Assembly: GCA_049942775.1 (NCBI GenBank)
Contig: CP188087.1
Coordinates: 90,001 to 122,000, forward strand
Source of the DNA: Candidatus Saccharimonadota bacterium
GTDB taxonomy: Bacteria > Pseudomonadota > Gammaproteobacteria > Enterobacterales > Enterobacteriaceae
Direction of reading: 5' to 3'
DNA length: 32,000 nucleotides
The position numbers were made by a program, and so were the translations under genes. Positions 1 through 32,000 of the stretch are shown piece by piece (positions within the stretch are counted from its first letter, which is position 1; every line of letters begins with the position of its first letter). The notes under the pieces are model-generated. The model was not told the origin of the DNA, made no database searches, and worked only from the letters and a program-made list of their open reading frames with translations.

Positions 1-477
1 TATATGATTGGTACGAATAAAATAGTGCAAGATAAATTTTATCAAAACAAGCGTTTTTATATAAATGTTAGATCTTGTAAAAAAAAAGAAATCATTGAAG
101 AAGAGTTACATAGCTATTATTTTACTAATACAAAAAAATATTTTTTATTAAAAGAAAATCCAATATGTTATATTCGTAATAACATGTTTTCTAGTTGTCT
201 TAAAAATTTAAAAAATGGAAAATATTTTCCGGAAATTACATTAGATTTGCATGGTTTAACTAAAAATCAAGCAAAAAAAGAATTAGGTAAACTATTTTTC
301 ATTTGTGAAAAAGAAAAATTTTCTTGTGTTTCTATAATTCATGGACATGGGAAAAATATATTGAAATTAAATATTCCGTTTTGGTTGTCGCAACATCCAA
401 ATGTAATAGCATTTCACGAGGCTCCAAGAAAATTTGGAAAAAATATAGCAATATTAGTTTTATTAGAAATGATTTGA
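1..477 (+). CDS. smrB: Smr-domain endonuclease SmrB (YfcN family). 5' end probably lies upstream of the window.
   Basis: ORF 4..477. The C-terminal Smr domain signature LDLHGLT...QAKKEL...IHGHGKNILK...WLSQHPNVIAFHEAP aligns with my recollection of E. coli SmrB (LDLHGLTQLQAKQEL...VMHGHGKHILK...WLAQHPHVMAFHQAP). The first Met aligns near residue 19 of E. coli SmrB and the frame is open to base 1, so the gene is likely truncated by the window edge. Confidence 0.75.
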   Translation, partial: YMIGTNKIVQDKFYQNKRFYINVRSCKKKEIIEEELHSYYFTNTKKYFLLKENPICYIRNNMFSSCLKNLKNGKYFPEITLDLHGLTKNQAKKELGKLFFICEKEKFSCVSIIHGHGKNILKLNIPFWLSQHPNVIAFHEAPRKFGKNIAILVLLEMI

Positions 478-654
478 AAAAATAATTAGTTTATAGATTT
501 TATTTTTTTGATTTATACATAATAATTTTGTTACATTTCTTATTTAAGAAAATAAATGTTCTATAAATAATAGATTATTATTAAATTTGGATTTAATTTC
601 ATTTATTTTTTGATTTTAAAATTCAAAAAAAATTATTTTAAGGCATTATTAATT

Positions 655-1554
655 ATGAACAATAATAATCGGTTAAGAATTGCTATACAAAAATCAGGTC
701 GATTGAGTGATGATTCAATTGAATTATTATTTCTTTGTGGAATTAAAGTTAATTTAGAACAACAACATTTAATTTCTTTTTCTCAAAATATGCCAATAGA
801 AGTAATGAGAGTTAGAGATGATGATATACCGGGATTAATCATGGATGGTATTGTAGAATTAGGAATTGTTGGAAAAAATGTTTTAGAAGAAATCGCCTTG
901 TCTCGTAAAGATCAAAATAAAAATATTAGATATAAATTACTTAGAAACTTAGATTTTGGAGTATGTAGATTGTCTTTGTCAGTACCAGTAGACAAGGAAT
1001 ATTTTAATTTGCAATGTTTAAATAATTCTCGAATTGCAACATCATATCCTTATTTATTGAAAAAATATTTAAATAAAGAAAAAATTCATTTTAGTTCTTT
1101 TTTATTAAATGGTTCTGTAGAAGTTGCTCCTAGAGCTGGTTTATCTGATGCGATTTGTGATTTAGTATCTACCGGTAGTACTCTGGAAATTAATGGTTTA
1201 AGAGAAGTAGAAGTAATATACCATTCACATGCATGTTTAATTAGTTCTAGCAATAAAATTTCAAATCTAAAAAAACAAATAATTGAAAAGTTATTGGTTC
1301 GTATAACTGGAATAATTACAGCTAGGGAATCTAAATATATTATGTTGCATGTTCCAATTAATAAAGTTAAAGAAGTAATAAATTTATTAAGAGGAGCTGA
1401 ACGTCCAACGATTTTAAATTTAGTAGGTGACAAAAATCGTGTTGCCATGCATATGGTTAGTAGAGAAAGTATTTTTTGGGAAACTATGGAAAAATTAAAA
1501 ATATTAGGAGCAAGTTCAATTTTAGTTTTACCCATAGAAAAAATGATGGAGTAA
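655..1554 (+). CDS. hisG: ATP phosphoribosyltransferase (long form)
   Basis: [21 protein letters not shown]... is colinear with E. coli HisG ([21 protein letters not shown]...) through the shared C-terminus [12 protein letters not shown] prefer the ATG at 655 (299 codons, the E. coli length) over the TTG at 610 in the ORF track. Confidence 0.95.
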
Positions 1555-1561
1555 CATATAA

Positions 1562-2872
1562 ATGTTAAAGAATGTTTTTTTTTGGAAAGAACTAGATGAA
1601 CAACAGAAAAAAAAAGTTTTATCTCGTCCAAATATTTATATAAAAAAAAAATGTACGCAGTTAGTAAGAAAAGTGCTTGTTGATGTTTTAAATTATGGTG
1701 ATTCAGCTTTAAAAAAATATTGTTTGCTGTTTGACAAAAAAAGAATAGAAAAATTCAAAATTGAAAAACACATTATTTCTAATTCTTATTTAAATATTGA
1801 TAAAGAACTAAAAAAATCTATATTAAATGCTAAAAATAACATTGAATATTTCCATAAATTTCAAAAGAGAAAAAATTTAGATATAGAAATAAAACCAGGG
1901 GTGAGATGTCAGCATATTTCTGTTCCAATTGAGTCTGTAGGTTTATATGTTCCTGGTGGATCATCTCCGTTGATTTCGACAGTGTTAATGTTAGCTATTC
2001 CAGCTACAATTGCTGGTTGTAAAAAAATAATTTTATGTTCACCGCCACCTATATCTAATGAAATTTTATACTGTGCTCATATTTGTGGCATACAAGATGT
2101 TTATCAAGTAGGTGGATCTCAAGCAATTGCAGCTATGGCATTTGGAACTAAAAGTATACCTAAAGTTCAAAAAATTTTTGGACCAGGTAATGCATATGTC
2201 ACTGAAGCAAAAATACAAGTTAATAGTTTTACAGAAGGTGTCTCTATAGATATGCCAGCTGGTCCTTCAGAGGTGTTAGTAATTGCGGATAAAAGCGCTA
2301 ATCCAGATTTTATTGCTGCTGATTTATTATCACAATCTGAACATGGAACAGATTCACAATCCATTTTTGTTACTACAGAATATACATTAATCAAACAGGT
2401 AATCTTTGCAATTTCCAATCAAATGAGGAAATTTTCTAAATTAGATTTAATTATTCAATCGATAGAAAACAGTAGATTTATTATAGCTGAAAGTTTATTA
2501 GAATGTATAAATATATCAAACAGATATGCTCCTGAACATTTAATTATACAAACTGTCAATTCTAGAAAATTATTAAAATACATTGTTAATGCAGGATCTG
2601 TTTTTTTAGGAAAGTGGTCTCCTGAATCAGTAGGAGATTATGCTTCTGGATCTAATCATGTTCTTCCTACTACTGGATATGCATTATCATATTCAGGATT
2701 AAGTGTTTTTGATTTTCAAAAAAACATAACTATACAAGAATTAACGAGAAATGGATTGATTGATTTATCTTCTACTGTTTTAACAATTGCATCTTTTGAA
2801 AAAATGGATGCACATAAAAATTCTATTTTAGTGAGAATAAAGAAAAATTTAATGGAGAAAGAAAAAATTTGA
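1562..2872 (+). CDS. hisD: Histidinol dehydrogenase
   Basis: 436 aa and colinear with E. coli HisD. Shared motifs include PGVRCQ, VGLYVPGG, DMPAGPSEVLVIAD, LLSQSEHG and YAPEHLIIQT. The TGA stop overlaps the hisC start (TTGA). Confidence 0.96.
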   Translation: MLKNVFFWKELDEQQKKKVLSRPNIYIKKKCTQLVRKVLVDVLNYGDSALKKYCLLFDKKRIEKFKIEKHIISNSYLNIDKELKKSILNAKNNIEYFHKFQKRKNLDIEIKPGVRCQHISVPIESVGLYVPGGSSPLISTVLMLAIPATIAGCKKIILCSPPPISNEILYCAHICGIQDVYQVGGSQAIAAMAFGTKSIPKVQKIFGPGNAYVTEAKIQVNSFTEGVSIDMPAGPSEVLVIADKSANPDFIAADLLSQSEHGTDSQSIFVTTEYTLIKQVIFAISNQMRKFSKLDLIIQSIENSRFIIAESLLECINISNRYAPEHLIIQTVNSRKLLKYIVNAGSVFLGKWSPESVGDYASGSNHVLPTTGYALSYSGLSVFDFQKNITIQELTRNGLIDLSSTVLTIASFEKMDAHKNSILVRIKKNLMEKEKI

Positions 2873-3942
2873 AAATTATAGATTTAGTACGAAAAAATAT
2901 TAAAAATGTTCAACCTTATCAATCGGCTCGTCGAATAGGGGGAAGCGGGGATATTTGGTTAAATGCAAACGAATTACCAATTTCAACTTTATTTAAAGAA
3001 AAGATTAAAAATTTAAATCGATATCCTTCATTTCAATCTAAAAAATTAATTTCATATTATTCTAGTTATATTGGTTGTAAGAAAGATCAAATATTAGTTA
3101 CTAGAGGTGCTGATGAAGGAATTGAATTATTAATTCGAGCTTTTTGCGAGCCTAAAATTGATGCAATCATAACATGTCCTCCAACATATGATATGTATAG
3201 AATTTGTGCGCAATTATTTAATGTTGAAAACAAATTGTGTTTTAGATTATCCAATTGGAATTTAAATATTTTAGACATTGAAAAAAAAATAAATAATGTA
3301 AAAATAATTTATATTTGTAATCCTAACAATCCAACAGGAAATTTAATTAAAGTTAATGATATAAAAAAAATTTTAGAAATTAGTTTTGATCGTAGTTTAG
3401 TAGTTGTCGATGAAGCATATATTGAATTTTTCCCTGATGGAAGTTGTTTATCTTTGTTGTCCAAATACACTAATTTAGTAATTTTGCGAACTCTTTCTAA
3501 AGCTTTTGGGTTAGCTAGTATTAGATGTGGTTTTGTGATATCTCATTCTGAAATTATAAACATGTTATCCAAAGTAATTGCTCCGTATCCATTGCCTGGA
3601 CCTGTAGAACAAATAGCTATTTCGTCACTAAAAAAACAAAAAATTTTTTTTATGAATAATTATATCAATTCACTAATTGAAACAAGGAATTGGTTTTTTA
3701 ATGAATTAAAAAAATGTAGTTGTGTTAAAAAAGTTTTTAATAGTTTTGCTAACTTTTTATTAGTAAAGTTTAATTGTTTTGAGCTAGTAATTAGTTTTTT
3801 AAAAAAAAACGGAATTGTAATTCGTAATCAAACAGAAAAATATGGATTACAGAGATGTATTAGAATTTCTATTGGAACTCATAGTGAATGTTTATTTTTT
3901 TTAAAAGTAATTAAAAATATAAAAAATAGAAAACAAAAATGA
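2869..3942 (+). CDS. hisC: Histidinol-phosphate aminotransferase
   Basis: 357 aa. Motifs: PYQSARR, WLNANE, RGADEGIELLIRAFCEP, NPNNPTG, DEAYIEF, and RTLSKAFGLA with the PLP lysine. The TTG start overlaps the hisD stop by 4 nt. Confidence 0.95.
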   Translation: MKIIDLVRKNIKNVQPYQSARRIGGSGDIWLNANELPISTLFKEKIKNLNRYPSFQSKKLISYYSSYIGCKKDQILVTRGADEGIELLIRAFCEPKIDAIITCPPTYDMYRICAQLFNVENKLCFRLSNWNLNILDIEKKINNVKIIYICNPNNPTGNLIKVNDIKKILEISFDRSLVVVDEAYIEFFPDGSCLSLLSKYTNLVILRTLSKAFGLASIRCGFVISHSEIINMLSKVIAPYPLPGPVEQIAISSLKKQKIFFMNNYINSLIETRNWFFNELKKCSCVKKVFNSFANFLLVKFNCFELVISFLKKNGIVIRNQTEKYGLQRCIRISIGTHSECLFFLKVIKNIKNRKQK

Positions 3943-5021
3943 AAAAAAAAAAAATAAAAAAAATTTTATTTATCGATAGAGATGGAACTTTAATAAAAGA
4001 ACCTAAAATTAATTTTCAAGTTGATAACTTAGAAAAGATTAAATTTGAAAAAGAAGTATTTATATCTTTAATACAATTAAAAAACTATGGATATAGTTTT
4101 ATTATGATTACTAATCAAGATGGATTAGGAACGGAAAAATTTCCATTGTCTTGTTTTAATAAGGTTCAGAAATTTATAATAGATACGTTTGCATCTCAAA
4201 AAATTTTTTTTAAAAAAATTTTTATTTGTCCACATGAAGAACAAGAAAATTGTTTGTGTAGAAAACCAAAAATAGGGTTGGTTAGAGATTTGTTGAAAAA
4301 AAATTATCTGTCTAAAAATAGTTGTTACGTTATTGGTGATAGGAATACAGATATAGAATTTGCAAAAAATATTGGAATAACTGGTTTATTGTATCATTCT
4401 AAAAAAAATAATTGGTCTAAGATATCTAAAAAACTTATTTTATCTAAGGATAGATATGGTAAGTTTGTTAGAAAAACTAATGAATCATCAGTTTTGGTTG
4501 AAATATGGTTAGATCGAATTGGAAAAAGTAATATAAATACTGGAATTCCATTTTTTGATCATATGTTAGATCAAATTGCTGTTCATGGAGCATTCAAAAT
4601 GAATATTTTTACTAACGGAGATGTACATGTAGATGATCATCATACTGTAGAAGATACTGCTATAACTTTTGGAAATGCTTTTTTAAAATCTTTGAGCAAA
4701 AAGGTTGGAATTGGTAGATTCGGATTTACTTTACCAATGGATGAAAGTATAAGCACTTGTATATTAGATTTGTCGGGACGACCATATTTGTGTTATGAGT
4801 CAGTTTTTAAATATCAAAAAATAGGTGATTTAAGTACAGATATGATTAAACATTTTTTTAGTTCAGTTTCTTATTCTATGATGTGTACAATTCATTTAAA
4901 AGCTAAAGGAGAAAATGATCATCATATTGCTGAAAGTATATTCAAATCTTTTGGAATGGCTTTAAAGCAGGCAAAACAGATTACTGATAATTACTTACCT
5001 AGTTCAAAAGGAACTTTATAA
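3939..5021 (+). CDS. hisB: Bifunctional histidinol-phosphatase / imidazoleglycerol-phosphate dehydratase
   Basis: 360 aa. The N-terminal HAD phosphatase has the motif FIDRDGTLI. The C-terminal IGPD has FFDHMLDQIA, DDHHTVED and GENDHHIAES. ATGA overlaps the hisC stop. The N-terminus MKKKKIKK is encoded by a 13-nt A run. Confidence 0.95.
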   Translation: MKKKKIKKILFIDRDGTLIKEPKINFQVDNLEKIKFEKEVFISLIQLKNYGYSFIMITNQDGLGTEKFPLSCFNKVQKFIIDTFASQKIFFKKIFICPHEEQENCLCRKPKIGLVRDLLKKNYLSKNSCYVIGDRNTDIEFAKNIGITGLLYHSKKNNWSKISKKLILSKDRYGKFVRKTNESSVLVEIWLDRIGKSNINTGIPFFDHMLDQIAVHGAFKMNIFTNGDVHVDDHHTVEDTAITFGNAFLKSLSKKVGIGRFGFTLPMDESISTCILDLSGRPYLCYESVFKYQKIGDLSTDMIKHFFSSVSYSMMCTIHLKAKGENDHHIAESIFKSFGMALKQAKQITDNYLPSSKGTL

Positions 5022-5023
5022 TT

Positions 5024-5617
5024 GTGAAAATTATAATTTTAAACACAGGTTGTTCTAATCTTCTTTCTGTAAAATTGTCAATTAAACGATTAGGTTACTA
5101 TCCGGAAATTACTCATGATTCTAATAAAATATTATCTGCTGATAGGGTTATTTTTCCTGGAATTGGTACTGCATCGTCAATTATGAAAAATTTAAATAAA
5201 TTTAATTTGATTAAAACAATAAAAAAAATTAAAAGTCCAATGTTAGGAATATGTTTAGGAATGCAAATTTTGAGTTCTTTTAGTATGGAATCTCATGGAA
5301 TTAAAATGCTTGGAATTATTGATTCCAAAGTATCTTTACTAAAATCAAATGGATTGGTACTTCCACATATTGGATGGAACAATGTTTTTATTAAAAACAA
5401 TCATCCATTATTTAAAAATATTGATAATAAATCTAGATTTTATTTTGTACATAGTTATTCTTTTCCAGTTTGTCAATTTACTATTGCTAGTTCTTTTTAT
5501 GGACAAAAATTTAGTGCAGCTATACAAAAAGATAATTTTTTTGGTGTTCAATTTCATCCTGAAAAATCTAGTTTTTTAGGTTTACAGTTATTAAAAAATT
5601 TTTTAGAGATACTTTAA
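5024..5617 (+). CDS. hisH: Imidazole glycerol phosphate synthase, glutamine amidotransferase subunit
   Basis: 197 aa with a GTG start 2 nt after the hisB stop. Motifs: FPGIGTA, GICLGMQIL (catalytic Cys), HIGWN, FYFVHSY and GVQFHPEKS. Confidence 0.94.
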   Translation: MKIIILNTGCSNLLSVKLSIKRLGYYPEITHDSNKILSADRVIFPGIGTASSIMKNLNKFNLIKTIKKIKSPMLGICLGMQILSSFSMESHGIKMLGIIDSKVSLLKSNGLVLPHIGWNNVFIKNNHPLFKNIDNKSRFYFVHSYSFPVCQFTIASSFYGQKFSAAIQKDNFFGVQFHPEKSSFLGLQLLKNFLEIL

Positions 5618-5619
5618 TT

Positions 5620-6351
5620 ATGATAATTCCTTCATTGGATATTTTAAACAAAAAAGTTGTACGTTTATTTCAAGGAAATTATAAAAAAAAAACAATTTAT
5701 AAAAAAAATGTTTTTGAGGAATTGGAAAAATATAAATTAAATGGAGTGGAATATGTTCATCTAGTTGATTTAGAAGGAGCAAAAGACCCAAAAAATAAAC
5801 AAATGGATTTTTTTAAATCAATATTAAATAAAGTAAAAATAGGTTTACAAATAGGTGGTGGAATCAGATCTGAAAAAGATATTGAAGAATATTTCTCTTA
5901 TGGAATAAAAAGAGTAGTATTAGGTTCTTCTGTAATTGAAGACGAAAAAAACGTAAAAAATTGGTTATTGAGATATGGTTCTGAATCAATAGTTTTAGCT
6001 ATAGATATAAATACTTCAGATGGAAACAAAATTTTTATAAATGGGTGGAGGAAAAAAACCAATTTTGTTTTAGAAGATTTATTAAAAAAATATGAAGATT
6101 TTGGATTGAAACATGTTTTATGTACAGATATATCTAAAGATGGAACTTTAAAAGGACCTAACATTAATTTATATAAAGAACTATGTCTATCATTTAGACA
6201 TTTATGTTTTCAATCCTCTGGAGGTGTTAGTGCTTTAACTGACATTTTAAAATTAAAAAAAAATGGAATATCCGAAATTATTATAGGAAAAAGTTTTTTA
6301 GAAGAAAGATTTACTGTTTTGGAGGCTGTTGAATGTTGGCAAAAAGGATAA
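5620..6351 (+). CDS. hisA: ProFAR isomerase
   Basis: 243 aa. MIIPSLDI..., [38 protein letters not shown] and the C-terminus ECWQKG match E. coli HisA. Confidence 0.94.
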
Positions 6352-7106
6352 TTCCATGTTTAGATGTATTAAATGGACAAGTGGTAAAAGGAATACAATT
6401 TAAATCGCATAAAATAATTGGAGAAATAGTTCCATTAGTAACTCGATATTTAAATGAAGGAGCAGATGAATTAGTATTTTATGATATTTCAGCTTCAGTA
6501 TGTAATTCTTTAGTAGAAAAAAAATGGGTTACTAAAATAGCAGAAATAATTGATATTCCATTTTGTGTAGCAGGAGGAATAAAAAGTTTGAAAGATGTTC
6601 AAAAAATTTTGTCTTTTGGAGCAGATAAAATATCAATAAATTCTCCTGCTATTGAAAATCCAAACTTAATTTCTAGAATAGCAGATCGTTTTGGAAGTCA
6701 ATGTTTAGTAGTTGGAATTGATTCATGGTTTGATAAAAAATCTAAAAAATATAAAGTGTATCAATTTACTGGAAGTGATAAGAAAAAAAGAAAGACTAAT
6801 TGGAATGTTTTTGATTGGGTAAAACAAGTTCAATTGTTAGGAGCTGGAGAAATAGTTCTTAATGTTATGAATTCTGATGGATTAAGAAAAGGATATGATC
6901 TTATTCAACTTTCTAAAATACGAAAATTTTGCAAGGTTCCGTTAATTGCTTCTGGAGGAGCAGGCTCTATATTTGATTTTTATAATGTCTTTAAAATCTC
7001 TAAAGTTGATGGAGCTTTAGCTGCTTCGGTGTTTCACAAAAAAATATTAAATATAAAGACCTTAAAAAAAACATTGTTAGAACTTGAATTGGAGATTAGA
7101 AAATGA
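6333..7106 (+). CDS. hisF: Imidazole glycerol phosphate synthase, cyclase subunit
   Basis: 257 aa. [54 protein letters not shown] and [10 protein letters not shown] are present. It overlaps the hisA 3' end by 19 nt. Confidence 0.96.
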
Positions 7107-7735
7107 CATTTTTATGTACAAAAAACAAATTAAATGTAAATTGGGAAAAAATAAATGGAATGTTGCCAGTTATTGTTCAGAATTATTTTTCTGGTGAAGT
7201 ATTAATGCATGGTTATATGAATAATATAGCATTGGAAAAGACAATGTCGACTAAGTTAGTTACGTTTTTTTCTCGTACAAAAAAACGTTTATGGGTTAAA
7301 GGAGAGAGTTCTGGAAATTTTTTAAAAGTAATTGATTATACACTTGACTGTGATAAAGATACCTTATTAGTTTTATCTAATCCTATAGGAAAAACTTGTC
7401 ATTTAAATAAAAAAAATTGTTTTTTTGGTTCTAAAAAAAATATATTTTCATTTTTATATGAATTAGAAAAAATTATAGAAAATAGAAAAAATAAAAAAAA
7501 AAAGGAATCTTACACATATCTTTTATTTAAAAATGGTACAAATAGAATAGCACAAAAATTAGCAGAAGAAGCAGTTGAAACATCATTAGCGTCAGTTTCA
7601 AATAACAAAGAAGAAATAATTAATGAATCCTCTGATTTATTATACCATTTATTAGTCCTATTAAGCAATCAAAAATTAACTTTTTTTGATGTTTTAAAAA
7701 AATTAAAAAATAGAAATAATTTTATGAAAGGATAG
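7103..7735 (+). CDS. hisI: Bifunctional phosphoribosyl-AMP cyclohydrolase / phosphoribosyl-ATP pyrophosphatase
   Basis: 210 aa. Motifs: [44 protein letters not shown], and [13 protein letters not shown]...[11 protein letters not shown] in the PRA-PH part. ATGA overlaps the hisF stop. Confidence 0.94.
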
Positions 7736-7894
7736 TCATATATTTTTTAAATTTAATTTTAAATTTATTTTTTTTGATTAAATTTTTAAATCCTAATAAA
7801 TAAAAATTAATTAATTAATAAAATTTTAAATAAAAATAAACACTTATTTAATATAGATTTTTTGTAAAAATTTATTTTTTTAGGGAGATAAATA

Positions 7895-9304
7895 ATGAGT
7901 CAAGGAAACCAAATTGGTATAGTTGGTTTATCAGTAATGGGCGGAAATCTAGCTTTAAATATTTCTAATTGTGGTTATTCTGTCTCTGTTTTTAACAGAT
8001 CCAAAGAAAAAACTAAGATTTTAATTAAAAAAAATCCTAATTCAAAAATTTTTCCTTTTTACGAAATACAAGATTTTATTTTATCTTTATCTTCTCCACG
8101 CAAAATTTTATTAATGATTCAGGCTGGAATAGCAACGGATGAAACAATTGATTTAATTGTTCCTTTTTTGATGAAAGGAGATATTTTAATTGACGGCGGT
8201 AATTCTTTTTACAAGGATACGAATCGTCGATGTATTGAATTATCGAAACTTGGAATTAGATTTATAGGAGCTGGAATTTCTGGAGGAGAAGAGGGAGCGT
8301 TAAAAGGTCCGGCTATTATGCCAAGTGGCGATAAAAGTGCATATGATGTTTTATCTAAAATTTTTAATAAAATAGCGGCTAATTATGATGGTGATCCTTG
8401 TGTAAAATATATTGGACCAAGTGGATCAGGACATTACGTTAAAATGGTACATAACGGGATTGAATATAGCGATATGCAGCTAATTGCTGAAGCATATTTA
8501 TTACTTAAAAAAGTAGTAGGAATGAATAATAGTGATTTATCAAATATATTTTCGGAATGGAATAAAGGAGAATTAAATAGTTATTTAATAGAGATTACTA
8601 AAAATATTTTACTCACTAAAGACAACGATGGAAAATATTTAGTAGATTTTATTTCAGATCAAGCAGAAAACAAAGGAACTGGAACTTGGACAAGTCAAAG
8701 TGCATTAGAGTTAAATGAGCCGTTAACCTTGATTACAGAATCAGTTTTTTTTAGATATATTTCATCTTTAAAATCTCAGAGGATGATTGCTTCAAAAATA
8801 TTATTTGGACCAAATAAAATTAATTTTTTAAAAAATAAAAATAATTTTATTGAAAAAATTAGAAGAGCTTTGTATTTAGGAAAAATAATTTCTTATGCAC
8901 AAGGTTTTTCTCAACTAAGAACTGCTTCAGAAAAATATGCATGGAATTTAAAATATGAAGATATTGCTAAGATTTTTAGATCTGGTTGTATAATTAGAGC
9001 TAAGTTTTTACATAAAATAATAGATTCTTATAAAAATAATAAAAAAATATTTAATTTGTTATTAACCCCTTATTTTCAAAAAATTGCTAATAAATATCAG
9101 CAATCTTTAAGAGAAATGGTTTCTTTTTCTATTTTAGAAGGTATTCCTATACCTACGTTTTCTTCTGCAATATCATATTATGATAGTTATAGAAGTAAAT
9201 TGTTACCTACAAATTTAATACAGGCTCAGAGAGATTATTTTGGTGCACACACTTATCGAAGAGTTGATGTAGATGGAATACAACATACGAAATGGAATAC
9301 TTAA
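7895..9304 (+). CDS. gnd: 6-phosphogluconate dehydrogenase, decarboxylating
   Basis: 469 aa. It has the N-terminal Rossmann motif [16 protein letters not shown], plus [26 protein letters not shown] and the C-terminus [15 protein letters not shown] Shine-Dalgarno sits at 7883..7887, 7 nt before the ATG. Confidence 0.96.
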
Positions 9305-9402
9305 TTTTGAAAAATTTTGGTTTATTTTTTTTATGTAAACGTTGTAAAGTAAAAAATAATTTTATTTTTTGTTTTTTTTAGATTTTTATTTCTATGTTTA
9401 GA

Positions 9403-9438
9403 AATAGAGATGCTTGTTAGCATCTCTATTAGTTTTTT
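9403..9438 (+). terminator. Rho-independent terminator downstream of gnd
   Basis: Perfect 11-bp stem: AATAGAGATGC (9403..9413) pairs with GCATCTCTATT (9420..9430). The loop is 6 nt (TTGTTA) and the stem is followed by AGTTTTTT. I checked this base by base. Confidence 0.8.
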
Positions 9439-9526
9439 AATAAACAATTTATTTTTAAAATTTTAATAAAAGACATTTTTTTATTAATTTTAATTTATTC
9501 AAAATAGAATTCTTATGGAAATAATT

Positions 9527-10087
9527 ATGAGATTATCAGATAAAGACATTGAAATATGGTTAGATAAAGGATGGTTACAAGTAATTCCTACTCCTAAAAA
9601 AAAATTTATAAATGGAGCAACAATAGATTTGAAGTTAGGAAATCGATTTAGGGTTTTTAAAGATCATTCTTTACCTTTTATTGATTTAAGTGGTTCTAAT
9701 AATGTAATCAATGCTTATAAAGATAAAGTTATGAGTTCAGAAATTGTTTTATCAAATGACGATTTTTTTTATTTACAACCTAGATCTTTATCACTTGCGA
9801 TTACTGAAGAAAAAATAATTTTACCAAATAATTTGATTGGTTGGTTGGATGGTCGTTCTTCCTTAGCTAGATTAGGTTTAATGGTACATGCTACTGCACA
9901 TAGGATAGATCCTGGTTGGAAAGGAAAGATTGTATTAGAATTTTTTAATTGTGGAAAAGTTACTTTAGCTTTAAAACCTGGAATGTTAATAGGAGCTATT
10001 AGCTTTGAAATTTTATCAAGTATTGCAGTTAGACCATATAATATTCGTTCTAGTTCTAAGTACTTTAATCAATCAAGTATTCTATAA
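9527..10087 (+). CDS. dcd: dCTP deaminase
   Basis: [12 protein letters not shown]... aligns with E. coli Dcd MRLCDRDIEAWL.... Shared motifs include [32 protein letters not shown] and RPYN. I prefer the ATG at 9527 over the ATG at 9515 because it matches the homologous N-terminus. Confidence 0.92.
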
Positions 10088-10099
10088 AATAGAATAGAT

Positions 10100-10119
10100 T
10101 TAAAAACATTAGTTTTTAA
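10100..10119 (+). terminator. Candidate weak hairpin downstream of dcd
   Basis: TTAAAAAC (10100..10107) pairs perfectly with GTTTTTAA (10112..10119) around the loop ATTA. There is only one G:C pair and no separate T-tail, so function is uncertain. Confidence 0.25.
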
Positions 10120-10251
10120 TTAGATCTTTATGTTTTTATTTAAATTTTAAATTAACAATTAAAAAAAATAATTTATTTTTTATTTTTTTCTATTTTAGAA
10201 AAATATTTTTATTGTATTTTTTTAATTTTGTTTTTTTAGGAGAATTTATAT

Positions 10252-11895
10252 ATGTTGAAAGTTAAAAAAAAAATCTTAGTAACTTGTGCTTTTCCATATG
10301 CAAATGGTTCTATTCATTTAGGTCATTTATTAGAACAGATTCAAGCAGATATTTGGGTTCGTTTTCAAAGAATGCAAGGAAATATAGTATGGTTCATTTG
10401 TTCAGACGATAGTCATGGTACGGCTATTATGTTGCAGTCTAAAAAGAAAAAAATAATTCCAGAAAAATTTGTGTCTTTAATATTAAAAGAACATAAAAAA
10501 GATTTTTCTTGTTTTGATATTTCACATGATTATTATTCTTCTACACATACTAAAGAAAATTATTATTTTGTAAAGAAAATTTTTTTTTCTCTTATGAAAA
10601 AAGGGTTTATAAAAAAGAGACATATTTTACAAATGTATGATTTACAAGAAAACATTTTTTTACCTGACAGATTGATATTAGGGAGTTGTCCAGTTTGTTC
10701 TTCTTCTAATCAGTTTGGAGATAATTGTGAAGTATGTAGTTCTATTTATGAAGCACACGAATTGATTAATCCTATTTCTTGTTTATCTAAAAGCAAACCT
10801 GTTTTACGTCGTTCGAAACATTTGTTTTTTGATTTACCTGCTTTTAAAGATATGTTAATTAATTGGATTAATTCTGGAGTATTATCTAATTCTGTGTTAA
10901 ATAAAACTAAAGAATGGTTTGCTACTGGATTAAAAGAATGGAATATCTCAAGAGATTGTCCTTATTTTGGATTTAAAATTCCTAATTTTCCAAAGAAATA
11001 TTTTTATGTTTGGTTTGATGCACCTATAGGTTATATAAGTTGTTTTAAAAAATTTTGTAAAAAAAAAATAAATATTTCTTTTACAGAATACTGGAATAGC
11101 AACGATAGTCACTTATATCATTTTATTGGAAAAGATATAATTTATTTTCATAGTTTATTTTGGCCAGCAATACTAGAAGGTAGTGGTTTTAGAAAACCTA
11201 CAAAAATTTTTGTTCATGGTTACGTAACTATTAAAGGTCAAAAAATTTCTAAATCTAAAGGTTCAGCAATATTAGCAAAAGATTGGATCAAATATTTTGA
11301 TTCAGATAGTATTCGTTATTTTTATGCTTCTAAATTATCATCTAAAATTGAAGATATTGAAGTTGATTTAATAGAAATAATACAGAAAGTAAATTCTGAC
11401 TTAGTAAATAAAGTAGTTAATTTAGCGACTAGAACTGGTAAAATAATAAGTTCTTATTTTTCTAATATTTTATCCGATTCTATTGATAATAGCATATACA
11501 ATAAAGTAATTGATACTAGTAAAGATTTTCTAAATCTAATTCTTAATAGAGAATATAAGAAAGCAATTATTTTAGTTATTTCTTTAGCTAATTTAGGAAA
11601 TAAATATGTTAATTTAAAACAACCTTGGAATATAGTTAAATTGTATAATTCTAATGATTTTAATATAAAAGAAGCTCAATTGGTTTGTACAACAGGAATA
11701 AATATTTTTCGTGTTTTAATGATTTATTTAAAACCTATTACAACTGTATTGGCTAAAACAACAGAACGTTTTTTAAACACAACATTATCTTGGGAAAATA
11801 TAAATGTTCCTTTATTAAATCACAAAATTTCTTATTTTTCTCCAATTTATTCAAAATTAGATGAAAATATGGTTCATTTATTATTAAAAAAATAA
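10252..11895 (+). CDS. metG: Methionyl-tRNA synthetase (short form lacking the C-terminal tRNA-binding/dimerisation domain)
   Basis: 547 aa. It has the HIGH-type motif PYANGSIHLGH, the zinc knuckle CPVCSS...CEVCSS, and the KMSKS-type motif KISKSKG. An AGGAG Shine-Dalgarno sits at 10238..10242. Confidence 0.95.
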   Translation: MLKVKKKILVTCAFPYANGSIHLGHLLEQIQADIWVRFQRMQGNIVWFICSDDSHGTAIMLQSKKKKIIPEKFVSLILKEHKKDFSCFDISHDYYSSTHTKENYYFVKKIFFSLMKKGFIKKRHILQMYDLQENIFLPDRLILGSCPVCSSSNQFGDNCEVCSSIYEAHELINPISCLSKSKPVLRRSKHLFFDLPAFKDMLINWINSGVLSNSVLNKTKEWFATGLKEWNISRDCPYFGFKIPNFPKKYFYVWFDAPIGYISCFKKFCKKKINISFTEYWNSNDSHLYHFIGKDIIYFHSLFWPAILEGSGFRKPTKIFVHGYVTIKGQKISKSKGSAILAKDWIKYFDSDSIRYFYASKLSSKIEDIEVDLIEIIQKVNSDLVNKVVNLATRTGKIISSYFSNILSDSIDNSIYNKVIDTSKDFLNLILNREYKKAIILVISLANLGNKYVNLKQPWNIVKLYNSNDFNIKEAQLVCTTGINIFRVLMIYLKPITTVLAKTTERFLNTTLSWENINVPLLNHKISYFSPIYSKLDENMVHLLLKK

Positions 11896-11944
11896 ATATG
11901 TTAATATTATTAGCAATAAATTTTTAAAAATATTTAAACTTGTT

Positions 11945-13264
11945 TTAAGTTTTGTTTTGTTCCCAACAAATACTCCAAGTTTTTTTTTTTATTTTATCTT
12001 TTTTAAAGGATGAAAAATAGTTTAATGCTATAATAAATTTGTTTTTATAATATAAAAATGGAATTTTAGTTCTTTCCCAAATTGGTATATTATTTTCATT
12101 CCAAAATTTTTTAATTGTCGTTTTTTTATTTTTTTTTATATAAAAGATTTTTTGATTTTCAACTAAAAATCGAATGTTGATTGTTAGTTTTTCTTCTTTG
12201 CTTATTGGTATTCTGTTTTCTTCTTTATTAAAAGATTTACTTTTTTTTAGTAGACCTAATTTATTTGGTAATACAAGTGGTATATTAATGTTTTTCCAAA
12301 ATAAAATTATATTTTTATTATTTTTTTCTTTCTCTATTATATAAATGGAATGTTTATATCTACAAATTTTATATTTATTAAATAATAAAACAGGATTCGT
12401 GTTTTTTGGCATTAAAATTACTTTTTCATATATTTGTTTAATCATTTTACACGATGGTTTCTTTTTTTTATGTAAAGAAATCCAATATCTTAAAATTAAA
12501 TTTATAAAAGATTTTTTTAGATTTTTAAATCCATCTATATTTAGTGATTTATCTTTGTTAATTTTTTTTTTTATTTTTTTTTTTGTTGTAATTTCTAATA
12601 ATTTTTTTTCTTCAGCACAAAGTTGAATACTTCTATAACAAGTATTTTTAAAAAAATACCATCTAGATTCAAACAATGGAATTATTTTTTTTCTTATAAA
12701 GTTTCTATCATTTGTTGTATCTTGGTTAGATGGATCTTCTATCCAAGATAGATTTTTTTTAACAGCCCATTGAATTATTGTTTTTTTTGTTATTCCTAAA
12801 AACGGTCTAAGATGTAAATTTTTTCCAATTTTTTTTTTATAAGACATAGATGAAAGTCCAGTTGGACCACTTCCTCGTTTCAAAGCTAAAAAAAATGTTT
12901 CGCATTGATCGTCTAAATTATGAGCTGTTAATAAAATTTCATCTTTTTTTAGTTCTTCTTTTATTTTTTTATATCTTTGTTTCCTTAGACTAGCTTCAAG
13001 TCCGTTTTTTTTACAGCAAATGTTTTTTATTTTTTTTATTGTAATTTCTACTTTTTGTTTTTTACATACATCTTTGCAAAATCGACTCCAATTGTGAGAT
13101 TCTTTTTGCACGGCATGATTAATGTGAATTGCTCTAAATTTAATTTTTTTGTTTTTTTTTTTTATAAATATAAACTTATGTAGTAAAACTGTGGAATCTA
13201 CTCCTCCACTAAATGCAATTAAAAATTTATTTTTTTTATATTTTTCAACAATATTTTTAATCAA
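11945..13264 (-). CDS. tilS: tRNA(Ile)-lysidine synthase
   Basis: 439 aa. It has the N-terminal PP-loop FSGGVDSTVLLH, plus HINHAVQKES and LTAHNLDDQCETFFL. The length is comparable to E. coli TilS/MesJ. Confidence 0.9.
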   Translation of the reverse strand: MIKNIVEKYKKNKFLIAFSGGVDSTVLLHKFIFIKKKNKKIKFRAIHINHAVQKESHNWSRFCKDVCKKQKVEITIKKIKNICCKKNGLEASLRKQRYKKIKEELKKDEILLTAHNLDDQCETFFLALKRGSGPTGLSSMSYKKKIGKNLHLRPFLGITKKTIIQWAVKKNLSWIEDPSNQDTTNDRNFIRKKIIPLFESRWYFFKNTCYRSIQLCAEEKKLLEITTKKKIKKKINKDKSLNIDGFKNLKKSFINLILRYWISLHKKKKPSCKMIKQIYEKVILMPKNTNPVLLFNKYKICRYKHSIYIIEKEKNNKNIILFWKNINIPLVLPNKLGLLKKSKSFNKEENRIPISKEEKLTINIRFLVENQKIFYIKKNKKTTIKKFWNENNIPIWERTKIPFLYYKNKFIIALNYFSSFKKDKIKKKTWSICWEQNKT

Positions 13265-13308
13265 AATAATTTTTCCAGATTTTTTTTAGATTTTTTTTAA
13301 AAAAATTA

Positions 13309-13382
13309 TACGTCCGAGTGGATTTGAACCACTGGCTTTCACCGTGTCATAGTGATACTCTACCTAACTGAGTTACGGACGT
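13309..13382 (-). tRNA. tRNA-Val (anticodon GAC), no encoded CCA
   Basis: The reverse complement reads ACGTCCGTAACTCAGTTAGGTAGAGTATCACTATGACACGGTGAAAGCCAGTGGTTCAAATCCACTCGGACGTA. It folds as a cloverleaf: 7-bp acceptor stem, D arm ACTC/GAGT, anticodon stem TCACT/GGTGA with loop AT-GAC-AC, and T arm AGTGG-TTCAAAT-CCACT. It is close to my recollection of E. coli tRNA-Val(GAC). The 3' flank is TAA, not CCA. Confidence 0.93.
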
Positions 13383-13535
13383 AGATTTATTGAATAAATT
13401 GAATGTTTAATATAACAAAAAACGTATTTTCGTAGTTATTTTAACCAACTATTTTTTACATTGCAATATTTTAGTTTTTTTTTAAAATTTTAGTTTATTA
13501 TTTTTTAATATATTAAATAAGAGGAATTAATCAAT

Positions 13536-14159
13536 TTGTTTACTGGAATAATTGATACGATAGCAAAAGTTTTTTCTTTGAAACAAAAAAATGGGTTTTT
13601 AGTATTAACTGTCTTTATAAAAGATTCGGGTTTTTTAAATGATTTAAAATTAGGTTCTTCAATATCTAATAACGGATGTTGTCTAAGCGTAGTTAAAATA
13701 AATGGTAATTTAGTTAGTTTTCAGATCATAAAAAAAACTTTTAGTTCTACTAATTTTTGTTTTTTAAAAAAAAATGATAATTTGAATTTAGAGAAATCTA
13801 AAAAGTTTTCTGAAGAAATTGGAGGACATATTGTATACGGACATGTTTCAGCAGTTGCTTCTGTTTTAAAAATGGAAAATTATTTCAATAATAAATCTAT
13901 TGAATTAATAATGAGAGATAAAAAAATTAATAAATATTTAATTGAAAAGGGTTCAATTTGTATAGATGGAATTAGTTTAACAATAGGTAAAGTTACACAA
14001 AAGTCTTTTTTTGTTTATTTAATTCCAGATACTTTAATTAGAACTAATATCGGTGATAGAATGGTTGGGGATATTGTTAATATTGAAGTTGATTATATTA
14101 CAAAAGTAATTGTAGATACAGTTTTAAATAATAAAAATTTTGTAAAAACATTTATTTAG
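13536..14159 (+). CDS. ribE: Riboflavin synthase (alpha chain; called ribE or ribC depending on nomenclature)
   Basis: 207 aa. MFTGIIDTIAKV, NGCCLSVVKINGN..SFQI, FSEEIGGHIVYGHV, IDGISLTIGKV and YLIPDTL match E. coli riboflavin synthase. The start is TTG, with GAGGA at 13521..13525. Confidence 0.92.
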   Translation: MFTGIIDTIAKVFSLKQKNGFLVLTVFIKDSGFLNDLKLGSSISNNGCCLSVVKINGNLVSFQIIKKTFSSTNFCFLKKNDNLNLEKSKKFSEEIGGHIVYGHVSAVASVLKMENYFNNKSIELIMRDKKINKYLIEKGSICIDGISLTIGKVTQKSFFVYLIPDTLIRTNIGDRMVGDIVNIEVDYITKVIVDTVLNNKNFVKTFI

Positions 14160-14320
14160 AATTGTTTAATACTGTTGGAGATCTAGATTCTAAAAAAATA
14201 AAATGAAATATTAAAATATTAATTTAAAGGTAATTTATGTAAAGTTAAATTTATTTAATATAATGAATTTTATTAGATTTTTTATTTCATAATTATTTTA
14301 TTTATAAGTAAAAAATTAAG

Positions 14321-14953
14321 ATGAATAAGTTAAAAAGATTAGAAATATTAAAAATATTTAACAAAAGCAATCCATTTCCAAAAACAGAACTAAAATACAA
14401 AAGTTCTTTTGAATTATTAATTGCAATTTTATTATCAGCTAGATCTAAAGATTCAATAGTTAATAAATCTACAAAAAATTTATTTTTAGTAGCAAACAAT
14501 CCAAAAAAAATTGTTCAATTAGGGTTGAATAGATTAAAAAAATATATAAAAAATATTAATTTTTATAATAAAAAAGCAAATTATATTATCAAAATATCTA
14601 ATATATTAGATAAGAAATATTTTGGGAAAATTCCAAATAATAAAATTAATTTATTACAATTACCTGGGGTAGGAAGAAAAACTGCTAATGTTTTTTTAAA
14701 TACTGTTTTTAATAAAAAAACAATTGGAATAGATACTCACGTATATCGTGTTTGTAATAGAACTAATTTTGCTGTAGAAAATAATTATTTTTCATTAGAG
14801 AAAAAAATAATAAAACTTATTCCTAATAAATTTAAATTAAATTTTCATAATTGGTTTGTTTTACATGGTAGATATATTTGTACTGCTAGGAGAATGAAAT
14901 GTAAAATTTGTATTATTAATGAATTATGTGAGTTTAAAAATAAAAATATTTAA
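14321..14953 (+). CDS. nth: Endonuclease III (DNA glycosylase/AP lyase)
   Basis: 210 aa. MNKLKRLEIL matches E. coli MNKAKRLEIL. The HhH-GPD motif LPGVGRKTANVFLN and DTHVYRV are present. The C-terminal 4Fe-4S cluster is CTARRMKCKICIINELC (C-x6-C-x2-C-x5-C). Confidence 0.95.
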   Translation: MNKLKRLEILKIFNKSNPFPKTELKYKSSFELLIAILLSARSKDSIVNKSTKNLFLVANNPKKIVQLGLNRLKKYIKNINFYNKKANYIIKISNILDKKYFGKIPNNKINLLQLPGVGRKTANVFLNTVFNKKTIGIDTHVYRVCNRTNFAVENNYFSLEKKIIKLIPNKFKLNFHNWFVLHGRYICTARRMKCKICIINELCEFKNKNI

Positions 14954-15004
14954 AAAAAACTTTAAAAAAAACTTAAAAAAAATATGTTAAATTCAATTTA
15001 TTGA

Positions 15005-15028
15005 TAAATATTTTCATGAAAATATTTA
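15005..15028. repeat. Perfect 24-bp palindrome in the nth-priA spacer
   Basis: TAAATATTTTCATGAAAATATTTA equals its own reverse complement, checked base by base. It is centred on CATG. Confidence 0.9.
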
Positions 15029-15057
15029 AATTTGAAATTTGATTTTCGAAAGGTATT

Positions 15058-17328
15058 TTGATATTTTTGTTTTTTAAAATAAAAACTTTAAAATTTGGAT
15101 ATCAGTTGGTTATACTACGTGTTGTTTTTCCTATTTTTTCGGAGAAAAAATTTGAATATTTGTTTTTAAAAAATAAAAATATAGACTATTCTATAATAGG
15201 ATCTCGTGTTTTAGTTCCATTTAAAAAATTAAAATTAATAGGTATTGTTGTTTCTTTTTATTTTTCAAATAAAAAAAATATATATATTAAATTGAAAAGA
15301 ATTTGTGTTGTAATTGATAAAAGTTCTATTTATACAATTAATTTGTTAAATTTTTTGAATTGGATTTCAAAATATTATTTGAAACCTTTCGGATATACTT
15401 TATTCTATTTTTTACCAAAATTATTTAAGAAAGATAAATTTTTACAAACTGATTTATTTTTTCATTGGAAAATAACAAAAAAAGGGAAAAAAAGTAATTT
15501 AAATATATTTTCCTATAATAAGGAATATTTTCAAGTTTTAGAATTATTAAAAAAAAAAAATATTTTTCCATATGAACTAATTAAATTAAAAATTTCTTCT
15601 TCTATTTTAAAAAAAATAAAAAATGATGGATTATGTAGTTTTTCTTTAGTTTCTAAAAAAGATTCTATTTGGTTAAATTTAATTAAATTTAAGTCTTTGA
15701 TAAAAAAAATTAAAAATAAAGATTTTATTTTTGATGTTTTTGGGAAATATGAAAAAAAATTTTCTATTTATTTACTAATTGAACTTAGAATAGTTTTTTT
15801 ACAAAATATTTTTTTTAAAAATTTATTTAATTTAGTATTAAACAAGGGTTCGCAAATATTAATTTTAGTTCCTAGCAAAGTTGATTTACGTGCTTATTTT
15901 TCTTTCGTTCAATCTAATTTTAACGTTCCTGTTGATTATATACATTCAAATACTTCTAATAAAAGACATGCTTTAGTTTGGAACAAAATAAATAATTCAG
16001 AGATTGCTATCTTAGTAGGAACATCTAGATCTTTGTTTATGCCTTTTTCTTCTCTCGGTTTAATTTTAGTCGTTGAAGAACATGATCTGTCTTATAAAAA
16101 ATCAGGTGTAATATCTTTTAATGTAAGAAATTTAGCTATTCTTCGAGCTAAAATTGAAAATGTTTCCATAATTCTTCAATCAAATACTCCTTCTTTAGAC
16201 AGTTTGTATAATTTAAATATTGGTAAATATAAAAAATTAAAAATTAATTCATTTTATAAAAATAAAAAAAATAACATAATAAAGACAAGTATAATAAATG
16301 CAAACAAAGGTAGCTTTTATGAAATATTTTCTTATGAATTGATAGAATATTTAAAATATTCCTTAAATAAAAATAATTCGATAATTTTAATTTTTAATAA
16401 ATTAATAGTATTTTTTTTAAAATTAACATGTATAAAATGTAAATGGGAAGCAAGATGTTTAGTTTGTTTTTGTCTTTATAATTTTAATCCTAAAAATAAT
16501 CTTTTATTTTGTAGAAATTGTCTATTTAGTATTTCTAAGCCGGTTGTATGTTTGAATTGTGGTTCAAATTTTTTAAAAACAAAAAAATATAGTTTTAATG
16601 ATTGTATAAAATTAGTAAAAAAAATTTTTTTTAACTATAATCAAAAATATTTTTTTGATTTTTTAGATAAAAGTTTTTGTTTTGAATTAAAAAAATTAGA
16701 TTTTAATTATAGTTATAATTATATTTATATATATAAAAATAAAGAAAATTCTTCTATTTTTACTAATTCATACAAAAAAATCATTATTTTTTTATCCATA
16801 GACCACATTTTTCATGTCTATAGTTATCGTGTTTTTGAATATTTTTCTCAATTTTATTTTCAAATAATTAATTTATTTTTAAACAGTGTTAAAATAATTG
16901 AAATTTTTTTTCAAACTACTTTTATTAATGAAAGATATTTTGTAAATTTAATGAAAAATGATACTTATTTTGATTTTTCTAAGTATTTATTTCTTTTCTG
17001 TAAAAAAAAGAAACTACCTCCTTTCAGAAATCATGCAATAATAAGTGTTGTTAATAAAGATTTATATTATTGTATTGATTTTTTTTCTTTTTTAAAAACT
17101 GTTATTTTAGATCTATGTATAATCAGTTCAGAATGTTTATGGATTTACGGTCCAATATTTAATTTTAAAAGTTTTGTTTTTAAATTTAATTCTCATATTC
17201 TTATGATACAAACTTCTTCTAGATATAGTACACATAGATTTTTAAGAAAATTAGTTCGTATTATTAAAAAAAATAGATATTTTGAAAAAATTAATTGGAA
17301 AATAGACTTAGACCCTGTTGATTTTTAA
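15058..17328 (+). CDS. priA: Primosomal protein N' (PriA) homologue, highly diverged with eroded ATPase motifs
   Basis: The 756-codon frame is colinear with E. coli PriA. Matches include the N-terminus (RVLVPF...IGIVVS), LVPS, AILVGTSRSLFMPF, VVEEHD (the DEEH box), the four CxxC pairs (CIKC..CLVC..CRNC..CLNC), KLPPF, GPI and the C-terminus WKIDLDPVDF. The start is uncertain: TTG at 15058, or the in-frame TTG at 15106, which aligns better with the E. coli N-terminus. Confidence 0.8.
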   Translation: MIFLFFKIKTLKFGYQLVILRVVFPIFSEKKFEYLFLKNKNIDYSIIGSRVLVPFKKLKLIGIVVSFYFSNKKNIYIKLKRICVVIDKSSIYTINLLNFLNWISKYYLKPFGYTLFYFLPKLFKKDKFLQTDLFFHWKITKKGKKSNLNIFSYNKEYFQVLELLKKKNIFPYELIKLKISSSILKKIKNDGLCSFSLVSKKDSIWLNLIKFKSLIKKIKNKDFIFDVFGKYEKKFSIYLLIELRIVFLQNIFFKNLFNLVLNKGSQILILVPSKVDLRAYFSFVQSNFNVPVDYIHSNTSNKRHALVWNKINNSEIAILVGTSRSLFMPFSSLGLILVVEEHDLSYKKSGVISFNVRNLAILRAKIENVSIILQSNTPSLDSLYNLNIGKYKKLKINSFYKNKKNNIIKTSIINANKGSFYEIFSYELIEYLKYSLNKNNSIILIFNKLIVFFLKLTCIKCKWEARCLVCFCLYNFNPKNNLLFCRNCLFSISKPVVCLNCGSNFLKTKKYSFNDCIKLVKKIFFNYNQKYFFDFLDKSFCFELKKLDFNYSYNYIYIYKNKENSSIFTNSYKKIIIFLSIDHIFHVYSYRVFEYFSQFYFQIINLFLNSVKIIEIFFQTTFINERYFVNLMKNDTYFDFSKYLFLFCKKKKLPPFRNHAIISVVNKDLYYCIDFFSFLKTVILDLCIISSECLWIYGPIFNFKSFVFKFNSHILMIQTSSRYSTHRFLRKLVRIIKKNRYFEKINWKIDLDPVDF

Positions 17329-17506
17329 CTTTAAAAAAAAACAAACAATTATTATTGTTTTAATAAAATTTATAAAACAAAAATTTATTTTCGTTTTTTA
17401 AAATTGAACTGAAAATGTTTTTTTAATGATTTTTATATATTTAAAACCATTTCAGTTAATAGTTAGCGTATTAAATTAAAAAATCAGAATTTAGGAATTA
17501 ATTATT

Positions 17507-18784
17507 ATGTTTAAAAATATAATTGATGAATTAAAATTAAGAAATTTAATTTTCCAAATTAGTGATGAAAAAAAAATAGTTAAAGAAATTAAATCATCAA
17601 ACTTGCGTTCAGTTTATTGTGGTTTTGATTCTACTGCAGACAGCTTACATTTAGGACATTTAATACCTTTATTAGTTTTAAAACGTTTTCAGAATTTTGG
17701 ATTTATTCCAATAATTGTAATTGGAGGAGCAACTAGTTTAGTTGGAGATCCTAGTTTTAAAAGAAAGGAAAGAGTATTAAATACTGTTAATGATATAAAG
17801 AATTGGAATACAAAAATATCGTTGCAAATTTCTTCTTTTTTAAATAAAAATAGTAAATCAAATCATGCAATTATTTTAAATAATTATGATTGGTTTAAAA
17901 AAATGGAAATTATTTATTTTTTACGAGAAATAGGTAAACATTATTCAATTAATAAAATGATTTCTAGAGATTCAGTAAAAGAGAGGATTGATCGTATAGG
18001 ACATGGAATTTCTTTTACAGAATTTTCTTATAGTTTATTGCAATCATATGACTTTTATATTTTGCACAAAAAATATAAAGTTAGTTTGCAAATAGGAGGT
18101 TCAGATCAATGGGGTAATATTGCTTCCGGTATCCATTTAATAAAAAGAATGTCTGGAAAACAAGTATTCGGATTAACTGTTCCTTTGTTTGTTAACAGTT
18201 CTGGAGAAAAAATGGGGAAAAGTCAAGGAAAACCGATTTGGTTAGATTCTACTAAAACCACCCCATATTTGTTTTATCAGTTTTGGATAAATATAGAAGA
18301 TAAAGATGTATACTCTTTTTTTAGGTGGTTTACGTTTTATAGTTATAAAAATATTGAAAAAATGGAATTTGAAAATAGTCTAAAAGATGATTTTTGTAGT
18401 AATGACCGAATAAAATTAGCTAAAACAATAACAAAGTTAGTACATGGAGAATTAGCAATGAGATCAGCAGTTAGAATTACTGAATGTTTGTTTTTTGGTT
18501 CGATAGAGAAATTACAGATTTCTGATTTTGAACAGTTAGAAAAAGATGGGTTATTTTCTGTTAGAATTAAAGGAAATATTGCTCTAAAAAAAGCATTGGT
18601 AATTTCTAAATTATGTTCTTCTCAAACACAAGCAAAACAAATGATTTTTTCTAATGCAATTTCTATAAATATGAAAAAAGTATTAAATGAAAATCATATC
18701 ATAACTAATGATGAAAAGTTATTCAATAGATTTACTTTGTTACAAAAAGGAAAAAAAAATTTTTCTTTGTTATGTTGGGAATAA
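17507..18784 (+). CDS. tyrS: Tyrosyl-tRNA synthetase
   Basis: 425 aa. It has HIGH-type DSLHLGHL and KMSKS-type KMGKSQG, plus LLQSYDF, GGSDQWGNI and a C-terminal S4-like domain. Confidence 0.95.
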   Translation: MFKNIIDELKLRNLIFQISDEKKIVKEIKSSNLRSVYCGFDSTADSLHLGHLIPLLVLKRFQNFGFIPIIVIGGATSLVGDPSFKRKERVLNTVNDIKNWNTKISLQISSFLNKNSKSNHAIILNNYDWFKKMEIIYFLREIGKHYSINKMISRDSVKERIDRIGHGISFTEFSYSLLQSYDFYILHKKYKVSLQIGGSDQWGNIASGIHLIKRMSGKQVFGLTVPLFVNSSGEKMGKSQGKPIWLDSTKTTPYLFYQFWINIEDKDVYSFFRWFTFYSYKNIEKMEFENSLKDDFCSNDRIKLAKTITKLVHGELAMRSAVRITECLFFGSIEKLQISDFEQLEKDGLFSVRIKGNIALKKALVISKLCSSQTQAKQMIFSNAISINMKKVLNENHIITNDEKLFNRFTLLQKGKKNFSLLCWE

Positions 18785-18811
18785 AATAGTTCTATGTATT
18801 GGTGATTTTTT

Positions 18812-19186
18812 TTATTTTATATTAAAACTTTTCCCACAACCACAAAAGTTTTCTATTTTTGGATGTTCAAATTTAAATATTTTATTAATTCCATCCTGTA
18901 CATAATCTATTTTCAATCCATGAATCATTTGTATATTTTCTATAGGTATAGAAATAACAAAATTTGAATAATTAAAAGTTAAATCTTGTTTTTTTTTTCT
19001 AAATATTGTTTTTAAGTAATATTTAAATCCAGCACAACCAGATTTTTTAATATTAATTCTAACCCCCATACTTTTTTTTTTAGAAATTAGTTTATTAATT
19101 TGTTGTTCAGCATTTTTAGTAATTTTTATATTATTATTATTTTCATTTGAATTTATTAAAAATAATGTATTATTTTTATTTTTCAT
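18812..19186 (-). CDS. sufA: A-type iron-sulfur cluster carrier (HesB/IscA/SufA family; closest to SufA by my recollection)
   Basis: 124 aa. It has the three conserved cysteines, in SGCAGFKY and the C-terminal CGCGKSF. The tail INKIFKFEHPKIENFCGCGKSF resembles E. coli SufA [22 protein letters not shown] more than IscA or ErpA. The family call is firm; the paralogue assignment is less so. Confidence 0.8.
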   Translation of the reverse strand: MKNKNNTLFLINSNENNNNIKITKNAEQQINKLISKKKSMGVRINIKKSGCAGFKYYLKTIFRKKKQDLTFNYSNFVISIPIENIQMIHGLKIDYVQDGINKIFKFEHPKIENFCGCGKSFNIK

Positions 19187-20239
19187 AAAATTTTATAAAA
19201 ATGTTATTAGTTTTTAAAGTTAATTAATCATCATTAGATGATAATATCATATCATTTTTTTATTTAAATTTTTACTTTTTTTAAATATTTTTTAGATTAT
19301 ATAATAAATTTATTTTTTATTGTTTTTTTTAGTCATTTCTTAGTTTAAAAAAGTTTAGCAATATACAAAAATTATTTAATGATAAAAATTTTCAATAAAC
19401 ATTATAAGATTACATTGTTTAAATTATGACAAAATTTTCAATATTAATTTTATTAGTTTTTTTGAGTTTTATTATTCGTGATTTTAACTAATTTATAAAA
19501 ATTAAAGATTTAACTTTTAATTTTTAATTTTGATGTTGTTTTGTTTAATTTTATTTTTTAATTTAGAAAAAAATCTTTTTAATTAATCATTTATATTTTG
19601 ATATATAAAATATTTAAAAAAATTTTTTAAAAATTATGTTTTGATTTTTAAAAATTTGTTTTATTAAAAATAGATTTATTTTTCTACTAAATTTTATATC
19701 ATTTGTATTAAATACTTTAGAAACATTAAGATAATTAAATATTAATTTATTTTTTATATTTGATTTATAAGGTTTTGTTTAGTATTTTGTTATCAATAAA
19801 AAAAGAATATTATTCTAATGCAGTTATTTTTTTAATAAGTTAAATTAGTAAATAAAATTTTTTTAAATTAATTTATTTTTTAAAGTTAAAGTAAACATAG
19901 TTTTTACTATTTTTAAAAAAAATATTTATAGAAGATAAAAAAATATATTTTTTTATTATTTTAAAAAATTTGTTTTTTAAAATCTATAAAGATTATTTGT
20001 AAACAAACCTTTATTTAGCATTATTTTTAAAGTAGCTTTAATTTTTTAATATTGTTTTAAACTATAACATTATAAATTAATTATTATTACGAAATATCTT
20101 TATAAGTACATAAAAATTCATATGAATGTGGTGGTTTTAGAAAGGTTTTTTAAAAATATTTAACTAAAAATGATTTATTAAAAATTGTTTAAAAAAAAAT
20201 AAAAAAATTAGATGAAAAATATAAATTATAGAGAGCAAT

Positions 20240-21289
20240 ATGAAAAAAACAGATGAATTGCGTACAGTCAGAATAGATCCATTGATTACTCCATTAGAAT
20301 TGGCAAGAAAATATCCAATTACTCCAGAAATTATGGACAATGTAATTTTAGCTAGGAATAATATAGCAAAGATTATTACAGGTGAAGATAAACGATTGCT
20401 AGTAGTTATTGGTCCTTGTTCAGTACACGATCCTATAGCAGCTATGGAATATGCTCATAATTTAAATAATTTAAGAAATAAATATAAGGATCGTTTAGAG
20501 ATTATCATGAGAACTTATTTTGAAAAACCTAGAACTGTCGTCGGTTGGAAAGGATTAATTGCTGATCCAGATTTAAATGGTAGTTTTAGAGTTAATCACG
20601 GTTTATCGGTTGCTAGAAAACTATTATTAGATATCAATGCTATAGGAATGCCAGCTGCAACGGAATTTTTAGATATGGTAATAGGTCAGTTTATAGCTGA
20701 TTTAATTAGTTGGGGTGCAATAGGTGCAAGAACTACTGAAAGTCAAATTCATAGAGAAATGGCTTCAGCATTATCTTGTCCAGTTGGATTTAAAAATGGT
20801 ACTGATGGTAACATTAATATTGCTATTGATGCTATTAGGGCAATTAAAGAAAGACATTTATTTTTAGCTCCAAATAAAAATGGACAAATGACTATTAATC
20901 ATACTAGTGGAAATCCTTATAGTCATATAATTATGAGGGGAGGAAAAAAACCCAATTATCATTTTTCTGATATTTCATGTGCTATTAAAAAACTAAAGGA
21001 ATTTTCTTTAAATGAATATTTAATGGTCGATTTTAGTCATGGAAATTCTTTGAAACAACATAAATTACAAAAGAAGGTTTCTTCTTCTATATCCAAACAA
21101 ATAAAAAATGGTAATAGTAGTATTGCTGGAGTAATGATTGAAAGTTTCTTAGTAGAAGGTACACAAATAGTTACTGGAAACAAAAAACAGTTGGTTTATG
21201 GAAAATCTATTACCGATTCTTGTTTAAATTGGTTAGATAGTGAAATTATTTTAGAAGAATTATCTTGTGCAATAGATGCTCGTTTTTAG
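20240..21289 (+). CDS. aroH: 3-deoxy-7-phosphoheptulonate (DAHP) synthase, AroH type
   Basis: 349 aa, very close to E. coli AroH: TDELRT.RI, KRLLVVIGPCSVHD, MRTYFEKPRTVVGWKGLI.DPDLNGS, IADLISWGAIGARTTESQIHREMASALSCPVGFKNGTDGN, and the C-terminus DARF. Confidence 0.95.
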   Translation: MKKTDELRTVRIDPLITPLELARKYPITPEIMDNVILARNNIAKIITGEDKRLLVVIGPCSVHDPIAAMEYAHNLNNLRNKYKDRLEIIMRTYFEKPRTVVGWKGLIADPDLNGSFRVNHGLSVARKLLLDINAIGMPAATEFLDMVIGQFIADLISWGAIGARTTESQIHREMASALSCPVGFKNGTDGNINIAIDAIRAIKERHLFLAPNKNGQMTINHTSGNPYSHIIMRGGKKPNYHFSDISCAIKKLKEFSLNEYLMVDFSHGNSLKQHKLQKKVSSSISKQIKNGNSSIAGVMIESFLVEGTQIVTGNKKQLVYGKSITDSCLNWLDSEIILEELSCAIDARF

Positions 21290-21701
21290 TTTTTTGCAGA
21301 ATTATTATTTTCTAGATAGTACAAGTTAAATTTATTTAAATTTAATTTGTATATTATAAGTTAAAATTTTAAAAAATTTAAATAATTTGTTTTTTATTTT
21401 TATATAAAGTATATATATTAAAAATATAATTTGTTTTTTTTGTTTTGTGTCTTTTATTGTATATTTTTTTTATTTACAGTATTGTATGTAAAAACCAATA
21501 ATGTTCTATCTGAAATTAAGATATAAAAATTATTTTTTTTTTGATATTATTTATCAAATAAAAATAATTTTTATTATTTAAATAATATTTTGTGAAAAAT
21601 AATCAAAAATTTATTTTTGATTTTTTTATAAAAAAACAAATTTTATAAAGTTATATAATTTTCAAATAAAATATAGAAATTATTCTTTCTAAATAATATT
21701 A

Positions 21702-22958
21702 ATGGGAATAATGTTGAAACAAAAAAATAAAAATATAATTTTGGATCGAAACAGAGATCATCGAATTATTGGAAAAAAGTTAAATTTTTATCATATCAAT
21801 GATAATTCTCCAGGAATGGTTTTTTGGCATTCGGATGGATTGATCATTTTTAGATTACTAAAAGATTTTATTAGAAAAAAATTATTAGAACATAACTATA
21901 GAGAAGTACAAACACCAATACTATTGGATGAAATAATTTGGAAAAAAAGCGGTCATTGGGAAAATTATAAAAATTCAATATTTACAACTGCTTCAGAAAA
22001 TAGGAAATATTGTATTAAACCAATGAATTGTCCTGGTCATGTAGAAATATTTAATCAAGGTTTAAAATCTTATAAAGATCTTCCTTTTAGAATTTCTGAG
22101 TTTGGTAGTTGTCATAGAAAAGAACCATCGGGTTCCATGCATGGTTTAATGAGAGTTCGGTATTTTACTCAAGATGATGCTCATATATTTTGTAGTGAAG
22201 AACAAGTTCAAAATGAAATAGAAACTTGTATTATGATGATTTTTGATATTTATAAGATATTTGGATTTAAAGAAATTTATTTAAAATTATCAACTAGACC
22301 AATAAATAGAATTGGTTCAAATGAAAATTGGGATCGTGCTGAACTAGACTTATTACAAGTATTAGAGAGGAATAACTTAAAATTTGAATATCAATCTGGT
22401 GAAGGAGCTTTTTATGGTCCTAAAATTGAATTAATTTTAAAAGATTCTTTAAATCGAATGTGGCAATGTGGAACTATTCAGTTAGATTTTTATTTATCCA
22501 GTAAATTAAATTCTTTTTATATAAATAAAAAAAATCAAAAAAAAAATCCAATTATTATTCATCGAGCAATTTTAGGTTCAATTGAACGTTTTATTGGTAT
22601 TTTAATTGAAGAATATTCAGGATATTTACCTACTTGGTTATCTCCATTACAAATTGTTGTTATTAGTGTCAATCCAATTCATTCGAATTATGTGGAAAAG
22701 TTAAAAAATAAAATATTTAATTTAGGAATTCGTGTAAAATCAGATGTTAGAAACGTAAAAATAAATATAAAAATTAGAAATTACACGATTTCTCGAATAC
22801 CATATATTTTTATATGTGGTGATAAAGAAATAAAAACATCTAAGGTAACTGTAAGGACTAGATTAGGTAAAAATTTTGATCTTGTAGATTTTAATAGTAT
22901 TATTAAGAAAATACAATTTGAGATATTTACTTATAGTAATCATTGTTTGGAGGAATAA
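21702..22958 (+). CDS. thrS: Threonyl-tRNA synthetase, N-terminally truncated (catalytic and anticodon-binding domains only)
   Basis: 418 aa. It starts at ...DRNRDHRIIGKKLNFYH, which aligns with E. coli ThrRS residues of about 225 onward (...AKRDHRKIGKQLDLYH). It is colinear from there to the shared C-terminus ...LEE. Class II motifs and putative Zn ligands are retained (KPMNCPGH, FTQDDAHIF, IIHRAILGS). An in-frame TAA lies 4 codons upstream of the ATG. Confidence 0.9.
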   Translation: MGIMLKQKNKNIILDRNRDHRIIGKKLNFYHINDNSPGMVFWHSDGLIIFRLLKDFIRKKLLEHNYREVQTPILLDEIIWKKSGHWENYKNSIFTTASENRKYCIKPMNCPGHVEIFNQGLKSYKDLPFRISEFGSCHRKEPSGSMHGLMRVRYFTQDDAHIFCSEEQVQNEIETCIMMIFDIYKIFGFKEIYLKLSTRPINRIGSNENWDRAELDLLQVLERNNLKFEYQSGEGAFYGPKIELILKDSLNRMWQCGTIQLDFYLSSKLNSFYINKKNQKKNPIIIHRAILGSIERFIGILIEEYSGYLPTWLSPLQIVVISVNPIHSNYVEKLKNKIFNLGIRVKSDVRNVKINIKIRNYTISRIPYIFICGDKEIKTSKVTVRTRLGKNFDLVDFNSIIKKIQFEIFTYSNHCLEE

Positions 22959-22961
22959 AGA

Positions 22962-23501
22962 ATTAAAGTCGGACGAAGAATTCATACAATACATCCTAAT
23001 CGTATTAATACAGAAATTAAATCAGTAGAAGTAAGATTAACTGGATTAAAAGGCGAACAATTTGGAATTGTTACTTTAAAGAAAGCTTTAAATATAGCTA
23101 TGGAACAAGATTTAGATTTGGTAGAAATTAGTCCAAACGCAAAACCTCCTGTTTGTCGTATTATGGACTATGGTAAGTTTCTTTATGAAAAAAGCAAACA
23201 TTTTAAGGAACAAAAGAAAAAACAAAAAATTATTCATGTTAAAGAAGTTAAATTTAGACCTGGAACAGAGAAAAGTGATTATCAAGTAAAATTAAGAAAT
23301 TTAGTTCGATTTCTAAATGATGGTAATAAAGTTAAAATAACTTTAAGATTTCGTGGTAGAGAAATGGCTCATCAAGGAATAGGTATGAATATTTTATATA
23401 GAATAAAACAAGATTTAAGTACTATTTCCATAGTTGAAAGTTTTCCTGTTAAAATTGAAGGAAGACAAATGATAATGATTTTATCTCCTAAGAAAAGATA
23501 G
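22962..23501 (+). CDS. infC: Translation initiation factor IF-3, with an ATT start codon
   Basis: The ORF track only calls 23100..23501 (133 aa). The frame is open back to an ATT at 22962, which is 3 nt after the thrS TAA. The extension [42 protein letters not shown] aligns with the E. coli IF3 N-terminus (...[33 protein letters not shown]). GGAGG at 22949..22953 lies 8 nt upstream. E. coli infC also uses AUU. Confidence 0.9.
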
Positions 23502-23571
23502 TTTGAAATATAAAATATACACATATGTTTAGTTATTTTATTTATTTTTATTTTAGAAGGATTTACTTATT

Positions 23572-23769
23572 ATGTTAAAAATGAAAACGTTGCGTAGTGC
23601 AGCTAAGCGTTTTAAACGGATTTCATCTGGAAAATTTGTTAGAAGAAAATCTAATTTAAGACATTTATTAACTAAAAAAAGTAAAAAATATAAAAGACAT
23701 CTTAGATTAAAAATTATTATCTCTAAAGGTGATCAAAAAAAAGTAGTTTCTTTTTTTCCTTATAAATAA
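23572..23769 (+). CDS. rpmI: 50S ribosomal protein L35
   Basis: 65 aa. MLKMKTLRSAAKRFK...NLRHLLTKKS.K.KRHLR matches E. coli L35. Confidence 0.95.
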   Translation: MLKMKTLRSAAKRFKRISSGKFVRRKSNLRHLLTKKSKKYKRHLRLKIIISKGDQKKVVSFFPYK

Positions 23770-23820
23770 AAATTTATATTTTAGTGAATACTAAGTTAAA
23801 TTAAATAGGAGAGTGAGTTT

Positions 23821-24192
23821 ATGACTAGAGTAAAACGTGGAGTAACAGCAAATGCTCGTCATAAAAAAATTTTAAAAAAAGCAAAAGGATATTATGGAGC
23901 TAGGTCTCGTGTTTATAGAGTAGCTTATCAGGCAGTTGTAAAATCAGGTCAATATGCATATCGTGATCGCAGACAACGTAAAAGACAGTTTCGTAAACTA
24001 TGGATTTCGAGAATTAACGCAGCTGTACGAAATTTTGGATTATCTTATAGTAAGTTTATGTTTGGTTTAAAAAAAATATCAATTATTATAGATCGAAAGA
24101 TGTTATCAAATATTGCTTTTTCTGATTATTTTTCTTTTACAAAACTAGTAGAACAAGTTAAATTATTTTTAAATAAAAAAGATTTTATTTAA
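23821..24192 (+). CDS. rplT: 50S ribosomal protein L20
   Basis: 123 aa. [66 protein letters not shown] matches E. coli L20. An AGGAG Shine-Dalgarno sits at 23807..23811. Confidence 0.97.
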
Positions 24193-24205
24193 ATTTATAG
24201 TGGGG

Positions 24206-24230
24206 GAGGATATGCACTTCCTCATTTTTT
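24206..24230 (+). terminator. Candidate terminator or attenuator-remnant hairpin after rplT
   Basis: GAGGA (24206..24210) pairs with TCCTC (24219..24223) around an 8-nt loop and is followed by ATTTTTT (24224..24230). It sits in a locally G-rich patch (GTGGGGGAGGA), which is unusual for this DNA. Confidence 0.5.
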
Positions 24231-24295
24231 GATGTATTTAGAAAATTTTTTTTTGTAGAATGTATTAAAAATCATGTTTTTTATTTGGAATAATT

Positions 24296-25297
24296 ATGCA
24301 AAAAATATATTTTTTAAGAGATTCAATTGAATTGAAAATTAATAATTCAAAAGATTTAAATGAATTAGAAAAAATTAGAATTTTTTATCTAGGTAAAAAA
24401 GGATTTTTAAATAAACAAATAAAAAAATTATGTTCTATTAATAAAAAATCATTTGATCAAAAAAATAGTAATGATTTAAAAAAAATAATTTTAATGAATA
24501 GAATTAAAAATGATATTCAAAATAAAATAAGACACAAAAATAAGTCTTTAAAAGAAACATTATTTCAAGATTTTTTAAAAAAACAAAATTTAGATGTATC
24601 GTTGCCAGGATATAAAAATAGTTTAGGATCTATTCATCCTATAACTAAAACTATAAATCAATTAAAAGATTTTTTTTTTGGTTTAGGATTTGAACTTAAT
24701 CATGGTCCGGAAATTGAAGATAAATATCATAATTTTGATTCTTTAAACGTTCCTGATGATCATCCATCTCGTAGTAAACAGGATACTTTTTGGTTTGATT
24801 CACAATTTTTATTAAGAACACAAACTTCTAGTATGCAAGTTCGTTCTATGAAAAATAAAACTCCTCCTATTAGAATGATTATGCCTGGAAAAGTTTATAG
24901 AAACGATAATGATTATACTCATACTCCAATGTTTCATCAAATGGAAGGATTAGTTATTGACAAAAATATTAGTTTGTCTAATTTAAAATGGGTTATTGAA
25001 AAATTTATACAGTTTTTTTTTGGTAGAAATATAAAAATGCGATTTAGAAGTTCTTATTTTCCATTTACAACTCCTTCTATGGAAGTAGATATAAAAATGT
25101 ATAATAATAAATGGATTGAAGTACTAGGTTGTGGAATGGTACATCCAAATGTTTTAAAAACATTAAATGTTGATTTTGAAAAATATTTAGGATTTGCTTT
25201 TGGAATTGGAATAGAAAGAATTGCTATGATAAAATATGAAATAAAAGATATTAGGTCTTTTTTTGAAAATGATATTAGATTTCTTAAGCAATTTTAA
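24296..25297 (+). CDS. pheS: Phenylalanyl-tRNA synthetase alpha subunit
   Basis: 333 aa. Motifs: HPIT.TI, GPEIEDKYHNFDSLN.P..HPSR, LLRTQTS, PPIRMI.PGKVYRND, HTPMFHQMEGL, FRSSYFPFTTPS, GCGMVHPNVL, and the C-terminus FENDIRFLKQF. Confidence 0.96.
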   Translation: MQKIYFLRDSIELKINNSKDLNELEKIRIFYLGKKGFLNKQIKKLCSINKKSFDQKNSNDLKKIILMNRIKNDIQNKIRHKNKSLKETLFQDFLKKQNLDVSLPGYKNSLGSIHPITKTINQLKDFFFGLGFELNHGPEIEDKYHNFDSLNVPDDHPSRSKQDTFWFDSQFLLRTQTSSMQVRSMKNKTPPIRMIMPGKVYRNDNDYTHTPMFHQMEGLVIDKNISLSNLKWVIEKFIQFFFGRNIKMRFRSSYFPFTTPSMEVDIKMYNNKWIEVLGCGMVHPNVLKTLNVDFEKYLGFAFGIGIERIAMIKYEIKDIRSFFENDIRFLKQF

Positions 25298-25315
25298 ATA
25301 AAAAGGTTTTTTTAA

Positions 25316-27787
25316 ATGAAATTTAGTGAAGAATGGCTGAGAAAATGGATTAATTATCCAAAAATAACAACTAACGAACTTTGCAATAAATTGTCTAATT
25401 GCGGTATAGAAGTTGATTTTGTAAAACCTATTATTTCTAGTGTTTTTCGAGGAGTAGTAGTAGGAAAGATAGTTAATGTTGTTCCTCATTGTAAATCAGA
25501 AAAATTATTTGTATATGAAGTTGATATAGGTTTTAGGATAAATTATCAAATTATAAGTAGTTTTTCTAATATTACAAAAAATACAAGGGTAGCAATAGCA
25601 TTAAAAGGATCAATTATATTTAAATATAAAATTAAACAAATCCGTGTTGATGCAATTTTTTTTAAAGGTATTCAGTCGGAAGGAGTTATTTGTTCTTTTT
25701 TAAATTTAGGTATAGAAAATAATAATAATGAAAAAGAAAAAGTAATATTTTCTAATGATGTTATATTAGGTGTCAATGTTAGAAAGTTATTTTCTAAATT
25801 TAATAATATAATTACTGTTTCTATCCCTCCCAACAGATCTGATTTATTATCCGTTTTTGGAATTGCTAGAGAATTATGTTTATTAAACCATGATTTAAAA
25901 CTTATTGATCATAGTAATAAAATCGTAAAATCGAAATCAATAAATAAAAAATTAAATATAAATTTTTTTACTAATGATGTAATTCCAATAAAATATATTG
26001 GAAGAATTATTAAAAATATTAAAATTAATGATAAAACAACAATTCCTTTTTTAATAAAAGAACGATTACGGCAATCTTCTAATTCATTTTTCGGAAAAGG
26101 AATTATAAATGATTTTATTAATTATGTAATGTTAGAATTTAATCAAATTGTACATATTTTTGACGCAGATAAAATATTATTTAAAGATATGTGTATAAAA
26201 ATGTCTAATCCTAATGATTTTTTTTATTCAAATACAAAAATAGATATTTTTGATAATAACAGCGTTATTATTTCTGATAAAAAAAATAAGATATTGTCGT
26301 TATATGGTTTAGAAAATTCTGATTTTACTAAAGTTTCTTCAAAAACAAAAAATATATTTTTAGGATCTATTAATTTTTATAAATTTAATGATTTTATTTA
26401 TTCTTTTAATCCAAAAATTGATACAAAAAATGATTTATTTATTCGTTTAAGAAAGGGATTAGATTATAAAATTCAAGAATTTGTTTTTGAACATGTTACT
26501 AAGATGTTCATTGATATATTAGGAGGTGAAGTTTCTGAAACAGTAATTATTAAAAAATTAAATAGGAATTTAAATTTTAATTATATTTCTTTAAGATATG
26601 TTAAAATTTCTAAAGTTCTAGGTTTTTTCATTAAAACAGATGACATTAATGACATTTTATTTCATTTAGGTTATAAAATAATTAAATATAAGAGGGAAAC
26701 TTGGTTATTAGAAGTTCCTACTTGGAGATTTGATATAAAAATTGAAGAAGATGTTATAGGAGATATTATAAGAGTTTATAACTATAAAAATATACCTTCA
26801 CTAACATTAAAAAAAAGTTGTTTGTTTAAATCAAATGTTCAGTACTTTGATTCTTGTTTAGAACGAATAAGGTTGTTATTAGTAGACAAAGGATATCATG
26901 AGGTAATTAATTACAGCTTTATTAATCCAGAAATTCAAAAAATGTTATTTTCAAATGAAAAATTTTTATATATAGAAAATCCAATATCGTTTGAAATGTC
27001 TGTCATGAGATCAACTTTATGGGTTGGTTTGTTAAATACTTTTTTATCTAATGAAAGTAGACAAGTTAAAACATCTCGTTTGTTTGAAATTGGAATGTGT
27101 TTTAATGAATTAGATAAAAAATTTAAATTTAAACAAAAAATTTTTATATCTGGATTATTAAATGAATTACCCAATACTATACATTGGAACAAAATAAAAA
27201 AAAGAAACGACTTCTATGATTTAAAAGGAGATGTTGAATCTATTTTTGAAATAATTGGAAATTCAGAAAATATTGTTTTTAAAAAAGAAAAGATCTCTTG
27301 CTTACATCCAGGAATGAGCGCTAGTATTTATGAACTAAATAAAAAAATTGGTAGAATTGGAGTATTACATCCTAAAATACAAAATAAATTAAATTTAAAA
27401 AATTCAGTTATTTTATTTGAGATTTTTTGTTTAAAATTTATTCGAAACAAAAATATATATAAAAAAATAAAGGAAATATCAATTTTCCCATCATCTCGTA
27501 GAGATATTTCCATTATTGTTGATGAAATAATACCAGTTTTTGATATAATTAGTTTTTGTAAAACAAATATTTCTAATTATATTGTTTCTGTAAAGTTATT
27601 TGATGTTTATATAGGTAAAAATATTTCAATTGGTAAAAAAAGTTTATCTTTAAGTTTTTTTTTGCATAGTGAAGAAAAAACTTTAAAAGAAAAAGATATA
27701 AATAAAATTATGAATACTTGTTTACTTAAATTAAAAACACAGTTTCAAGCTATTTTGAGAGATGGAATTTATGAAAGTATTAACTAA
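25316..27787 (+). CDS. pheT: Phenylalanyl-tRNA synthetase beta subunit
   Basis: 823 aa. [12 protein letters not shown] matches the E. coli PheT N-terminus. B3/4 and B5 regions are present ([31 protein letters not shown]), as is a C-terminal FDX-ACB-like domain ([12 protein letters not shown]). Confidence 0.94.
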
Positions 27788-28061
27788 ATCTGAAATATCA
27801 GAATTTTTATTTGAAAGTTCTGAACTAAATAAACGAGATTCAAAAGAATTGGTTGGATTGTTTTTTAAAGAATTAATTTTTTCTTTAGAAAAAGGAGAAT
27901 TTGTTAAGTTATCTGGATTTGGAAATTTTTATTTAAGAGACAAAAAATCTAGACCTGGAAGAAATCCTAAAACTGGGAAATTAGTGTCTATTAAAGCTCG
28001 TCGAGTTGTAGTTTTTAAAGCAGGTCAGAAGTTAAAAAATAGAATTGAAAAAATATATTAA
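27771..28061 (+). CDS. ihfA: Integration host factor alpha subunit
   Basis: [14 protein letters not shown]...[14 protein letters not shown]...[26 protein letters not shown]....I.ARRVV.FK.GQKLK.R matches E. coli IhfA. The ATG at 27771 fits the homologous N-terminus; an alternative ATG lies at 27762. It overlaps the pheT 3' end. Confidence 0.92.
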
Positions 28062-28158
28062 CACATAAAAATTATAAAGTACTAATAAAACTTATCAGTG
28101 GTTTTTTTAAATTGTGAATATTTTATTTATTTAAAATAGTTTAAATTTTAAAAAATAA

Positions 28159-29334
<1,176 letters not shown>

Positions 29335-29493
29335 ATTTTGAAATTTATAAAATAGATTTGTTTGTAACACTTTCACTAATTGAATTTTCACCACTTTGGA
29401 TTATTATTAGTGGCAAAAATATTTTTTCTAATTTATATTTTCTTAATGTTTTTTTTAAAAGATTTTTTAAATGTTAATTTTAAATTTCAATTT

Positions 29494-31566
29494 TTAAAGA
29501 ATAGAAAAATCGGAAATATAGAGAAATAATTGTTTAATTTTGTTTAATAAATTTAATCTATTATTTTTTATTTCTTTATTTTTATCATTAATAATTGTTG
29601 TTTTAAAAAAATTTTCAATTGGTTTATTGAAATTAATAAAATTATTAATAATTTCATCATATTTTTTTGTATCATTCAAAAGATTAATTTTTTTTTCTAA
29701 TTCAAAAGTTAAATCAAATAACTTTTTTTCTTCCATATTTTGAAATAAACTTTTTTTAATTATTTTTTTTATTTTAAAATTTGATTGTTTCAAGATATTA
29801 GATATTCTTTTATATGAAAGAATTAGTGTTTTATAATTTTTGTTTTTTTTTAAATTGATAATAATTTTTATACAAGTATCGATAAAAATTGGGCTTTTTT
29901 GTTTTATGTCTAATACAGATTTAATTATATTTGTTTCATATCCTTTTTTTTTATATAAATCCAAATATCTATTCGAAAAGAAGCAAATAAGTTTTTCTAT
30001 AGATTCATTATTATTGTCTTGTTTTTGAAAATATAATTTAAATGATTTTTGAATTAATTTTTTTAAATTTATTCTCATTTTTTGTTTTATCATAATGCGA
30101 ATGATTCCTATTGCTGATCTTCTTAATGCAAATGGATCTTTTTCAGAAGAAGGATATTTTTTTAAATAAAACATTCCTGTTAATAAATCAATTTTGTCAG
30201 ATATAGATAAAATGCATCCTATTTTACTAATTGGCAAATTATCATTTAAAAATGATGGATTATATTGTTCTTTAATAGAAACAGCAATGTTTTGTTCAAT
30301 CCCTTCATTTAATGCGTAATTCATTCCAATTATTCCTTGTAGCTCTGGATAAGTTGTTACCATATTACAAATTAAATCACATTTACAAATAATAGCTGCT
30401 AAAGTAACTTTGTTAGTTAAATTAGGATTAATTTTGTTAGAGATGTATTCAGATATTTTTTTTATTCTATTTGTTTTATCGAACATATTTCCTAATTTTT
30501 TTTGAAATTGAACTTTTTTTAATAGTGGCAATCTATCTTTTAGTTTTTGTTTTTGATCTTTTTTAAAGAAAAAATATGCATCTGATAATCTTGAGTTTAA
30601 AACTTTTTCATGACACTTAATAATTTTTGTTTTTTCTGAAGATTGAATGTTGCTTACAAAAATGAAACATGTGATTATTTCGTTATTTTTATTAAATATT
30701 GGAAAATATTTTTGTTCTTTTTCTACAGTGTATATGATCACTTCTTTTGGCAAAACCAGGAATTTTTTTTTAAAACTACCCATTGTCACAATTGGATATT
30801 CTACCAATGATGTTACTTCTCGTAATAATGACTCATTAATTTTTATTTTTCCATTTATTTTTTTTTCTATAGTTTTTATTCTATTTGTAATAATTTGTCT
30901 TCTTTCCTTTAGGCAAGGAATCACTTTTCCTTCTTTTATTAATATTTCTGGATATTCAGACGCTTCTTTAATTGATATTTTTTGTTTTCCTAAGGATCTA
31001 TGTCCATTAATTATTCTAGAAGAACGAATTGAAAAAATATTACATGGAACTACTTGTTTATCTAAAATTATTGAGATATTTCTTATTGGCCTAAAAAATT
31101 TTTGATTAGTTTTATTCCATTTCATTAGTTTTCCAAATGAAATTTTTTTAATAATTTTTTTGATCATTGGAATTAATAAAATTTGAATTTTTTCTCTTTT
31201 TTTGATTTTTTTGTATACCAACCATTCTCCAAAATTATTTTTTAAACGAGTTGCTTGTTCTATTTTTATTCCAATTTTTTTAGCCCAAGATAAAGAAGAT
31301 AAAGTAGGTATATTTTTATTATTAAATGCATTAAAAATTGAAGGTCCTTTTTCTATAATTTCTATTTTTTTATTTTTAATAAACAATTTTTCTACTTTAA
31401 CAGATAATCTTCTAGATGTAGCAAATGAATAGATTTCTTTAAAAGAAACGTTGTTCGAATACAATTCTGTTTTAAAGTTTTCAAAAAATAATTTAGATAT
31501 TTTATATAATTTTTTTGCAGGTAAATCTTCGGTTCCTATTTCTACAAATAGTGTTTTTTTTTTCAT
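29494..31566 (-). CDS. glyS: Glycyl-tRNA synthetase beta subunit
   Basis: MKKKTLFVEIGTEDLPAK aligns with E. coli GlyS MSEKTFLVEIGTEELPPK. Other shared motifs are MKWN, IRGHR-like INGHRS, YPEIL, DQKYFP, CDL..NMV..YPELQGI.G and KDPFALRR. I prefer the ATG at 31566 by homology; the ORF track start at 31584 adds 6 codons. Confidence 0.92.
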   Translation of the reverse strand: MKKKTLFVEIGTEDLPAKKLYKISKLFFENFKTELYSNNVSFKEIYSFATSRRLSVKVEKLFIKNKKIEIIEKGPSIFNAFNNKNIPTLSSLSWAKKIGIKIEQATRLKNNFGEWLVYKKIKKREKIQILLIPMIKKIIKKISFGKLMKWNKTNQKFFRPIRNISIILDKQVVPCNIFSIRSSRIINGHRSLGKQKISIKEASEYPEILIKEGKVIPCLKERRQIITNRIKTIEKKINGKIKINESLLREVTSLVEYPIVTMGSFKKKFLVLPKEVIIYTVEKEQKYFPIFNKNNEIITCFIFVSNIQSSEKTKIIKCHEKVLNSRLSDAYFFFKKDQKQKLKDRLPLLKKVQFQKKLGNMFDKTNRIKKISEYISNKINPNLTNKVTLAAIICKCDLICNMVTTYPELQGIIGMNYALNEGIEQNIAVSIKEQYNPSFLNDNLPISKIGCILSISDKIDLLTGMFYLKKYPSSEKDPFALRRSAIGIIRIMIKQKMRINLKKLIQKSFKLYFQKQDNNNESIEKLICFFSNRYLDLYKKKGYETNIIKSVLDIKQKSPIFIDTCIKIIINLKKNKNYKTLILSYKRISNILKQSNFKIKKIIKKSLFQNMEEKKLFDLTFELEKKINLLNDTKKYDEIINNFINFNKPIENFFKTTIINDKNKEIKNNRLNLLNKIKQLFLYISDFSIL

Positions 31567-31597
31567 AATTTTATTATCATGCATAAAGTTGTATAAT

Positions 31598-32000
31598 TTA
31601 AGTATTATTGTTATTTTTTAAATATAGTTTAGCTATTTGTTTTGTTAGTTCTTTGATTTTTAATATATAACTTTGTCTTTCAGTAATAGATATTGCTTGT
31701 CTTGATTCTAATAAGTTAAAAATATGATTTGCATATAAAACTAATTCATATGCTGGAGTTAGTAATTTTTTTTTAATCATGTGTTCTGCTTCTATTAAAT
31801 GTTTTTCAAATGTTTTAATTAAAAATCCAATTGTAGCGAATTCAAAATTATATTTAGAGTTTTCTATTTCATTTCTTAAAAAAAGTTGACCATATGTAAT
31901 TGTTTGTAAATAATTTTTTGTCCAAATTAATTCATAAACATTTTTTTTGTTTTGTATGTGTGTTAATATACGTTCTAAGCCATATGTTATTTCTATAGTT
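31598..32000 (-). CDS. glyQ: Glycyl-tRNA synthetase alpha subunit (3' part only; 5' end lies beyond the window)
   Basis: The ORF track shows only the last 60 aa. My translation of the reverse strand from the window edge stays open: [16 protein letters not shown]...VYELIW...[18 protein letters not shown].... This aligns with E. coli GlyQ [25 protein letters not shown]...[21 protein letters not shown] and ends ...[17 protein letters not shown]. Confidence 0.9.
   Translation of the reverse strand, partial: [133 protein letters not shown]

What the first reader, a model, noticed from the sequence alone, without database searches (positions are those of the whole stretch)
15058..17328. PriA frame fully preserved while the helicase/ATPase motifs are erased
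Seen: the 756-codon ORF is colinear with E. coli PriA from N- to C-terminus, but the catalytic signatures are gone.
- At the Walker A position, E. coli has FSAWLLAGVTGSGKTEVYL and this ORF has FSIYLLIELRIVFLQNIFF (about 15760..15816). No GKT is present, and I saw no GKT-encoding sequence in the other two frames there.
- At motif VI, E. coli has QVAGRAGRAGKQG and this ORF has QIINLFLNSVKII (about 16861..16899).
- The GTQMLAKGHHFP region has no recognisable counterpart.
- The DEEH box (VVEEHD, 16069..16086) and all four CxxC zinc-finger pairs (about 16427..16566) are retained.

Inference: in DNA this A+T-rich, an unselected 2.3-kb frame should fill with TAA/TAG/TGA quickly, so the reading frame is probably still under selection.

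Established: E. coli Walker-A mutants of priA (helicase-dead) still assemble the primosome and support near-normal growth.

This may therefore be a naturally helicase-dead PriA kept as a DnaB-loading scaffold, or a very recent pseudogene.
Basis: partly seen in the sequence, partly recalled or inferred. Interest (0 to 1): 0.65.

Follow-up and report, generated by a model that had tools for sequence, protein, structure and literature searches.

The report
Helicase-dead PriA kept by selection
This aphid-symbiont (Buchnera) gene is a full-length copy of the replication-restart protein PriA that has lost every ATP-handling motif yet is still kept by natural selection; the same loss recurs in many insect symbionts, so the protein's DNA-fork-binding role seems to outlast its motor activity.

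Summary
ORF 15058..17328 is the priA orthologue of a Buchnera from a Tetraneura-type aphid. It is colinear with E. coli/Klebsiella PriA.

- **Lost:** Walker A, the first Asp of DEEH (it reads VEEH), motif V and motif VI with both arginines.
- **Kept:** the 3'-end-binding domain, DNA-contact motifs Ia/Ib/III, all eight zinc cysteines and the C-terminal domain.

It is not a recent pseudogene.
- The frame has no internal stop; the other frames have 38-107.
- It is intact in three related genomes.
- dN/dS is 0.13-0.21 (ML) or 0.33-0.41 (NG86, confidence intervals below 1).
- This is the most relaxed of 19 neighbouring genes, but clearly constrained.

The loss is shared by all Buchnera lineages examined and by other reduced symbionts (Ishikawaella, Erwinia haradaeae, a Sodalis-like symbiont, reed-beetle symbionts, Lightella).

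The E. coli priA300 analogy is imperfect. priB is absent from its usual site in seven other Buchnera, and the PriB-contact residues are replaced here. The closest precedent is the Deinococcus PriA "pseudohelicase".

The DnaB-loading role is inferred, not shown. I could not check dnaT or dnaC.

The parts
15058..17328 (+). priA ORF (756 codons plus TAA). Catalytically dead PriA orthologue.
   Evidence: synteny ribE-nth-priA-tyrS-erpA as in other Buchnera
15106..15108 (+). TTG that aligns with the annotated start of the T. ulmi orthologue and with E. coli Met1; the likely true start (740 aa). Alternatives are TTG 15058 and TTG 15067 (the Logan gene call, 753 aa).
   Evidence: Residues 1-18 give pLDDT 33-39 and dN/dS of about 0.9-2.4 against T. 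ulmi (n=18, not significant).
15112..15426 (+). 3'-end DNA-binding domain (residues 19-123). It is the part most like E. coli (34% identity).
   Evidence: Pfam PF17764 E 4.9e-16, above threshold; PDB 2d7e E 2e-08; F16 and Y18 invariant
15427..15672 (+). Winged-helix domain region (residues 124-205), weakly conserved.
   Evidence: PF21213 E 0.027, below threshold; AF2 predicts a helix/strand pattern with pLDDT about 70-89
15760..15816 (+). Former Walker A (motif I) region, FSIYLLIELRIVFLQNIFF. No P-loop and no GKT.
15853..15879 (+). Motif Ia (QILILVPSK), retained.
   Evidence: Q247, L249, V252 and P253 invariant in alignment A1
16009..16038 (+). Motif Ib (ILVGTSRSLF), retained.
16072..16083 (+). 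Motif II remnant VEEH. The first Asp of DEEH is replaced by Val; E-H is invariant.
16177..16191 (+). Motif III (QSNTP opposite GSATP), largely retained.
16429..16560 (+). Cysteine-rich region with four CxxC pairs (CIKC, CLVC, CRNC, CLNC). The PriB-contact positions are changed (D438 to K, T482 to N, H483 to F).
   Evidence: All eight Cys invariant in 49 and 34 sequences; contact residues with PMC10175261
16723..16770 (+). Former motif V region (IYIYKNKENSSIFTNS opposite IGTQMLAKGHHF), erased. The adjacent segment around residues 537-551 is the lowest-confidence part of both models.
16861..16899 (+). Former motif VI (QIINLFLNSVKII). Both arginines are lost.
17014..17325 (+). C-terminal domain, from the invariant LPP motif to the end (residues 653-756).
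   Evidence: PF18074 E 1.3e-4, below threshold; colinear with the Klebsiella PriA CTD; pLDDT about 81-91 except about 61-64 at residues 701-710

Best explanation
This is the vertically inherited priA gene of a Buchnera aphidicola from a Tetraneura-type aphid, and it encodes a PriA 'pseudohelicase'.

**Shown**
- The protein keeps the whole PriA architecture: 3'-end-binding domain, winged helix, two RecA-like lobes, zinc-binding cysteine-rich region and C-terminal domain.
- The residues that bind and hydrolyse ATP are erased: Walker A, the Walker B aspartate, motif V and the motif VI arginines.
- The motifs that contact DNA (Ia, Ib, III) and the eight zinc cysteines are conserved.
- The gene evolves under relaxed but real purifying selection.
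- The motif loss is shared by every Buchnera PriA examined, so it most likely predates the divergence of those lineages. It recurs in other reduced insect symbionts.

**Inferred**
- The protein cannot unwind DNA.
- It probably still recognises abandoned replication forks through the 3' end of the leading strand and the fork arms. It would then serve as an ATP-independent platform that helps put the replicative helicase DnaB back on the lagging-strand template.
- It probably does this without PriB, either through DnaT or by touching DnaB directly, as reported for Deinococcus radiodurans PriA.
For: **Identity and colinearity:**

**Motif table:**

**Orthology and synteny**
- 87% identity to Buchnera (T. 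akinire), 71% to Buchnera (T. ulmi), with nth-priA-tyrS conserved.

**Selection**
- dN/dS (ML) is 0.20, 0.21 and 0.13 for priA, against 0.03-0.16 for the 18 neighbouring genes.
- dN/dS (NG86) is 0.33 [0.24-0.47], 0.37 [0.26-0.53] and 0.41 [0.33-0.54]; no bootstrap replicate reached 1.
- The NG86 point estimate is below 1 in every region in the T. ulmi comparison. This includes the dead motif IV-VI stretch, 0.30 [0.11-0.74] and 0.36 [0.20-0.64]. The only exception is the 51-codon CRR against T. akinire (NG86 1.05 [0.29-5.64]; ML 0.25). Several short regions have intervals that include 1.
- P(no stop | neutral substitutions) is 7e-6 against T. akinire and 1e-12 against T. ulmi. All indels are in frame.

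**Predicted fold**
- AF2 pLDDT 78.6, pTM 0.79 with a mixed alignment; 80.8 and 0.77 with an alignment of motif-less symbiont PriAs only.
- The best Foldseek hits for both models are PriA structures, TM 0.55-0.78.

**Breadth**
- 42 of 226 retrieved PriA homologues lack both Walker A and motif VI. That includes 33 of the 35 most AT-biased ones.
- Named sources are Buchnera, Ishikawaella, Erwinia haradaeae, a Sodalis-like symbiont, Donacia and Plateumaris symbionts, and Lightella.

**PriB**
- No priB lies between rpsF and rpsR in seven other Buchnera lineages.
- The PriB-contact residues are replaced.

**Established knowledge**
- The K230R PriA of E. coli is ATPase-dead but still assembles primosomes (PMC5778457).
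- D. radiodurans PriA is a pseudohelicase that binds forks and DnaB (PMC4504706).
Against: - No biochemical or expression data exist for this protein.
- It is the fastest-evolving and lowest-GC gene of its neighbourhood. Selection is therefore weak.
- One Buchnera lineage (L160) carries a frameshifted priA, and priA is absent from some tiny genomes (PMC1193525). The function is therefore dispensable in some settings.
- In E. coli a helicase-dead PriA needs PriB, which Buchnera appears to lack, so the E. coli pathway cannot simply be transferred.
- I could not check dnaT, dnaC or rep in this genome, and priB was checked only in other Buchnera lineages.
- AF2 may reproduce the PriA fold from what it learned of the family, not from this sequence.
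Confidence: 0.62

Rival explanations
1. The gene is on a slow path to loss. Its product is functionless or nearly so, and the open frame reflects residual weak constraint or chance survival (a 'neutralised' gene).
For: - It has the highest dN/dS of 19 neighbouring genes and the lowest GC, 17-18% against about 22%.
- It fails the NCBIfam and most Pfam thresholds.
- priA is frameshifted in one Buchnera genome.
- priA is missing from some endosymbionts (PMC1193525).
Against: - The dN/dS confidence intervals exclude 1 in three comparisons.
- P(no stop | neutrality) is 1e-12 against T. ulmi.
- The frame, the eight cysteines and motifs Ia/Ib/III are conserved across Buchnera lineages that share only about 30% identity.
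- pheT and erpA, which are clearly functional, have similar dN/dS.
Confidence: 0.15
2. The protein is retained for a DNA-binding job other than reloading DnaB. Candidates are capping or protecting abandoned forks, blocking polymerase access, organising SSB, or origin-independent initiation.
For: - The DNA-contact parts are the ones retained.
- PriB contacts are lost and priB is absent in other Buchnera.
- Buchnera lacks recA (PMC1193525), so the classical D-loop substrates should be rare.
Against: - No positive evidence points to any alternative role.
- The C-terminal domain and lobe 2, which carry the DnaT-docking surface in E. coli (PMC13377028), are still under constraint.
- The only characterised pseudohelicase PriA binds DnaB.
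Confidence: 0.17
3. The protein is still an ATPase/helicase that uses a non-canonical nucleotide site.
For: The E-H of motif II is invariant. A second weak nucleotide site has been proposed for E. coli PriA (PMC5778457).
Against: - Walker A, the Walker B aspartate, motif V and both motif VI arginines are all gone.
- A single K230R change already abolishes activity in E. coli.
Confidence: 0.03
4. It is a sequencing, assembly or frame artefact that hides an intact motif.
For: None found.
Against: - No GK[TS] or GRxGR is encoded in any forward frame.
- An independent assembly has the identical sequence.
- Three related genomes show the same state.
Confidence: 0.01

Closest known systems
Deinococcus radiodurans / Deinococcus-Thermus PriA pseudohelicase (Lopper et al. 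2015, PMC4504706)
   Same: Both are PriA orthologues retained with defective Walker A and B motifs. The Deinococcus protein has no ATPase or helicase activity but binds fork DNA and DnaB. Its organism lacks the E. coli-type PriB-DnaT route.
   Different: - In Deinococcus the motifs are recognisable but substituted (GKT to GRT). Here motifs I, V and VI are erased beyond recognition.
- This case lies inside the Enterobacterales, where PriA-PriB-DnaT is the norm.
- It recurs independently in several insect symbionts.
- Nothing has been tested biochemically here.
E. coli priA300 (K230R) and K230A/D laboratory alleles
   Same: Both are ATPase- and helicase-dead PriA. The E. coli alleles still assemble primosomes and give near-wild-type growth (PMC5778457).
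   Different: - priA300 needs PriB: priA300 priB behaves like a priA null.
- Buchnera lineages examined have no priB at the rpsF-rpsR site, and the CRR residues that hold PriB are replaced here.
- The E. coli allele differs by one residue; this protein is only about 24% identical overall.
Canonical PriA (primosomal protein N', replication restart helicase; PDB 4NL4, 6DGD, 8FAK)
   Same: Same domain order, same predicted fold (TM 0.62-0.78), same zinc-cysteine region, same 3'-end-binding domain, and the same genomic position in Buchnera.
   Different: It lacks the SF2 ATPase signatures and scores far below the NCBIfam equivalog cutoffs (334 vs 858 bits).

Membership tests
PriA (primosomal protein N') orthologue | N-terminal 3'-end DNA-binding domain | tested here: met
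   PF17764 E 4.9e-16, 58.8 bits vs cutoff 22.7; PDB 2d7e E 2e-08
PriA (primosomal protein N') orthologue | End-to-end colinearity and fold of PriA | tested here: met
   Residues 20-755 align to E. coli PriA 4-731; Foldseek top hits are all PriA, TM 0.55-0.78
PriA (primosomal protein N') orthologue | Cysteine-rich region with four CxxC pairs | tested here: met
   All eight Cys present and invariant
PriA (primosomal protein N') orthologue | Curated equivalog score (NCBIfam) | tested here: not met
   Best model NF004065 scores 334 bits vs cutoff 858; TIGR00595 scores 196 vs 230
PriA (primosomal protein N') orthologue | Conserved gene neighbourhood in the lineage | tested here: met
   nth-priA-tyrS-erpA in the window, T. 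akinire, T. ulmi, A. pisum-type and JGI Buchnera contigs
Active SF2 (DExH) helicase | Walker A P-loop GxxxxGK[TS] | tested here: not met
   IELRIVFLQN in its place; no GK[TS] in any frame
Active SF2 (DExH) helicase | Walker B DExH with the Mg-binding Asp | tested here: not met
   VEEH; D320 is Val
Active SF2 (DExH) helicase | Motif VI arginines (QxxGRxGR) | tested here: not met
   QIINLFLN; R584 to L, R587 to N
Active SF2 (DExH) helicase | ATP hydrolysis and duplex unwinding | not testable with these tools
   Needs purified protein
PriA pseudohelicase (Deinococcus type) | PriA orthologue with defective ATPase motifs retained under selection | tested here: met
   Motifs. Selection:
PriA pseudohelicase (Deinococcus type) | Binds fork DNA and the cognate DnaB without ATPase activity | not testable with these tools
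   Shown only for D. radiodurans (PMC4504706)
E. coli-type PriA-PriB-DnaT restart pathway | priB present (rpsF-priB-rpsR-rplI) | tested here: inconclusive
   Absent at that site in seven other Buchnera lineages, including A. pisum-type and Formosaphis. The window's own genome and the Tetraneura genomes could not be reached.
E. coli-type PriA-PriB-DnaT restart pathway | PriB-contact residues on the CRR (D438, S481, T482, H483) | tested here: not met
   They read K, S, N, F in the window protein; the contact residues come from PMC10175261
E. coli-type PriA-PriB-DnaT restart pathway | dnaT and dnaC present | not tested
   The DnaT search returned only the 120 closest enteric relatives.
Pseudogene | Frame disruption, or dN/dS about 1 | tested here: not met
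   No internal stop, in-frame indels only, omega 0.13-0.41 with intervals below 1

The most novel reading that the evidence does not exclude
Reduced insect endosymbionts have repeatedly and independently converted PriA from a motor into an ATP-independent, PriB-independent fork-recognition adaptor. If so, fork recognition plus the zinc/CRR-CTD platform would be the minimal selectable core of bacterial replication restart. That implies a direct PriA-to-DnaB (or PriA-DnaT-only) loading route inside the Enterobacterales, which E. coli genetics says should not suffice.
Probability: 0.35. Interest if true: 0.7.

Novelty: new member of a known kind. Interest (0 to 1): 0.52.

Why it matters
**What the literature says**
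- Buchnera PriA (BU120) has been listed as an ATP-dependent helicase (PMC6389857).

**What these data add**
- A whole set of insect symbionts keeps PriA under selection after erasing its ATP site.
- These symbionts apparently do this without PriB.
- This is a natural, replicated experiment on which PriA activities are indispensable.
- It gives concrete proteins with which to test whether DnaB can be reloaded without PriA unwinding and without PriB.

**Caution for genome annotation**
- 'Gene present' in reduced-genome inventories does not mean 'activity present'.

Tried and rejected
- **Genome-collection scan with a Buchnera PriA alignment.** The derived patterns were too specific.
- **Literature searches for priB, dnaT or dnaC in Buchnera, or for any report of motif-less symbiont PriA.** I found no statement either way. 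Only the Deinococcus pseudohelicase paper and reviews turned up.
- **The RpsF profile search.** It confirmed that the AT-rich contigs are Buchnera. It did not list the Tetraneura genomes, so priB could not be checked in the window's own lineage.
- **Classifying motif loss from one large 224-sequence alignment.** This mis-scored flavobacterial PriAs whose Walker A is GVTSSGKT. I replaced it with pattern matching on ungapped sequences.
- **Two papers were not held:** the aphid-Buchnera proteomics paper and the minimal-gene-set review.
- **Rejected readings:**
  - recent pseudogene;
  - hidden motif in another frame;
  - assembly error.
Full report
**1. What is there**

The window is about 22% G+C. 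Its gene order is hisH-hisA-hisF-hisI, gnd, dcd, metG, tilS, ribE, nth, the ORF, tyrS, erpA, aroH, thrS, infC, rplT, pheS, pheT.

The ORF at 15058..17328 (+) has 756 codons. Its closest relatives are:
- the priA product of Buchnera aphidicola (Tetraneura akinire), 87% identity, locus L002;
- an unnamed Logan contig, 86%, L030;
- Buchnera aphidicola (Tetraneura ulmi), 71%, L031.

The nth-priA-tyrS order also holds in A. pisum-type Buchnera. An independent assembly (Logan SRR33632137) is identical to the window over 15.3 kb. The sequence is therefore real, and the gene is the vertically inherited priA of a Tetraneura-type Buchnera.

**2.

HMMER aligns residues 20-755 with E. coli PriA residues 4-731 in one stretch (E 4e-64). 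Klebsiella PriA matches at E 3e-64.

Motif by motif, with coordinates checked:

| Motif | E. coli | This ORF | Coordinates | State |
|---|---|---|---|---|
| I (Walker A) | GVTGSGKT | IELRIVFL | within 15760..15816 | lost |
| Ia | LVMVPEI | LILVPSK | within 15853..15879 | kept |
| Ib | VIGTRSALF | LVGTSRSLF | within 16009..16038 | kept |
| II (Walker B) | DEEH | VEEH | 16072..16083 | first Asp lost |
| III | GSATP | QSNTP | 16177..16191 | largely kept |
| IV | LFLNRRG | LIFNKLI | within 16387..16410 | degraded |
| V | IGTQMLAKGHHF | IYIYKNKENSSIFTNS region | 16723..16770 | erased |
| VI | QVAGRAGR | QIINLFLN | within 16861..16899 | lost; both Arg gone |

No GK[TS] or GRxGR is encoded in any forward frame. 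The eight CRR cysteines are intact (16429..16560).

The Mg-coordinating aspartate is valine.

Database thresholds tell the same story. Only the 3'-end-binding domain passes Pfam's cutoff. The best NCBIfam PriA model scores 334 bits against a cutoff of 858.

**3. It is not a pseudogene**

- The coding frame has no internal stop. The other five frames have 38-107. Given the composition, 756 open codons have a probability of about 1e-34.
- About 6.5% of random single-base changes in this gene would create a stop. With 178 differences from T. akinire and 411 from T. ulmi, the chance of no stop under neutrality is 7e-6 and 1e-12.
- All length differences are in frame.
- dN/dS (ML) is 0.20, 0.21 and 0.13 in the three comparisons.
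- dN/dS (NG86) is 0.33 [0.24-0.47], 0.37 [0.26-0.53] and 0.41 [0.33-0.54]. No bootstrap replicate reached 1.

The 18 neighbouring genes give 0.03-0.16 (ML). priA is therefore the most relaxed gene of the neighbourhood, close to pheT and erpA, and also the lowest in G+C.

By region:
- The NG86 point estimate is below 1 in every region in the T. ulmi comparison.
- The stretch that once held motifs IV-VI is included: 0.30 [0.11-0.74] and 0.36 [0.20-0.64].
- The only exception is the 51-codon CRR against T. akinire (NG86 1.05 [0.29-5.64], ML 0.25).
- Several short regions have intervals that include 1.

The first 18 codons look unconstrained. The homologous start is probably the TTG at 15106.

**4. 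The fold is predicted to persist**

- AlphaFold2 with a mixed alignment gave pLDDT 78.6 and pTM 0.79.
- With an alignment made only of motif-less symbiont PriAs it gave 80.8 and 0.77, with the same alternating strand/helix pattern in both RecA-like lobes.
- Both models hit PriA structures first in Foldseek, TM 0.55-0.78.
- The least confident parts are the linker before the dead P-loop (about residues 200-230) and about residues 537-551 next to the former motif V.

This is a prediction. The method may carry over what it learned from canonical PriA.

**5. The loss is shared and repeated**

The same motifs are missing in A. pisum-type Buchnera (P0007), two JGI Buchnera contigs (P0003, P0004), and Formosaphis and Melanaphis Buchnera. 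They are also missing in other symbionts:
- Ishikawaella capsulata;
- Erwinia haradaeae;
- a Sodalis-like symbiont of Drepanosiphum;
- Donacia and Plateumaris reed-beetle symbionts;
- Lightella.

Of 226 PriA homologues retrieved with this protein, the split is:

| State | Count |
|---|---|
| Both Walker A and motif VI missing | 42 |
| Both present | 178 |
| Walker A kept, motif VI missing | 6 |
| Walker A missing, motif VI kept | 0 |

Among the 35 most AT-biased proteins, 33 lack both motifs. The sample is biased towards relatives of the query.

The dead P-loop regions of different Buchnera lineages share no similarity with each other. That fits an old loss followed by drift. Erwinia haradaeae is a younger symbiont by established knowledge. 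Its PriA in P0005 still has a recognisable motif V (GTQM) but has lost motifs I and VI, which looks like an earlier stage.

One Buchnera genome-size contig (L160) has priA split by a single frameshift at a run of T. The gene can therefore be hit, or perhaps rescued by transcriptional slippage.

**6. How it most likely works**

*Shown:*
- The ATP-site residues are gone.
- The 3'-end-binding domain is the part most like E. coli (34% identity, F16 and Y18 invariant).
- Motifs Ia, Ib and III, the E-H of motif II, the zinc cysteines and the LPP motif of the C-terminal domain are invariant across symbiont lineages.

*Established:*
- E. coli PriA K230R lacks ATPase, helicase and translocase activity. 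It still supports primosome assembly and near-normal growth, but only if PriB is present (PMC5778457).
- PriB docks on CRR residues D438, S481, T482 and H483 (PMC10175261).
- DnaT docks on lobe 2 plus the C-terminal domain (PMC13377028).
- D. radiodurans PriA is a pseudohelicase that binds forks and DnaB (PMC4504706).

*Tested here:*
- In seven other Buchnera lineages rpsF is followed by rpsR after 20-125 nt. This is the site where free-living relatives carry priB.
- In the window protein D438 and H483 are K and F.

*Inferred:*
- The protein binds abandoned forks and acts as an ATP-independent adaptor for reloading DnaB, without PriB.
- It would do so either through DnaT or directly.
- It needs a lagging-strand template that is already single-stranded, or another helicase to expose one.
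- Because Buchnera lacks recA (PMC1193525), stalled forks should be the main substrate, more than D-loops.

**7. Comparison with what is known**

This is a true PriA orthologue by synteny, architecture and fold. It fails every test for an active SF2 helicase and fails the curated equivalog score.

The kind, a PriA pseudohelicase, was described for Deinococcus-Thermus in 2015. This case differs in three ways:
- The erasure is far more complete.
- It sits inside the Enterobacterales.
- It is repeated in several symbiont lineages.

I found no paper in the searchable library that reports it. One review lists Buchnera BU120 as an ATP-dependent helicase.

**8. Limits**

- I could not examine dnaT, dnaC or rep anywhere.
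- I could not examine priB in the window's own lineage.
- No biochemical or expression data were available.
- dS against T. ulmi is near saturation (about 1.2), so the ML ratios for short regions are unstable.

Noticed in passing
window 21702..22958 (thrS) and spacer 21290..21701: Threonyl-tRNA synthetase is only 418 aa. It aligns to the 642-aa A. pisum-type Buchnera enzyme only from about residue 240 on, so the N-terminal TGS and editing domains are missing. The T. ulmi orthologue (415 aa) shows the same. The upstream 412-nt spacer is 10% G+C.
   Followed up: partly
window 19187..20239: A 1053-nt non-coding spacer at 11% G+C lies between erpA and aroH. A. pisum-type Buchnera carry a PF01594 (AI-2E/perM-like) transporter gene here (L032 10235..11329). 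tblastn detects no remnant of it.
   Followed up: partly
window 14160..14320 (between ribE and nth): The rnfABCDGE operon lies between ribE and nth in A. pisum-type Buchnera (L032, L033). L160, which covers only rnfD onwards, shows rnfD-rnfG-rnfE before nth. The operon is absent from the window and from the T. akinire-like (L030) and T. ulmi loci.
   Followed up: no
L160 2501..4683 (JGI contig Ga0127528_1000015, 619,772 bp): In this Buchnera genome priA is split into 566-aa and 102-aa ORFs by a single frameshift at a run of T (Phe codons) near nt 4180-4198. This could be early pseudogenisation, or a slippage-rescuable lesion.
   Followed up: partly
L047, L099, L105, L113, L127, L156, L158 (rpsF-rpsR spacers): Seven Buchnera lineages have rpsF followed directly by rpsR (20-125 nt apart), with no priB. 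Free-living-type contigs from the same scan (L058, L100, L141, L086) carry priB there.
   Followed up: yes
P0210, P0213, P0307 (PriA homologues from the representative search): These PriA homologues keep an intact Walker A (for example GMAGSGKT) but have no motif VI GRxGR. No homologue showed the reverse state. They may be intermediate stages in the loss of ATPase activity. Their organisms were not identified.
   Followed up: no
P0029, P0039, P0066 (604-612 aa, on contigs of 297-314 kb): These are very lysine-rich, shortened PriA homologues from genomes of about 300 kb. They lack Walker A and motif VI and appear to lack much of the winged-helix region. Their organisms are unnamed in the sources.
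   Followed up: no
window 23100..23501 (infC): The ATG/GTG/TTG-bounded ORF for IF3 is 133 aa, whereas the T. ulmi gene call is 179 aa. This would fit the unusual non-canonical start codon known for infC, but I did not check it.
   Followed up: no

Follow-up and report, generated by a model that had tools for sequence, protein, structure and literature searches.

A threonyl-tRNA synthetase (ThrRS) gene, thrS, without the whole N-terminal module of the enzyme (N1/TGS plus N2, about 225 residues) lies in the window, by which we mean the whole 32-kb stretch of DNA (32,000 nt) analyzed here. The gene belongs to Buchnera aphidicola of a Tetraneura aphid, and it is very probably a functional gene that lost this module after the editing site had died in an ancestor. 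All features described below lie on the forward strand, and their coordinates are those of the window.

Architecture of the truncated ThrRS

The maximal open reading frame of thrS spans 21702..22958 and encodes 418 aa from an ATG, and an in-frame TAA (21690..21692, read from the sequence) closes the frame 4 codons before this ATG. A first-pass annotation of this DNA had described the same frame and stop codon and had placed the start at about residue 225 of the E. coli enzyme, and alignment agrees. Residues 17-418 correspond to E. coli ThrRS 241-642 (alignment to 1qf6_A) and residues 18-418 match 1evk_A residues 1-401 end to end (E 1.5e-180); therefore, Met1 corresponds to about E. coli residue 225. 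Because the first ATG reads ACG in the relative L081, the second ATG (21711) is the conserved thrS start, and the product is probably a protein of 415 aa.

Residues 1-17 (21702..21752; E. coli about 225-241) are what is left of the helix linking N2 with the catalytic domain, a junction that we compared with the ThrRS proteins of Eriosoma Buchnera. Domain profiles recognized only two domains in the 418-aa product, namely the class II catalytic core (tRNA-synt_2b, PF00587; 21981..22616, aa 94-305, E 4e-54) and the anticodon-binding domain (HGTP_anticodon, PF03129; 22650..22916, aa 317-405, E 7.5e-16). Neither TGS nor tRNA_SAD had a Pfam match in the protein even at E<=1, which upholds the earlier reading that the TGS and editing module is missing. 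The protein scored 519.9 bits against the thrS family model TIGR00418 (curated cutoff 383.65), and the match spanned only profile positions 168-564 of 565.

The zinc ligands C334, H385, and H511 (E. coli numbering) are intact in the window ThrRS, with Cys110 (codon 22029..22031) as the equivalent of C334, and R363, E365, Y462, Q484, and R520 are likewise unchanged. At each of the eight catalytic or zinc-binding positions compared, the residue is that of P0058, the E. coli-type reference. The protein has the score, the core, the HGTP domain, and the zinc and catalytic residues of a TIGR00418 member and lacks N1 and N2. It has the makeup of a minimalist ThrRS: catalytic and anticodon-binding domains only, an intact open reading frame, and purifying selection. 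From the residue conservation and the purifying selection, we predict that it aminoacylates tRNA-Thr. The site of an editing-competent ThrRS (H73/H77/C182/H186 in N2) is missing together with its domain, and the enzyme would be incapable of post-transfer editing of the N2 type.

Locus and upstream spacer

Upstream of thrS lies aroH, encoding a Trp-sensitive DAHP synthase (20240..21289; NCBIfam NF009396, 592.6 bits), and infC (22962..23501) begins 3 nt past the thrS stop. The infC start codon is ATT, and translation from 22962 gives full-length IF3; L085 and L087 have the ATT start as well. The order aroH-thrS-infC is common to L001, L081, and L085-L087, and the thrS-infC-rpmI-rplT-pheST arrangement is kept in the window. 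The window as a whole is very AT-rich (11-30% GC per kb), and a tRNA-Val was the sole match to Rfam. An AI-2E transporter gene neighboring thrS has vanished.

A non-coding spacer of 412 bp (21290..21701) with 9.95% GC and stops throughout all six frames separates the aroH stop from thrS. Its longest open reading frame has 31 aa (21431..21526), in line with the earlier description of a spacer without any frame of 60 aa or more. It is also, as had been pointed out, too short for the missing residues, by about 310 bp. The equivalent aroH-thrS spacer is 151-255 bp long in Buchnera with a full-length thrS (L085-L087). The spacer probably consists of the ancestral aroH-thrS spacer plus what is left, now fully decayed and shortened, of some 720 bp that once encoded the N-terminal part.

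No trace of an N-module was recovered from the spacer. A tblastn search with seven ThrRS N-modules (from Buchnera, E. coli-type, and other symbionts) found nothing in the spacer and nothing beyond chance elsewhere in the 32-kb window, and the positive control, a frameshift-split thrS (L084), was found at E 1e-129. A profile HMM of ten Buchnera N-modules had zero matches at E<=10 in the six-frame translation of the 32 kb, with positive controls at 1e-109 and 2e-69. The first-pass annotation had seen no recognizable ThrRS N-terminal sequence here and had raised a frameshift as a way in which TGS or editing-domain homology might be hidden in 21290..21701; such homology was absent in every frame. 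At the DNA level, comparison of the spacer with Eriosoma thrS and its leader gave only low-complexity AT matches, so no deletion breakpoint was located. P0057/L084 was considered as a further natural truncation and rejected, as a frameshift splits this gene and an intact reading frame for TGS and tRNA_SAD lies directly upstream.

We also searched a collection of 5.8 billion proteins with the N-module profile, using a candidate filter that was incomplete, and obtained 44 short proteins, none of them Buchnera-like. These came from unrelated bacteria and were fragments or partial sequences, with a best identity of 39% to the Eriosoma N-module, and there was no full-length Buchnera ThrRS among the returns.

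Conservation of the truncated gene in three lineages

The same truncation is found in three diverged lineages. The window ThrRS is 97% identical to the product of CP188088 (L001, Buchnera aphidicola of Tetraneura akinire), in which a pattern scan returned one thrS locus (9 kb of CP188088 compared), and 87% identical to that of L081. Truncated ThrRS also occurs in independent Logan short-read assemblies, as P0001 (418 aa) and P0002 (415 aa, 87% identical). Among the window, L001, and L081, dN/dS of thrS is 0.12-0.17 (neighboring genes, 0.06-0.33), with dS up to about 0.4. Because three lineages share the truncated gene, its dN/dS is low, and its catalytic and zinc-binding residues are intact, we regard it, on the evidence of its sequence, as a functional gene and not as an artefact or a pseudogene. 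The 2025 announcement of the Tetraneura Buchnera genomes does not mention thrS (PMC12243488).

Editing and regulation in full-length Buchnera ThrRS

The nearest full-length relatives of the window protein are the 642-643-aa ThrRS of Eriosoma Buchnera, with 63-69% core identity. We read the editing residues from an alignment of the 120 best homologs. H73, H77, and H186 are reportedly residues of the N2 editing site (Dock-Bregeon et al. 2000). Among these homologs, H/H/C/H is kept at H73/H77/C182/H186 in free-living Enterobacterales and in recently acquired symbionts, and the residues are replaced in all full-length Buchnera ThrRS (591-652 aa), by Y/Q/D/Q in most of them and by N, Y or H, D, and Q in Eriosoma Buchnera. 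C182 and surrounding His residues have been described as the ThrRS N2 editing site (PMC10057733).

The rest of the module shows similar decay. Most Buchnera ThrRS no longer match the Pfam TGS model, and among pairs of full-length Buchnera ThrRS omega is 0.56-0.59 for the N-module against 0.21-0.25 for the core, values that are approximate as dS is near saturation. The N-module of full-length Buchnera ThrRS thus appears to be under relaxed constraint. The ThrRS of Pemphigus Buchnera, at 593 aa, is without the first 50 or so residues (N1 domain), and the truncated proteins have 415-418 aa among the homologs aligned.

Because every full-length Buchnera ThrRS examined is already without the editing residues, editing was most likely lost in a Buchnera ancestor, before the truncation; we infer this order, editing death first and truncation second, from the sister lineages. 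The first-pass annotation had called the enzyme editing-deficient, which stands insofar as the module is absent, but the deficiency is most likely not a consequence of the truncation.

It had also called the enzyme unregulated. We scanned thrS leaders for anticodon-arm-like hairpins (7-nt loop with xGU) beside the ribosome-binding site, a procedure that recovered the E. coli thrS domain-2 hairpin at -42..-22 as a control. The leaders of the window, L001, and L081 held no E. coli-type operator hairpin that was conserved or near the ribosome-binding site; their only two matches were non-homologous AT palindromes more than 290 nt upstream. The full-length Buchnera thrS leaders of L085-L087 had no matches either. 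Because there is no operator hairpin in any Buchnera thrS leader examined, E. coli-style thrS regulation, like editing, was most likely lost in a Buchnera ancestor before the truncation. The annotation had traced the lack of regulation to the truncation, but the full-length Buchnera leaders examined show no such hairpin either.

One part of the spacer is conserved. Within a 45-nt block (21450..21494), L001 matches the window at 45/45 positions and L081 at 43/45; outside the block, the spacer of L081 is 66% identical. Overlapping the block is a promoter-like TTTACA-18-AATAAT (21473..21502), and the block probably serves as promoter for the truncated thrS, with transcription starting there. The block holds the motif TATTGTAT twice, and UUGUA resembles the anticodon loop of tRNA-Thr(UGU). 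We entertained the idea that the truncated enzyme binds the block, as a cis-regulatory RNA, through its anticodon-binding domain. ThrRS autoregulation would then do without the N-terminal domain and would use a mechanism other than the ribosome competition of E. coli. When the block was folded as RNA, its energy was no better than that of shuffled sequence. We hold this idea to be very doubtful and regard a simple promoter as much more probable.

N-less ThrRS in other symbionts

Among 1.84 billion cluster representatives there are many ThrRS of about 400-430 aa. The annotated ThrRS of Ca. Providencia siddallii (CAL1329463.1) is N-less and has 410 aa, and P0099 is an N-less ThrRS of 430 aa from an enterobacterial symbiont with 25% GC. 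Both come, like the window protein, from AT-rich endosymbionts, and both genes lie in the same thrS-infC-rpmI-rplT-pheST context behind a very AT-rich spacer free of open reading frames. Their spacers are longer than the 412 bp of the window (1041 bp with 8% GC in Ca. Providencia siddallii, 1161 bp with 12% GC for P0099). In the Providencia spacer the N-module is still faintly recognizable, as collinear matches to residues 30-125 (E 0.002), then 167-205, then 210-227; no N-module trace was found in the spacer of P0099.

Core identity is about 60% between the window ThrRS and either of these proteins and 65% between the two, and the nearest full-length relatives differ for each of the three truncated lineages. 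By these comparisons, Buchnera, Providencia, and P0099 are unrelated lineages in which N-less ThrRS arose independently. All three proteins start where N2 ends or inside the linker helix, at E. coli-equivalent positions of about 214-233.

Discussion

The closest known system is E. coli deltaN-ThrRS (residues 242-642; PDB 1EVK, 1EVL, 1FYF, 1KOG), which has the domain content of the window ThrRS, almost the same boundary, and identical zinc ligands and class II motifs. As an intact thrS without N1 and N2 that is essentially coextensive with deltaN, the window gene deserves the description of natural counterpart of the laboratory enzyme that it had been given. However, deltaN-ThrRS was made in the laboratory from an enzyme that is able to edit, whereas the window ThrRS is natural, apparently encoded by the sole thrS at its locus and under purifying selection, and it keeps about 14-17 more linker residues. 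E. coli ThrRS minus the editing domain is a dimer that is fully active in amino acid activation, and the deltaN enzyme charges tRNA less efficiently (PMC4267643); some cost or compensation would therefore be expected in Buchnera. An editing defect in ThrRS (C182A) leaves E. coli with almost normal growth (PMC10057733).

Yeast mitochondrial ThrRS is a natural minimalist enzyme with only the core and the tRNA-binding domain; in this protein, MST1, the whole editing domain is missing, and Ser-tRNA-Thr is formed in vitro (PMC4267643). MST1 (PDB 3UGQ) is among the PDB matches to the window ThrRS (E 3.6e-77). Unlike the window ThrRS, it is an organellar enzyme with a nuclear gene, and it co-evolved with tRNA-Thr1, itself unusual; pre-transfer editing has been demonstrated for MST1. 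Crenarchaeal ThrRS-cat is, like the window ThrRS, a catalytic-only polypeptide. However, Crenarchaea keep editing on a free-standing ThrRS-ed (PDB 3A31) with an archaeal DTD-like fold; no editing partner turned up in the 32-kb window or among the short N-module proteins of the protein collection, and the ancestral Buchnera module was already inactive. Work by Li in 2011 reportedly found degenerate or missing aminoacyl-tRNA synthetase (aaRS) editing domains in Mycoplasma. Such domains in host-restricted bacteria are also the subject of the Melnikov 2018 survey (as cited in PMC7373986 and PMC10057733). What the window ThrRS has in common with these cases is that genome erosion strips proofreading.

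We propose that a Buchnera ancestor lost the active-site residues for editing, after which relaxed constraint let the N-module drift. Inactivation or deletion of the N-terminal coding region would have followed in the Tetraneura lineage, with translation re-initiating at a Met in the linker region, and the upstream remnant would have decayed to a spacer of about 10% GC and shrunk. The resulting enzyme would form the usual class II dimer, charge tRNA-Thr with threonine, and reject valine via its zinc site. Ser-tRNA-Thr would not be hydrolysed, and any Thr-to-Ser mistranslation would be tolerated, presumably as in all Buchnera.

A gene in an eroding genome (530 kb against about 630 kb, with 29-32 pseudogenes reported; PMC12243488), next door to which an AI-2E transporter gene has disappeared, could also be a non-functional remnant, with tRNA-Thr charged by something else. 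This is highly improbable: the frame is intact in three lineages despite the divergence between them and its omega is low, every catalytic residue is conserved, the TIGR00418 score exceeds the curated cutoff, and symbiont genomes above about 200 kb mostly keep aaRS genes for all their tRNAs (PMC11020763). That a frameshift or collapse in a Nanopore-based assembly masks a full-length thrS is scarcely conceivable. Nanopore reads were indeed the basis of the published Tetraneura Buchnera assemblies, with polishing afterwards (PMC12243488), and L084 is a genuine case of a frameshift-split thrS elsewhere, but the identical structure recurs in the independent short-read assemblies and in the 87%-identical lineage, and the spacer lacks both the length and, in any frame, the homology that a hidden module would require.

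Proofreading might instead be supplied in trans, by an N-module or another Ser-tRNA-Thr deacylase whose gene lies at a different place in the symbiont genome, in a co-symbiont, or in the host, in the manner of ThrRS-cat and ThrRS-ed in Crenarchaea. Free-standing ThrRS editing proteins occur in Archaea (Korencic 2004, cited in PMC4267643), but there was zero N-module signal across the window. Against trans-editing there is also, weakly in view of the incomplete candidate filter, the lack of any Buchnera-like protein among the 44 short N-module proteins. With the N-modules of sister Buchnera editing-dead and the ancestral module already inactive, there was no active domain to relocate, and we consider trans-editing very unlikely. 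Somewhat less remote, and still unlikely, is that removal of the module was itself selected, for instance because a shorter protein costs less to make or because Thr-to-Ser ambiguity is of benefit, and was not neutral erosion. The near-identical boundary recurs in three symbiont lineages, and mistranslation in host-restricted bacteria has been suggested to be adaptive (PMC7373986, PMC10057733); however, relaxed selection and deletion bias predict recurrence equally, domain structure and available internal Met codons explain the shared boundary, and fidelity was unchanged at the truncation step as editing was inactive before it.

The truncation of a functional thrS whose editing site was already dead is genuine, but it is an end-stage that one would expect genome erosion to reach, and neither the loss of editing nor the missing regulation seems special to the Tetraneura lineage. 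That host-restricted organisms lose aaRS proofreading is established, as are minimalist ThrRS, and no new question is opened by this case. Its value is that the Tetraneura lineage offers the deltaN-ThrRS experiment in natural form and in vivo, in a bacterium that has apparently lived long, in at least three diverged host lineages, on the catalytic and anticodon-binding parts of ThrRS alone. Together with its relatives it forms an ordered series, from an intact module to loss of the active site, to loss of N1 (Pemphigus Buchnera), to loss of the whole module, which separates proofreading from the aid that the N-module gives to binding of the tRNA acceptor stem. Both roles would be dispensable in an endosymbiont, and the matching end state in Ca. 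Providencia siddallii and a third symbiont shows that the outcome is repeatable.

Surroundings of the truncated thrS gene

The spacer 5' of the truncated thrS has 10% GC and is diverging fast, and within it lies a 45-nt block (21450..21494) that is invariant or almost so across three lineages. The block contains two copies of TATTGTAT, a motif pair restricted to Tetraneura-type loci, together with an imperfect palindrome (TTTACA..TGTAAA). The block is probably a promoter.

An ORF-free stretch of 1,053 bp and ~11% GC (19187..20239) extends from a sufA/iscA-like gene on the minus strand (18812..19186) to aroH. A gene of the AI-2E transporter family occupies this position in Buchnera of Eriosoma and A. 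pisum (loci L085-L087, with full-length thrS). A tblastn search found no remnant of the transporter gene in the window, which indicates that decay has entirely erased a second gene at this locus.

Downstream, infC (22962..23501) begins with an ATT codon 3 nt past the thrS stop; its product is a complete IF3, 179 aa long. This ATT start is common to the window, L085 and L087; in an ORF list built on ATG starts, infC appears only as its C-terminal 133 aa, from 23100.

Other reduced or divergent genes in the window

The product of metG (10252..11895, 547 aa) matched only positions 3-541 of the 676 in the MetRS model, so the protein lacks the C-terminal tRNA-binding and dimerisation domain. It is a second aminoacyl-tRNA synthetase in the window that is cut down to its core. 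The priA homologue (15058..17328) scored 333.8 bits, far under the curated cutoff of 858, indicating a highly divergent primosomal protein N'.

Reduced forms of ThrRS in other genomes

ThrRS without the N-terminal module is also encoded by two other AT-rich symbionts, Ca. Providencia siddallii (L088, OZ034688.1; 410 aa) and the source of L082 (Logan SRR27234917; 430 aa). ORF-free spacers of ~1.0-1.2 kb and 8-12% GC lie 5' of thrS in both (2960..4000 in L088 and 4840..6000 in L082), and a faint collinear relic of the N-terminal module persists in the Ca. Providencia siddallii spacer.

Partial and split forms were found as well. At a JGI metagenome locus (L084 4372..6290, 3300048044), a frameshift divides thrS into two overlapping ORFs: one of 225 aa with the TGS and tRNA_SAD domains, and one of 429 aa that encodes the core and begins at the conserved 'MLQRIYG' methionine. 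The frameshift is due to a sequencing error or else marks the initial step in the same process of N-terminal truncation. The 593-aa ThrRS proteins of Buchnera of Pemphigus (P0080 and P0085) are missing the first ~50 residues, comprising the N1/TGS domain, and retain a degenerate N2; this form looks like an intermediate stage in N-terminal erosion.
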